A stretch of DNA of 63,887 nucleotides, filler included, from Olpidium bornovanus S191 (lineage: Eukaryota > Fungi > Olpidiomycota): NCBI GenBank assembly GCA_017911155.1. It is 32 parts of 32 records of this genome, joined end to end, with 100 filler letters (N's around TTAATTAATTAA, not from the genome) between each part and the next. Parts side by side here need not be neighbours in the genome. Positions count along the whole stretch, not along the records: positions 55,416 to 56,640 come from JAEFCI010012522.1; 31 more parts are not named here. One strand, given 5' to 3'. Below, piece by piece: positions 1 through 63,887 of this stretch (positions are counted from its first letter, which is position 1; every line of letters begins with the position of its first letter). The notes beneath the pieces were generated by a model that worked only from the letters and a program-made list of their open reading frames with translations, ran no database searches and had not been told where the DNA came from. A program made the translations under genes and the position numbers.

Positions 1-1132
1 CTGCCATTCTAAATGAACCAGATGAGAGATTCCATGCCAATCAATAGAGTTCCCTTATCCAAGTTCGGGCGTCCCCGTCTCCCTCTCCCGGGATTGGCTA
101 CGTTGGGAACATAAATCCCCCCCCCCCCCCCCGCCCCGCCCCACACCGCCTGCGACGAGCGGCACGAAATTAACGAGACGTTCCCGGCCATCCCGTCTGC
201 GGACGCACCGTTCCTCACCGACAGTACCGTAGCCTAAAGCGCCGTGTAAAGCGGTGGGCGCGCGCGCGAATACTGTATGCTCTGAGCGAATACTGTATGC
301 AGTATGCTCAGAGCGCCAACAGACTGACATGCTCCCTCAACGTCGCCTGCACCCATGACGCGTCACGAAGATACGAACAACCGCCCGAGTCTTCGGACTT
401 CACGGGCCGCGCTATATCCCGCGCAAGCCTGCTCAGAGCGCGCACGCCACCCACCCCCGCCGGCTTACGTATTCTGCCATGCCTCCGCCGCCCGAACCCG
501 CGGTTTCCTTCCCGAGTACCGGTCCGTTGGACCAGGGAACAGACCCTTTGGCGCCGGACGACCGCAAGACGAAGTTCTCGGGCGACGCCAATTTCCGGCG
601 AGAGCAGGGAGAAGGTCGGAACCCGCTTTGCGCCGTTTCCGACAAGACCTTCGCGTTCGAAGGGGCTATTAAACTTGCCTTTAGTCCCAGCTGAAACGCC
701 GGAACGCGCCATGTACCGCGAGCGCAATATCATCGCCTCAAGGTACTTGATGATTACCAAAGGAGACGTCTCTTTACGCGCCTTCCTCTCGTGGACGAAA
801 CGCACCTACGGCAGTCACGTCGTTCTCCGGCACTCGCTCGCAGACTGGAACTGTACCTGTGGCCGTTCGTCCAGGAACATTGGCCGTTGCCTCATTAAGG
901 CGAGTTGATCTGGTTCCCCCTCCCGTGCGAGGATTCTGGCTCCTTCATTCCGCAGTAGGGCGGCATCCGGGCGACTACGCCTCTGTCCGGCCCCCTGTCC
1001 TATCCCGGGTGGAGGAAGTAACGTTTCGCGTTAATGTTGGATGCCACTGGTCGGCTCCGCGGCGACTACGCCTCTGTCGCGGATACCCTGATCTTTACCA
1101 TGCCACTTCGCACTTTGAAACACCCAACGAGA

Positions 1133-1232
1133 NNNNNNNNNNNNNNNNNNNNNNNNNNNNNNNNNNNNNNNNNNNNTTAATTAATTAANNNNNNNNNNNN
1201 NNNNNNNNNNNNNNNNNNNNNNNNNNNNNNNN
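1133..1232. other. Artificial contig linker (44 N + TTAATTAATTAA + 44 N); first of 31 identical linkers
   Basis: The identical 100-bp spacer, with stops in all six frames, recurs at 1133, 2795, 7700, 9633, 13049, 14366, 15668, 17231, 18577, 20278, 21964, 23176, 26798, 29068, 30686, 32552, 35494, 37193, 39177, 41861, 43701, 45757, 48208, 52269, 53520, 55316, 56641, 58225, 59804, 61214 and 62690. Confidence 0.99.
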
Positions 1233-1536
1233 CATGACGGTATTGGCACGCCTGTCCGACGCTCTCAAGTGGCCGCTGGTCTGCTTCCAGTTTCCGTTAA
1301 GCCGGCTCGGTTCGTCGCGGCGCGCCGGGTTAACCGTTGCCGATCCAGTCGCCGAGGGCCGAATACGCCGGCGGGGCAAGCGACCGCCGAATTTTACATT
1401 CGGCTTGATCACAGCTTCCCCCCGGCGTTAAGTCAGCAAAGATCGTATTTTCCGGGGCGGCCGACAGAACCACGGGATAAGGCGCTCGGCCACGCGGACA
1501 TCGGATCTATCCGGAACGCCTCCATTCCCGAAATCG

Positions 1537-2794
1537 TCACCTGTCCCATCCCTTTACGACCCAGGCATCGTTCCTGTCGGCTCCAACCTCTCGCAGGACG
1601 TCACGTGCCGCTTGACGCCACTGCTCCATGTCAGGCCAGTCCGACGAACAGCTCCAGGGTTTTTCCGAGACGTAGTGCAGGAACCGCGCGCACACAGGGG
1701 GCGGCGGCGGCGAGGGCGGCGGAGACACGGCGGGAGCGTCGCTGACAGAGAGAGCACCAACCGCTTGGGACGCATCATCATCCGCCGTGCTCTGGTTTGC
1801 GCAATCGGCCCGGGGGGCATTAGTTGCCGTGATCTCCTCCCGATTCCGGTCGGATTTTGCTCCGGGCGGGCCGGCCTCGTCTCGCGCTGTATAGCCCGCC
1901 ACGGCCAGGCGCTCGAGATCCGCGCTTCTCCACGCGGTGCACCAGAAATGCCTGCCAATGTTGGTCCAGCCGCGCGCGTTGTAGAACTCGGTGACGACCT
2001 GCTCGTCGGGGCCCCAGGCGCAGCCGGCGACCGGGCGGAACGACCTCACGCGCCTGACGAGCTCGCGGTGGTCCTCGCGGCTCGGGGCGAGGAGGAGCAT
2101 TCCGCAGGAAGCGTTCTGCTGCCAGGGCTGGTTCCCCACGCCGTGCGCGTCCACCCGCTCGCCGTGGGCGTGCGAGCCCCGGCCGGGAACGTAGCCGCGG
2201 CTGCGCACGTGGCTGATCACGGCGGCGGGAGGGGCGAGCGCGAAAATGCCGTCCGCGTTGGCGACGCACAGTGCGTCGGCGTCCACGACGCAGATCTTTT
2301 CGTACTGCGTCAGCAGCAGGGCGTGGAAGCGCGTGAAAGATGTGTGGATCCAGGGATCGTAGAATTTGGCGAACCTGGCCGGCCAGGGGGGAAGGGTCGG
2401 GGGAAGAACAGCGCGGGACGAATTCCAGGTTGCAAGTCAGCGAAGTCACATGCATAACCCCCAAGAATCACGCTCCACGGCGACAAGACGGGGAATCCAC
2501 TGCGGCGACCGCAGCGAAGAGACCCGCAAGAGTTTTAGCAATTTCACTTTCTCGCGGGCGCGCGCGGGCGCAGCTGCGCACCAATCCCGCCGGCCTAACA
2601 GGAGGGCGGCCAGGCGAGACGAACGAAAAAGAAACGGGCGGGGTGGGGGAAGGGGTGGTGAGAAGGGGGGAGAGGGGGGGGGGCGCGGCCCACCTCCCCG
2701 GGTTCCACTTGCAGTTCTCCCGTGCGCAGCTGAGGTAGGGCACCGTAACGACGGCGGTGTAGATTTTTCGAAGGGCTTCCAGCGCGGCCTGGGG
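1537..2794 (-). CDS. Glycosyltransferase family 8 (glycogenin/P13-like), 5'-truncated, one intron (2375-2693)
   Basis: Spliced translation: ALEALRKIYTAVVTVPYLSC..KWNPG|RFAKFYDPWIHTSFTRFHALLLTQYEKICVVDADALCVANADGIFALAPPAA..NASCGMLLLAPS..GPDEQVVTEFY..FLHYVSEKPW. It contains the DxD motif, the FT(K/R)..L.L.QYEK motif and the C-terminal HY..KPW motif of GT8. The intron is GT-AG and in phase. Confidence 0.85.
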
Positions 2795-2894
2795 NNNNNN
2801 NNNNNNNNNNNNNNNNNNNNNNNNNNNNNNNNNNNNNNTTAATTAATTAANNNNNNNNNNNNNNNNNNNNNNNNNNNNNNNNNNNNNNNNNNNN

Positions 2895-4545
2895 CCTCCT
2901 CGTAAAGGCCCCACGTCCGCTCGTGGTCCGCCTCCGTCTTCTCATTCTCGGCAACCGCCCGCCGCTGCTCTAGCCGGCGTCGGACTCGACGGCAGAGCGC
3001 CTCCTTCGGAACATGGCGCGCCAGGCTGATGCCTTCGTGCGCGTGGATCGCAAAGACACGCGACGCGGTCGCCGCCCTGCGGCCGGCCGGCGCTGGAAGA
3101 CGTCTCTCAGGTGGAGGCCCTTGACCGTTTCATGCGTGGCCTCAAACAACAAACACGCGTTCAAGTCCTCGTACGTGACCCCCACTCCTTGGAGGTGGCC
3201 ATTCGCTTAGCCACGACATACGACTCGGTCATGTTCGGCACCACCTTCGCTGCCGCCACCACGCTCTGCTCAACAGACCGTTCCGCCCAAAAAAAAAAAC
3301 TCCCATGGACATCAGTCAAATTAACAACATGGACAATGCTGATCCGGACCCAGGGCGCGCGGCCGCCCTTGAGGCGCTCGTCCAGGCCTTCGACATCTGC
3401 CTCCACAACTGACACCGGCCGGCCCTCGCCGCCGGTCAAACCCTGACCAAGATGACTCTGGCTATCCGCAAATGGTGCATGGAAAATGGCACCTGTTTCT
3501 ACTGCCGACAAGTCGGTCGTGCCGCCGCCGCTTGCCCGACTCGCCCGGTGTCGAGGAATGTAACCCTCCCTCGAGGGGTGGCAGGAGGGCGGGATGGCTA
3601 GGGCCCTTGCTGCGGTGTGCGGGACGTACCTTTCTCCTCTTCGGAACGACTCTCTGCGCCCTCCTGCGTCCGTGCCCGGCCACCCCCTTCGATTGACCCT
3701 TCGAAGATGTGTACAACGCGCGGCTCTTCTGCCACTACTCCCTCCCCTTTGGTCGCCTCCGCCTCGTCCCAAGGCGCGCGCCGACGCCGTTCGTAGGCGC
3801 CGCCGTCGCAAGGCAGCTGAAGGCTGGTGGGCTCGAACCGTTTGTTTATTATTCTTCTGCGGGCTATGTGGGAGGAAAAAAAGCGTGCAAGCTATTGTTT
3901 TGTTAGGGGGGGGGACTATGACAGGGCTCGCCCCGCGGCTCGGTCGTGGGCAGCGAAGCGAAATCTTTCCCGACACCGGCCCGTCCCGTAGTGGCACATC
4001 TTAACGTGGAGCACAGTTGACTAGCACGGCGCGGCAGGTCGGACAACCCGCACACCGAACATGCCACGCAGTCGACACTAATTCGTTATGGATGCGGAGC
4101 TCGCCGGCACACCGGTCCGCGCAATGCTAGATAGTGGCTCCTCTGTCGATGTCATGAATAAACATCTTCTGCCTTGTTCTTCTTTGGGGGGTCGGGGACC
4201 TACCGTTTGGAATGCTGACGGCCGCACCGAACGGGGGCCGGGGACCTACCGTTTGGAATGCTGAGGGCCGCACCGAACAAACCTTCTCACCAGTTGATGT
4301 CCCCATCTCAGCACGGGATATATCAGGAGTCACTCGCCAGGAAATGATCGCTCTCCTTCCAGCAGATATCCAAGAGGACTTCATCGTGGGCAAGCCATGG
4401 TTACACAGGCATAACCCACGCATAGATTGGACCAACAACCACGTCACGTTCCCTGAAGCGGCCCCACCTGTGTGTGTCCTTCAGCTGTCGACAGACTCCC
4501 CGCGCCTACCAGAGGACCCGCGAGAAATCATCGCCGGTACCGCGG
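2895..4545 (+). mobile_element. Degenerate Ty3/gypsy LTR-retrotransposon gag-protease remnant
   Basis: Gag-like ALDRFMRGLKQQTRVQVLVRDPHSLEVAIRLATTYDS (about 3114-3230). Aspartic protease VMDAELAGTPVRAMLDSGSSVDVMN (about 4085-4160). Protease C-terminus DFIVGKPWLHRHNPRIDWTNNHVTF (about 4375-4452). Frames are broken. Confidence 0.85.
4187..4278 (+). repeat. 46-bp tandem duplication inside the gypsy protease (causes a frameshift)
   Basis: ggggg(t/c)cggggacctaccgtttggaatgctga(c/g)ggccgcaccgaac occurs twice in tandem with 2 mismatches. Confidence 0.9.
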
Positions 4546-5210
4546 ACCTGCCATTGGTTGACCGGCTCGGGCAAAACGGCGTGGTTTAAAAATTTGCAGA
4601 CGTGTATTGACAATATCAACAAGACTTACAATTGTTCCCTCGGTAAAAGCGCGAAGGATTCGTCAAAACAAGAAGTCGTCTTCCCAAAACCAACAAAAAA
4701 AAAGTACCGCACCGTCAAAACCGCTTTGAAGCTCAACGATCTTGTCCGACTTCTCGTCCGAAAGAAGCAGGGGCTGAAACCTTTGAAGCAACCGTACTCC
4801 AAGGAGGTTTACGTTATCAGAAAAGCAACGCGCGGCGCGAACAGTCTCGTCTCGTACAAGCTGCACAAGGATGGAAACACACTGAAGGGTAAATACTTCG
4901 CAACGGATCTTCTGCTCGTCAAGTCGGCAAAAGCCGCGTACACGGGTATAGAACTCGTAGACAACGATGGAGAGGCGTTGCAGAACCCGGCTGAGCTGCA
5001 GCTCACGATACAGGAAGGAGATGGTGGGACGTTTCAACTTCGACCGCAACCGGACCCCAGTGGCGCGCCTACGAAGTCGAACGGATACTTGCACAGAAAC
5101 ACTTCCGCAGCGGCACGAAATACCTCGTGAAGTGGGTCGGCTACGACAATTCTTACGCGACTTGGCTTCCACGGAGCGAGTTGCAGAAGGCGAAGAAGGT
5201 ACTTCGATAA
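4545..5210 (+). mobile_element. Polinton/Maverick- or virophage-type retroviral-like integrase C-terminal half plus chromodomain (frameshifted)
   Basis: WFKNLQTCIDNINKTYNCSLG..ALKLNDLVRLLVRKKQGLKPLKQPYSKEVYVIRKATRGANSLVSYKLHKDGNTLKGKYFATDLLLVK matches the Polinton integrase tail pattern (W..L..V..YN.T..S / GD.VR / WS.E.F.I / G..I.G.FY..EL..V). After a 1-nt shift, 5070-5210 reads YEVERILAQKHFRSGTKYLVKWVGYDNSYATWLPRSELQKAKKVLR* (chromodomain). The gypsy GPY/F motif is absent. Confidence 0.65.
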
Positions 5211-7814
5211 TGGAGGCTCGAGCAAAGAACGGAGCGCGAAGGTTGAACGTTTGAAAAAATATAAAAAATTTATTTACGCCGGCACTTACCGGTCTAAATA
5301 TGTTTCGGGAGAAGATCGATACCGCAAGGAAACCCAGGAGAACCACGCGCCATTTGTGTATTAACAGGGTACGGTATCCATTAGAGACTTCTCAATTCTT
5401 ATCAGAGGTATTTCTTTCAGGCGTTGAACGCGATGACCATGATAAATTATGTTCATCCTCAGGTTCAGGTATATCGAGCGAGTGACTGCAGGAAGTGTTA
5501 GAACAACTTGATGTAGTTGACGTATCGTCTTCATCTTTCATACAAGAGGGACACCTGAAATTGTATTTGTGGTCACAGTCCACACATCTAAAATCATGTA
5601 ATATGAGTTCATCTGGAGCAGTTAACCTTTGTTCAACTGAATTATACCATGAATACATAAAATCGAAACCCTTGACGCAGTCAAAATGGGGACAACATTT
5701 TTAGTCTATACTTTTAACATAGAATAAAAAATGGCTGAAAATACGACTTGGCCAACTTCGAAGATTGACCGTTGCTCGAAGTTGGCCGTCGCCGTGAACG
5801 CGTCGACTCTCCGGAACATGACGACGACGTCGAGCGCTTTAGCGCATTTCAACAAGCGCGTTTCCGTTAGTTTTTGCTGTTACGTTTTTTCCGCGCCCAG
5901 GCCCGGGCGCCGAGCCTTCGGCCGCCCTTGAAAAACTCAAACGGCTTATGGGCCGCTACACCAGGAAGCGTTTAATCGCCAGCGTCTCCAAGGAGCGGCG
6001 AGGTGCGCTGTACAAACCGGGACAAAGCGTCTGAGCCCTGTTCAAGACATTGGTGCGTCCCCTAGGCCGTGACAAGCAACAGATATAAGCATGTTACCCA
6101 ATTGGGCGGTTCCCCCCCCCCCTCCTCCCTTCCGAAAATCGGTGGCGGCGCCAGCTAGTAACGGACTGGAAATTTTATTTTTCTTTTGCGCCAAATCGAC
6201 CCCGTGCGCGCCTTCACTCCGGAAAAGCCGCTCTTCGAAGTCGAGGGCGTCTGCACCTCCGAAGCCAGGCAAAAAGGGCCGACGCAAAGATGGAGCGAAT
6301 AACTGCTATCAAGCGCCACTACGAGCTTGAAGTGATGACATTGATTTATGACGAGCACAAAGACTTCATGGACCGCGCACAGGCGTCAGACAGCGTTGGG
6401 CTTAAAATAGCCACAACGCCGGTGGAAATGAAGGTTTGCGACGGAGTTTTTTTCGTTTTTTTTTTTTGTTTTTCGCCTCCGATTGCGCGACTCCGGCGCC
6501 GGTCAAACCAGGCCGGCATTTTCCGGGATTTAGCGCGCCCTCAGGGGCTCGCTCTGAGGGAGATAGAAGGACCATGCCAACGAATACTGTGGAAGTTGCA
6601 CGTCATTCGATTCTTGCAACTTTGGAGCTCCGCTCACCCAAGTCGTCCTTGTCTTGCACCTCCTGTTCTGGCGTCGATGATGTGGCCTGCGCGATCGAAG
6701 CCTGCACGAGGAGGAACACCAACGCGAAGCCAGGGGGACCATTTCCAAGAACCGTTTGACTAAGCGAAAGTGTGTCTATTTACCCCGCCAGTGTTGGGCA
6801 GGAGCTGGTGGGTATGGACAGTGTCCGCACCATGAGGTGCGTCTATCTGCCTAATAGCGTATATGAGGGAGGAGGGGTAGATGTAGGTTCCGGGCGAACA
6901 GTGACGCAGCTTTTACACTCCAGCCCGGCCATCTCCTGGCACTTCCGTTCCGTAGTCCTGCCGCGAAGGCACTTCGTTTTGGTTTTCCCCGTCCTTCCAC
7001 GGGTTTTTTGGCCGCCACGTTGTGTTTGGGGTCCGCACTGCGAGGGGAGAAAAGCCCTCGGAAAAACCGGCCCGTGCGGAATAGATTGGTTCCCCCCGCC
7101 CCCCAGGGCCCGCGGGCCGGGGGCCGGGCTTTTTTTTTTTTTTTTTTTTTTTTTTTTCTTTTCTTCCGCTGTGGGAGGGTTTTTTTTTCTTTACGCCGCG
7201 GGCTTTTTTTTTTTTTTTTTTCGCTGCAGGGCTTTTTTTACTCCCTCCCCACCTGTTCGGAAAGGGGGGAGAAGACTGACCTCTGCGCCGCCCGACCGTG
7301 CTGTTGCACCCCTTGAAAACGCCCACCGTTTTATAAATTATAAGATTATTAATTATAAGTTATGTACCCCTAAAAAAAAAAAGCGAAACGCCTTTTCTCT
7401 ATAGAAATTTCGCGTAGACGCGCAATGGAGCAGCTCCCCCGAGAGCTCCTTCAAACCCCGAAAAACTCCCCTGAAAATTACACCACCACCACCGCCCGCA
7501 GGGGGGGTGCTCGTCGCTTTGTGGGGGGAAGTTCGTTTTCTATTTCTTGACCGAACTGAATTTCGCGCGAGGCCGTCCGAGAGAATCATTTCAGGTCAAA
7601 GGTCTGGGGCGGAGGGCCCCAGTCCATTGACGTCGAGAAGATTCTGGAAATACGAATATAACGGATAGTTGATCAGGCGGAAATCCCGCTCCCCTCCCCN
7701 NNNNNNNNNNNNNNNNNNNNNNNNNNNNNNNNNNNNNNNNNNNTTAATTAATTAANNNNNNNNNNNNNNNNNNNNNNNNNNNNNNNNNNNNNNNNNNNNG
7801 AACCCCCCCCCCCC

Positions 7815-7878
<64 letters not shown>

Positions 7879-7881
7879 AAG

Positions 7882-9632
7882 ATGACCTCGAAGCTGGCCG
7901 AGGCAGAGGCCCTCATGGCCTCCGCAGAGAAGGCGTGCGTTTTCGCAGCCCGCGCCCCCTTACTTCACCGCCCTGCTTCCGCCGCCGCCCCCGGCTAACG
8001 CGGCCCCTCCCCTGCTCGACCGCCCGCACCCAGAGCCAAGAAGACGTTCTTCAGCAAGCCCGACTGGGACACCGCGGGCAGGGACTTCGAGAAGGCCGGT
8101 GCGTGCAGGGGGGGAGGGGAAAGTTCCCGGCGACTTCCACCCATCCCCTCTCACTTCGCTCCGCTTTTTCGAAACGCACCGTCCTCTTCGCCGCCCTCTC
8201 GCAGCGAACTGCTTCAAAGCGGCGAGAGCGCTCGACCGCGCAGCCGACGCATTCATCAAGGCCTCCGACGGGATGTTCAAGGCCGACGCGTGAGGGAGAG
8301 GGCGCAGGGGGGGTGCGGGGTTGGGAGGGGTGTGATCACAGTGGGCGGGCGGGGACCGGCTGCCACAACTCTTTCCTGCAACTTTCGCCGCCTGGCGCGC
8401 CGGTCGGGGGCGGGGCACGCACGCACCTGAAGGGTTTACCTCGCCGCAAAAGCCATGGAGTCGGCGGCCCTCGTGGTGCACCAGCAGTCCAACCAACCTG
8501 TGAAGGCCGGAGAGCTTTACAACCGCGCGTCAGACCTCTACCACGCGCACGGCGCTTCGGACAAGGCCGCGGAGATGCTGGAGAAAGCCGGCAAGTGCGT
8601 TCGGCCGGACCGCGGACAAAAAAAAAAAAAAAAAAGAGGCGGCGAGGGAGGAGGTGGGGGTGGAAGGTGGAGTGGAAGGGAGGAGGGGAAGGAAGAGGGA
8701 AAGGGAGGAGAGGGAAAGGAAGAGGGAAAGGGAGGAAGGGAAAGGAAGAGGGGGAGAAAAGAGGAGAAAAAAGACGGGTTAGACGGAAGAAAAAGTGTCA
8801 TAAAAGACCCCCCCCCTCTCACTTGGAAGGGGGACGAAAAGAAGTTGTAAGAAAACCATTCCTCTCGCCTGGAAGGGAGGGGGTTAGACGGACGAAAACA
8901 AGTCATATTCTCTCCTCTCGCCTCGTGTCGTCCGGCCTCGCTGATTTTCCGCCCGTATATCTCGGAACATAATCGGGCCGTCTTTCGCAGAGCGAACGAG
9001 GCCGTCGACGTCGACAGGGCGATTGAGTACTACATCATGGCGTGCACGATGTACGAGCAGGAGGACCGCGCGCGGTTTGCCCTCGAGACGTTCAAGCGGA
9101 CGCTGGCCGTGCTATTAAAGCACAAGAGGTGCGCGCCGAAGACAACAAGGAATTACGGACGTTTTTCGCGACGCGTATATTTCGGTGGGGGGGGGGGAGT
9201 GGGAGTTCGAGGCGAGGCGGCAGCCCCTAAACTGAGTTATCCCGTTTTATTCTTTCTTTCGTTTTATTTGCTCTTTAATTTGTTCGTATTTAACCTTTCT
9301 TTTCCCTTCGTTTTTCGTATTATCGGTTTTTTTTTGTTATTTTCATTTTTCGCATTTTGCTTTTCGCTTTTCGCTTTTCGCATTTTGCTTTTTCACTTTT
9401 TCCTCGTTTTGCTCTTTTCACATTTTTTTTTTGCGCGGGGGGACGTGCATGGTGGGTATTGGATATAAGATTCCCAAAAGCGCTCGAATTTCTGATTCGA
9501 ATGGGCGAGGTCATGGAGCCGATGGCGAACAAGTCGGCGCTGTACAAAACGTACCTTTCGACGGTGATAGTGGCGCTTGAGATGAGGGACGAGGTCGAAG
9601 CCGGCAAGCGGTTCCAAGCGTTTCTGGCGTGA
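7882..9632 (+). CDS. NAPG: Gamma-soluble NSF attachment protein (gamma-SNAP), at least 6 exons, 3'-truncated
   Basis: Exons 7882-7934, 8034-8098, 8205-8289, 8433-8594, 8991-9128 and 9470-end splice in phase: MTSKLAEAEALMASAEKAAKKTFFSKPDWDTAGRDFEKAANCFKAARALDRAADAFIKASDGMFKADAVYLAAKAMESAA..KAAEMLEKAGKANEAVDVDRAIEYYIMACTMYEQEDR. The KPDWD and A..LEKAGK motifs are typical of gamma-SNAP. Confidence 0.85.
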
Positions 9633-9732
9633 NNNNNNNNNNNNNNNNNNNNNNNNNNNNNNNNNNNNNNNNNNNNTTAATTAATTAANNNNNNNNNNNN
9701 NNNNNNNNNNNNNNNNNNNNNNNNNNNNNNNN

Positions 9733-10110
9733 CATGCAAAAGCGCCGGCGGACGTTGATGTGTCTGGTACGTGCAGAGTAGTCGGTACCATTGGCAAGCT
9801 GCCCAGCACCGGTAAGGCCGTGAAAATTGCCGACGGATTGCGTGCAACGCCGTAGCCTAGCCCGGAAAGTGACAGCAAAGCCAGAGGGACACGAGTGATA
9901 TCAGGCAGCGTGATGTACTCAGCTTTGATGGTTAAAGGCGATACGCCGCTGCTTGGTGGGACGGTAGAGAAGCATTACTCTGGCGAGAGGAGGAATATAA
10001 GGCCGGTTTGGCTCTTGCGGTCATTGATGTCGCCCGCCCAATCTGCATCAGTGAATCCCATGAAGGCTACGGAATCATGCTGAGTGAAGATGCAGGCCTG
10101 CAAATTCGAG
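9733..10110 (-). mobile_element. Degenerate Ty1/copia RNase H fragment
   Basis: FMGFTDADWAGDINDRKSQTGLIFLL..KAEYITL, then in another frame ANGTDYSARTRHINVRRRF, matching copia GFSDADWAGD..DRKSTSG / EAEYIAL / RTKHIDVRYHF. It has an in-frame stop and frameshifts. Confidence 0.88.
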
Positions 10111-10379
10111 TTTCGGCGTAGACCTCAATGTCTACAAGAGGGCCCGGTCCCTTCGTCTCGCTCGAGGGGAGCCTGGCCCGGGTGGTTTTGCGGGGAACGA
10201 TGATCGCGCTTTGGAGACTGCGCTCCCCATCTTTCGCTCTCTCTCTCTCTCTCCCGGTTCTTTCTCTCCGCACCCGTCTGCCTCGGCCTTCGGCGGTTTC
10301 GGTATAATCAGCCTCGGCCCTCGCGACTCGTCGCGGCAGTAAAAGCACAGTCTGGTCTCTCCTCTTTCCCGCCCCAAGC

Positions 10380-11260
10380 TATCGTACATCCACATAATTG
10401 TCTGTAATCCGGGAAACAACGAACCGAAGACCACTTTTGGCACGTTCACAATGTTTGAGGACATGGAATGTGGCGCCCACTTTGGAGAAAAATTCATCAT
10501 TATCGGCCAGAGCAGCAGGATAGCCAAAATCAACCGGGTTGCAGGAAATGTCCTCGAAAATGTAACGTCACAGCAATCAATGATCGCCTTGGTCTGTTGG
10601 TTCTAGTGGCAGAAACCCTTGGTTGCAATGCCAGGGCAGCGGTAGACAAAATACTCCGCGGGCGTGTGCCTACCCTGGCGTAGTCCTTCTTAAACCCGAG
10701 CTCACGCTGTGACAAGTTGCCCACCACGAGACAACCAGCGGTGTGGAAGTTTGTCAAAGCGATAGCAAGGTTGGTTTGAATATCACAGGCAACCGCGAGA
10801 GTCGCAACGGGGAACCGTGATCAAAATTGTGTGTGCGTTGGAAGGAGATTGATAACACGGATCTGATCCTGCCAGCTTTCAGAAAAAAGTGAGACCAGCA
10901 GATGCGAGCCAACCAAGATGGCACAGGTGCTTTCCAAGATTGTTCAGTGAAGCCGCATAAAAGACATGGCTCTGCACTGCGGTTCATAATTCGTAGCCAT
11001 CGACGTGATCCCAAACAGAAAGCCGGGCTTGGTGGTGTGTTGAAAGGAATTCGCTGCCTCGGGCGCTGTGATGATGACGAAGCTGACAAGCAGACTGATT
11101 TTTCGTGAACATTATATAGTTATTTAAAGCCTTAAACGCAGCTCCAGACTCACGAGTCGTCATGGAGTAGGTTGTCACAAAATGAAAGTAATGTTCGACG
11201 TAGTCCAACGTGTAGTGCTTGTCGTGGATGTAAACATTCCAATCAGTTTTGTAAGCGCCT
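10380..11260 (-). CDS. Exons of an unidentified, possibly degenerate, intron-containing gene
   Basis: Stop-free segments flanked by GT/AG-like sites: AYKTDWNVYIHDKHYTLDYVEHYFHFVTTYSMTT|gtgagt; FVIITAPEAANSFQHTTKPGFLFG; ACDIQTNLAIALTNFHTAGCLVVGNLSQRELGFKKDYAR|gtagg; FEDISCNPVDFGYPAALADNDEFFSKVG. No family was recognised. Confidence 0.3.
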
Positions 11261-12251
11261 GGTCAGTAATCGAGGGAACCACAGAACCTAACCCGGCCCG
11301 GAGCCTACGTTTGATGCCGATTCTGAGGGATCTGCGGAATCCCTCAGCTTACGACCGTGCTTAGATGACGACCGCCTTGAAGATCAAACTTGTTGGGTGG
11401 ATTTTTAGATTCCGGATCCATACCCGAGGCAGTGGTTGGCGAACTGAACAAGGATTAATTCACAAGTTCCCACGGCGCTTCCGGTTTACAGCTCTCCAAT
11501 TCACTCCGACTGCTATAAACAATCTTAAGTTCCCGTTCAGCCTGAAAGCTCGTCCACCTAATGTTTTTCTGTGACCCTTTTTTTTAAGTTAAGTGCTAGG
11601 TGCAAAATGGATTCTCAAGGATCTGCCACTGTGGGCTCTATCCGGTGAGGCGGCTCTGAGTGCGAGGTGGGAGGTGCGAAGTGCGACGGCCGCACCGGGT
11701 GTCGGGTTCGGGCGGTGTGGGTGTTCAGGAAACGCAGGAGAAATGGCAGGGCCTCGGGGTGAGAGGCAGAAGCAACTAGAAGGCGCGCGGAAGGGCACGC
11801 GAAAGGCCTTTTCTGATCGGTGCTGGTCCTTGGGCTCATTAACATAGCGGTTTCTCTCCCGCTTCCGAATTTGTATTGTTCTTTTATTTGGTTTGTGTAT
11901 GGTGCGGACCGCAAAAAAGCCGACTACGTACACTCCCAAGTGGGGTGGCTCGGGGCTTCACGCGCAACCGCTTGCTCTTTGCAAATGGAACAGAAATCGG
12001 AAATGTCTCCCCACCCCGTCCGCATCCGAAGGCGAAAACAGTGCAACCTTTCCCTTCCCCTCCCCCCCTCCCCCACTCCTCGGTCGGAACGCCATCTTAA
12101 ATTGTCGCGAATTTCCCGTATTTTCCCTGTGTTTCTGGGGGATGCGGGGGCGCGGGGAGGGAGGACCCTGGCACAAATACCACGGCGGACAAACGAGAGA
12201 GGGAGAGCGAAAGAGAGACAGAAAGAGGCCCCTTTCATAACTTATTTAAGC

Positions 12252-12618
12252 TTATTTAGACGCCATCATCCTGGGGAGGGGGGGTGTCGGTCAAGCAGAG
12301 AAGAGGTAAGCTACGGAATTCCCAAGTAATCCGAGGTACTGGCCATAATTGACGACACTTAGGACGCTTACTTCAAGAATTCCTCGTAGTTGATTTGACC
12401 GTCACCGTCAACATCCGCCTCCCGGATCATTTCGTCAACCTAAACGGGAGGGTTCGGGTCGGCGCGGAGAAGGCCACGTTCGCGTTTCGCGACACAGGCA
12501 CATTCTGTGAACTTTCTCGCTGTGAACGTCACCGGTCCCTTTTGGACATTAACCGGATAATCCCTTCATTTCCCCTTTCCCACTCCCTCCCCCCCTTTTC
12601 CCCCATCCCTCCTATCTG

Positions 12619-12661
<43 letters not shown>

Positions 12662-13048
12662 TCTCTCTCTCTCTCTCTCTCTCTCCCCCTCTCTCCCTCG
12701 GTCTCCATCTCTCTCTCCCTCTCTCTCTCTCTCCTCACCTCCCCCGCCCCCAACCGGCTTATAGTCAGCCATGCGCTCACCTCTTCGTCGGTCAGCTTCT
12801 CGCCAAGATTGGTCATGACGTGACGAAGCTCGGCCGCAGAGATAAATCCGTTCCCGTCCTTGTCAAACACCTTAAAGGCCTCTCTTATATCATCCTCGTT
12901 GTTGGTGTCCTTCATCTTGCGGGCCATCATCATGAGGAATTCGGGGAAATCGATGGTGCCGTTGCCGTCGGTGTCGACCTCGTTGATCATATCCTGCAGC
13001 TCCGCCTCTGTCGGATTCTGGCCCAGAGACCGCATGACGGTGCCGAGC
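12252..13048 (-). CDS. CMD1: Calmodulin (5'-truncated; exons 13048-12781, 12439-12372, 12270-12252)
   Basis: [89 protein letters not shown]|[23 protein letters not shown]|MMASK*; GT-AG introns are in phase. Confidence 0.95.
12620..12735. repeat. (CT)n microsatellite inside a calmodulin intron
   Basis: Long interrupted ctctct run. A similar (CT)n run lies at about 28850-28893. Confidence 0.9.
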
Positions 13049-13148
13049 NNNNNNNNNNNNNNNNNNNNNNNNNNNNNNNNNNNNNNNNNNNNTTAATTAA
13101 TTAANNNNNNNNNNNNNNNNNNNNNNNNNNNNNNNNNNNNNNNNNNNN

Positions 13149-14201
13149 AATTTCCAGGCCGCCCTGAATGCACGGGCGGTGCAGCTTATCGGTGGCCGGG
13201 TCTGCAGACCGGACGGGTCAGTACTTCCATCGAGGTTTGGAAGGAAGGGCATCCGACAGGTCGTGCATGAGGAGCGTGACCGCGTCGACGCCTGGAATCA
13301 GCAGTCGGCGTCGGGACCTCCAGGCGCAGCTGGTGGAGTGGCCCGCGGTTTTTCGGTAAGGGCCCAGCAAGCCCCGGGTGAGTCAAGGTCGTTTCTTTTA
13401 CCTTCGGGCGGTGCTTTGGAGGGTTGCGAGGAGTGGAAATGTCATCGCCAAGACTCTCGGGAAGCCCCTCTTGCCCGCGACGCGCGGCAGGTGAGCTTCT
13501 ATGACCCCAGCGAATGGGGCGCGGGTTACGGCCGCCAGCCGGTGTGCTCGGCAGGCTGTCAAGTCTCCTGTCACCATGTGGACGCCCAGGTCTACGAAAA
13601 AAGGGCGCTGGAAGATGCCGTGGGCGGACAGGGCAAGCGCCCGCAGGCTGAAGTCGTGATCGGGCCGCACCTCCGGGGGGCGGCGTCGCTGCCGTCGATG
13701 CCAGCATTGACACAAGAACGCCATAGTTTTGTCAATAGGGACGTCCCCCGTCGACAGCCCGGGACCTTAGGACCAAAAACTCCAGGCGATCCAACGGAAA
13801 GGAAGCGGGCAGCCCGCGGGCAGATGTGGAGCGCCGTCCAGGAGGGGTTCAACGTCGGGACGTTCGTGGAAGAGCAGTTTCTTAACCAGGAGGTCACCAT
13901 GACGTGGTCAGAATTCTTGGCGGCGTGCGCGGAAGGAGCGGGTGGAGTGCCTAGCCGGATGATGGGTGTTGTTCGCCGAAAGCGAGTTCCCTTTGAGGGA
14001 CCGGTTGCTCGCTTGACTGCCACGAGCTGGGCCGATGGGGGGCCGTGGCAGGAGGCCTGGGTCGGTTCAGAGAGTGAGGACTGTGACAGGGAAGAGCGGC
14101 CTTCTCCTTCAATGATGGCGTCGACGGCGACGGTGGACGGAGGTTTTGGTTTTTGCGCCGTGGGGCGATTTTATTCAGAGAGAGAATTTTACGCGTTATA
14201 A
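13149..14201 (+). mobile_element. Fungal gypsy-type gag-associated ORF (DUF4100-like), partial
   Basis: GRVCRPDGSVLPSRFGRKGIRQVV resembles the DUF4100 G.I...DG..LP..FGRGGI motif. FVEEQFLNQEVTMTWSEFLAAC resembles the conserved LL...V.LT..ELLA gag-protease linker. The ORF is intronless. Confidence 0.55.
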
Positions 14202-14559
14202 GGAAGGGTACACGCTAAACATTGAGGGGTTCTAACTAGAATCAAAAAAAAACGAGAGAACGCAATTTCAACACTCCTCCTCATCGGCGAACTAAGTTAT
14301 AGAATAAGTCGCCGATGCAAACAAGACAAAAAATGTGTAATAATGCAGGAATCAAGAATCAAGTCNNNNNNNNNNNNNNNNNNNNNNNNNNNNNNNNNNN
14401 NNNNNNNNNTTAATTAATTAANNNNNNNNNNNNNNNNNNNNNNNNNNNNNNNNNNNNNNNNNNNNACATCTTTGACAGTGCCCGTTTCGTACGCCTCCAC
14501 TGCCACGGACTGAACGGACTGAGCAACGAGGTTGTGTCGCCGTTTCCCTTTCGTCCGGA

Positions 14560-14900
14560 ATGTCAAATCTTAGCCAGCCCTGCATGCACAGACTGTTGCT
14601 CAGGGAGCACCACGTGGAGGTGTTTGCCAAGCTCCCTTTTTTTTCCCGGGGAAAAGAACTTGTCCAAAGGACAAGAAAAAAGCCCAAACGCTTGTTCCGG
14701 GTTCGAATAGGAAGGGGCGGGATGTTGAGTTTTGTTAGGCAGGTGACTTACTGACATGGTAGTAGCAGTGGCTGACTTCCGGTAGTGGACCCCTCGTGTG
14801 GAAATCAAACGCATGGTGTCCATGGGACAATCCTGGTGTCATCAAAACGTAGTTACGAGAACACCCGCAGCAAAGAGCTGGCTGGCGGTGATCAATGTGC
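14560..14900 (-). repeat. Copy A of a diverged dispersed sequence family (copy B at about 28420-28740, + strand)
   Basis: The reverse complement aaagggagcttggcaaacacctccacgtggtgctccctgagcaa aligns to 28661-28706 aaagggaagtttgtcaaacacctccacgtggtgcttcctgggcaa. Upstream peptides ALCCGCSRNYV and ALPSGSSRNCV are collinear. Confidence 0.7.
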
Positions 14901-15767
14901 GAAGATTTCACCGGACCGCGTGCGAACTCCGGCCGCATGCGGCAACGAGCTTGGGTCCGAAAAAAAACACGTTCGCCGTTTCTCACAGTCAACCGCGCAA
15001 ACTGGACGAGCGCGTTCTTCGCCCAGGCCTGTAGAGCACTTCGGCGCGCACACGGTTCGCCGAGCAAGATTTTGTGAGCACTCCGGACGAAGAGCGAAGT
15101 TGACCTCACTGCGCACAGCGCGCTGCCACACACCCACCTTTAGAATAAAACACTGGTTTGGGGCCAAAGTAAACTTCCGTCGCAGGCGTGCACAGATCAT
15201 GGAGTGAGTCGCGACTTGCGCGCGCGGAGCGGGCTGGGATTGAATGCTAGGCGGGAGTTTGGGGGGTTTTTCTTCGCTTTTAGTGGATGCCAGGCGACAG
15301 CCCCCGCGGCTTATTCATCCGCGTCCCGCTTCCAACGGGCAAACTGTGTAACAACAAAACGCGCGCCATGGCGAGGAACGCTGTGCGTTGGGCGACGGCT
15401 CGCCCCGCAGTACCGCCTGGAAAGATGTCCGTCTGGAAAACATTAGATACAATACAATCCAATACGCATTCCGCACCCTTTCCCGCTGCCTTTACGCACC
15501 TCTCGGCAATAATCGTAGACGCCCTTCTAAGCACATTCAGCATAACCATGACTACTCTACAATTTCAGTACATTGCCTCTGCCGCGAAAGCATTAGTAGT
15601 TGCAAAAACAGCGGCGCAAGCGCGCCTTCCTTCGAGCTGCCACCTTCCGTTGCATTTTCCCCCTCATNNNNNNNNNNNNNNNNNNNNNNNNNNNNNNNNN
15701 NNNNNNNNNNNTTAATTAATTAANNNNNNNNNNNNNNNNNNNNNNNNNNNNNNNNNNNNNNNNNNNN

Positions 15768-16595
15768 CATGATTCTGTGTTATTCGCAGCGTCAGCAATA
15801 TACGAAAGTGCGAATGCGGACAGCGTGCGCAAGCGCGGACATGCGAGCAAACCTCCGAGGTACGATGCGTTCTTCGAAACGTCTGCGATCAGGTCGCATA
15901 GCTTGTGGCGCGTGCTCTTGTCCTGCTCGGCTAACAAAGCAACAAAAAGCTCATTTTTGACGACGTGCCGCGTTTGGGGGCTTGTCGATTCCCAAAGCGT
16001 AATCTGATCTTCCTTCTTGTCAGACGCAACAACGGCTTTGAAGGCCAATCGCCGAGCCAACACAGGCGCAAATTGCCGGAGCTGTTGTGAAACGACCAGA
16101 AAACGCCATATTCAGATGCCGGACAAAGATTGAATGTCCCGCGGTCACGCCGCCTCGGAAGCCGGACGACCGTTGACCTGAGGCCATTCGGACGCGGGTA
16201 AACCGTCCGCGTGTTCGTCGCATTGGGCGCAAGGTGAAGGCCGACTTGCGCCGACCGCTCGGTCCAACTTCTACGGAAGGCCCACCCGCCCTGACACTTC
16301 GCCCGTGCCCAGCGCCGCCGTCGCGACTCACCGCCGCGTCTTCCGAACGTTTGCAGATGAGGACGAGGCCCAGGAGCAGCTCGTCCGGCCGCCCTGCAAC
16401 CCAAGCGGTGTTGAGCTCGTGCTCCGCGTGGGACCTCGCGAGGTTGTCGTTAACCCCGAGGGCAGTGAGCACGGCGGTGAGCTGTGCGACGGATTCCGAA
16501 GAAAGCTCAGCCGCCGCGGAATTTCGGCCAGCCTGCTGCTGTTGCTGCTGCTGGCCCTGGACAGGCGAAGCGGGGTGCGGCGGCGTGGCGGTCAT
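15768..16595 (-). CDS. PSE1: Importin beta-3 / importin-5 (Pse1/Kap121) N-terminus, 3'-truncated
   Basis: Exon 16595-16332 VAQLTAVLTALGVNDNLARSHAEHELNTAWVAGRPDELLLGL..SEDAA| joins exon 16081 onward LRQFAPVLARRLAFK..ITLWES..VKNELFVALLAEQDKSTRHKLCDLIADVSK, the HEAT-repeat start of Pse1/IPO5. Confidence 0.82.
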
Positions 16596-17865
16596 GTCGC
16601 GGCCTATGGGTTGTTTTGGGATGCGGGCGACCGGCAGACCAGCCGAAGAAGCAGGCGGGCTCAGGGCCGACGTGCTTTGCTGCTGCACACTGCAGCTGGC
16701 AGGGGAACGAACCCATTGGGAGGGGCACCGGGGGCAGAGGGGACGAACGGGGGAAGAAAGGCCCAGGCCGACCGGCCCGACGACCGACCCGTTAAAGCAA
16801 TTGAATTTGCCAAGCAAATGACCATGAAGTGCGGACATTCGGAGATGCAGTCCTGCCCATTGGGCACATTCCATAGCATCGCTGGCGTCGGGGCTGCGCA
16901 TTGGTGCTGATGCACTACACTACATTCAGAGATGCAGTCCCGCAGTTGAGGGCAAGTGACAGACGGCGCTAGGTGCAAGTACTGCCAATTGAGACTGACT
17001 CCAGACAGGCGCCCCACGAGTGCATGAAAATGGGATCTAATACAAAGCATGCGGCCGGATGTGCGTTGCAGCCAATGGAGGGTGGCGTCAACTTATTCAA
17101 CGGTGTAGTCATGAAAGTGCTGTGCAGATAACCCAGTGTTTGGCAACTGTTCTTCGGGAAGCAGAGGAGATTTCGCCGAATGATCCAGGCGGCTGCAAAT
17201 GGGGGCCGAAGCCTAAACCGAGGTCCAGTCNNNNNNNNNNNNNNNNNNNNNNNNNNNNNNNNNNNNNNNNNNNNTTAATTAATTAANNNNNNNNNNNNNN
17301 NNNNNNNNNNNNNNNNNNNNNNNNNNNNNNCGACGTCCGCTTGCAGCGGCGGCGTTCCGCGGCATCTCTCTCTCTCTCGCTCTCTCTATACGTCGAACTT
17401 TTTTTTTCCTAGTTCGAACAGTCCCTCCCCCTCTTTCCTCGGCTCGACCGCCTTCGTCTGCTTGCGGCGATTAGCGCCAGCCCAGCGACGACGCCACCCC
17501 GTAGATCCGCCTTCCACCGTCCCCCGCTCGTTGTTACAACGCGCATGTTTCGATTTTTCTGTTCGTCTTATTCGCGCTTCCGACCTCGCCGTCTGCTCCG
17601 TAACCACCCCGCAACCAGGTCACCCTCCCCGGCTAACGAGCGCCGGGGCAGGCGGGGATCCAGCGGATCCCGGGAGGGCGACCGCCAGGGACCCGCGGCC
17701 GGCAAGACCGACGGGAAAGGTACGCGGGAAGGCTCCGACGCGTTTCGCGTTTCGGAAAAATCGGGAGCCGCTCGTTTCCTTTTCTTTCAGAGGCAAAAAA
17801 AGCGGCGGTCGTTTTAACGTTTCGCCGCGGGGCGGGGGTGGGGGAAAAAAAAAAAATCAAAAGGT

Positions 17866-18405
17866 ACGCGAGATAGCGGTCCCGCGCGCGGCTCGCAGCC
17901 CGCGGACCTCGGCGTCCAGCCGAGAGAGCGGAAGGACGCGAAGGACCCTGCCGGGGCAGCGGAAGACGAGGACGCGGGCGACAAGACGGATTCTCCGGCC
18001 GGCGACGCCGGCCCGCCCGGCGCCGCGGAAATCGGAAATGGCGGCGGCCGCGGGGCCGGCGGGGGCGGCGCCGCCGCCGCGGCCGTCCCCGCCGCCGGTC
18101 CGGCGTACTATGCCAACGGGATGGTCCTCGGCGCGAACACGCTCGGCATGACGGGCATGAGCGACGCCGCCTTCCTCCAGCAGCAGTACGCCAGCGGCGC
18201 GGGCGGCATGATGGGCGTGATGAACCCGCTCGCGGCGGCGGCGGCGGCGGCTGCGGCGGCGGCCTACGGCGGCGGGATGGGCCTCGGCATGATGAATCCG
18301 CTCTCCGCCGCTGCCGCCATGGGCATGGGCATGATGCCCGGGATGGGCATGATGGGCGGCATGATGGGATACGGCGGGGGCACGGCCGAGGCAGAGTACT
18401 ACGAG
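17866..18405 (+). CDS. Low-complexity Ala/Gly/Met-rich exon of a hypothetical protein
   Basis: Open frame YYANGMVLGANTLGMTGMSDAAFLQQQYASGAGGMMGVMNPLAAAAA..AEAEYYE ends at a gtgagg donor. GC3-rich codons. Confidence 0.45.
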
Positions 18406-20418
18406 GTGAGGCTCCTCGGTATTTCCGCTCGGGACCCTCCTAGGGTCGCGCGCTCCGCATGGAGATAAGCCAGGACAACATCCCGTTGACGTATGCTCCA
18501 TCCGTTTCTTGTAGCGACGGCGATTATGACTCTCAATGCCGTTGCCGACACCACGGGTGGGAAGGCGTCTTGGTAANNNNNNNNNNNNNNNNNNNNNNNN
18601 NNNNNNNNNNNNNNNNNNNNTTAATTAATTAANNNNNNNNNNNNNNNNNNNNNNNNNNNNNNNNNNNNNNNNNNNNCCCCCTCGAAGCCCGCCAATTGAA
18701 GAGCGCTTTCCCCCCTTCCCCCCCTCGAAGCCCGTTAATCGAAGAGCTTTCCCCCTTGCCCCCCTTCCCCCCCCCCCCCCCCCCCCCGGGGCACCCCCCC
18801 CCCCCCCCCCCCCCCCCATTCACCACCACGCCGAGATCGCAAAAGGACGGCGTCCCGAGGAAAATAAAAGAAACGACTTCCGCGCTTGTGGTATACGCGG
18901 CGCCGTCCTTTTCGAGGCCTCCGCTGCGCCTGCTCTCACGCTCTTACGCCTCTCGTCTCGCACCGCTCCGACGCCTTTTTTTTCGAGATCGTGATCGCGG
19001 CGGGACGGCGGCCACTGGTTGCACACAACCCGCGAAAAGCTTTTGGTCCGGGTAACCCCACGCGGCCCCTTCCCCCGCCGCGCCCGCAGCCGGGGGAAAA
19101 AATAGCGTTGTGCAAGTTTTCCGTCGAAAGCGGCAGAGCCGGAAGGAACGCGGCAAGACGGCGCGGCGTTTCGCTGTTTCTGCGCCTGAACGGCGGACGG
19201 GACGGGTCCAGCCGCGGGGCGGCAACACGAAGGCTAACCCGCGTTCGGAAGGTCAAACCGCCGCTGCGCCCGAAAGCGGGAAAAAAAAAACAAACAAAAC
19301 CCTGCCGATTTTTCAGGCTTTTTCCGGCCGCGCCGGAAACACGGATCGCAAAAGGCTATACGCCCTCTGTCACAAAAAAAAGAAAAAAGAATATTCTACG
19401 GCAATCTCTGAGCAAACGATGGCGGCGTAATATCCGATCGTGATCTCCGGCGTCTGTTATTTTTGGGAGATGTAGCCGCCTGGATTACCTTTTGTTTTTT
19501 TTTTTCCAAGTTTCTCAAGGACGCCGGTGTAACCGTTTTTTTTTTTGGCCGCCGCCGGCGCACGTTTCTTTCTATTGGGGTCGCGTGTGGTTTTTTTTTT
19601 AGCGGCCCGCCAATGTATTGCGCGCCGCACATCTTGCGCCAAAAAGATACATTTATTTCTTTTTTTTTACCATGCTCCAGAACGGCTTCAGGTAAAGAAT
19701 TTTATCGCTCACATAAGGCCGATAGCATCGGCAATGTATATCCTGGAATACCAAATTTTCTGGCGTGTCGAATAGCTTGTCCCTGGCCGCAACAGGCTAG
19801 GTTACCCATAAGTAAAACTTGCTAAACTAGTTGAACGAATGCTTCCATAACGTCGCAATGCGTCCTGAAAGTGGCTATCTTGACCTCGTCACGATTCGAA
19901 AAGCGTGCGTTTTTCTTTAACAATAACAACCAAAAACTTTAAAAACGCAGTTTGCGAGTCGCATAGGAAGCTAAGGGAAGGAGTCATCCAAGAGGAAAAA
20001 TAAAATTCTTCGGCTTACCACTTTATTCATTTATTGGTTCTAGATGATCAGGTCCAGACCCTTTCTTGCGTCCGCCGTCGTACACTTATTCTTGTCTTAT
20101 TTGTTTTCCTTTTATTTCCGGCCGACGGCGTGGTCTCTGTCATCTGCGGCCGCCCACGTACTTTTTATTCGGGCGGGCGCCGGCGTACCTTCTTGTGTGT
20201 TTGTTATTTTCTTTTTGACGACGGAGAGAGCCAACACACCACGGAAGTCGTTGCAACTGCCGCTGCTCGGCCAGAGCNNNNNNNNNNNNNNNNNNNNNNN
20301 NNNNNNNNNNNNNNNNNNNNNTTAATTAATTAANNNNNNNNNNNNNNNNNNNNNNNNNNNNNNNNNNNNNNNNNNNNCCGGGGGGGAAAAGGGGGGGGGG
20401 GGGGGGGGGGGGGCGCCC

Positions 20419-20449
<31 letters not shown>

Positions 20450-20544
20450 ATCCATCTATTGGCGAGCGCCAGCGGCGCGCGATAAACAGCGGCCGACCTC
20501 AGGCCGTTTTCGCTGACTGCTTTCGACTGGACGCGGGGGGGTGG

Positions 20545-21919
20545 TTGGGTTCAGGAAAAGACTTTGATTTCTCCGGCAGCACCGCGAAGATGGCGCCCAC
20601 GATCGACCGCGAGCTGAGAGAGATCGCGGCCAAGCCCGGCGGAGAGCCGGAACGGCCTCGCGGTTCGCCGTCGAATCAAGAGCAACGGCCGGACCAGCAA
20701 TACCAGCAGCGGCAAGTTCCGCTGCAGCAGGCGCCGCAATTCGGGTACGCGGCGGCGTCCTCCCGCGCGCCGCCGCAGCCGCCGCAGCCGCGGCGGGATG
20801 CGGAACCCGTCGGCGCACCGCGCGTGAATTTCGCTTCCATATGGTGCGACACCGACGAGGTGGGATTTGGCGGTTCTTCGACGGAGGAGGGGACCGCCGC
20901 CAGGTTGCGCCGGACCGCAGTTCGGCTGACGTTTGCTTTCGTCTCCAGAATTCCACGTGGGGCGCATTTTCCCAGACAGCCGCAGGTATGCCCCGTTGAA
21001 AGCGTGTTCGCACCGTGACCGGGGAGCGGCTTGCCAACCCGGGGGGCGGGGCGGGGGCATCCTCGCTCGCCTGTTTCTTTTTTTTTTATCCGGTCAGATG
21101 TGAAGCAGCCGGTATCCCCCTCCAGCTCCTTTGCGCCGTCGGCCGAATCCTCTCGGATGCTGCGCGAGGCGCCGTTCGCCGTGCCGCCATTACGTCTGAT
21201 GCAGGCGCAGCAGGTTTCCCCGCCGGGAACGGCATTCCCGAGGAGGCCGTTGACGCTGGAGGAGGTCGAAGCGGAAGTGCTCCTAAAAGCGAGCGCAACC
21301 GCGACCCAGGCGCAGATGCAGCAGCAGCTGCGGCATCAGCAACAGCACCAGCAGCATCAACAGCAGGGAGTGAAGATGCTGAGTTTGGAAGAAGTCGAGG
21401 GTTCCTTCAGGGAGAACAAGGCGATTGCGACTGCGCTGGCCGAGGCTCAGGAGGCGGAGATGGAACACAGGAGGCACATGGACGCCGAAAGAAATAGGAG
21501 AAGAGACGAAAGGATGAGAGCCATGGCCGAGGCGGTTAGTTGCTTGACGGAAGGAAGATCATTTTTGTCGGCGGCTGGATGCGCCGAGCTTGACATGTAG
21601 CGACGTTCCCGAATCAGCCGAGATATGACGGCTTGATGTCCAAGTACGACAAGGACCTCATCGCCCGAATTCAGATTTCGAAGTTGGTGTCCGACGATCC
21701 GTACCGGGACGATTTTTACTACCAGGTGTATACGGCCATCCGGTCTCGGCATGGCCTGCCGCCGACGGGCGGTCCGCCGCTGAACGCCATGGGCAGGGTT
21801 GATTCGAGGGCTCACGGGGGCTATGGCAGGGGAGCCCAGGGGGGCATGTTGAGGATGCAGCAGCAGGTGCAGCGAATCATCAGCATCAACCAGAGGAGAA
21901 AGCCCAAGGCCGTGGAAAG
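20545..21919 (+). CDS. PAT1: mRNA decapping activator Pat1 (topoisomerase II-associated protein), partial
   Basis: N-terminal KDFDFSGSTAKMAPTI; LTLEEVEAE repeats; RYDGLMSKYDKDLIARIQISKLVSDDPYRDDFYYQVYTAIRSR is the diagnostic fungal Pat1 motif (GLM...DK.FI.RIQ..QLV...DPY.EDFYYQV). Confidence 0.9.
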
Positions 21920-22063
21920 TGAGTGGCGAGGATGGCGAATGCGGCGCAGATAAATAATCCGCGNNNNNNNNNNNNNNNNNNNNNNNNNNNNNNNNNNNNN
22001 NNNNNNNTTAATTAATTAANNNNNNNNNNNNNNNNNNNNNNNNNNNNNNNNNNNNNNNNNNNN

Positions 22064-23175
22064 CATGAACTCGGGGCGGGCACGATGGTGTCGTGCTCCT
22101 TGGTGAAGACGGTTGGCGAAGGCGTCGTGCGCCTTGCCGGACAATCGCCTTCGCACAATCGCGACGGACGCCGGTGCGCTCGTCGAGGGTTGGCCGCCAA
22201 TGCCGTTTTTTTTTTCCCGTGCGCCGTTTTTTTTTTTTTTTTTTTGTCCTCTGCCGTCTGCGTCTCCTCCCAGTTTAACCCGGCTCCGGCTCCGGCTCCG
22301 ATTGCAGCTCCGGCTGACGCCTTTGCGGCTGCGCGCGATCTGCCGCCGCACGGTCGTCAGCCGCGCGAGCGCGTCGTAGTAGACGTCGGCCGTGACGCGC
22401 CGCGTCGGTTGACGTCGAAGCACGTTTGCCGGCTCGCGCGCGCCGGGGTCGACGGCGCAGGTGTTTCGCGCGGCCGCAAACACCTCGCCGGTGCGGAGGA
22501 TCCACCGGCGGCGCCCGCAGCGAACGCGGCCTGGTGTCGCCGAGGATCTCGGGGAGGCCACTTCGAACCGAAACGGGCGCCCCGCGCTGCCGCACGTTGG
22601 TGGTCAAACTGATGCTCCCACGTGCGGAGCGTCGAGTCGTGCCGCAGGCTGAACGGGGAGCGCCGCGCCTTTTCATTTTGCAGACCGGAAGGTGGCGCGT
22701 TCACGGCGTGGTTTTGGACCTGGTCCCGCGGAACCGCAGCAGCGGGTCCCTGGTGTAGACGCCGCAGGGCAGGTCGCCTTCGGGGCCGGAAAAATATGCA
22801 CTTGTGTGCTCAGTTACACCGCGCCCGTTTCGAATGTCGCCGGCCGCGTCCCCCAATCGCGAGCGTTCGGGGTACGGAACCGTCGGCGCGGTGTCCCGAC
22901 CCTTGAGCTCGAACCCTCGGCTGTTGCCGCGCTCGCAGTTCGTCTGGGCCGATGTGCAGTTGCCGACACTCACCTTGACGCTTGCCTGCTGCCCTTCGGT
23001 CGGCATCTCGGCGTATCTCCGCCGCTTATTCCGGGAGGCCGCTGAGCGAGTGCAGCGTGCCGTGTCGACGCACGTCTTTTCGGGACGCTTGACAAGCAAA
23101 CGAACTTGTCGCGCGGGTACCCTGAACGGCACCTTGCGCCCGTTGTCCTCATTCGCCAACGCCGTCCTTGACATG
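22064..23175 (-). pseudogene. Degenerate Fanzor2/TnpB-like (IS607-type) RuvC nuclease, frameshifted and truncated at both contig ends
   Basis: Collinear motifs across frames: RDKFV; YAEMPTEGQQASVKVSVGNCTSAQTNCERGNSRGFELKGRD (cf. ETP...R..A.......A.SNL..GN...F.LKFRS); LRHDSTL; RuvC-I CAVDPGARE (Asp codon 22448-22450); helix ALARLTTVRRQIARSRK..RRRLSGKAHDAFANR; then TKEHDTIV.PEFM (cf. H...AN.L...YD.I.LP.F). Confidence 0.62.
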
Positions 23176-24129
23176 NNNNNNNNNNNNNNNNNNNNNNNNN
23201 NNNNNNNNNNNNNNNNNNNTTAATTAATTAANNNNNNNNNNNNNNNNNNNNNNNNNNNNNNNNNNNNNNNNNNNNCCCCTTGTATCAAGTCTCGCTCCCA
23301 TTGTAATCTGCATAGCAAAGCATTCTGGCATCCGTGAAATACCCAGCTGTGGGCCGTCACTTTTTTCTTTCCCGACGGTCTTTCCTTTTTCGCCACTTTC
23401 CGGGGGCGCCTGAAGAGACGGAAAAGTCCTTCCCTTTCCTACTCGCCCGCTCGCGCGTGTTCAGGCTTTGCGGGTGCGTTCGCCGGCCGAAGCACGTCAC
23501 TCAACATGTGGTCTGTAAAACTCCGGTAAAGCTCGAGGCGTCGGTTCGCCGGCAGACGTGAATTTCGAACTTCCGGTCATCAGATAGCAATGCGTTTTTC
23601 TGGAAACCGTGTGCAATGTGAGCTTTCTGCCGAAGAGGGGAATCCCGGCGGCAGCAGCAAAATACAGCTGAAAAAACGCGGCCTGTCCCGCTTGGGGTCT
23701 CGGCGGTAAGGGTAGCTGCGCGCTAGCGAAATGTGCTTCGACGTTGTAACAGCGGTTGCTTCCCTCATCTTCCCCCATTTTCTTTTCCCCAGGTTGCCCT
23801 GTCCCGAATCTTCACCTTGTGCAGGATGCGCACGTTCCGGAACGTGTTAGAGGGCGGGGGTTCTAAAGTGGATTTGCTCTCGCTCGCGCGAAAACAAGAA
23901 ATAAATAGAGACACGAGGTTGAGGGACGGTCCGTGTTTGAGTGGATGCTTATGCTTTCAGCACCCACTCAAACACGGACCCCGTCCCTCAACCTCGCGTC
24001 TCATTTTTTTTCTTCTTCTTTTGACTGCGATTTTTTTGGCGGTAAATGCGTAGCTTTTATTCACTCGACGACTTCTCGCGGGAGGATGAGGGGTTAAACA
24101 AAACTGCTCAGCTTCTTCCAAAGTCTGGC

Positions 24130-25890
24130 GCACGGGTCAGGCCGATTTGGCGTTTGCGTGTGTTGCTCGCGCGTGCCGCATTCTTCCAGGCGTCATAATC
24201 TTCCGGGGCAGAATATGGTAATGTAGCCGACCGAACCGGACGTGAGTTCCGCCCGGCGCTTCTCGCGGTACCCGTCCTACGTGACCGACAGCCGTCCGGA
24301 AGTCAAAAAAAAATTGAAGATACAAAACGCAGAAAACAAAAAAAAAAACAAACTACAGAGAAACCGTTCTTTCCGGCTATGTTGTCCGCTTCCCCCCCTC
24401 CCATTTCCCCCCCCCCAACCCCCCCTCCCCCCGCCACCAAGTATTTTTTTGTTGGTTTTTGAGAAATTCAACGCTCCGTACGTTGGGGCAGTCGAAGTGT
24501 ATGACGTGGGCAATGTCGTCCCGCAAAGGGACGGCGTCTCCGAGGGCATCCTCGCCGAAGTTCTCCCCGACGATCAGGATAGGTTTGTCGCCGCTCCTGG
24601 GCGATGCGTGTTGGTTTTTTTTGATTCCCCGAGAATTATTTTCCTTTTTCCCTGTCCCATTTTTAATGCTGTTTTCCCGAAAAAAAAAACGTGCGCCGCC
24701 TCCTCCTCCCCCTCCGTATGAGGCTCTGGCGGAGCAGGGGAGGGGGGGAGGTGTTCGAGCGTACCTGAACGCCTGCAACTGCTGCCTGTTCTCCACGAGT
24801 GTCCTGTTCCCATGGATGAGCGAGACCGGCAGGTGATGATTTCGCCTATGTGGAGTGGAACGTGAAATAAAAAAAAAGAAAGGGCGGGGGGGTCCGACCT
24901 TCCAGCCTCCTCATGCGGACACACGTTGATGTCTTCTTGGCCTCCCACAATAAAAAAACGCAAAAAAAACGCACCCGCACAAACGAGCGCGTACGAATTC
25001 ACGGTGGGGGATACGGGAAAGGAAGCCATGGGAACGGAAGAGCAGGGCGAAACTTACACGAATTCCCAAACGTATTCGGCGTTTTTCGTGTCCGCGGCGA
25101 AAATGACGGTCCAACACGGGGGGGACTTGGCAAAAATCTCGAAAAGAAAGTTACATTTCTCGTTGATGTGTCCCGCGTGCACCAAGATGACCTTGGCAGA
25201 AATAACAGATGTGGAGGTAAAAAAAATCAACGTGGACCAATGCGCCGTCCGTCCCTCTCTCTTCCCCCGCCTCTCCCGCTTCTCCCGCATTATTCCTTGC
25301 GACGCGGAACGGGGAACGCCGGGGAGACACACCCGTACCCCCCCAACCCCGCACCCCTCCTCAACATTTACCTCCTGGGGTACATGGCGTCCGTTCCTTT
25401 CGCTGCGTTTTATTTTGTTTCGCAGGATCGATGCGGAATGCCGTTTAGGCACTTTCAAAATCTTTTCCTCAAAAGCATCAACGGAACGGACCTTACCGCT
25501 GAGGATGATCCGGCTTTGTTTTATGGAGGGCGGGTAAAGGGTGGGCGGAGAGGGGGTCGTGTGTGTGGGTGTGTGTGTGTGTGTGGGGGGGGTGTCGAGC
25601 AGTTCCAGGGGGGGGGGAAGGGGAAGGGGGGTGTGTGTGTGGCGCGAAACGGAGGTCGGTCAGCTTCGCAGGCGGCCCCTACGGAAAGTTGGCGGCCTCC
25701 GCCGGCCTTCCAAGCTCCAGCCAGCCCCCTCGGAACGCGACGGGCGCAAAGCTTCGAGACTCACGCAGGTGGCGGAGACCATGCCGGGAGGGTTTTTGTT
25801 TTCGCTTTTTGCAGGCGACGACACCGCCAGACCGGAACACGCTGACGATGCGGACAACCCTAGCCGGCTTCCCCCCCCCCCCCCCCCCAA
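24130..25890 (-). CDS. DEAD-box-helicase-like gene (RecA2 domain) with degenerate motifs V and VI; multi-exon
   Basis: Exon peptides: GMVSATC|gtgagt (motif III SAT); VILVHAGHINEKCNFLFEIFAKSPPCWTVIFAADTKNAEYVWEF (motif IV region); LPVSLIHGNRTLVENRQQLQAF|RSGDKPILIVGENFGEDALGDAVPLRDDIAHVIHFDCP. No HRxGRxGR was found in the next exon. Exact boundaries are uncertain. Confidence 0.6.
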
Positions 25891-26240
25891 ACAAAAAAAA
25901 AGGCGGGACCGGGTTTGCTGTCTCTCGCCGGCAACGGCGCCGGGGAAAGGCGGGCGGGGGAAGGTGGGCTGTGGCGGCGGACGCGTCTTTTTTTTCTTCT
26001 TCTTCTTCTTTTTTTTTTCCCTCTTCCCTCAAGCCGCCCGGCGTGAAAGCGCCCGGGCGGGGGAGGACTGAGAGACAGCAGGTCCGGGGATGGGGGAGGA
26101 GGGGGGGAACGGAGAGGCGCCCAAGCTTAAAGTCACGTGATTGGCACGCACCAAACTCGGGGATGGATGGAGGGGGGACATCATGCTGAAAACAAAGGGA
26201 ACCCCTGACGCTCAGGGCGCGTCCAAGTACATCCTGCCCA

Positions 26241-26560
26241 GATCAGATAAGTATGGACACCGGCGCCTCCGATCATTGCGCCAACAATCCGGCAGTCGTG
26301 ACCAACGTACGCGACCCAGCTCACAACGCCAACAAGCTTGCGCTTGCAGATAATTCTGAGCTCGATGTCGTTTCGCAAGGAACAGTCTCTATCAAACATG
26401 CAGACTGCCATTTGCACTTGCAAAATGTTTTCTGCGTTCCATGCATCTGGGAGTCTTTCTTTTCCAATGCAAGTGCGACATACAACGGTGTCGTCATCTG
26501 GTTTGTTTCCGAGGGTGATGTGCATTTGGTTCACCGCCCCTCTCCATACATGGCGACGTC
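26241..26560 (+). mobile_element. Ty1/copia aspartic protease fragment
   Basis: MDTGASDHCANN..LALADNSELDVVSQGTVSIKHADCHLHLQNVFCVPCIWESFFS..NGVVIWF matches copia LDSGAS.HM..V.LADG...G.GTV...L.NVLYVP.L..NLLS. Confidence 0.85.
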
Positions 26561-27328
26561 ATTTCCGGTGGCTGCCGCAAAGGGCGCGCGTTTTACGTTG
26601 ACGTCACCTGCAGCGCCATGGCCCTCTCGTTGCTGACGACACGGCCTCGACGCTTTGGCGTCCGCGCGCGCGCCGTCCATGATGACCTTTGGCATTGTCG
26701 CCTTGGTCACCTCGGGTGGTCAACGATGCGAAAATTAATGCCGGGCTGACAAGTGCCAACGGCTAACCCCCCGCAGATTCAGACACTGCCTACGAGCNNN
26801 NNNNNNNNNNNNNNNNNNNNNNNNNNNNNNNNNNNNNNNNNTTAATTAATTAANNNNNNNNNNNNNNNNNNNNNNNNNNNNNNNNNNNNNNNNNNNNCCC
26901 AAAGGCGCGTCGTCTTCGTCCGCCTCACCCCTCCGCAAACTTCCCGGGGGTTCGGGGGTTCCGACGACAAACAGTGCGTCGTCGTCTTCGGGCAGAGTCC
27001 TGCGAATTTCCCATCCATTAAAATAGAAGAGAGAGCCTGAGCTTTCCGAGGTGGGGTCGAACTCGGTGCCGAAAATAGATCGCGAACCACGTCCCCCCTC
27101 CGCCCCCCCCTCCCCCGCCTCCCGCCAAGAGAAACGTCTACCCCCTTGCATCGTACGTGTACAGCGGACTCCGAGCGTCAGAGGAGCTCGGTGGACGGCT
27201 GTTGTTATCTCCGGCCGGTTTCGCTTTCAGGCGGTCGACAAAGCTGGTAATTCTCGACTTTGCGGCTGGGATTTAAATGCAAAAAACGCGACGCCCGTGA
27301 GAAACGCGGCCGTCGCGGAAGCCTCGAG

Positions 27329-27365
<37 letters not shown>

Positions 27366-27373
27366 CCGGGCCC

Positions 27374-27404
<31 letters not shown>

Positions 27405-28419
27405 AAAGAAAACTGGACCCACAAAAACGGACCTGTGCAAGGAAAGACGGCCGGGTTTCCTTGCTGCGGTCCCCGGCGAAGCCTTTTACACCGGCACCGG
27501 GCGCGCGAACACCGCCCAAAAACCCGCCCCCTCCCGCGCCCGCCGCTTGCGCGCCGCGAGAGGCGAGCGGCAAACGGCAGAGGTTTTGGCGGAGCGGCGC
27601 AAAGTTCAACGACTTCGAGGACCTGCCGCCGAACGAAAGTGAGTGCCGGCGTGCCTGAGGAGAGAAAGAAAATGGAGGTTGCCACCGGGCTTCCTCTCCG
27701 CCGCCGCCGCCCGGTTCAACCTCGTCGTCTACCGGACCTCGTTCCCCCTTCCCCCGCCTTCCGGACCCCGCGGTGGGGGAAGCTCCCCTTATCGCTTTCT
27801 CCCCGCCCCCTCCCCCCCTGCCCGCCGAAGGGCCGGTACGGAGCTTGGCGCGGCGGCCGTACGGCTTGCGCAGGGCGAGCGCGCACGGGAGAGGGGTAGG
27901 GGAGGGGAGGCGCGTTTTTTTTTATCGGCCCCGCTTTCCTTCTCCCCTTCTCCGCCGGCCGCCGCCCCTCTCATGCGACCCTCGCGCCCGCGCTCACTTC
28001 TAACCCCTTACAATCCGCCCGCTACTGCCGCGCTTCCTCATTGCCGCTTCCCTTCTTCCCATCCTTTCCCCGCGCTCCCCCAGGCGAGGCCGGCGGTATA
28101 GAAGACTCTGCATGCGGCGCGAATAACACTAGGAAAGCGAGGTAAGTGGTTCTGTTTCACTTTCTCTCATTTCTGTTGTAGGTGGCGCTGGCCGCCCACT
28201 GTGTGCGCAGTGCAGTGGCTCCCCTAGCGCCGGCAAAAGCTTGCTTCTCGGTGTCCCAGTTGGGAACCTGTGCGCGGGATTGTCCCAGTAGCCGCCTAGC
28301 GGAGATAGGAAAGACTCTTCTTCGCCAGCCTATTCCCTCCGAGCTGCTGGGACAACTGAGTAAACGGTTGTCAGCGAGACCCGGGTCTGGAGGTCGGGAG
28401 CTGGCGCGTGGCCACCTGG

Positions 28420-28740
28420 TGGATCCTCCGCACTTCTATCTCAGTTGGTCTGCCCTTCCCTCCGGCTCCTCTCGAAATTGTGTTGGCCCAGTGGGCGCAC
28501 ATTTCCCGGGTTGGGTCTACGTACTGAGCCAGCTGAATTGTTTCCACGTCTGAAGGACTGCCGGCTAACAAACCCAATCCGCAATTCCTTGTTTTGCGTC
28601 ACTCCAACCGCCCGGGTTTTCTTTTCGTCGTTTGAGACGTTTCTTATGCGAGGAAGAAGAAAAGGGAAGTTTGTCAAACACCTCCACGTGGTGCTTCCTG
28701 GGCAATGGTTGCAGAACCGGCTATGTTTGACGCATCCTGC
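28420..28740 (+). repeat. Copy B of the diverged dispersed sequence family (see 14560-14900)
   Basis: Nucleotide and peptide similarity to the reverse complement of 14560-14900 (KHLHVVLP / NTSTWC core; SRNCV vs SRNYV). Confidence 0.7.
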
Positions 28741-28845
28741 ATGCAACGCCAATGGGTTTAACCTTTTGCACAGTTGATACTTGTTAATCAAATGTTATGG
28801 GTGCGGGTGAGAAAAGAAACGCGATTTTTTGCGGTTGCTGGCGTA

Positions 28846-28896
<51 letters not shown>

Positions 28897-28937
28897 CTGC
28901 TTACTTTCGTTCCCGGGATCGCGTGCGCCCACTCCCC

Positions 28938-28969
<32 letters not shown>

Positions 28970-29167
28970 GCGGCCGCCGAAAGGAACAAAGGCGCAGGGG
29001 CCCGCGAAGGGTGCAAACGGGCGCAAAGGGCGCGAAAGGCGCGACAGCGCAAAGGGTGGAAAGGACGNNNNNNNNNNNNNNNNNNNNNNNNNNNNNNNNN
29101 NNNNNNNNNNNTTAATTAATTAANNNNNNNNNNNNNNNNNNNNNNNNNNNNNNNNNNNNNNNNNNNN

Positions 29168-30497
29168 AAACAAAGTTAATCTTGCCCCTGAGGTCCTTGG
29201 CGACGTCCTCGACCTCGGCGCCTAGAGTCTTGCGTTGCTCGTCATTCTCCACGAACAAGAAAGCCAGCGGCAGGCCCGCCTTCATGTACTCCGAAAAATT
29301 GTCCGAGCTGAGCTCGCCCACAAGCGGGAGGCTCTGTGATTTGACAAAGGCGGCGAGGTCGCCCTCATCCCACGTGCCATCGTAAACGCTCTTGCCTTCA
29401 TCAAACTTCTTAAACAGGATTAGGCCCGGGGTTTGGACTTCGAACTTCTTGGCCAGGTCAACGTCGACAATTTTACCGAACGCCATATTATCACGGAGCT
29501 GGTTGGCAACGGATAGGAGCGATTTCTGCTCGTTGGAGTCGGATTTGTCAAAAAATCCGACCACAACCACCCTCTCTGACTCTACGAACTCGTCGGCCGT
29601 CTCTGACGTAAGGTCCGTGACCGTCGGAAGGCTTTGGCGCTTCATGTAGGCGATGATGCCGTCCGCCTCGCGGGTGCCTTTGTACTCTGAGGGAGTACCA
29701 TCCCTTTTAACATAAAAACAAAAGGGGAGGGAAACCGACGAGGAAAAATACAAAACAAAACCCAAAAAGGAGAAAAAACGAGAGACGTTAGACATTCTCC
29801 TAAGCGTGGAAGAATGAGGTGCACATCAAAGTCGCTCACTTACCGGAAGACCTTGAGGGTAGGGAAGCCCCTGATATCATAAACCTTGCACAGTTCGTCC
29901 TCGGCGATGCAGTCAACCTTGGCGAGCGTGACGTTTTGGCTTTTCAGAGCTGTCGCAGCCACCTCATACTTAGGAGCAAGCTGCATGTTGGCATGTTCGC
30001 AACCGGATGGGACCCGTTAGAGGGGCTGCGAAAACGGTCGTGCGAAAAACGGAGACGCGCGCAAATATCCATATCGGCGCTAAAATAGGGGCATTCGCCA
30101 AGCCTTCTCCAATTTTCCGTGGGGTATTCTCCGGTTCGTTGGCGAATGCCTTCGGCACATGAACTCTGCCGCATCGACGGCTCCGTGTATCGACGAGGCG
30201 CCAACTTGCACTGTTTACCGATCTGCCTCTCCCCCCTTCCCCCCCCCCAACCCACACCTCCCCCCCCACACACACACACCCTCCCCCCTACACACACTCT
30301 CTCCCCGTCTCTCGCTATCTCCCGCCCGCGCTGACCTTTTTGCAGTAGCCGCACCAGGGTGCGTAGAACTCGACGAGGATGAGCGAGGTCTGGCTGATAG
30401 TCTGGTCGAAATCCTTGCTCGTGAGGGCGACCACGTCGGAGTCCTCGGCCACGCAGGACGCAGCGGCAGCCAAGAGCAAGGCAGCACGGAACTTCAT
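29168..30497 (-). CDS. PDI1: Protein disulfide isomerase (a-b-b' part), 3'-truncated; exons 30497-30336, 29980-29844, 29703-29168
   Basis: Signal peptide MKFRAALLLAAAASCVA; LVEFYAPWCGYCKK|LAPKYEVAATALK..LAKVDCIAEDELCKVYDIRGFPTLKVFR|DGTPSEYKGTREADGIIAYMKRQSLP..SLPLVGELSSDNFSEYMKAGLPLAFLF. Confidence 0.95.
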
Positions 30498-30582
30498 GTT
30501 TGCTGCCGGTCTTTTCCACTCGCAAGGTGCGGAGATGAGCGTGCGCGAGAGAGGCGCGGGAAGAAAGAGCGCGGACGTTGAT

Positions 30583-30626
<44 letters not shown>

Positions 30627-30631
30627 GGGGA

Positions 30632-30678
<47 letters not shown>

Positions 30679-30685
30679 CGCGGGG
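30583..30685. repeat. Poly-G tract at contig end
   Basis: About 100 nt of almost pure G up to the linker. A similar tract lies at about 53440-53519. Confidence 0.85.
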
Positions 30686-31017
30686 NNNNNNNNNNNNNNN
30701 NNNNNNNNNNNNNNNNNNNNNNNNNNNNNTTAATTAATTAANNNNNNNNNNNNNNNNNNNNNNNNNNNNNNNNNNNNNNNNNNNNCATGAAAACAAAGAA
30801 AGATAAAGTTCCGGTATACCGTGAAAGTTCAACTCTACACTAGAAGATCGACAAGCGAAGGAGTGAGCGGGAAACAGGAAAACGAGTAGGATCGAAATAA
30901 CATCAAAAGGCGAGATGTACGTCCTTCGTCATCCGCTACAAGCAGGCGGGCCCCGGCCCCGGTCAAAACTGCAGTTGTGACGGCGCCGGGCTGGGGCCCA
31001 GGTTGGTGGCGGCGTCG

Positions 31018-32160
31018 CTAGCTATTGCCCACCGCAGTTAAAGTAATCAAACGGTGAGAATGCAGCCGGTCCCCATCCTTAAAGGCGGAAACAAACATCC
31101 GGCCACTTACGGCAGCGAAGCCGTCAGAAACGTCGGTCGGGAGGACGACGATGGTCCAGTTGCCGAGGTCCGCCACAACTTGCACCCGGCCTCCCCCAAA
31201 CTCAAACACACCGGCGCTTTCGTCTGGGCAGACGAGGAATATGTTTGCGAGGTGAGTGCGCCTTGGGTCATTGATCCCCTTGCGGTTCATCGCCTCGGTT
31301 GTATCCATCGGAGGGTCAGCCATCTCTGAGAATTCCTGTATATTGTTCTCGTCCATTATCCCCTGGGGGAGGACGATCAACTCTCCATTGGGCTATCTGT
31401 GGGCGTAAGGAGAGTTCTCCGCTACCTCTGAAGTGCGAGAGTGGACTACCCCGTGGCTTGACCTTGCTGTTGCCTGACACTGCACTTTACCCCTCCCCGG
31501 ATTGTTTGCCTGACGGCCAAGAGTTGTCGGGGAGCAATGATTTTATAGAGACGCTAGCTCTCACGATGCGGCCTCCAGTGCCGCACAGGCCTCCTCGAAT
31601 ATAGCCCCTCCTGGGGCCAATCCGGTCCCCATGGCCTGTGTGTACCCAGGCAACGAAACTATTCTGTCCACTACGGAGTCCAGCCATCCCACTATTACCG
31701 CATCCGCCTCCTCGGGCCGGTCCACTACCTGCCTGACTGCTTGTGCGCCCCTGTGGCCAGGGCGCCTCGAGCTTAGGGCCCGCCACAGCATCAGGCACAA
31801 GAACTTCTTGGGGGCGGGCGTGGTGGCGCTACACATGGAGGGTGGGAGGCGCATCCTGGCGACGGTCATGGGGACGGTGATGTTCCTGCCGGCTGGAACT
31901 GTGTAGGCAGGCACGCTGGGACGGCGGGCGCTGGGGGGCACGGGGGCGGACTGTGGGGGCAGGGTGGGCCACCTGAAGTCCCTCACCACCATCTCCTCTG
32001 GGGAGGTCGCTGGAACCGGTGACCTGCCAGCCTGCATACAGAGGAGGGTAGCGTAGGCCCCTAGCTCCTCCGCCGTGGCTACCACCCCGCAGTGCTCCGT
32101 GACCATCCTGAGCCCCTGTACAGCCACCTCGTGTCGCTTATTTGCGGGCACCCTGGCCAG
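31018..32160 (-). other. Intronless, homopolymer-free segment with two consecutive minus-strand open frames of unknown function
   Basis: About 200 aa (EVAVQGLRMVTEHCGVV..RDFRWPTLP..IVGWLDSVVDRIVSLPGY..ALEAAS*) and about 120 aa (IVLPQGIMDENNIQEF..WTIVVLPTDVSDG) are separated by about 180 nt with stops. No family was recognised. Confidence 0.3.
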
Positions 32161-33059
32161 TACAGCCGGCGAGCTTTTTTTTTTCGGGGAGATCGGGGGA
32201 TTCCCCGTCTTTTTGTTTTTGCGAGATTCGCTGGATTCTGTAGTTTTTTTCCCCTGGTGGCTGCGCATTTTGTGGGATTTATCCTGTTTTTTGGCGGAAA
32301 CTGCAAAATTGTCTTCTTTCTTTTTTTTGCGAGATTTCCGGGATTCCGTCTTTTTTTTTTTCTTGCTTTCGAGGATTCGCGGGATTCTCCGTCTTTTTTT
32401 TTTGCTTTTTTTTTGGGGGGGGGGGGTATTCGCGGGAATCAGGCGGCCTCAAAAAAAAAGGAAAATAGGTACGCCGGGGGCCGTCAAGAAAAAAAATGGT
32501 CCAGCCGTGGAGGATATGCCAAGTTTTTATCCTCCTGTGCAATCCGCATGCNNNNNNNNNNNNNNNNNNNNNNNNNNNNNNNNNNNNNNNNNNNNTTAAT
32601 TAATTAANNNNNNNNNNNNNNNNNNNNNNNNNNNNNNNNNNNNNNNNNNNNCATGACCACCGCGGCCGCAAGGGCACTGCGGGTGCTCTCTTCCACTTTT
32701 GTTTATGACGTTCCTCGATAACGGCGTTCTTCGTTCTCCTCAGCGGCCACGTAGCGTTTAAGCGAGCCTCTCTAACCCTTTTTTCTTCAGGGTAATTTTC
32801 GCCACCCTGGTCGTACCCCTGTGCGCTACTTCGTCGGTTCGACCGAGGGCGTTGCGACAATTGCAGAACTTTCCGAAGCGTTTTTATCGGCCTTGTTCTG
32901 CTTCCCATCGTTGGGAACGCCGCAGAGCATGTCACCGGTGAACGCGATCTCGAGCCGAGTAAGATCCCAATCCAACCATTTTTGTGGTTGTCGGTTTATT
33001 TGCACATCCAGGTCCCCCATCCCCTCTCGCACCCCACACCTGATGTCTCCGAACGAATA

Positions 33060-33600
33060 CTTGCAACGCACAACAACACCGGTCTTTCCATCGCCATCGC
33101 AGTCGGCTCAATCGGTCCAGATCGCCTTCCTGGCGATTCCAGCAATGGTGGTGCTCGGCTGGATCATCGGGACACCGTTCACGGTACGCGCAGTTTCGGC
33201 ACGGGGTGCAAAAGCAAGTCGCCCATTCTTGCTAACCTGGAGATGAGAGTTTGCGCTCTTTGTAAAGCCGGCAGCTGTTCTTCAACGTGTATGAGACTCC
33301 GGTGCTGTTCGTGCCAGTCATGGTGCCGTACTTACTCCTGCTGGATGGCAAGATGCGACGTTTACAATTCGTACCCCCCACCCCCCCCCTGGGGGCGCGG
33401 GGGGGGACTATTTGGTGCATCCACTCGTCCTGTCCCGGGCGTCCGAGGTACTTTGTGGCTGATGCGGATGTTAGTGCGAAATGCTTCCTTCCAGTCCAAT
33501 TGGCTCGAGGGCGTTCTCTTGATCGTCGCGTACGGAATAGTCGCCATCTTGTTCTTCTGTTCCCGAACGACTCCGCGAGAGGAAGCCCGACGTGTTCACA
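33060..33600 (+). pseudogene. Ca2+/H+ antiporter (CAX/Vcx1 family) C-terminal exons, disrupted
   Basis: HNNTGLSIAIAVGS-[+1 A at 33110/33111]-SVQIAFLAIPAMVVLGWIIGTPFT|LFFNVYETPVLF..LLDGK|SNWLEGVLLIVAYGIVAILFF. The second donor reads AT (33353) rather than GT. Confidence 0.8.
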
Positions 33601-34176
33601 CAACTATTTGTTGGAAGAGCAATAAGGAGACGTTGCCTTTTCATGTTCTTATTAACTTATCATCCTCTCCTTTTTTTGGCCCACTTGATTCCCTCTCCCG
33701 CTTGCCTCGGCCCAATAATACGCCGGTCAAGCGGTCAACCGTCAGCATCTCGCCCCAAAGGACAGCGTACACCGACAATCCCGACATGGTCTCTATGTTG
33801 TGTTTGGTTTTACTCGCTTGGGCTGAGAGCTTTGTCGACGGGGAGGGGGAAGAGGGGGGGAGGGGGGGGTGTGGGGCCCTGCCGGGAAGAGAGAGGCTGT
33901 CGGCCGTTCGACGAAGAGCGGAGACCTGATGGGTAGCGGTAGTGGGGTACAGTTTGAAACGGTTCGCGGGAAAACCAAATCGTCAAGCGCGGAAGTTGGC
34001 TTTCCAGACAACAAGGCCCAGCCTCTCTATCTCCATCTCTCTCTCTGTTTCTCTCTGCCAGCTAGCGTAGGATTAATACTGTGGGGAAGAAGCCCGGCGT
34101 CGAGGTCGGTTTCTCGGTGTCAAGGTCGGTTTAGTTTGTTCAGTTTCCCCTGCCGTTCCGGGCGAGACGAGGTGCG

Positions 34177-34209
<33 letters not shown>

Positions 34210-34280
34210 TTTTCCAACCGCCTGCGAAGAAACCGGAAAATTCCTTCGGTCTGAATTCCTTCCGACAGCCCCTTTCGCGA

Positions 34281-35493
34281 ATGCAGTCGGGGCAGCAGCG
34301 CGCAGCAACAAGTTTCGACGCCGCGGCGTCTGTGCCCGGCGAGCTCACCTCGCGCGTCTCCGCGGGCGTTCGCAGCACGCTGGCAGAACTTGCGGCGGGG
34401 CTTCTGCAGGTGGGGGGGCCGCCGCCGTTATCGGCCTACAGGATAGCGGAGGCGTGCGCTCTGCATTGTGAAAGCATCGGCGACGTGGGTGTCTCTCTCT
34501 CGCGCTCTCCCTCGCTGGCTCTCTATCACTCCCAGGTGTTTTTCTGCCCGCCGGAACAGAACAAAACGCAGAGCTTTTGCGGGGTGCGCTGACTACACTT
34601 TTTTTGTTCTGTGTGTCTGTGTGTGTTTTCCAGCCGATCCATCGGGCGGTCGTATGGTTCACGCTTAGATCGGCTGCCGCGGGAAGGCGGCAGCGCGTCG
34701 ACCGCGATCCCTTTCTGCCGGTTTACCTGTCGGCTCTGCGGCACCTCGATAGCCGGATTTCGACCAAGACGAGAGAAGCGTGGGCCGACAATTCCGGACT
34801 GCTCTGTGAAATGGCCGTCCTGCACGGGGTGCTGACGGGCAAGGACTCCGAGGTTTGCCGGAGACGGTCCCCCACTTCGGCGGTTTACTGGATGCGCGCG
34901 GCCGCCCCGTTCGCAAAAACGCGCGCCCGGTTCGCCATGCGGCTAAACTTCGTAACGGTGTCAGTTCCTCACCAAAGAGCGTGCTTGTTACGTTTCTCCG
35001 CGTCCGGTTGTCCGCAGCTCGCTCAGTTTTCCCTTTTAGAACTCGCAGCTGCCGTCGCGGACCGTGGCCCGTCCGTCGTGGATCACGAAACGCGCCAAAC
35101 GCTTTGCGGGTCATTTAAGGATCGCGCCCGCCGTTTTGGCATCGAGCTGCCGGATGACCGCGCTGGCAGCGGTCCGGTTGAGAGCCTGCACGAGACCGTG
35201 GACCAAAAAGTACTCTGATGTTTTGACTTGATCTTGGCATCCCGTGGTCCCATCGCAACGGCTGTCGGTGAACTCGGATTCCGCTCACGCGCGGCGTGAA
35301 ATCTTTTCGCAGGAGATCGAACTCCAAGAGTTCGAGGCGGTTTTCGCCAAGGCGCTCAGGAACCCCCTTACCGCGTCCGAACAAAAAGTACGATTTAAAA
35401 AAAAAACCGCCTTTTTGAAACTGGTTAACGACGGAGGCTTACATTGAAGCACGCCCGCTGTCTATAACCTGTTGCAGACTATAATCGGCGGGG
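34281..35493 (+). CDS. Probable CCR4-NOT subunit 11 (CNOT11/C2orf29)-like protein, partial, multi-exon
   Basis: IELQEFEAVFAKALRNPLTASEQK| resembles the CNOT11 motif I..IMAKAFKSPLS..QQ preceding DUF2363; DRDPFLPVYLSAL resembles the NPF..F..LL motif; GT-AG flanked exons. Confidence 0.5.
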
Positions 35494-35593
35494 NNNNNNN
35501 NNNNNNNNNNNNNNNNNNNNNNNNNNNNNNNNNNNNNTTAATTAATTAANNNNNNNNNNNNNNNNNNNNNNNNNNNNNNNNNNNNNNNNNNNN

Positions 35594-36079
35594 CATGGTA
35601 ATCAGAGGCGCCAGGCTCTGGACGGTGACCCGCGCGGCGAAGGGGGTGGGTTTGGCCGGAGACTCGGCGGTATAGGAAGCCGCGACGGCGTACGACACGA
35701 AGTCGATGTGGACGTCGATCTCGAGCTCGACGTCGCCGGGCACGAGGGTCAGGTCGTCCACCGCAGGACAGCGCCTGAGGCCAAAGGTGCGCGCGGGGCT
35801 GCCGAAATCGCTGTCGTCGCTCGACCGCTCGTCCGCAGATCGGAGCACGCCGGGAGAATGCAACACGCCGGACCGCGGAGAGCCGTCGCCCAGGTCGGCG
35901 CTGAAAGCGGAACACGTTTCAAGTTCGCTTTCCGCGCCGCTTTCGCCGGTCCCGCGGCACTCTGCTTTCCGCGTCGCCGCGTTCGCGGATTTCGGGCCGA
36001 GAGCCGCGGCCTTCTTTAGCGCGGACGTCGCGAACGTCGGCTGGACCGACAGAGACGTGCTCCTTTTGAGAGCGACCAT
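35594..36079 (-). CDS. Hypothetical Ser/Ala-rich protein N-terminus, 3'-truncated
   Basis: ATG at 36079 with an open frame to the contig end, divergent from the gene at 36741. Confidence 0.4.
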
Positions 36080-36740
36080 TTTCCTCTGGGAAGTCGCGGG
36101 GGTTGGGGGGAGGGGGGGGGGGGGAGAAGGGGTGGGAGAGTCTTCGGGCGGCGAAAGCGGCTTTAGAGCTCCCGGCTCGTGCGAACGTTCTGTTCGCTTT
36201 CGCTCTTATTAGTCCACCCGGGGCCAGACAGGGACGAGGACAGGCGGGGTGCTGACCCGGCTTTTCTATGCAGCTTTGGCCCGTTGGGAATCTTTTAGGA
36301 GGAACGGGTGTTGACATACCCAGGCGGTGGCCGCACGCGCGCGGGTGGGGGTGAATGAAGGCGAGCGGGGGAGGAAAAAGGAGGGCCACGCGGGGAATTT
36401 CGTGGATTTGCCGGGACGAAAATTCGCCCGCACCAATGGGAACGCGCTGCCGAAATGTTTGGCCTCACCCCGCCCGCTCGGCCCCCCCCCGCCGTTCCAT
36501 CCCCTTCCCCCACCGCTTCGCCCCCCCCACCCACCCTTCCTCTCTGACGTTTTGCTTCTGCCGCCGATTGAGGCCACACCCTCATCCCCTATCCCGCTCG
36601 AAGCTGGCCCCGCTTTCGTCACAACCGGCGCCTTGACGCCCCCCGGTGATAATTTCCCTGGGGCCGAAAGGGAGACAGGCCAAAGGCGGATCAGTTAAAG
36701 CGTCCTGCCGCGTGCAGGACGACTCAAGCCTGCTCCCATA

Positions 36741-37192
36741 ATGTTGCTAGCCAACAGGCCCTTAAAGTTCATTATCCTCGTTGGGAGCGTGCTCGCCATC
36801 TCGCTTTTCGCGGCGCACGCGCAGGCGCAACCGGCGCCGCCTCGTCTTTCGGGCTGGCCCCGATTACCGAAGGGCGCCGACTTCACGTGTTTTGACCGGG
36901 ACACCGCAAACCTAAAGGTTTGGACGGTCACCGGGGCGCCCGAGTGCGGGCGCTCGACGAGCGCACAGCCGTCGGCGGCCGGGCTTCGGACGGACTTGTC
37001 ATTTGTCGTCCTCGCCAGAGAGAACAACAAGTTCGATATCAGATTTGCCTGCGAGGGAGCCGCGCCAGAGACATGCGCGAAGGCCAAGGCGGGCTTCGAG
37101 CGGGCGGGGTCTATTATCAGCTCGGCATTGTCCTTCCATCGACCGGTCGTCGTGGACGCACATTTCCGGTCGCTAGGTGGCGACCGGATTGA
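36741..37192 (+). CDS. Secreted protein of a family seen in early-diverging fungi (putative metallopeptidase-like), 3'-truncated
   Basis: Signal peptide (LKFIILVGSVLAISLFAAHAQA), then NKFDIRFACEGAAPETCAKAKAGFERAGSIISSALSFHRPVVVDAHFRS (F.I.F.C....C.KAK..F..A...IS..L....P..V.A.F pattern). The putative HExxH region lies beyond the contig. Confidence 0.5.
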
Positions 37193-38699
37193 NNNNNNNN
37201 NNNNNNNNNNNNNNNNNNNNNNNNNNNNNNNNNNNNTTAATTAATTAANNNNNNNNNNNNNNNNNNNNNNNNNNNNNNNNNNNNNNNNNNNNCGCCGGCC
37301 CCGGCTCCACGGCCGGCGGCGAGGGTGCCGTCCGTCGAACCAGACGTCGAGTGAACTCCTCGTCGTTGGCGGGCCCCGGCGCGCCCGCGGCTTTCCCTGC
37401 GCCGCCGCCGTTCGCCGCGCCCTCTGCCGCCACCGACGCCGCCGCCGCCGCCGCCGTCTGCGCGGCAGTGGAAGCCGGCAAGGCGTCCGAGCACGCCCGC
37501 AACGCCGTGCGGTGGCCTTCCAACATCCAAGGCCCTGCCGCGGGGCGACACAGTCTTCGCCGCCGCCTTCGCATCCCGCCACGTCGTGGCAGCCGCCGCA
37601 GAAGAAGATCCGGCGGAGTCGGACTGGTGAGTTGATTTCAATCCGTCCTCATTTTAATGAATCTGCGCCGAATTAGTTTTCCGTGAATACGGTATTCTAA
37701 CCTATTCCCGAACCGCACTTTTATATCCGCGGGTGTGAAACACAGAGTTTATTTGTTTTATAGTCATTTATCTACTATAGTTTATTATTTATTTATATTT
37801 AATACCTTTCTTTTTTTCTGGGGACGCACGTCCGCTCGCCCAAGTTCGCCGCTAGTCCGTTCGCAATACTAAAGTAGATATGTGCAATTAATTTGAACCG
37901 TTAGATAAGAGTCGTAGCAATCATTATGTAATCGTAGCTAAATGCATTATATTTTACACTAAACTAATTAATTACCACTACCTTGAGAGTAGTGGCTATA
38001 TATTTACTAAGTATTACATATAATTATGTGACGCCTCGTCTCCTTTTCTTTTCTAGGGACCCGGAAGCACTTTGTACGAAGAATCTGGTCCCCGGCACAC
38101 AGAACACAAATAAAACGGCAAACGTCGGTTTTGTAACGTCTGTTACGCTGAATTGCAAAACGGAGTTTCTTCTGCGGTTTTTGCGTTGCTCGCGGAACGG
38201 GAGAAGGGGGGGGGTAGGGGGTAGGGGGTGGGGAAGGGGTGGACGGTGATCCTCATGGGCTTAGCGGAGGCGCCCGATGGCTAGGCTTCTACCGAATATA
38301 TCGTCATGCACAAGTTTTAGAGAACTCCCGGTGGCAGGGGATACATCGCGCGCGCCGTCGCACATTGGTGCCGCTTTTGCCGCGTCGCCGGCATTTATTT
38401 TTTTTTTCCGTTTCGGCCGAAGAGTCGACGACAATATTGGGCGACGGTCGATGCACGCTAAGCTCGGACTAAGTCGAGCAAATAAGCTCCGGCGCCCGCG
38501 GGTCCCTGTAAAGCGTACCGTGAGCGGATTGCACCCAGCAGCTTGCTTGGCTCTGCCGGTCGGCGTCCTGAGGCAACGCGAAGTTTTGCTCGTCTTCCCC
38601 CGTACAAACCCGGAACGCCAAAACGCGCCAGGCACCCACGCCCTCCCGCCTCCTTCCCTCAGTCCTTCTTGACGAGGAACAAAAAAAAAAACCTAAACG

Positions 38700-39176
38700 A
38701 TGCTCGCGGACGCCGTCCGCTCTTCACGGCTTTCCTGGCCGGGCGTCAAACGTCGTTTTCCGGGACCCGCTCTTTTTCGCGGGTTCGCCGAGACGACGGG
38801 TCCGTCTGCTCGCGGCACGCCCGTTGAGGAGGCATGCAACGAATATGGCCGCGCCCGCCACCGCGGAAGCTTTCCTAATGGAAACGCGCAAGGGTCGACG
38901 CACGGCACCCATCCAGCAAAACCAGCCAGACGGCCGCGGTGGAGCGATGCGGATGTCGGCCGCCTGCTCGACGCTCACCGGACGAGGCAACGTGACCCTC
39001 AAGCGTTTGGTTGGCAGGATTTCTCACGCAGTTTGGGGCGGACTCCAAAAGCCTGCATGATGAAATATGCAAAACTTTTGCCCTGGACAAATGGAGAATT
39101 GCAGGCTCTCTGGCGCGCCGTTGCCGAAACCGGCAACCGAAACGCAGTCCAGCCGGACTGGACAGCGGTATCCACG
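38700..39176 (+). CDS. Myb/SANT-repeat protein, 3'-truncated
   Basis: RPRWSDADVGRLLDAH..FGWQDFSRSLGRTPKACMMKYAKLLPWTNGELQALWRAVAETG..PDWTAVS gives two Trp-spaced Myb repeats. Confidence 0.7.
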
Positions 39177-39983
39177 NNNNNNNNNNNNNNNNNNNNNNNN
39201 NNNNNNNNNNNNNNNNNNNNTTAATTAATTAANNNNNNNNNNNNNNNNNNNNNNNNNNNNNNNNNNNNNNNNNNNNACATGGCGTATACTATACGGATCT
39301 GCGTGCTCTTTCTACGGCCTGATGCACATTTACCCGAGCACGTCACGATTGCAGCCACCGGCGCAAGTGGCGAGAGGACAAATTCAAGGCATCAGAAAAT
39401 ATAGAATGCATTTAATATACATATATAATAATCGGATGCTTTTAAGTTCTCATCTGCAGCAGGAAATCTGCCTTTTCCCGCCTCCGCCCCGCCCCCGCTT
39501 CGCACCCCTCCGCCGGCCCCGCGCGGTGCGCGCGCCCGCGCCGCAGAACACGGACGAAAGGGAAGGGAAGAGACACGGCCAGGGCGGACACATTTGGCGC
39601 GCTTCTCTGAGACCCTTGATTCGCCGCGAAACCTCCGGCCCCGCCTCTCCCCGCCGCCGCCCGAGGACGGGAAGACCCAGAGAGACTGGTAGAGGCCGGC
39701 AGTCCGGCAGATAGCCGGGCGGGATAGACAGGAAAAAGACAGAGCGCAAAGCCCGAGTTGGACCCCCCCCCCCTCCTTCCACGCCCCGCGGACGCCACGA
39801 GGACACCGCCGGCCAGTCGACTGGGCGGAAGAAGCTATTGTCCTGGCGGGGACCCCGGCCGGACGGAGGCCAGACAGGCGGGGCGCCGGCGGCGGGGTCG
39901 GCGGGGGCGAAGGGCGGGGCAGGAGGGGAGGAGGGGAAGGGGGGGGGGGTTAGGAGACGCGGTGCGGCGAGGGAGGGAAGGTC

Positions 39984-41860
39984 ATGGACGTCATTAAGAT
40001 CGCCAAGGTGAAAGACTGGGCTCGCGGGCCCCCCTCAGCTCCCAGCCTTTTCACGCCTGCTGCTCGCAGCGCCGTGGGCGCGCGCGAACGGGCCTCTCCC
40101 GTTCTCTTTCCCTTTCTCTCTTCCTCAAACTCTGTCTCTCTGGCGGCCGCCGCCGCCGCCGCCGCGAGCCCGAGGGGAGTGCGTTACGGGAGGAGAGCGA
40201 GGAGACCTTCTCGGAACAAGGGGGTGAAGGCGACTCGACGCGGAAAGCGATACGGAGTCGCTTTCCCGCTGGCTGCTTTTCCTTGCGGGTGGAGAGCTTG
40301 GGTACAAGATTGGCCTTGTATCTGGGGTTTCGTCCCTTTCGCACGCCGAACGAAAACAGTGGCGCGCTCCACGTGGGGTTTGAGTCGCTGTGTTCCTGCT
40401 CGGTTTCCCCTGCGCGATGTTACCTTGCTGACGCCTCGCTCCTCGCTCACCCTTCGCCCCACCCTTCGCTTCGCCCCGCCTACTTCCTCGGCGGAACCCT
40501 GGCTCGCGTTTCCGCCCTTTCGCGGTCAAAATGAACCAAGATTCCCGAGACCTTACTCCAGCGGGCGAGCGAGCCTCCTGTTGTCGGAATTGTTCACATC
40601 ACCCCGCACCAACTGTTGTTCATTGATCGTGCGGACGAGAGCGAATTGTGGGTGAGTCCGGCCTGCCCCCTCCTCACCTCCTCCCAACGGCCCCCCGGTC
40701 AAAGGCGCCCTTGTTCGGCGTGGGAGCCTTGATTTGGTCCCGAACGGCCGGTCTCTGGACGGCTTCGAAATTTCCTTCACAAGCTGAGTTTTCGCGCCAA
40801 ACGATTGTTCGCCGCAGGTGTCGTTCGCGTTGATCTACGCGGTGGAACGCCGCGCGCCTACGCTGCGGACCGCACCGAACGAGGACGGCGAGCCTGCGTC
40901 CCCGCGGCTGTACCACCCGCTTGTCGTCCATGCGCGGAACTTCCTCCACTGGGTGTTCTTTCTGCCGTCGGAGAAGGAGGCGGCGGACGCATTTGACAGC
41001 ATACAGAAGCTCGGCTGCAACTGTGAGAGAGAGAGAAGGATTGGGAGGGGATGAGGACGTCGACGTGATGTCGGCGGTGGTGAAATATTGACTCGGTGAT
41101 TTAACCGCGGACGCGCAGGCCTGCATGACAAGCTTCTCGCCTTCGCGTACAACCCGTTTCCGAGGTTCACAGTCCAGGATGGCTGGACTATTTACGATCC
41201 GCAGCGCGAGTTCGCGCGGATGGGCGTCGGCACGAGGACAGACTCGTGGAGGCCGACCACCGTGAACAAGGATTATGCCGTATGTACTCCGCCCGCGGAT
41301 ATTTTTGTCGGTTTTTCGAGTCGCCGGGGCGGTGCTCTTTTGGACCCGGCCGCCCGCTTTCTCGGCCCGGGCGTTTCTTTGCTCGTGCGAATCGGCGCTC
41401 CGGCGCTAAAATTCTGGAACCGTGCCCGTTAAGCTGTGCGCCACGTATCCGTCAGTACTTGTCGTCCCGTCCCGCATCAGCGACAACGTGCTGAATTATG
41501 CGGCGAAGTTTCGGAGCAAAGGACGAATACCGGCCCTCTGCTATTTGCACCGCACGAATCTGGTGAGGCGCTTTCGCTAAACTCGGTTTTGACCGGCTGG
41601 AAATCGAAACTAACGCCGCCGCGGTTGCCTCCGCTCATACGGGTGCAAAAAAGGCGTCAATAACGCGATGCAGCCAGCCGATGGTCGGGTTGAAGCAGGC
41701 GCGGTCGATACAGGACGAGAAGTTGATCGAGGCCATATTTGCCTCGAACGCCCCGCCAGGAGGCACTTACGGCTCCACGTCGGCGAACCTGATCGTGGAC
41801 GCGCGGCCGACGGCGAACGCGCTTGCCAACGTGGCGAAAGGCGCGGGGACGGAAAACATG
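39984..41860 (+). CDS. YMR1: Myotubularin-family phosphoinositide 3-phosphatase (Ymr1/MTMR6-8-like), at least 6 exons, 3'-truncated
   Basis: MDVIKIAK|IPETLLQR..VGIVHITPHQLLF..ELW|..|..GWTIYDPQREFARMG..SWRPTTVNKDYA|LCATYPSVLVVPSRISDNVLNYAAKFRSKGRIPALCYLH|ASITRCSQPMVGLKQARSIQDEKLIEAIF..IVDARPTANALANVAKGAGTENM. Confidence 0.95.
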
Positions 41861-42624
41861 NNNNNNNNNNNNNNNNNNNNNNNNNNNNNNNNNNNNNNNN
41901 NNNNTTAATTAATTAANNNNNNNNNNNNNNNNNNNNNNNNNNNNNNNNNNNNNNNNNNNNCATGCCGCCGACGGGACTTAAACCGCGGCTTTCCGCATCT
42001 CAGAAAAGGGCGCGGACGACGGGAATGCAACAATTAAAGCGGTATCCTGGCTCCTGTACAGTGCTGAAGGCCTCGTACGTCGCACAAATGACAGGGCCGC
42101 CAGCGTCCGTGAAACGGTAAACCCTGACGGCAAGGCATAAACCGGCGGCCCCGAGGGAAAAAAAACAAAATCTTCCACAGGGCATCCCGGACCGTTTCCT
42201 CAGACAGGCTCGTACTACCGATCGAGAACAGCGCCTGGACGGAAACTCCGCGAAGGAGGTCGCACTAACTGGAAAAAACTGGGATGAAATCTCCAAAAAG
42301 GGGCTCCCCTGCCGCGTAGCAGCGCTCGCCGGCACAATGGAAAATGTCGCCGTCAGCCAGGTAACCGGAACGTCAGCAAAACCGACTGTCGGTATTGGGA
42401 GCAACCGCCCTTTCTCCGTCGTCGCCCGCCCGCACACTCGCAATTGCCTGTCGCCAGACATCATTCGACGGGCGGAACGGCCGGTCGTAGACCAGTTTGG
42501 AAAGTTTCATTACTTGAAGCCACCACAAATGCTGTTCGTTGGGGTCTGCGACGTGTGCTGGTGAAGACGAGTTGGCGTCAGCACGAAAGAGCCTTGAAGT
42601 CGGAAGACAAGCTCAACGAAGCCA

Positions 42625-43477
42625 CTACCAGTCGGCCCGCCGGCGCCATACCCCGGTAAGCCCGTTTAACTGTTCCCACGGGAAGGAGATGCCAGGGTTG
42701 CAGGGGGACGCACCAATGCTGAAAAGGTTTATCTGACGTTCGCCGTGGAAGTCCGTCAGCTGTCCCGTGCACCGGACGAGCTCGCCGATACGGAACCGAC
42801 TGTTCTCGCGGTCCGACGAAAGGACTGGAACCCGCGCCGCAGGGTCAAGCCACTGGACGCACGCAAGAACGCCGGTGCCGTCGTCCACATGGCGAATGAT
42901 CATCTTCTCGCGGCGCTCGACGGCGACGACCGTCCCGAGAACAGTGACGACGCGGACCGGACGGTTGCTGCGGTGGAAGTACACGTCTTCAACACCCTTC
43001 CACCCCCGGCACAGGGGGTCATGGAAAGAAAAAAAGATTTAAGGTTTCCTTCGCAGTTGCAGATAACACAGCCAATTCGACCGTGCTCATTAGAAATATA
43101 TCTCCCGGGAAACACGGCCCTGCCGGTCCCTCCCCTTCCCCGCGCGCGCGCCCTGCGTTTTTTCCTCGGGGGACTTCTTTTTTGGTTCCTGTTTCTCTCT
43201 CGACCGCCGCCCGGTCCGCGGGATTTCGCCCCGCAAACGTACCGTCGAGGTCGCCGTGGGGTCGCAGGGCAAGCACTTTGCAGACAAGAAGCCACGACGG
43301 GCTCCACAGCAGCGGGTCCAGGCCCCACAGCCTCGGGGTGTTCGCAAACGCCGCCGCGCCGAGGCCCTCGGCGTCGTCGTCGTCGTCGTCCTCGTCGGCC
43401 GGCGTGCAGGCGGCCCGCTCCGCAGCGGGCGTGGTCCCAGCGGCCGCAGCGGCTCCCGCGTCCCGCGGGGGCGGCAT
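42625..43477 (-). CDS. STN1: CST complex subunit STN1 (N-terminal OB fold); intron 43242-42987; 3' part possibly frameshifted
   Basis: RLWGLDPLLWSPSWLLVCKVLALR..LD|DVYFHRSNRPVRVVTVLGTVVAVERREKMIIRHVDDGTGVLACVQW..RIGELVRCTGQLTDFHGERQINL shows the Stn1/RPA32-type OB fold with the Stn1-like WGLDP motif. Confidence 0.75.
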
Positions 43478-43660
43478 GCTTTCCCTCGGTTTGCGCCCCG
43501 TCCGCTCTCCGGCGGCGGCAGCGGACTTCTTCCTTGACTTTCCCGAACAGCGCTTCGTGCGTGCGCGTGTGCGCGTGCCTCGCTTATGCGCAGAGCCGGA
43601 CCCTCTTCGATTGTTGTTGGTAATTCCGATTGGCGTACACTCCCGTTTCCTATCTGCGCG

Positions 43661-43698
<38 letters not shown>

Positions 43699-44200
43699 GG
43701 NNNNNNNNNNNNNNNNNNNNNNNNNNNNNNNNNNNNNNNNNNNNTTAATTAATTAANNNNNNNNNNNNNNNNNNNNNNNNNNNNNNNNNNNNNNNNNNNN
43801 CACTTGGGTTAGCAAAGGTTTTATCATTGAGAAGGGAATGTTGTTTTTCCGCTTGGGCAAATTTTCCCGTTCGGAGCCTTCGTAATCGGACTCGCCATCA
43901 TTGCCTGATACCGTTTCATGCCCGCGTACTCACGCACACGTCCGTCCGCGCGCACACACACGCCCCCAAACCGCAACTACGCCACCAAAGCGCCAAAGCT
44001 CGAGGATAGCCGCGCCGGTTAAAGGATTAACGAACGCGCGCAATTCCAAATACCGTAGAGAAATCTTGGATAGACCGATAAACCATTAGAGGACGGGCGC
44101 TGGTCACCACCGTCAACCACACGCACGCGCACACACACACACACACGCACAACTCCGCCCCCCTTTCCAGGACTGGCTTCCTGCGGGGTTTATATTTAGC

Positions 44201-45756
44201 ATGCACAGGCCGTCAGAGTCGTACGACCGCTCTCAGGTCGAAGCTGCTGGCGGCGAGCCCCATGTCTCGCCCGTCTCTGCTGCCGCGCTCCAGGGCGAGC
44301 GTCGGGCCGGCGGCGACCGGGCGAATCGCGAGGCCGAATTGGAGTTCGAGGCGCTGGTCTCCTCGGGAGAGACCAGGAGGTATGTCCTAACGTCAGGCGG
44401 CGTTCACGTGCGCGAGCCGGCCGAGGACGAAAGCAAAGCCGGCCGCGGGGGTCCGGAGGCCGTCGGACCGGACCACGCGGTGATTCCTCCCGCCGGGTCC
44501 GCCGCGGCCGCGCCGTCGCCTTTGGGCGTTCCGAGGCCTTCGGCGCCGCCGCCGACCTCGCTCCTAACGCAGGCGCGCGCGGCCGCGGCGAACAGTTGGG
44601 AAACGACAACCGACGGCGAGTCTAAAAACCTTGGGTTCTCTGACCCGCGGTCGAAGACGGAGCTGCTGGCATACCTCCGCCAGAGCCCCCCGCAAGCCCC
44701 GATGCCGCCGACGGACGGCCCGATCGGGTCGCGGTTGCGAGAAACGTTGACGGAGCCGCCGATTGCGTCGACTTTGGACGTCGACAGTATCCAGTCCGCG
44801 CCCGCCGAGTCCGGCATATTGGATCCGCCGCAATCGGGAGTACCCCAGAAGGTGTGGTATGCGGACATGCAACTAACCGGCCCCGATACTGCGGACACGG
44901 GGGTACTGCCGGTCCCGGGCCACCGACGCAGGTCTCTATCGCAGTCGGCGATACTTGCAGACGTCTTCACGGCCAGCAAAAGACACTCGCGGGATCCGCC
45001 GCGGCGGTCCTCCTCGCTCAGAGCCGCTCGAAAAGGGATAGGTACGTGGGCTGTTGCATTTATGGGATTTTTATTTCGCCGTTTTCTGTGGTTGTGCTGT
45101 TCCGAAAGTCTCAATAGCGAAACGGCACCTCCGCCTTATGGGTAAAAGTGGTCGCCCCGCCGAGTCGCAACTCCTCGCGCTGCAGGCAACGCAGAGCAGA
45201 ACATGCGTCTGAGGAATATGCCACTGACCCGGTCGGCGCGCACGACGCCCCGGAAAAGGAAGCCGGTCCCGGGTCCACGGACGACGAATCTCAAGCGGAT
45301 TCGGGACTCATTTATGGCGCTGTCTTGGCCGGATCCCCGGAAGCAGTACTGTATGGCGCTGTCTTGGCCGGATCCCCGGAAGCAGTACTGCACGGCTATG
45401 CGCCGGACGTGGTCGCCGCGGACGTCGCGACCGTTGGGGTTGTGCAACAGGTACCGCAGGAGCAGGAACGGGCGGGGCGAGAAAACAAGCCAGTCGGCGA
45501 AGCGATGCCGCCGGAGAAGCCGTATCAGGCTTTTGGAGTTCCATATGACGAACAGCCGTACGCCGCTGGCGAGACGTCGCCTCAAAAATCTGAGACCACT
45601 CCTCTCCAACGCGCAAGACCCAACGACGCCAGTGGCATGTCTACCAGCAGGATGGATTGGCGAGCAGAATGTCTCCCGGTAGCGTTGTCCAAAGTCGAAT
45701 CCGTTGCTCAGTCGGCCCAGCGCCTCGCGGAGGAGAACGCGCGTTTAAGAAAGGAG
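44201..45756 (+). CDS. Hypothetical low-complexity protein ending in a coiled coil, 3'-truncated
   Basis: Long open frames 44201-about 45043 and about 45148-45756 are separated by a probable intron (gtacgt donor); the frame ends ..SAQRLAEENARLRKE. Confidence 0.5.
45313..45390 (+). repeat. Perfect 39-bp in-frame tandem repeat (YGAVLAGSPEAVL x2)
   Basis: tatggcgctgtcttggccggatccccggaagcagtactg occurs twice. Confidence 0.92.
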
Positions 45757-45856
45757 NNNNNNNNNNNNNNNNNNNNNNNNNNNNNNNNNNNNNNNNNNNN
45801 TTAATTAATTAANNNNNNNNNNNNNNNNNNNNNNNNNNNNNNNNNNNNNNNNNNNN

Positions 45857-48207
45857 AAGGAAAGCGAACTCGAATTTGCCGCCAAAGCAATGCTGGACGA
45901 GAAACAGAGGAGAAAGGATCTGGCTTATACTAAAGTTGATGAAATGTGTGCACTCAACAGTTTGAGATGCGTCCATGTAGGTCTGCCGTTGTATTTTGGT
46001 GACTGGCGCCGACCCTTGCTTAGCGAACATAAATTCTGGTCTGGTCTTCGGTTCGCGTTGTACAGGCACACTTCTCAGCGTGGATGCGGAGGGTTACGGC
46101 CGTGAAGGCCACCCTTCACCAGTTCCAGGTATGTGGACGAGCACCGATGATGCGGCGGTCGACGCCAGCTCACATCCCGGTCCTCGCGATAAATCTCGGC
46201 AACCTGGACGGTTTGCTGCGTGAAGTAGATTGTATGCACTTGGAAACTGTGCAACAAATATTGGACAGCGTGGAAGGCAGCAAGAGACCGCCGGACACAT
46301 AAAAGGCAAGCGCGATCGGACTTTTGCGGCGGACCTGCGTCTCGTAAAAGTGTGCGGTTTAGCTCACGGACCGCACGACAACCCACGCAGAACGGTGGAG
46401 GAAGCAGCCCGCGAATTGAAGTTTGAGCACGAGAACACCCTCCGCTCCCTCCGGCATTATCGGATGGCCGTTCGTTCCCATTTCTTTCTCCGATGGAGCG
46501 CTTGGGCTAAGTTGCAGAGTGGGTACGGGAATCCGTGTTCTGACGCCGTCTTCTAGAAGGACAGAATTGATTATATCATGTTTCCGTCACAGAGGAGAAG
46601 CGCCGGCTGTTGCAGGAACACGAGCGTCGCGCTTCTAGGATGGCGGTGGTGCTGCAGAAGGCAAGGGAGAGCTTGGCCAACGTTGAACCACACACGAGCA
46701 ACCAAAAGGAGGAAAACTGGGATGTTGAAGGCGCAGATCGGGATGCTTTACCTGTGCCGCAGCCGAATTGTCGACCGGCGCAAAAAGGGGGCGCCGGACA
46801 GGGCGAAAACAGTCGAGATGGGAAATCAGAAGCCCACGTCGACGTGGAAACGCGGGAAATCAGCGGCCCTTCGACTCTCGCCTCACCTCCGATCGCGGAG
46901 AAACCAACCGGACTCACTTTGAAGCACTGCGGCCGCCGACATGAAAATCGGCCCCGCGTGATTAAGACGGATACGCGCTTGCTACAAGGTGACCCGGGAT
47001 ATTTTGGCGGAGCCGCGGGTTTCGGCGGGGGGAAGGGGGGGGGGAGGATTTATTGCAAAACACACATTCCGTTGCACGGATCAGGAATGGCCCAACGAGA
47101 GCTTGAAAGGCAGGCACGAAAGCAGGCGAGAGAGCAACGACTGAGAGAAAGAGCGGAGCAGCAAAGGGTAAAATCTGGTTGTCCGTATTCAGCGGCCAAT
47201 GCTTATTTTTTTCGATTTTTGACAGTGTCCACACCCTTCCGCCAGCGAGAAGAAAACGAAAGGTTAAAATTTCAGGAAGAAGAAAACGAGCGATTGCGTT
47301 TGGAGGCTATAGCCAAAGAGAAGGAGGAGAAGGAAGCAATCGAAAGGGTACGGGCCGTCAGTCCGCCGATGGCATCAAGAAGGGCACAACCATAACGAGA
47401 AGTACTGTACCGCAGGACCGTTTCCGGGGCCTGGAGCTGATAAGGAGAGCCAAGGAACACTCGAAGCGCCGCGTTCTTCGATTCTTCGCGCTGCAACCGT
47501 GGAGGAGATTTGTTGCTTTGCAACGGAAGGACGCAGACACGGCAGATAAAAAGTACACGCAGTACCTTATTCGGGTCGTGGGGTGGGGAAGATTGATACA
47601 AAGAGTTCAGGCAAAGGACGAGCGTGTGGCACAGCACGCCGCACTGAGGATTATGAGAGGAGCGTGGACCTCCTGGAAAACGGTTGGTCCCAACTTACTC
47701 GCTCCGTCTTTGCCCCGCAGAGAGCAAACTTTAAACCGTCCCCGCTCGTTTCATTTTGCCTAGTCGCTTCGTGATAGGGACCTTCTGTGTCAGCATTCCT
47801 GCAGAATACGTAATAATCAACTGACGAGAAGGACGTTTAGGACCTGGCAGTCTCGTGCGAAGCAGGAGTTTCTTCGAAAGAGTCAGCTTGAGGCTGCGCA
47901 AAATAGCAAGGCAGAAATTCTGGCTATAAAGTAGCTGAAGGCTTTTACCTTCGTGCCCAGCCTACTCGGTTGAAAGCTTACACGTTCCTCCGCACCTCCC
48001 CACTCCCCCACCCTCACGCCGCACACCCGCGCCGTTCACAGACTCGTTCCGAGAAGATTCCTTCGCAAGTGGCGCGGGATCCACAGAACAGAGAAGGAGG
48101 AGAGGTGGCACGAATACAAGAGGCAGGTGATGCGGGAGAAAGTTCGAGGGTGGTTGTACAATTCGCGCTTACAACCTGAGGAAGAAGCCGGCGGCGGATG
48201 CCATGGG
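45857..48207 (+). CDS. CCDC191-like / Sfi1-type repeat coiled-coil protein, partial, multi-exon
   Basis: ELERQARKQAREQRLRERAEQQR|..RLEAIAKEKEEKEAIER|..ELIRRAKEHSKRRVLRFFALQPWRRFVALQRKDADTADKKYTQYLIR resembles the CCDC191 A.EHY...LLR..GL.PW.R motif. Confidence 0.5.
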
Positions 48208-48816
48208 NNNNNNNNNNNNNNNNNNNNNNNNNNNNNNNNNNNNNNNNNNNNTTAATTAATTAANNNNNNNNNNNNNNNNNNNNNNNNNNNNNNNNNNNNN
48301 NNNNNNNATTTTTCGGCCCAAAGTTCGCGGCTTTGCGCTGACTTTCCCACCACGCCCCGGTTGTCCCAATTTTACAGATAACGAGACAGTCCATTGACGT
48401 TCTCAAGCAAAGTTTCCGCGACGATCTTAGCAAGGAGGAGTGGGCGCTGGTCATCCAACTTAAAAAGATTTTAGGCGTCTGAGTCTCGTGGCTTTGATGA
48501 CATACTTTGTTCCGCCTCCCGTTTTGGTCCCCCCCCCCCCCCCCCTCTCACTTCCCCCCAAAATCCTCCCCTTCCCTCTTCCCCCCCTCGCCTTGGCCTT
48601 CCAAGCCACCCTTGGGCCTTTATCAACAGATTGTGCACCAGAAAATGCATGTGAAAATTGATTCGCACGCTTTCAACGGGAAAAGTCACCCGGAGGTGCG
48701 GGAAACCCTTTTTTCCTCCTCCCCCCCCCCCCCCCCTCCCCCGGCCTTTTTTATAGAGAATGCAAACTAAAAAAAGGAAGAAGCAAAAAAACCGAGTTTT
48801 TGTTTTTTTTTTTTTT

Positions 48817-48862
<46 letters not shown>

Positions 48863-48941
48863 AGTGGACCCGCACCAAAAAAAAAAAAAAAAAAAAAAAA
48901 CAAAAACGACGCCTGGTGAGCGCGGGCGAAAGTTGAGTGTT

Positions 48942-49113
48942 CGCGGTACAGAACATCGCCTCTCCCACCTCGTTCCGAGTGCCGTGCAGGACGGCGAGCA
49001 CGACACCCTGGTTCACAAAATCCTGGACGCGGTACAGAACATCGCCTCTCCCACCTCGTTCCGAGTGCCGTGCAGGACGGCGAGCACGACACCCTGGTTC
49101 ACAAAATCCTGGA
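48942..49113 (+). repeat. Perfect 86-bp tandem duplication including a putative splice acceptor
   Basis: cgcggtacagaacatcgcc...cacaaaatcctgga occurs at 48942-49027 and 49028-49113. Confidence 0.92.
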
Positions 49114-49266
49114 ACCTTTTTGGAATGAAGAGCCCGGAAGCAATTGTCTAAAGTTTGGCGGTCGCCGGGGTCGCAGGCTCTCAAAAAAAAAATTTCTCGC
49201 TCTAGCGGCCATGCTCTCTTTCGCCAACATTAAGTCGTTTTTAACATTTAAAGGCGTGCGGCAGCG

Positions 49267-50604
49267 TCAGGCGGATATGCCGTAGGAACCCTTTTCGACC
49301 AGTATGCGGTAAAAGTCCGCGGCAAGATACAGTGACCCGCACAAGACAGCCGGCCCTGATGTCAACTCGGTCCTCGCGTTCTCGACGCACTCCATCGCTG
49401 ATGCGACACTCTGACACGCCACGCCTCGGGCGTTCGTTCTCAATACATAGTCAACGACCGTCTCCGGGGGCACGCATTTCACCCAAGGCATGGTCTCAGG
49501 CGTCGAGAAGGAGACCGCGGCGACAATATCTCCGCTTCGCACACCGAGGTTTGCGAGGATCTCGGAGACGTCCTTTCCTTGAGATATGCCCAAGATCCAG
49601 CGCACGTTTGGCGAGGTCTGGGTGCGGACAGTTGCGTCCAGGTAGCAGCCGAGGGCAGCCGCGGCGGGCGGGTTGTGGGCGCCATCGACAAGAATGGGGT
49701 CGGATATCGGAGATACAGGTGAAGGAATGAGGTCCAACCGACCGGGCCAACGTGCCCGGGACATCCCTTGAAGAATATGGGCGTCCGTCAACGAGCGGAA
49801 CCGGCCTTGATGACAACAGCGGAGGACCTGGAGCACGGCGACGGCCGTCGCGGCGTTTTCCAGCTGGACGTCGCCTCGTAGGCCGATGCGAAACCTAAAC
49901 TGCCGCGGGCACTGCCCGTCTTGCAAAATCTCCGTCTCCAGCATGCGTGAAAACGCAGGCCCCGAATCGCCGTTACCTTCTTCAGATACGGCCTTTGCCG
50001 GTTGGACGAGGAACGGCTCGGTGCCTGCGACGCTTCTTGCTTGACCGACCAGCTCGTCCAGCGCGTCGCGTTCCGGCTGCGGTCCAATCACAACCGGCGA
50101 CCCCGCCTTGAAAATCCCAGCCTTTTGCCTGGCGATCTCCCGTACAGTCGATCCCAGGAGCGCGGTGTGATCCAACCCGATGCTGGTGACGGCGGTGACC
50201 AGCGGCCTCGAGAACACGTTTGTCGCGTCTCCAAGGCCTCCCAGGCCGACCTCGACAACGGCCACGTCCAGCGTTCTCTCGGCGAAAAGGACGAACGCCG
50301 CGACGGTGGCGCGCTCGAACTCGGTCAGCTCCTGCGACGCGGCGCGCGCGCGCTGCAGGGCGGCCAACCAGGAGTCGGGGGACGGCGGCAGGTTGTCTTC
50401 CAGCAGGACGGAGTCGCGTTGTTCAAAAAGGTGCGGGGACACGTACCGCCCGACGCGCAAGCCCGCCGCGCGCAGGCAGGCGGCGACGAACGCGCACACG
50501 GAGCCCTTTCCGTTCGTCCCGGCGACGTGCACGGCCGGCACGGAGTCGTGCGGGTCACCCAGCCGCGCGAGCGCCGCCCTCACGCGGTGGACCTGCAGGT
50601 CCAT
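49267..50604 (-). CDS. FOL3: Dihydrofolate synthetase / folylpolyglutamate synthase (FolC/Fol3 family), intronless, complete
   Basis: MDLQVHRVRAALARLGDPHDSVPAVHVAGTNGKGSVCAF..GRYVSPHL..LTEFERAT..VEVGLGGLGDATNV..IGLDHTALLG..IARQKAGIFK..QLENAATA..WPGRLD..LVDGAHNP..CGSLYL. The start was set at the MDL Met rather than the longer ORF start at 50805. Confidence 0.92.
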   Translation of the reverse strand: MDLQVHRVRAALARLGDPHDSVPAVHVAGTNGKGSVCAFVAACLRAAGLRVGRYVSPHLFEQRDSVLLEDNLPPSPDSWLAALQRARAASQELTEFERATVAAFVLFAERTLDVAVVEVGLGGLGDATNVFSRPLVTAVTSIGLDHTALLGSTVREIARQKAGIFKAGSPVVIGPQPERDALDELVGQARSVAGTEPFLVQPAKAVSEEGNGDSGPAFSRMLETEILQDGQCPRQFRFRIGLRGDVQLENAATAVAVLQVLRCCHQGRFRSLTDAHILQGMSRARWPGRLDLIPSPVSPISDPILVDGAHNPPAAAALGCYLDATVRTQTSPNVRWILGISQGKDVSEILANLGVRSGDIVAAVSFSTPETMPWVKCVPPETVVDYVLRTNARGVACQSVASAMECVENARTELTSGPAVLCGSLYLAADFYRILVEKGSYGISA

Positions 50605-51085
50605 GCCGCGGCGGACGGGAGGAGCGGCGGGAAAATGGTTGCCGGCAGGCCTTGACGACGTTGGAACAACAAAGTGGCTCCCAATCAAAATCCTGACGGG
50701 CGCGTGTCTTGCGCCCGCACGGGAAAATTCCGCGCAATCGGTTTTGTCCCCCGGGCGTGCATGCAATTTGCGCGGGGTGCTTGATGTCTTAAAATCCCGT
50801 GTCAAGTTTCCGCCCCGTCCCGTCCCGGCCGGCCGAACCGGCCCGCAAGGAAAAGTCCGCCTTCACGTCGGCAACTGGCGAGGCGGAACCGGGGCTGCTG
50901 TGTCATAACGCCGGTTTGAGTGTGTGTTTCCTTGCTTTCCAACCTGGGCGAGCTTCGGCCCGCGTGTATCCAGACGGCGCCGGCTCACCAGCTCGCTCCG
51001 GCCCGGTGTTCCGCCGTTCCGCTGTTTCCGCGACGGGCATTTGACGTTGCCTTCCCGCGTTCCGTACAGAACGTCAGCTGCGACG

Positions 51086-52268
51086 ATGGGCATCACAGAG
51101 AAGATAGCGGATATAGAGCGGGAGATCAGCAGGACCCAGAAGAACAAGGGTGCGCCTTTTTTTTTGCCGCGGCGGGTGTTCGCTGCGAAACTAAGTTTCG
51201 GTTCTTGCGCGCTCCGTCCGTGCGCAAACAGCCACGGAGTACCACTTGGGTTTGCTGAAGGCCAAGTTGGCCAAGTACCGCGTGCAGCTGCTGGAGCCGA
51301 CCGGGAAAGGTGGCGCAAAGGTATGTGCCCGTGTGCCCCATGGCGCCACGGCCAGTCAATGGCCCTTTGCCCAGTGCTCCACATTCCGACAGTTAAATCC
51401 TCGAAATCGCAGGGTGATGGCTTCGATGTAATGAAATCCGGTGTGTGTCGGGCAGAGCTTTCCTTGGCGATCACTATTTTTGCGATTACGGGACGTTGAA
51501 CAGTGGAAAGTCGCATTCGGGTAGGCGATGCGCGCGTCGCGCTGATAGGTTTCCCGTCCGTGGGCAAGTCGACCCTCCTGAACAAGCTCACGAACACGCA
51601 TTCCGAGGCAGCTTCGTACGAATTCACGACTCTGACGTGCGTTCCTGGAAAGGTGCGTTGCGTCAAAGGTCGAGACGATCGCCACGGTGCTTCTCCGCGG
51701 GGTTCAATTCCGAACAATGCACACTAACCATGGCCGGGTGGCGGTCCTTGTGGTCAGATTCAATACAATGGAGCGCAGATACAGCTGTTGGACTTACCGG
51801 GAATTATTGAAGGAGCGGCGCAAGGTGGGGAACAGCTGAGGCCATCAGTAACCACGACTGAACAGCCCGCCCCGAAAGCACTGACTCCGCCGTCGACCGT
51901 CAGGGAAGGGCAGAGGTCGGCAAGTCATCGCAGTCGCACGCACGGCAGACCTGGTACTGATGATGCTTGACGCCACAAAGTCGCACCAGCAGCGGTATTT
52001 GCTGGAAAGGGAAATGGAAGCGATGGGCATCAGGTTAAACAAGAAGAAGCCAAACATCTATTTCAAAGTACGGCGACGTGAGCGGCCTACACCACAGGCC
52101 AGCCTGGCCGCGGGACGGGCGTCTTTCGGGGTTAAGACTAGATCTTGCAGCCGTCTGACGCGCGTCGCCTCTCCCTGGCTTAGGTGAAAAAGGGCGGAGG
52201 CATAACGTTCAATGCGACTGTTAAGCTGTCGCACCTGAACGAGAAAATGGCTTACCACATCCTCCATG
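51086..52268 (+). CDS. RBG2: Developmentally regulated GTP-binding protein DRG2/Rbg2, multi-exon, 3'-truncated
   Basis: [21 protein letters not shown]|[23 protein letters not shown]..|[10 protein letters not shown]|[32 protein letters not shown]|[23 protein letters not shown]|[16 protein letters not shown]. Confidence 0.95.
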
Positions 52269-52487
52269 NNNNNNNNNNNNNNNNNNNNNNNNNNNNNNNN
52301 NNNNNNNNNNNNTTAATTAATTAANNNNNNNNNNNNNNNNNNNNNNNNNNNNNNNNNNNNNNNNNNNNCATGCCACAAATACGTCCAACTGACACAACAT
52401 ACAACCAACAGGCATTTGGTTTCGGCCGACCAGAAACACTATTAGCCGCAGGGTTCCACCCAACGGGGGTTACAGCGAAAGAGCACT

Positions 52488-53058
52488 TCACCGGCTCTTG
52501 GCCTGAATCTGGGGCTTGGCACCCTTGGCCTGCTGCTTGCTAATCTTCGCGCCCTTGCTCCGCCCGACGTCCTTCGCCTAGCGAGGACCGGAGAAACAAG
52601 CGAGCAACACGTTGAGATGCCAGGGGAACACTTTCGGGGCTGCAGGTGCGGCGGACAAAAAAAAAACGACCAATTTCACCTTCTTCTCGACCCTCTTCTT
52701 CTCCTCGGCAGCTTTCTTCGTCTCCTTGGCGGCGCGGATGGCGGCGTCGCGTGCGGCGGCGCGGACCTCGGGCTTCTGGGCGCGCTTGGCACGGATGGCT
52801 TCCCAGGATGCGCCGACGACAGCGCGCTGGTGCTTGACGGTCTTGCGGGAGCGCTTCTTGACCGTCTCCTCGGTGATGCCCTTCTTGTGCATGCGGCGGA
52901 AAACGACGGTCCAGTGGATCTTCCGCGGGTTCTTGCGCTGGTGGAACAGCGACTCGACTTTGCCGTTCAAGAACTTGAACGTCCGGTTGTCGGACCGGAT
53001 GAAGGTCTTTCCATGACCGGGGTAGATCTTGTACCCGGAAAACGAGCAGATTTCCAAC
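52488..53058 (-). CDS. RPL24: 60S ribosomal protein L24 (eL24); exons 53058-52680 and 52577-52488; start exon not located
   Basis: [96 protein letters not shown]..|[29 protein letters not shown]. Confidence 0.95.
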
Positions 53059-53451
53059 CTGGCCAAAGTTCGGAAAACCACCGGAGGACAAAGAAAAATT
53101 TGAGCAACAGAAACAAGGAAGGTCGTTTGATTTGCGCGGGACGCAGCAACCGTCTCCAAGCCCAAAGCTGCCCGCGCTTTTCGCGGACTCCGCAGTGAGG
53201 GTCTCGGGCGGCGTCCGCAAACAAGAGTCAGAGACGCCTTGCCCGGCCAAGTCCACAGCCTTAAAACCAGACCGCGCCGGCGCCACGCCTTCGGACGGGA
53301 GACGCGCGGATCCGGGAGCGGCGGCGCGGCTTGTTGCAGCGGACTCGCCGCCGCGCGACTTTCCGTGGGAGCCCCAACTCCGACAACCAAAGTTTCCGTT
53401 CCGTTCTCGACGCGCCCGCGGAGAACATGCACGGAGGCAGGGGGTGGGGGT

Positions 53452-53482
<31 letters not shown>

Positions 53483-53484
53483 CG

Positions 53485-53519
<35 letters not shown>

Positions 53520-53619
53520 NNNNNNNNNNNNNNNNNNNNNNNNNNNNNNNNNNNNNNNNNNNNTTAATTAATTAANNNNNNNNNNNNNNNNNNNNNNNNN
53601 NNNNNNNNNNNNNNNNNNN

Positions 53620-55315
53620 GGGACATAGGGTGGAAGGGGGCACACGGGGAGAAAGGGGATGACCAAACCGTTTACCTCCCGTGAAGTAGGAGATGCGCCG
53701 CGGACAAAAATCCAACCTCCCGCGGATGACGCGCGCGACATTCCTTCGTATTTTCGTCCCTGCATGACGAATTCTTGAAACTTGCGCATGACGGGCACGC
53801 GGTCTGCGAACGGGAATTGAACCTTTATAGATGCATCCACAATGCAGTATTCTACATGGCCGAAAGGCGACAGACCGGCATTCACAGCCAAAAATTGATG
53901 ACTCTTCGGTTTGTCTACCCCGTTGAACGGGCGCGGTCTCCAGGGAAACTGACGCCGACGGACCTGAGAAGTCACCGCGATTCCAAGCACGTTCGTCCAC
54001 GGGATAGACCCACTCCGCAATGTCAATTCCGAGCTCGTCCGCCAACAGCCTCAGGACGCTCGTTTTTCCTGACCCGGCCGGACCCTCCAAAACCAAAAAT
54101 TTTCTACGCTGCGTTTGTTTTTCGTTGGTGTTAATTACCACGGAGGCGCGGAGGATGAGGGTGAAAGCAGGGAGTAATCTCTTTTGGAATTTGACGAGAT
54201 TCGACAACCGACCGGGGAAAAGTTTCCCCCTCCAAAAAATTACTGGCTCACCGTACGACAAATCTCGCCGAAGGCAGATATCGCGTGGACGAGCCAAGTT
54301 CGGACCTGTCGAATTTTGTTCTCGTGGATCGCGCAGTCCGCCTGAAATGAAACAAATCGCCGCGGGGGTCAACTTCCGAGGCGACGAAAGCGAGACAAGG
54401 ACGACTCTCAAAAGCATACCTGACTCTTGGGGGCATACCTGTCAATCCACAAAAGTGCCGGACGCGCCTGGGAGACAAAACTCGGTTAACGTTTATCCCC
54501 CAAGGCCTCGCCAAAATTCCCCTCCCCCATGAATGTCGAAATCGCGCCACGCAAGGAGAAAAAGGTGTTTTCGCCGTTCGCGTCCAGCGCAGTATGCTGA
54601 ACCACAGCCTGTGCTTATTCCGCGATATGCCGCGGGCGGCATATGCGGAAGGGGCTGCTGCTCCGCCTGCCGCCGCTTGTTTGAAGTTGAACTTCCACTT
54701 TTTTTTTGAGGATCGCGGCAAAAAGAGATAAAAAAAAAACATCCTCCGTCAGGGCGGCGCGAGTTCAAATAGGTTGCCGCGGGAGGTTTGCGGCCCAGTT
54801 CAGCCGATTGTTTTTGGTTTTCGCGCGCGCTACCTTGCGGGCGGTTGTCCGCGGCGCGGACCGCCTCAGTCCGTCGAAGAGAGAATCCGCGCGTCCCTCC
54901 AAGCGCGCGCTTCTCCGCCGCGGCTTCCCTTCGCCGTCGGGATTGCTGCACTTCGGCGGGAGACACCCCCGCGCGCCGGGAAAGTCTTTTTCGACGGCAG
55001 CGGCGGCGCCCTCCGGCCGGCGCTGCTCGTGCGTGGCGCCGCCGCCGCCGCCGCCGCCGTCTTCCTCGTCGTCGTCGTCGTCTTCTAGGACGACCTTGCG
55101 AGAGGCGGCGCGCCTGCGGCGGGACTTGTGCCTCGGGAGGACCAGCTCCAGATCGGAAGCTGCCTCTCCAGCCGCAAGCGCGCTCTGGAGCTGGTCCGGC
55201 ATTCGAGAGACTCGACCGTCGACGGTTGCGCTTGCAGGCGCCGCCACACGCGGCGTCGGTGTTTCTTGCCAAAAAGGAGTGCGCCAGCGGACGGCCGCGG
55301 AGGCCGCCAAAAAAA
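53620..55315 (-). CDS. RAD17: Checkpoint clamp loader Rad17/Rad24, partial, multi-exon
   Basis: RKFLVLEGPAGSGKTSVLRLLADELGIDIAEWVYP (Walker A in Rad17 context L.GP.G.GK.....LA.ELG....EW.NP) and downstream RKFQEFVMQGRKY; low-complexity N-terminus. Confidence 0.75.
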
Positions 55316-55415
55316 NNNNNNNNNNNNNNNNNNNNNNNNNNNNNNNNNNNNNNNNNNNNTTAATTAATTAANNNNNNNNNNNNNNNNNNNNNNNNNNNNN
55401 NNNNNNNNNNNNNNN

Positions 55416-55537
55416 AGGAAGCCGATGAGGCCGGGAGCCTTCTGCACAACGTCGTGCGTGGCAAAATTCTTCTTCGCCCCGAAACCGACGTTGTAGCCGG
55501 TCTCAGCAATGCTCCTGAGCAGCCCCTCCCTATTCAT
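55416..55537 (-). CDS. SLATT-family two-transmembrane CBASS effector, N-terminus only (bacterial)
   Basis: MNREGLLRSIAETGYNVGFGAKKNFATHDVVQKAPGLIGF resembles the SLATT N-terminal LL..IA.T.YNV.F.AKKHFA..DI..K.P..IG motif. Its ATG (55537-55535) overlaps the cyclase stop (55532-55530) by 8 nt. Confidence 0.75.
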
Positions 55538-56640
55538 CCTCGTCCTCTTGGTTCGCGCTGATAGGGACGTGGATGCGGTCGGTCGCCACGACTACATCGT
55601 TAATGAGGGCATAGCACTCAACAACGTGGTCGCCCTTGAATTTCGTATGCTCCACGTTCCTCTTGTATCCCTCGTCGGCGACTATCTGGCCCCGGATGCA
55701 GTCACGGTTGATAGCCTCCTGCCCCCGATTGAGCACTTTCCAGAACAGACCGTAGGAGCCGGGGATGTCCGTCTCGACTACGGAGAAGGTGAGCTTCTTA
55801 CGCGGCATTAACAGGGTGCGATTGCTCAGCATCTCCCGCAGGGAAGCGGGTCGAAATCCGTTCTGTTCGACCTGGCAGTCGATACGGATGTTGTTACGAA
55901 TGTCGATGGTGGCGAATACATCCTCGGGGAACTCCTCCGTCATGCGGACAGCATGGCCCGCGCGGTCGGTCAGCGCCGCCTTCTCCACCTTCTCGGCAGC
56001 GGGGAACAGCCGTCCGTATACCGCGCGCCACTTGTCGTTCTGGTTGTCCTTGCCCTCGGCCTCGATTGCCTTAAGGCAAAGCTCGTGGGCCTTCTTCGCC
56101 TTGCGCTGGAAATTCTTTTTCACCTTCACCCGCTGGCCGCTCCCCAGCGCAGCAAAGTAGTCCTGCTTGGGCAAGTCCTTGAGATAGGCGAAGAAATCGC
56201 GGCTCATCCAGTCATAATAAAGATAGCTCTTGTCGTCATACTCGCTGGTTGATTTTAGGAAGTTGTGCGCAAGGGTGTCGATCAGGAGGCCGCCGATCCC
56301 CACTCCGTGCTTGTTCTTCCAAGCCCGCGCCATCTTGCAGAGCCGCCGGAGGTTGTTGTTCTTCTCCGCCACAAATTCCGACATAGCCTGTATCTCGTCA
56401 CGGGGCTTGGTGATCTTCCAAGACCCGCCGTTGTAGGTGTCGGGATATTTGAAGCTGCCGTCATCCTGCTCGAATACGGGCTGAGCCTCCACGGTAAAAT
56501 TGGAATAGACGGCCTGAACAACAAGCCGATCCACCCTGACGGTCGTCTTGGGGTAGCGCGCGCGGATGGCGGCGGCGGCGTCGGACAACAGCTTGGACTG
56601 GCCGCCGTCTTTGTAGTTATCCCACTCACCCTTCGGCATG
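55530..56640 (-). CDS. cGAS/DncV-like nucleotidyltransferase (CD-NTase/SMODS) fused to a C-terminal AGS-C domain, 5'-truncated (bacterial CBASS cyclase)
   Basis: Intronless 369 aa: WDNYKDGGQSKLL..IRARYPKTTVRVDRLVVQAVYSNFTVEAQPVFEQDDGSFKYPDTYNGGSWKITKPRDE..NLRRLCKMARAWKNKHGVGIGGLLIDTL..WRAVYGRLFP (SMODS fold), then TEEF..LREML..KKLTF..FWKVLNRGQEAINRDCIRGQIV..EHTKFKGDHVVECYALINDVVVATDRIHVPI (AGS-C). The GS/DxD N-terminus is cut off by the contig end. Confidence 0.9.
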
Positions 56641-57313
56641 NNNNNNNNNNNNNNNNNNNNNNNNNNNNNNNNNNNNNNNNNNNNTTAATTAATTAANNNN
56701 NNNNNNNNNNNNNNNNNNNNNNNNNNNNNNNNNNNNNNNNAACATGCTCTGGCAGTGCCAAGTCAGTGCCTGAAAGTGAAACATTTAAAAGGTAGGCCGG
56801 ACGGCTGTACCGATGCGTGTGGCACGCCCAGTTTATTTTGTTGCTTTTGGGGTTCTTCGGCGGACGGTTCCGTTGGGGATTCTACCCCTTTTTATGTTGT
56901 GGCCGCGGGGGAAGGTTTTTGTTCGCTACGGTCTTCTAAAACTCCCAACCCTGATTTCCTTCGCGCCGGCCTTTGATTCTGACGCCGCGCGCGGCGGTGC
57001 TCATATCGATCTGCGCTAGCAGCGACCAATCCATCGCCAACAATGCGCCCTCTCTTGCGGCAGGCGCGGCCGCGTCTCGCACAGGCCACGACGCCGAAAA
57101 TTTGCTTGTGAAATGGGAGGAGGGGGGGGGGGGGCCATCGCGACGGCTTCCCTTTTCTCTTTTCGTTCTCCGGATCCGGTCCAGTAAATTCGACGGTCAT
57201 TCCGCCGCAGCCCGGTCGAAATATTTTTTGTTTTGGCTACTTCTTTGTAGAGAGTTTCAACCTTGCTTTATGGTCCTGCAGACTCTCCTGCTGACGACGT
57301 TCATTTTCCAGAA

Positions 57314-58224
57314 TCATCCGTTGTAGTTAAAAAAAAAACTCCCCGATTGATTCCAATGCCAGGCAAGCGACAGATTTCGCGGTAACATCAGCAAAAACTT
57401 TGCACAACGATCTCTGCCAAATGCTTCTCTGCCAATTCTGTCAAAATTACCTGAGGTATCCCAAACGCTTGAAAAAGTTTTAGTGTCTGAGTTCCAAAAC
57501 CCGCTTTTGTATCCAGCGTCGCCGTGGCCCTTGCATCGTTTTAATTTCTGCTCCGATGCCAATGCCCTGTGGCGTTCGCGGAGATAGACGAAAGATTTTC
57601 TCTCGTTTTGTCTTTCTCTGTTCTTGTGCTTTTAGCAACGAAACGGAGGACAAGATCTAGGTTGTAGTTAATTTTCTCCACATCAACTACACCAGTCAAA
57701 AAATCCGATCCTCCGAATTCGCGGCCTCCAACTCTCCGTTTTTCTCATCTTTCTTTGAGGTCCATCCTTTTGCGTCGTTCGTTCGCGCTTCTTTTGTCCG
57801 TGGGAACGGGTGCCGAAGGGTCCCTTGGCATCGACAGGCGCCAACACGAACAACCGTGACATCCATTTCAAGTCCTCGTTCTGTGTCGGTGACAGTTAAT
57901 ATCACTGTCCCGTTCTCCTGGCACCGTTGTTGGCAATTAAGGACATGGCTGTCCAAGAATGAAGCCGAGTCGCTTTGAACGTCGTGCATGGCTCGCAAAG
58001 CGGGGAATCTGGCTGGGCGGTGACGACATCTGTAAGTTTAGACAGTCTGAGGCTGTTGTGGGTCCCGAGATGCGCGAGTCGCCAATGCCAAATCGGGGGC
58101 TGTCATGAGGGCTTGGCTGTTGGACGCCAGTGGTGGCAGGTGCTCTTCCGAACCAGGAGCATCAAAATGGTACAGATTGCCGTGACGTGTTCCAGCCGTA
58201 ATGAGCTCAGATGTTGAGGCATCA
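57314..58224 (-). mobile_element. Degenerate Ty1/copia GAG-pre-integrase / integrase / SH3-like fragment
   Basis: AGTRHGNLYHFD; IWHWRLAHLG..LCEPCTTFKATRL (GAG-pre-integrase WH.RLGH..C..C...K); VDAKGPFGTRSHGQK (cf. HSDVCGP...S.GG); KNGELEAAN (cf. QNG.AER.N); GYKSGFWNSDTKTF (cf. GYRLWDP.TK). Confidence 0.75.
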
Positions 58225-58324
58225 NNNNNNNNNNNNNNNNNNNNNNNNNNNNNNNNNNNNNNNNNNNNTTAATTAATTAANNNNNNNNNNNNNNNNNNNN
58301 NNNNNNNNNNNNNNNNNNNNNNNN

Positions 58325-59363
58325 CATGTACTTGGAGATGGCGCGCGCGCCGGCGTTCCCTCCTACTTCTTCGTCGTGGCCAAGGGCGACCACAATGCCT
58401 CGGCGCGGGGAAGCGAAACCGGACTCGAGCAGCAGTTCGAGGGACTCGAAAATCGCGGTGAGCGGCAGCTTGTCGTCCGAAGTGCCGCGCCCCCACACGT
58501 ATCCCTCGGCAATTTTCCCCGAGAAAGGGTCGAAGCGCCACTCGTCGAGGGTGGAAGGATCGACCGGAACGACGTCGAGGTGGGCAGCAAGCATTATCGG
58601 CGGGAGGGAGGAGTCCGACCCTTTCATAAAATAGAGCAGGCTGAAATCCGCAACAACGTCTTTCGCGAAATGCTTGTGGACGAGCGGATAGCGTCGCTCT
58701 AGCTCGGCATGAAGGCCCTTGAATGCCGCCTCTCTCTTACGCAACTCCTGCGCTGGCAGGTCGCGACTAATGCTGACGGTGGGATATCTGCGAAATGCGT
58801 TCCGGCAAGGGGTTCGTAAAGCCAAACGAACGCCCGTGAACATGGGGGTCGATTGATGGAGTGGACGCGGCGTTTCTTAGAGGACGCGCGCAGGAGGTTC
58901 CGTCAAAAAAAAACGTTTCAAAATTGCGAGCCTTCGGCACCGACCTGACCAAGGCTCTCAAGGCTTCCGCCGCTCGGCGCTCGTAAGCTGCGCTGGACGC
59001 GTTTCTGGCTAGGCGGGTCCAGAAAACCTCGTCGAGGCGCGCGTCGCGGAGCGGCACCAAGGGCGGGCCTTGCGGGCACACCGCGGCCTGGTCGCGCTCC
59101 GGCGAAGCCTTTCCGCCGAGCAGCAACTTGTACGCGGCGGCAAGGCCGAGAAGCAGCAGGCCGCCGCGCTTCCAGGCCCCCCCCCTGCGGGAGGAGGAGG
59201 AGGAGGAGGAGGAGGATGGCGCGGGCGTTGGACCCTGCGGCTCGGCCGCGTCTCGGGCCTTCTCGAGGCCGTAATTGGACGAGCGCACGACCCAAGGGGC
59301 GGGCGCTCCGCGCGACGCGGCACGGCCATCCGGCCCGCCGACCAGGGCCGCTTTCTTGGACAT
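58325..59363 (-). CDS. CPS1: Vacuolar Gly-Xaa carboxypeptidase S (peptidase M20), 3'-truncated, one intron
   Basis: N-terminal membrane anchor GGLLLLGLAAAYKLLL; CPQ motif; |YPTVS..YPLVHK..LLYFMKGSDSSLPPIMLAAHLDVVPVDPSTLDEWRFDPFSGKIAEGYVWGRGTSDDK..VALGHDEEVGGNAGA. Confidence 0.92.
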
Positions 59364-59574
59364 CGCGGAACGCGCTGCTGGGAGGGAACGGGGGAGAGTT
59401 CGGTGCTTCCGAGGGAAGGGGGATAAGAACGCGTTGGCAGACGAGATAAGATGGAAGAAGGGTTTTTCTCTGTCGCCCGCCGGGCCTAGTGTGGCGTGCC
59501 GAAACCGCCGCTCGGTTTCTCTCGCTTTTCTGCCCCAGCAAAACGTTTTATTCAAGCGCCCGTGGGCTGGGAAG

Positions 59575-59584
59575 GTCACGTGAC
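59575..59584. promoter_or_regulatory. Palindromic GTCACGTGAC E-box (CLEAR/Cbf1-type bHLH site) about 210 bp upstream of CPS1
   Basis: Perfect 10-bp palindrome followed immediately by a second GTCACGT (59586-59592). Confidence 0.45.
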
Positions 59585-59950
59585 AGTCACGTCCGCTCTC
59601 CCTCTCCGCAGCAGCCCTTTTCGCGTTGCACAACCTCCCCATCTGTTACGTCAATATCATCTCGAATTCCCAAGCGTTCGTTCATGAATAAACTCGAACG
59701 AAGTCCGAAACCCCCCAATGACCGAAACAGCAGGTTATGAGCCCAACGCGGCTGCCCTGCCCCGCTCCCAATTGACCTGCCCCGAAGCCTGACGGAACGC
59801 GCGNNNNNNNNNNNNNNNNNNNNNNNNNNNNNNNNNNNNNNNNNNNNTTAATTAATTAANNNNNNNNNNNNNNNNNNNNNNNNNNNNNNNNNNNNNNNNN
59901 NNNAAAAAAAAAAAAAAAAAAAAAAGGAAAGAAAAAGAATCCGCCGAAAG

Positions 59951-61213
59951 ATGGAGTGCGTGAAGCTTTTCGTCGACCTTTACCGGACAGGGGAGAAGCT
60001 GGAGATCCCCGCCCTTCTGCATCTTTACAGGAATTTCAACCCGCAGAAGGCGGTCTGCGTGGCGGCTGCGATGGAGAGCTGCCGCGTCTCCGACCAGGAC
60101 GCGACGGACTACCGCTCCGCGTATCACCAGTTGTGCGACTGGATCTACGGGTGGAACGTCACGGGAGGGCCCGAAGAGGGCGGGGGCCCCGAGGAAGGGG
60201 ACGATAATCCCGGGGAAGGGAACGCCGCGGAGTCCGGAAAGGGCGGCGGCACGGCCGGCGGCGCTGAGGGCGTGCCCGAGAAAGGCGGCGACGAGGAGCA
60301 GTTCACGATGACGCGGGTCCCGCGCGGGATCGACCTCACCGAAGTCGTGGAGAAACAGGAGGCCGAGAGGATTTGCCAGACGTTCGAGACTCTCTACGGG
60401 ATGAGCCGCCGCACGATCAAACGGCGGCACCTCGAAATGGAGGAGATGGTTCCCAAGATCGGCCAGCAAATGCAGACCCTCGGGGATCAAATCGTCGGCA
60501 AAGCCAATCCTGAGTACCAGGAAGGCGCCCCTGGGGAGGCGGCGAGGGGCGGTCTCGACGAGGACGTGTGGGCACAGACCGCCGTCGCAATGAAAATGGA
60601 ACTCCAGGAGCGAATTATGCAGGAGGGCGGATATGACACCGGCAAGCGGTATCACGAGGACGAAGAGGAAGAGGGCGACGGAGGAGGCGTGTCTTTGGAG
60701 GGCCGGACGGAGGTGACGCAAAATATCCCGGCGGAAGCTCACGCGGAGGCAGGAACGCGTGCGACAACGCCCAAGCATTCGTCTAAGCCGGCCTCGGCGT
60801 CCAACCCGGCCGAGCAAGGTGGAGAACGCGCGGCGTCGGCTATCCCGCAAAGCGCCGATGACGCGGCGGCGGCCGCGCAAAGCGCGGCGCTTGCAGAAAC
60901 CAAAGAATCGGCTCCAGAATTCGCGGTCGAACTAGACGACGTTGCTCCGCCGCCAATCAGTATGAACCCGGAAAACTATATACTCGGGCTCCAGGACGGC
61001 CCTCCGCCGGAGCCGGAGTCGATAAAACAACCGTTCCCCCGCCTCAGGCTGACGAAGGCTGCCATCGAGACGTCGAAGCGAACGTACGATAGTGCGACGG
61101 CGGCGAAAGCGGCCGCGGCCGCCGAAGCAGAGCTGAGCAAGCTTGCTGCCATCCAGGCGGACATTGACCGTTTATATCAAGAACTTGATGTGACGCTCGA
61201 CTATATCATCATG
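59951..61213 (+). CDS. Hypothetical protein (acidic linkers, C-terminal coiled coil), truncated
   Basis: More than 420 codons open with strong GC3 bias; no family recognised. Confidence 0.6.
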
Positions 61214-62561
61214 NNNNNNNNNNNNNNNNNNNNNNNNNNNNNNNNNNNNNNNNNNNNTTAATTAATTAANNNNNNNNNNNNNNNNNNNNNNNNNNNNNNN
61301 NNNNNNNNNNNNNCATGCCTCGTAGAACCTTACGGTGCCCACTTCACGGCGCAGAGAAGCCCCCCAAGCAAACGGAGAGAAGATGCAGAGCGAGAGAGCA
61401 GGGAGAAGCGTTTGGTGAGAAGTTCGTGACAGGCGATTGGAGAACTTGAGCAGGCGGAAGAGCAGGAACGAAAAGTAGAACTAGGCATCTGTATTTTGGA
61501 ATTAGGAGTTGTTGTGCTGGAACTTTAACTCGTGACAAAGCCGACGCCACCTGACCCCAACTGCCTAGATTATTAAATGAAGTAGTAGGCCGACTTCGCG
61601 GCGGACCCGAACCGCTTGCACAGCAGTTCTAGTTCTAGCAGAAAAACGGGTGGTTACGGTCACGTGGCGTATGTGTTACGGTCACGTGGCGTGACGCTAC
61701 AGTGAAAAGCGAAAAAAAAAACTCCTGTAGACCCTAACCTAACGGTTCGGGAATAATAACCCTACACTTACCGTTTTCCCCAATAAAACGCACGGACCGT
61801 TTGAGAGAAAAAGAGAGATAGACTCTCGAGAGACCTGTAGAGAGCGGCAAGAGTAGGGAGACGGGGATAGTAACAAAACGAGTTTGCCCAAAAAAAACAA
61901 CCCGCGTCCTTTGGCTTTGCAGAAACCCTGGGCCTGAACGACTGGCTTCGTCCTGTCCGAATAAATACAATAGTACATCACCAAACCATTGGTGTCTCCG
62001 CATCAATGCCATCAATGACTCGCCGGATTTAGCTCCATATCCGCCCTTATTTTTCTTGCCGCCTCGAAGTCTTCTCCGGCGCGGATGTCGTTGCGGAACG
62101 AAAATGTACTTCTCTTGCCGGTCGGTCGATTGTAACGTGACGTCGATGCCGTCGATGCCGGCAGCCGTCCAAAACTAAAACGCGGCGTAAGCCAAAGCGT
62201 GCACAGCCAACGCACGCCTTCGTGCACGCGCCTTCCTTCACGCATTTGCTTTCCTCAAGCATCTTCTCTTATCTGAGAACAGACGGTATGCGTGAGCCGA
62301 CGCGCACGCACGTATCGGCTTTTCGCGCTCTGCATTGGGATTTGCGTTCTTTGCATTCTGCTCTCTGCGTTGCGTTTTGCGCTCTGCCTTTGAGAGAAAT
62401 GAATTGAATGATGATGACGCCAGAGAGGCCGGGGACGAGAAGGAACCAAATCCTTGCCGGGAAAAGCCAAAAGACGCGTGAAACTGAAAAAAAAAAAACG
62501 GCGAATAGGAGATTTCCAGTTGGCCGTCGCCGGACCCGAGGACGCGGGAAACTGCCGCAAA

Positions 62562-62600
<39 letters not shown>

Positions 62601-62793
62601 CCGGCCCGCGGCGATGCCAAAAGGGAGGGAAAAAAGGGAGGAAGGGCGGCGGGACGGGGGGGGCGCCCCCACACCACCCCTGCCCCCCCNNNNNNNNNNN
62701 NNNNNNNNNNNNNNNNNNNNNNNNNNNNNNNNNTTAATTAATTAANNNNNNNNNNNNNNNNNNNNNNNNNNNNNNNNNNNNNNNNNNNNATCT

Positions 62794-62829
<36 letters not shown>

Positions 62830-63104
62830 TGGACGCAAACGAGGAAGACGAAATCGCCCCCCCCCCCAACGCCGGGATTCCCGTTACCGGCCCGCGTGGT
62901 GCAGCAACGCCCAGCTTCCGCCCCACCCGCTCCCACCCCGCTCGGGCCGCTCCCAGGCCCGCGAGCGCGTTCTTCGACCGGTGCAGTGGGGGGAGTCGAC
63001 CGCGGGAAAGAGTAAACGGGCGAGAAGGATAGAGAGAGGGAAAGAGAGGGAGGGAGCGAGAGCGGGCGAGCAAACGCAGCTCCGCGGGGTGGAGAGGAGG
63101 TGGG

Positions 63105-63210
63105 GTGCGTTCGTTCATCGGGCTAGCGAGCTCGCGCGCGGAAGGGGGGACGTGCGCACCTCCTCCTGCTGCTGCTGCTCCTCCCGCTCCTCGGGTCAAA
63201 GCGGCCGAAC

Positions 63211-63242
<32 letters not shown>

Positions 63243-63349
63243 CCGTGCGCGTGCAGCTGGTTATGCTGGTGGTGCTGCTGCTGCTGGCTCGGGAAACGGC
63301 CGGTGCTGGAGACGTTGTTCGGTGCCGACTTGATCGGCTGCGCCGGCAT
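63105..63349 (-). CDS. Gln/His/Ala-rich exon of a hypothetical protein
   Basis: MPAQPIKSAPNNVSSTGRFPSQQQQHHQHNQLHAHGQQQQQQQQQQGSAALTRGAGG; CAG-repeat coding pattern. Confidence 0.4.
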
Positions 63350-63605
63350 CTGACGGGGGGGGAAGGGGAAAGGGGGAAAGGGGAGGGGAGGAAGCAACGG
63401 GAGAAGCGGAGACGGCGGCGAGCGGAGGAGGGCGGAAAGCGGAGATGGCGGAGAGGGCAGAGAGAGTGCGCGCGGGGCCGGTCGGGCCGTTTTCTCTCTC
63501 TCGTTCTCTCTCGGACGAAAAAAAAAAAAAAACCGGTGCGAGAGAGAGAGCGGGCGGGGTCGAAGGGGCGGAACCAAACCGACCAAAAAGACAAAAAAGA
63601 AAAAG

Positions 63606-63636
<31 letters not shown>

Positions 63637-63887
63637 CCCCCACCCCCCCCCCCAAAAAACCCCCCCCCCCAAAAAAAAAAAAAAAAAAAAAAAAAAACCC
63701 CGGAAAAAAAAAAAAAAAAAAAAAAAAAAGAAAAAAGAAAACAAAACAAGATCTTGCGAGAAACCGTCCGTGAATGCAATCTCTCTCTCTCTCTCTCGCT
63801 CCCCCGCCTCGTCTCTTTTCTCCCTCTCTTTCCCGGAAGGCTCCTGACGTTCGTGATCTCCAAAACAAAAAAATCCCGTCCCCCCCC

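Follow-up and report, generated by a model that had tools for sequence, protein, structure and literature searches.

Fanzors are transposon-borne, omegaRNA-guided RuvC endonucleases of the TnpB type found in eukaryotes and giant viruses. What sets Fanzors and "pro-Fanzor" TnpBs apart is a DPG at RuvC-I combined with a relocated RuvC-II Glu (NAR 2023), and the Fanzor pattern has been written as DPG-x(120,160)-E-x6-CxxC..., with the Glu six residues before the zinc finger (E-x6-C-x2-C) (NAR 2023). Both Fanzor types occur in fungi. Saito et al. (2023) describe Fz1 as "highly spread in fungi" and Fz2 as "found broadly in fungi", and report 42 loci in the genome of one chytrid, Spizellomyces punctatus (PMC10432273); Fanzor1 proteins have the larger REC domain (PMC10432273). 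A preliminary description of the locus studied here had treated a fungal Fanzor2 as unusual, which this survey contradicts. Given how common the family has been described to be in both fungi and giant viruses, a decayed fungal Fanzor is an expected finding.

The locus is a contig of 1112 nt with 66% GC, at positions 22064-23175 of a window of 63,887 nucleotides (the whole stretch of DNA that was analysed). Its CpG observed/expected ratio is 1.39, and A exceeds T on the minus strand. We estimate a probability of roughly 80% that its minus strand is a genuine, heavily decayed Fanzor fragment matching a Fanzor2 profile. Very probably, the first two-thirds of a Fanzor gene lie on the contig in broken form. 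The sequence stops at 22064, short of the zinc finger, RuvC-III, and the 3' omegaRNA; the relocated RuvC-II Glu, expected 120-160 aa past the DPG, would likewise lie at or beyond that end.

A reference family of Fanzors

The reference set was assembled independently of the window. The motif [DE]L[HQ]WKT[IA]x[YH]L, taken from a published supplementary Fanzor table, was converted to an IUPAC DNA pattern and used to scan IMG/VR. This returned 24 loci (including L083-L104), mostly from giant-virus MAGs (GVMAG), and gave 12 full-length ORFs of 379 to 654 aa, all 12 with a DPG located 55-70 aa upstream of LHWKT. Several of the 12 also contain ...NYD.I(L/V)(L/I)PEF..., and the pattern of a "Pro where the Glu used to be" is therefore genuine. 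A profile search with these sequences (alignment A2) brought in 120 more, all with DPG and nearly all with LP(D/E)F. The two signatures named in the preliminary description, DPG at RuvC-I and a Pro at the position of the canonical TnpB RuvC-II Glu, are thus both present in fetched Fanzors, as well as in the literature. All members of the reference sample are giant-virus (GVMAG) or unlabelled metagenomic sequences, and the viral loci are mostly of far lower GC.

The A2 profile matched ApmFz2 (mimivirus L79, PDB 9b0l) over its full length, with an E value of 2.8e-81, and matched canonical TnpBs far less well. A MerR+Resolvase serine recombinase (IS607 TnpA) adjoins two of the references, L094 and L104; no such neighbor accompanied those LP(E/D)F-type members that were examined. 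Because A2 matches L79 and two members adjoin an IS607 TnpA, we regard the reference family as Fanzor2. Intact members are matched in Pfam only by PF07282 (the C-terminal zinc ribbon) and sometimes, weakly, by PF12323, and almost never by PF01385. As the contig stops before the zinc ribbon, a blank Pfam result on 22064-23175 carries no weight.

A separate set of 70 canonical viral TnpBs was gathered from IMG/VR, with E. coli InsQ and then an IS607-linked plasmid TnpB as stepping stones. Every one of the 70 carries the canonical Glu as well as D-(L/V/I/F)-G, and DPG occurs in none (0/70).

Two conserved blocks and the chain that joins them

Eight motif strings had been listed for the minus strand in the preliminary description, and all eight are there, in the frames, places, and order claimed for them. 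By descending coordinate, they are RDKFV (23099-23113, frame 2), EMP (23001-23009, frame 1), TNCERGNSRGFELKGRD (22893-22943, frame 1), HDSTL (22627-22641, frame 0), CAVDPGARE (22433-22459, frame 2, with the Asp at 22448-22450), HDAFANR (22109-22129, frame 2), TKEHDTIV (22081-22104, frame 0), and PEFM (22064-22075, frame 2). No single ORF spans them all, again as had been claimed.

One explanation for such strings is chance resemblance, in which motifs were picked out of the Arg/Ala/Gly-rich six-frame translations of a piece that is either non-coding, GC-rich DNA or part of some unrelated gene. We consider this very unlikely, although several properties of the piece speak for it. The piece was chosen out of a very large scan. 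All six frames of 22064-23175 carry open stretches of 100-180 codons, a length to be expected from composition; the longest is 182 aa, whereas dinucleotide shuffles average 239 aa, and the ORFs are therefore no evidence of coding. Three-base periodicity is no more than marginal. DPG by itself has a P value of 0.28 per piece, and [LVI]DPG.R one of 0.007.

Database-scale searches, all of them blank, also favor chance, and no standard search was significant alone. Pfam, NCBIfam, and PHROGs, searched at E <= 10 with all long open pieces of both strands, gave no TnpB/OrfB match, and such matches as appeared were chance ones with E >= 0.014. Rfam returned 0 matches on 22064-23175. A word search with the RuvC-I piece (166 aa) found nothing, phmmer with the same piece gave 0 matches at E <= 0.001 among 1.84 billion representative proteins, and an exact-sequence look-up of eight ORFs found them absent from a collection of 15 billion. 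Related loci of the two main pieces were found neither in bacterial and archaeal genomes nor in IMG/VR or JGI metagenomes. In the Protein Data Bank set, which contains ISDra2 TnpB and mimivirus Fanzor2 L79, the sole phmmer match of the two pieces was vaccinia Rpo22 (E 0.11), which we judged to be chance. The ESM Atlas placed the RuvC-I piece near Mucoromycota "hypothetical protein" clusters (0.96), naming no TnpB family, and left the frame-1 ORF unrecognized (0.78); both results are leads only. The Mucoromycota resemblance is the sole pointer to the early-diverging fungal host assumed in the preliminary description.

Against chance stands the alignment of the DNA to the Fanzor profile. We used a DNA-to-profile dynamic programme in which codon-wise matches may come from any frame, order is preserved, and each jump costs a penalty fixed at 8 bits. 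A frameshift-aware alignment of this kind had been proposed in the preliminary description, and with the 12-sequence profile it scores 59.0 bits on the minus strand, above both the shuffled and the GC-rich controls. The plus strand reaches 34.5 bits, the reversed profile 31.1 bits, and reversed DNA 29.1 and 25.4 bits. Among 2500 shuffles in which the A-tract was kept in place, the mean was 33.6 (sd 3.7, max 48.4) and none reached 59.0. This corresponds to a rough Gumbel P of 8e-5, a value to be read as post hoc, like the other P values, since the decisive chain score is author-made and was run on a piece already chosen for its motifs. Real sequence behaved similarly: 176 strand-windows of a Mycolicibacterium plasmid (65.6% GC) gave a mean of 29.3 and a maximum of 42.3, and 24 TnpB-free windows of GC-rich phages gave a maximum of 43.6. 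Masking the A-tract lowers the score from 59.0 to 52.2 bits. Block order matters, because just 2 of 200 block-permuted profiles reach 59.0. With the 132-sequence profile the chain scores 52.4 bits versus 34.0 +/- 4.3 in shuffles, and 0/400 of these reach it. Chance is further opposed by the specificity of the signal for the Fanzor profile, as it is gone with canonical TnpB.

The best path takes segments at 23077-23136 (frame 0), 22902-23033 (frame 1), and 22436-22486 (frame 2), and then the A-rich tract, HWR at 22194-22202, and TKEHDTIV at 22081-22104. The signal is carried by two of these, the N-terminal block at 22902-23033 and the RuvC-I block at 22436-22486. These correspond to the N-terminal motif and the RuvC-I motif of the preliminary description; profiles of real Fanzors recognize these two segments.

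The N-terminal Fanzor motif block (22902-23033, minus strand, frame 1), which includes EMP...SAQTNCERGNSRGFELK, aligns with nodes 199-242 of the Fanzor profile (consensus ...gaik..c....SaisN.k.gNik.F.l.) and, as we infer, represents the REC-to-WED junction. It scores 27.3 bits ungapped, whereas 1000 shuffles give a mean of 11.1 (sd 1.4, max 18.1) and the highest of 176 real GC-rich windows gives 14.2. HMMER with the 12-sequence profile assigns 8.9 bits to frame-1 residues 27-91, spanning EMP...TNCERGNSRGFELK, a score that none of 300 shuffles equals (max 3.3), and hhalign puts the stretch at homologous columns with P 0.01.

The RuvC-I block (22436-22486, minus strand, frame 2) aligns ...RNTCAVDPGAR with ...iisLDPGvR. 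Within it, VDPGAR (22436-22453) carries the DPG motif of Fanzors and falls on columns whose D, P, G, and R are invariant across the 12 reference Fanzors; the Asp at 22448-22450 is the putative catalytic residue. The block scores 20.7 bits, versus a mean of 11.5 and a maximum of 19.2 in 1000 shuffles and a maximum of 15.6 in the 176 real GC-rich controls. In HMMER with the 12-sequence profile, the RuvC-I piece comes second, at 1.4 bits, and hhalign aligns LDPGVR with P 0.044. After DPGxR, real Fanzors have a conserved F/T/Y and IG, neither of which is present in the 22064-23175 copy. The hhalign probabilities for these two stretches, N-terminal and RuvC-I, are 4% and 1.2%. Significant similarity beyond the short motifs is found with the custom frameshift-tolerant score only, HMMER and hhalign being weak alone.

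The two blocks count further against chance in that they share a strand, stand in the correct order, and lie in the frames of highest third-position GC. GC by codon position is 0.55, 0.58, and 0.81 in frame 1 over 22902-23094 and 0.71, 0.67, and 0.83 in frame 2 over 22373-22561. These phases were recorded before any Fanzor profile was built.

The remaining features are of lesser weight. RDKFV is absent from every profile alignment and stands without profile support; the chain uses instead a weak 9.5-bit frame-0 segment at 23077-23136 (nodes 25-44). HDSTL is also without profile support (hhalign P 0.46) and lies outside the best chain; it might be the counterpart of the I.YD strand that precedes RuvC-I. 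Neither string, nor the RuvC-II-equivalent block, rises above real-sequence controls, which fits chance.

Downstream of RuvC-I, an Arg-rich, helix-like stretch (...ALARLTTVRRQIARSRKG..S.NR...) at 22277-22387 (minus strand, frame 2) starts 21 and ends 57 residues past the RuvC-I Asp. Against nodes 198-231 of the canonical TnpB profile its score is 4.0 bits, a value that 2 of 300 DNA shuffles reach, and the distance from the RuvC-I Asp to the Gly of RKG is 43 residues versus 41 in that profile. A match as good at colinear spacing arose in 2 of 3000 composition-preserving residue shuffles. The 3' part of the stretch is encoded by a tandem hexamer repeat, (GAGCCG)n with n=6, at 22280-22315. The stretch is of low complexity and therefore weak evidence. 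An A-rich tract follows at 22206-22256, with A19 and then A10 on the minus strand (T19 on the plus strand at 22227-22245). It reads as a Lys run whatever the frame, occupies the position of the Lys-rich helix of the Fanzor profile (nodes 368-384), and, although of low complexity, adds 17.9 bits to the chain. The tract may be a slippage-expanded remnant of that helix or else an unrelated insertion.

At the contig edge, the block equivalent to RuvC-II (22064-22129, minus strand) reads HDAFANRL in frame 2, TKEHDTIV in frame 0, and PEFM in frame 2, where reference Fanzors have LHWKT..YL..NYD.I(L/V)(L/I)P(E/D)F, and so requires two frame changes inside about 45 nt. Scored in a frameshift-tolerant manner, it gives 24.6-36.6 bits, ending at 22067. 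Its P value from shuffles is 0.002, yet its score is matched by 4-7 of the 176 real GC-rich windows (2-4%), and hhalign was not significant for the frame-0 piece that holds HDTIV. This block is accordingly weak. Upstream, HWR (22194-22202, minus strand, frame 1) contributes 11.3 bits, chiefly through its Trp. It may be what is left of the invariant LHWKT motif, although three residues could also match by chance, and its distance from the NYD.I..PEF-like block downstream is about 74 nt too great.

A probable decayed copy rather than a live gene

The chain supports the overall proposal of the preliminary description, namely, that a DPG-type TnpB/Fanzor nuclease has left a relic with a broken frame on the minus strand. 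Most probably, this strand is a pseudogene fragment of a Fanzor. It would retain the motif of the REC/WED junction, the LDPGxR strand of RuvC-I including the Asp, a region of basic helix, and a faint NYD.I..PEF-type block, spread over at least three frames, parted by stops and interrupted by the A-rich tract. From what is known of the family, an intact copy would bind an omegaRNA transcribed from the 3' end of the element and cut guide-matching DNA beside a TAM. The 22064-23175 copy is presumably incapable of guided cutting.

A stop codon at 22701-22703 (minus strand) closes the frame-1 open stretch that holds the N-terminal motif, and the reading frame is therefore broken between the N-terminal block and RuvC-I. 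RuvC-I falls in a frame-2 open stretch (22064-22603) that begins directly after another stop, at 22604-22606. Eukaryotic Fanzor genes can contain introns, and the frame changes could in principle be spliceosomal introns, indel errors of a short, low-quality contig, or both, in a live and very divergent Fanzor gene. In favor of a live gene, the two best blocks retain a strong third-position GC bias, no stop interrupts frame 2 between 22603 and the contig edge, and some of the frame changes lie in C or A runs, which are prone to sequencing error. However, none of the GT..AG pairs that would connect frames 1 and 2 shows a good donor consensus, and the two frame changes within about 45 nt at RuvC-II cannot be introns. 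Residues that are invariant or nearly so in real Fanzors, namely, the F after DPGxR, the IG, and HWKT in register, are missing here, and about 59 bits are left across about 350 codons. We find a live gene quite improbable for these reasons. Relic status, in turn, is argued from the stops, the lack of a GT..AG pair with a good donor, the frame changes at RuvC-II, the lost invariant residues, and spacers that are 40-70 aa longer.

The high third-position GC of the surviving frames suggests that the parent gene resided for a long time in a GC-rich genome before it decayed. It is conceivable, although doubtful, that the relic belongs to a GC-adapted, fungus-resident lineage of the giant-virus-like LP(E/D)F type of Fanzor2, with its Pro at the former RuvC-II position, and that intact, omegaRNA-bearing copies exist elsewhere in the genome. 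If this were so, a virus-type Fanzor would have been long resident in an early-diverging fungus, with codon amelioration, and there would be a new compact nuclease to test.

As a decayed Fanzor fragment, the relic flags its source genome as a present or past holder of Fanzor elements. It also illustrates that relics without the C-terminal zinc ribbon escape Pfam, NCBIfam, and phmmer against a billion sequences, and that a family-specific profile combined with frameshift-tolerant chaining recovers them.

Comparison with described nucleases

Of the two profile types compared, Fanzor2 and canonical TnpB, the closer is Fanzor2 (mimivirus L79/IS607-linked). On host range, a Fanzor1 parent is equally plausible, as these proteins are abundant in early-diverging fungi; Fanzor1 (e.g., SpuFz1 of Spizellomyces punctatus) shares the DPG signature at RuvC-I and the relocated RuvC-II Glu. 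In the Protein Data Bank, the Fanzor2-type A2 profile did not match any Fanzor1 chain at E <= 1.

Canonical TnpB (IS200/IS605 and IS607; ISDra2 TnpB; E. coli InsQ) has the same order of N-terminal motif, RuvC-I, basic helix, and RuvC-II, but the chain with its 70-sequence profile has a z of -0.6 on 22064-23175, and that sequence has DPG, a Pro at the Glu position, and no Pfam/NCBIfam match. Alignments of the RuvC-I piece with IS607 TnpB were not significant and out of homologous register (BLASTP E 0.49; hhalign 0.3%).

Relative to Fanzor2, the window copy is distributed over at least three frames with stops and lacks both HWKT in register and the F/T/Y...IG hairpin residues. Its spacers from the N-terminal motif to DPG and from DPG to RuvC-II are about 40-70 aa longer than those of the reference Fanzors, and it has the A-rich tract. 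Its GC content is 66%, versus 15-54% in viral Fanzor2 loci. The copy ends before the relocated Glu, the zinc finger, and RuvC-III, and neither an IS607 TnpA nor element ends are present on the contig.

The likeness to Fanzor2 of the giant-virus, IS607-linked type lies in the DPG with its Arg at RuvC-I and in the basic helix that follows. Shared as well is the N-terminal motif of the family, SA.sN.k.gN...F.l, which reads ...TNYIERHIKKF.IK in L79 (ApmFz2). Within Fanzor2, the LP(E/D)F subgroup is resembled in the Y/H-D-x-I-V-x-P-E-F block, and the two subgroup profiles perform equally, with a z of 4.2 for LP(E/D)F and 4.2 for the IS607-linked members.

Splice-donor-like site and low-complexity tracts

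It is worth pointing out that a perfect splice-donor-like site, AAG|GTGAGT, is present on the minus strand of the window at 22966-22973, inside the best-conserved N-terminal block. As the alignment passes through this site uninterrupted, it is probably not used. Also present are two low-complexity tracts that are unusual for DNA of 66% GC, namely, an A19 plus A10 tract (22206-22256) and a (GAGCCG)6 hexamer repeat (22280-22315). Both fall within the region matching the basic (Lys/Arg-rich) helix of Fanzors, and thus may have arisen by slippage in runs of Lys/Arg codons.

Protein-level likeness of the RuvC-I piece

The translation of the minus-strand RuvC-I piece (22064-22561) was placed at 0.96 in the ESM Atlas, which we count as a lead only, beside clusters of 130-200-aa "hypothetical proteins," for the most part from Mucoromycota. 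These clusters may represent either similar Fanzor debris or proteins alike in composition only. A phmmer search against 1.84 billion proteins found no relative of this piece.

Copies and neighbors of the reference Fanzors

Among the IMG/VR loci from which our reference Fanzors were drawn, a single, very large viral contig of 1.15 Mb, IMGVR_UViG_3300024991_000079, carries Fanzors of the I(I/L)G.(F/M)S type in at least four copies (loci L086, L091, L096, and L099), and the copies of L086 and L096 are near-identical from RuvC-I to RuvC-II. Another record, the giant-virus MAG GVMAG-M-3300021958-28, contains the short Fanzor fragment DDLHWKTANYLCSPVRYDRLEF at four sites (L085:51-79, L090:3410-3438, L090:9319-9347, and L095:10709-10737), two of which lie 5.9 kb apart and inverted relative to each other. 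With an open reading of only 35 to 66 codons, these copies look like truncated Fanzor remnants, either serving as repeats or situated inside them.

In a giant-virus MAG, an ORF of 642 aa that encodes an HNH_3 endonuclease domain (L083:4907-6832, minus strand) lies immediately upstream of a 646-aa Fanzor. The three LP(E/D)F-type Fanzors examined had no MerR-HTH plus Resolvase neighbor; a RING-finger ORF adjoins that of L089, an A32-like ATPase adjoins that of L093, and the third is at L102. MerR-HTH plus Resolvase ORFs, which are IS607-type TnpA, occur at L094:444-1058 (minus strand) and L104:11963-12694 (plus strand), and adjoin Fanzor ORFs that belong to the IG.MS subgroup.

Follow-up and report, generated by a model that had tools for sequence, protein, structure and literature searches.

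A type I CBASS system pairs a CD-NTase with a single effector. About 30–40% of type I cyclases carry an AGS-C fusion (bioRxiv 10.1101/2023.05.21.541620). The E. coli operons EcCdnF04-SLATT6 and EcCdnF05-SLATT6 restrict many phages by at least 10,000-fold (Richmond-Buccola et al., bioRxiv 10.1101/2023.05.21.541620). Among AGS-C cyclases, only DancE (EaCdnB-Cap15) of Escherichia albertii has been characterized in detail. Its AGS-C domain is a beta-barrel, in which conserved Asn, Gly and His are needed for function; the enzyme makes c-di-AMP, is activated by dsDNA, repressed by DnaK and triggered via a phage prohead protease (bioRxiv 10.64898/2026.10.06.757031).

The window analysed here is a stretch of 63,887 nucleotides, filler included, in which 32 parts of the genome assembly of the fungus Olpidium bornovanus S191 (GCA_017911155.1) are joined end to end. 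One piece of it (window 55416-56640, record JAEFCI010012522.1), with a length of 1225 nt and a G+C content of 58%, resembles the operons above. We estimate a probability of about 0.9 that this piece is a type I CBASS fragment from a close Sphingomonas relative of isolate ID0503, co-sequenced with the fungus as free bacterial DNA and lying outside the fungal genome.

Gene organization of the piece

Two co-oriented genes with an 8-nt stop/start overlap, as described in an earlier note on this DNA, were borne out by direct reading at 55537-55530. The features of the piece are as follows, P0001 being a full-length bacterial protein discussed below.

55530..56639, minus strand: CD-NTase (SMODS) and AGS-C cyclase, 3' 82% of the gene (PADLOC PDLC00796, identity to P0001)
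56639..55530, minus strand: open reading frame 1, the cyclase fragment, 369 codons plus stop TAG at 55532-55530, with its ATG (56639-56637) at the very contig end
56376..56624, minus strand: SMODS core, C-terminal half, residues 6-88 (Pfam PF18144, 2e-18, profile positions 81-162 of 164)
55557..55940, minus strand: AGS-C (Ig-like / beta-barrel), complete, residues 234-361 (Pfam PF18134, 3.9e-45, profile positions 3-129 of 129)
55416..55537, minus strand: SLATT_6 two-transmembrane effector, first 40 codons (Pfam PF18169, 8e-17, profile positions 1-40 of 176)
55537..55416, minus strand: open reading frame 2, the effector start, with its ATG at 55537 and 40 codons to the contig edge
55537-55530, minus strand: stop/start overlap ATGAATAG, 8 nt, read directly
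55549-55543, minus strand: Shine-Dalgarno-like AAGAGGA, 5 nt upstream of the effector ATG, read directly and putative in function

The effector gene directly adjoins the cyclase gene in the same operon, the SLATT_6 start overlapping the cyclase stop. The 8-nt overlap fits a translationally coupled gene pair. An identical overlap was present in the bacterial contig L001 (SRR8931242_18942, a 5.6-kb Logan contig and the best match of the protein search, at 100%), in which the two genes occupy 1244-2599 and 2592-3176. The overlapping start and stop and the Shine-Dalgarno-like site are bacterial features.

Assignment to type I CBASS

Both profiles for which a search had been proposed, CD-NTase and SLATT, were found (SMODS, 2e-18; SLATT_6, 8e-17). 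The Pfam SMODS match of the 369-aa open reading frame scored 67.6 bits at a cut-off of 26.5, and the same reading frame matched the PADLOC oligonucleotide cyclase model PDLC00796 at 1.6e-158 over profile positions 71-431 of 432. A full-length AGS-C profile match sits at the C-terminal end of the SMODS cyclase. The 40-residue peptide additionally matched NCBIfam NF033630 (SLATT_6) and the PADLOC 2TM effector (1.1e-18). With the NCBIfam model CBASS_cyclase_b the score was 66 bits against a cut-off of 200, which places the window cyclase outside this equivalog.

No Cap2/Cap3 or HORMA/TRIP13 genes were found on the piece or adjoining the operon in L001 and in L003, the contig of Sphingomonas sp. 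ID0503 described below; the operon is therefore of type I. In both bacterial contigs a ParB-like gene precedes the operon, and a RES/Xre toxin-antitoxin pair in convergent orientation follows it. The piece is thus supported as part of a type I CBASS pair, a CD-NTase-AGS-C gene followed by a SLATT_6 effector gene. The type I architecture with an AGS-C fusion, as claimed in the earlier note, was upheld by the Pfam, PADLOC and NCBIfam profiles and by full-length, 100%-identical bacterial copies.

Placement of the window cyclase in clade F is a lead, offered on the ground that the published operons with AGS-C and SLATT6 are F04 and F05; the PADLOC cyclase models carry no clade names.

Truncation of the cyclase and effector genes

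The 369-aa open reading frame was 100% identical to residues 83-451 of P0001, a protein of 451 aa as called. The reading frame described earlier therefore exists, but the gene is incomplete, its first Met being residue 83 of P0001. That protein reads ...VGSYGRHTAIKGISDLDMLYIMPKGEW..., and the first Met of the window reading frame is the M of "IMPKGEW", five residues past DLD. Both the profile coordinates and the P0001 alignment indicated that some 70-82 N-terminal cyclase residues are missing from the contig. The GS and DLD motifs lie 5-20 residues past the contig edge, and both are present in full-length P0001 and in L003. The source cyclase gene looks intact in the bacterium. As read from the sequence, both gene ends are assembly edges rather than mutations, with no sign of a pseudogene. 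As a side observation, the start of the 451-aa call at L001:1244-2599 (and of a mechanical 454-aa TTG reading frame) is probably too early, as most relatives have 438-439 aa and begin at MSIADTF.

Within the part present, Glu51 (codon 56489-56487) was invariant in 11 homologues and aligned with an Asp of Pseudomonas aeruginosa CdnD (chain 6p82_A); by this alignment Glu51 corresponds to the putative third active-site acid. In the AGS-C domain, N304, G336, D337 and H338 were invariant within the cyclase family in the homologue alignment.

On the effector side, the full gene (L003:11103-11687) encodes 194 aa and matched SLATT_6 at 4.5e-71 over positions 1-175 of 176. The contig stops where the hydrophobic stretch of the effector begins, so that only the cytoplasmic N-terminus is kept and 154 of the 194 residues fall beyond the edge, among them the expected two transmembrane helices after which the family is named. 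With these residues and the GS/DxD motifs off the contig, the window fragment is unable to encode an active system.

The earlier note had also pointed to CATG at the contig end. This holds for one end only: CATG at window 56637-56640 is native bacterial sequence, the Ile-Met codons of the cyclase (L003:10000-10003), and not an adapter, and the opposite end of the piece had no CATG. A remnant of a SMART oligo, considered as the source of this CATG, was rejected on the same two observations.

Comparison with characterized systems

EcCdnF04-SLATT6 and EcCdnF05-SLATT6 of E. coli have the same architecture as the piece, an AGS-C-fused CD-NTase followed by a SLATT6 effector. A chromosomal pair of E. 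coli CE0026f was 52% identical to the piece in the cyclase and 60% identical in the first 40 effector residues; it is likened to F04 and F05 by architecture, and no paper naming the accession of this CE0026f homologue was found. The CE0026f pair (NZ_CP119000.1, L082:3665-5576) adjoins a Qat anti-phage system; the island in which both are located lies next to tRNA-Phe and also contains an integrase and IS remnants. Of 5426 complete E. coli genomes, only 5 carried the pair.

The invariant N304, G336 and H338 of the window family are likened to the Asn, Gly and His of DancE by description and not by alignment. The DancE effector is the beta-barrel Cap15, in contrast to SLATT_6 in the window, and the two cyclases probably belong to different clades. 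A c-di-AMP product, activation by dsDNA and repression by DnaK have been demonstrated for DancE only.

In a PDB sequence search only distant CdnD chains matched; no close solved structure was found, and the DancE structure was not among the matches. The nearest solved structure by sequence was P. aeruginosa CdnD (PDB 6P82, 6P8U, 6P8J), with which GS, DxD and the third acid align. CdnD is very distant from the window cyclase (E 2e-8) and has no AGS-C domain; it belongs to a type III (HORMA/TRIP13) system.

For the trigger, product, signalling and membrane-killing steps we infer a course from the type I CBASS systems that have been characterized. On phage infection the CD-NTase would be switched on, its AGS-C fusion helping in sensing or regulation. 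The activated cyclase would then make a cyclic nucleotide signal. In response to this signal the SLATT_6 membrane protein would become active and harm the inner membrane; the infection would thereby be aborted, the cell being killed or arrested.

Nucleotide match to Sphingomonas

DNA and protein were scanned against one genome per bacterial species (185,579 species representatives). Only two 100% protein matches were found among them, both in Sphingomonas: isolate ID0503 (L003; NZ_JBLZUR010000002.1, a 3.41-Mb contig with the operon at L003:9746-11687) and an uncultured metagenome-assembled genome (MAG; L002). The piece was identical to L003, to L002 and to L001 at 1223 of 1225 nt each (99.84%). 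Relative to these three operons the piece is a 1225-nt internal fragment with two synonymous substitutions. Both proteins encoded by the ID0503 operon were 100% identical over the part present, and the 8-nt overlap was the same. The next genome after the Sphingomonas pair was Neorhizobium, with 85.5% DNA identity. The two differences from ID0503, both at third codon positions, are listed below.

55551: synonymous difference in an Asn codon, L003:11089 T>C, common to runs X1 and X19
55851: synonymous difference in an Arg codon, L003:10789 C>A, common to the drinking-water run X1

The X1 contig carries both variants, so the piece agrees with the drinking-water strain at both variable sites. The earlier note had named a near-identical match in a common soil, rhizosphere or reagent bacterium, together with coverage unlike the host, as the sign of plain contamination; the sequence half of this was found, at 99.84%, in Sphingomonas, a common bacterium of water and soil. 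Sphingomonas also appears in the classic listing of genera that contaminate reagents and laboratories (Salter et al. 2014, PMC4228153).

In the MAG contig, L002:1-518 had no match to L003, and the remaining 5 kb was 99.84% identical. Either the upstream context of L002 may differ from that of L003, or the MAG contig may be chimeric.

Genomic setting in the bacterium

In L003:3065-18153, the CBASS pair and the RES/Xre pair were located among genes for SSB, DUF6878, YAcAr/SLOG, ArdC anti-restriction and ParB-like proteins; the same region also holds strawberry-notch-like helicase and Toprim/DUF7146 genes. In its gene content the region resembles the leading section, or the cargo, of an integrative conjugative element. 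A megablast search of the piece against 72,556 plasmids gave no match; the element is no known plasmid and is chromosomal in ID0503.

The protein search returned thousands of relatives, including Qipengyuania (94%), Salinisphaera (87%), Novosphingobium (85%) and Serratia (83%). Proteins with 80-94% identity occurred across Sphingomonadales, Rhizobiales, Lysobacterales, Serratia and Bordetella, and an integrative conjugative element, if that is what the region is, would account for their scatter over proteobacterial orders. With the operon in a mobile region, sequence identity indicates the element as much as the host species. The source might accordingly have been another bacterium with the same conjugative element. 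The conjugative-element-type genes around the operon, the spread of 80-94% protein relatives across several orders and the upstream flank of L002, unlike that of L003, are in keeping with such a source. Both matches above 99% among the 185,579 species representatives were nevertheless Sphingomonas, with the next at 85%, and we consider a different bacterium very unlikely. Sphingomonas is the simplest source, given a 5.6-kb stretch identical to its chromosome and the two Sphingomonas genome matches.

Occurrence in sequencing runs

All sampled 31-mers of the piece occurred in 15 metagenome runs, which span drinking water, rhizosphere, groundwater, aquatic, sediment, ballast-water and soil samples. 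Runs of three different named organisms (A, B and C) contained 26-94% of the 31-mers, and four runs without an organism name contained 47-96%. The contigs of four runs were compared with L003:8001-14000.

In the large run X15 (organism A), numerous short contigs of low depth agreed fully with the ParB-like, cyclase, SLATT and RES genes. Contigs of 151-343 nt from this run matched the bacterial flanks, the ParB-like gene and the RES toxin gene, with 0 differences; these flank-matching, low-depth contigs indicate that the DNA in X15 is in a bacterial context and of low abundance.

This bears on a recent horizontal transfer of the operon into the fungal genome, in which case the contig would be a true fungal locus. 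The contig is too short for flanks to show, which leaves room for such a transfer, and no positive point was found otherwise. Against it stand the near-identity of the DNA to that of a living bacterium (99.84%, all changes being synonymous), a contig without eukaryotic flank, an overlapping start and stop and a Shine-Dalgarno-like site that are bacterial in kind, genes cut by the contig ends alone without decay, and the presence of the bacterial neighbours in at least one non-metagenome run. We regard a transfer into the fungus as exceedingly improbable.

Run X18, a tiny organism-A library, contained a 375-nt contig that opens with GTGGTATCAACGCAGAGTACATG and continues with the cyclase gene from L003:10349. 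The opening GTGGTATCAACGCAGAGTACATG is the tail of the SMART template-switch oligo; joined to the cyclase sequence, it indicates that bacterial nucleic acid got into this low-input cDNA library. In the drinking-water run X1, a contig of 5638 nt matched L003 except for an internal stretch of about 2.5 kb, to the left and right of which the same 8 nt (L003:11582-11589) occur. In this strain an insertion sequence seems to have entered the 3' part of the SLATT effector gene and duplicated a target of 8 bp.

The distribution over runs also bears on whether Sphingomonas could be a steady partner of the fungus, endohyphal or tightly associated with its culture. Three separate studies contributed organism-A runs, each with part of the piece, which would suggest recurrence if organism A is the fungus. 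The same sequence, including both synonymous variants, was however present in a drinking-water metagenome, every sampled 31-mer was also found in metagenomes of soil, groundwater, sediment, ballast water and the rhizosphere, and runs of two further named organisms contained much of the piece. Such a broad distribution points to a ubiquitous strain that lives freely and not to a host-restricted symbiont. Additionally, one of the organism-A libraries was a tiny SMART-type cDNA library, and low-input libraries of this type are prone to reagent contamination. A steady partnership is improbable on this evidence, though it keeps a small share of our expectation.

The account preferred here, free DNA of an ID0503-like Sphingomonas, draws on the demonstrated domain content, operon layout, truncation and bacterial source of the piece. 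The bacterial DNA would have entered the fungal data set through a contaminant of the culture, the sample, the water or a reagent. The origin in a co-sampled bacterium put forward in the earlier note is supported by the 99.84% identity to ID0503 and by the X1 drinking-water strain, identical at both variable sites; its alternatives, an endohyphal bacterium or horizontal transfer into the fungus, gained no support from the sequence evidence.

Implications

CBASS operons of this kind are well known from bacteria, and the finding is an ordinary one, of use mainly to curators as a warning of contamination. The contig should be marked as bacterial (Sphingomonas), and either dropped from the fungal assembly or labelled in it, to avert false claims of cGAS-like immunity or of bacterium-to-fungus transfer in early-diverging fungi. 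That a zoosporic fungus acquired CBASS very recently, or that it has Sphingomonas as an obligate partner, has in our judgement very little chance of being correct; if true, an early-diverging fungus would in either case contain a cGAS-like defence system or live with one. The CD-NTase-AGS-C and SLATT6 operon type is of current interest in phage defence, and the full-length, near-identical copies in cultured Sphingomonas are the proper material for such work.
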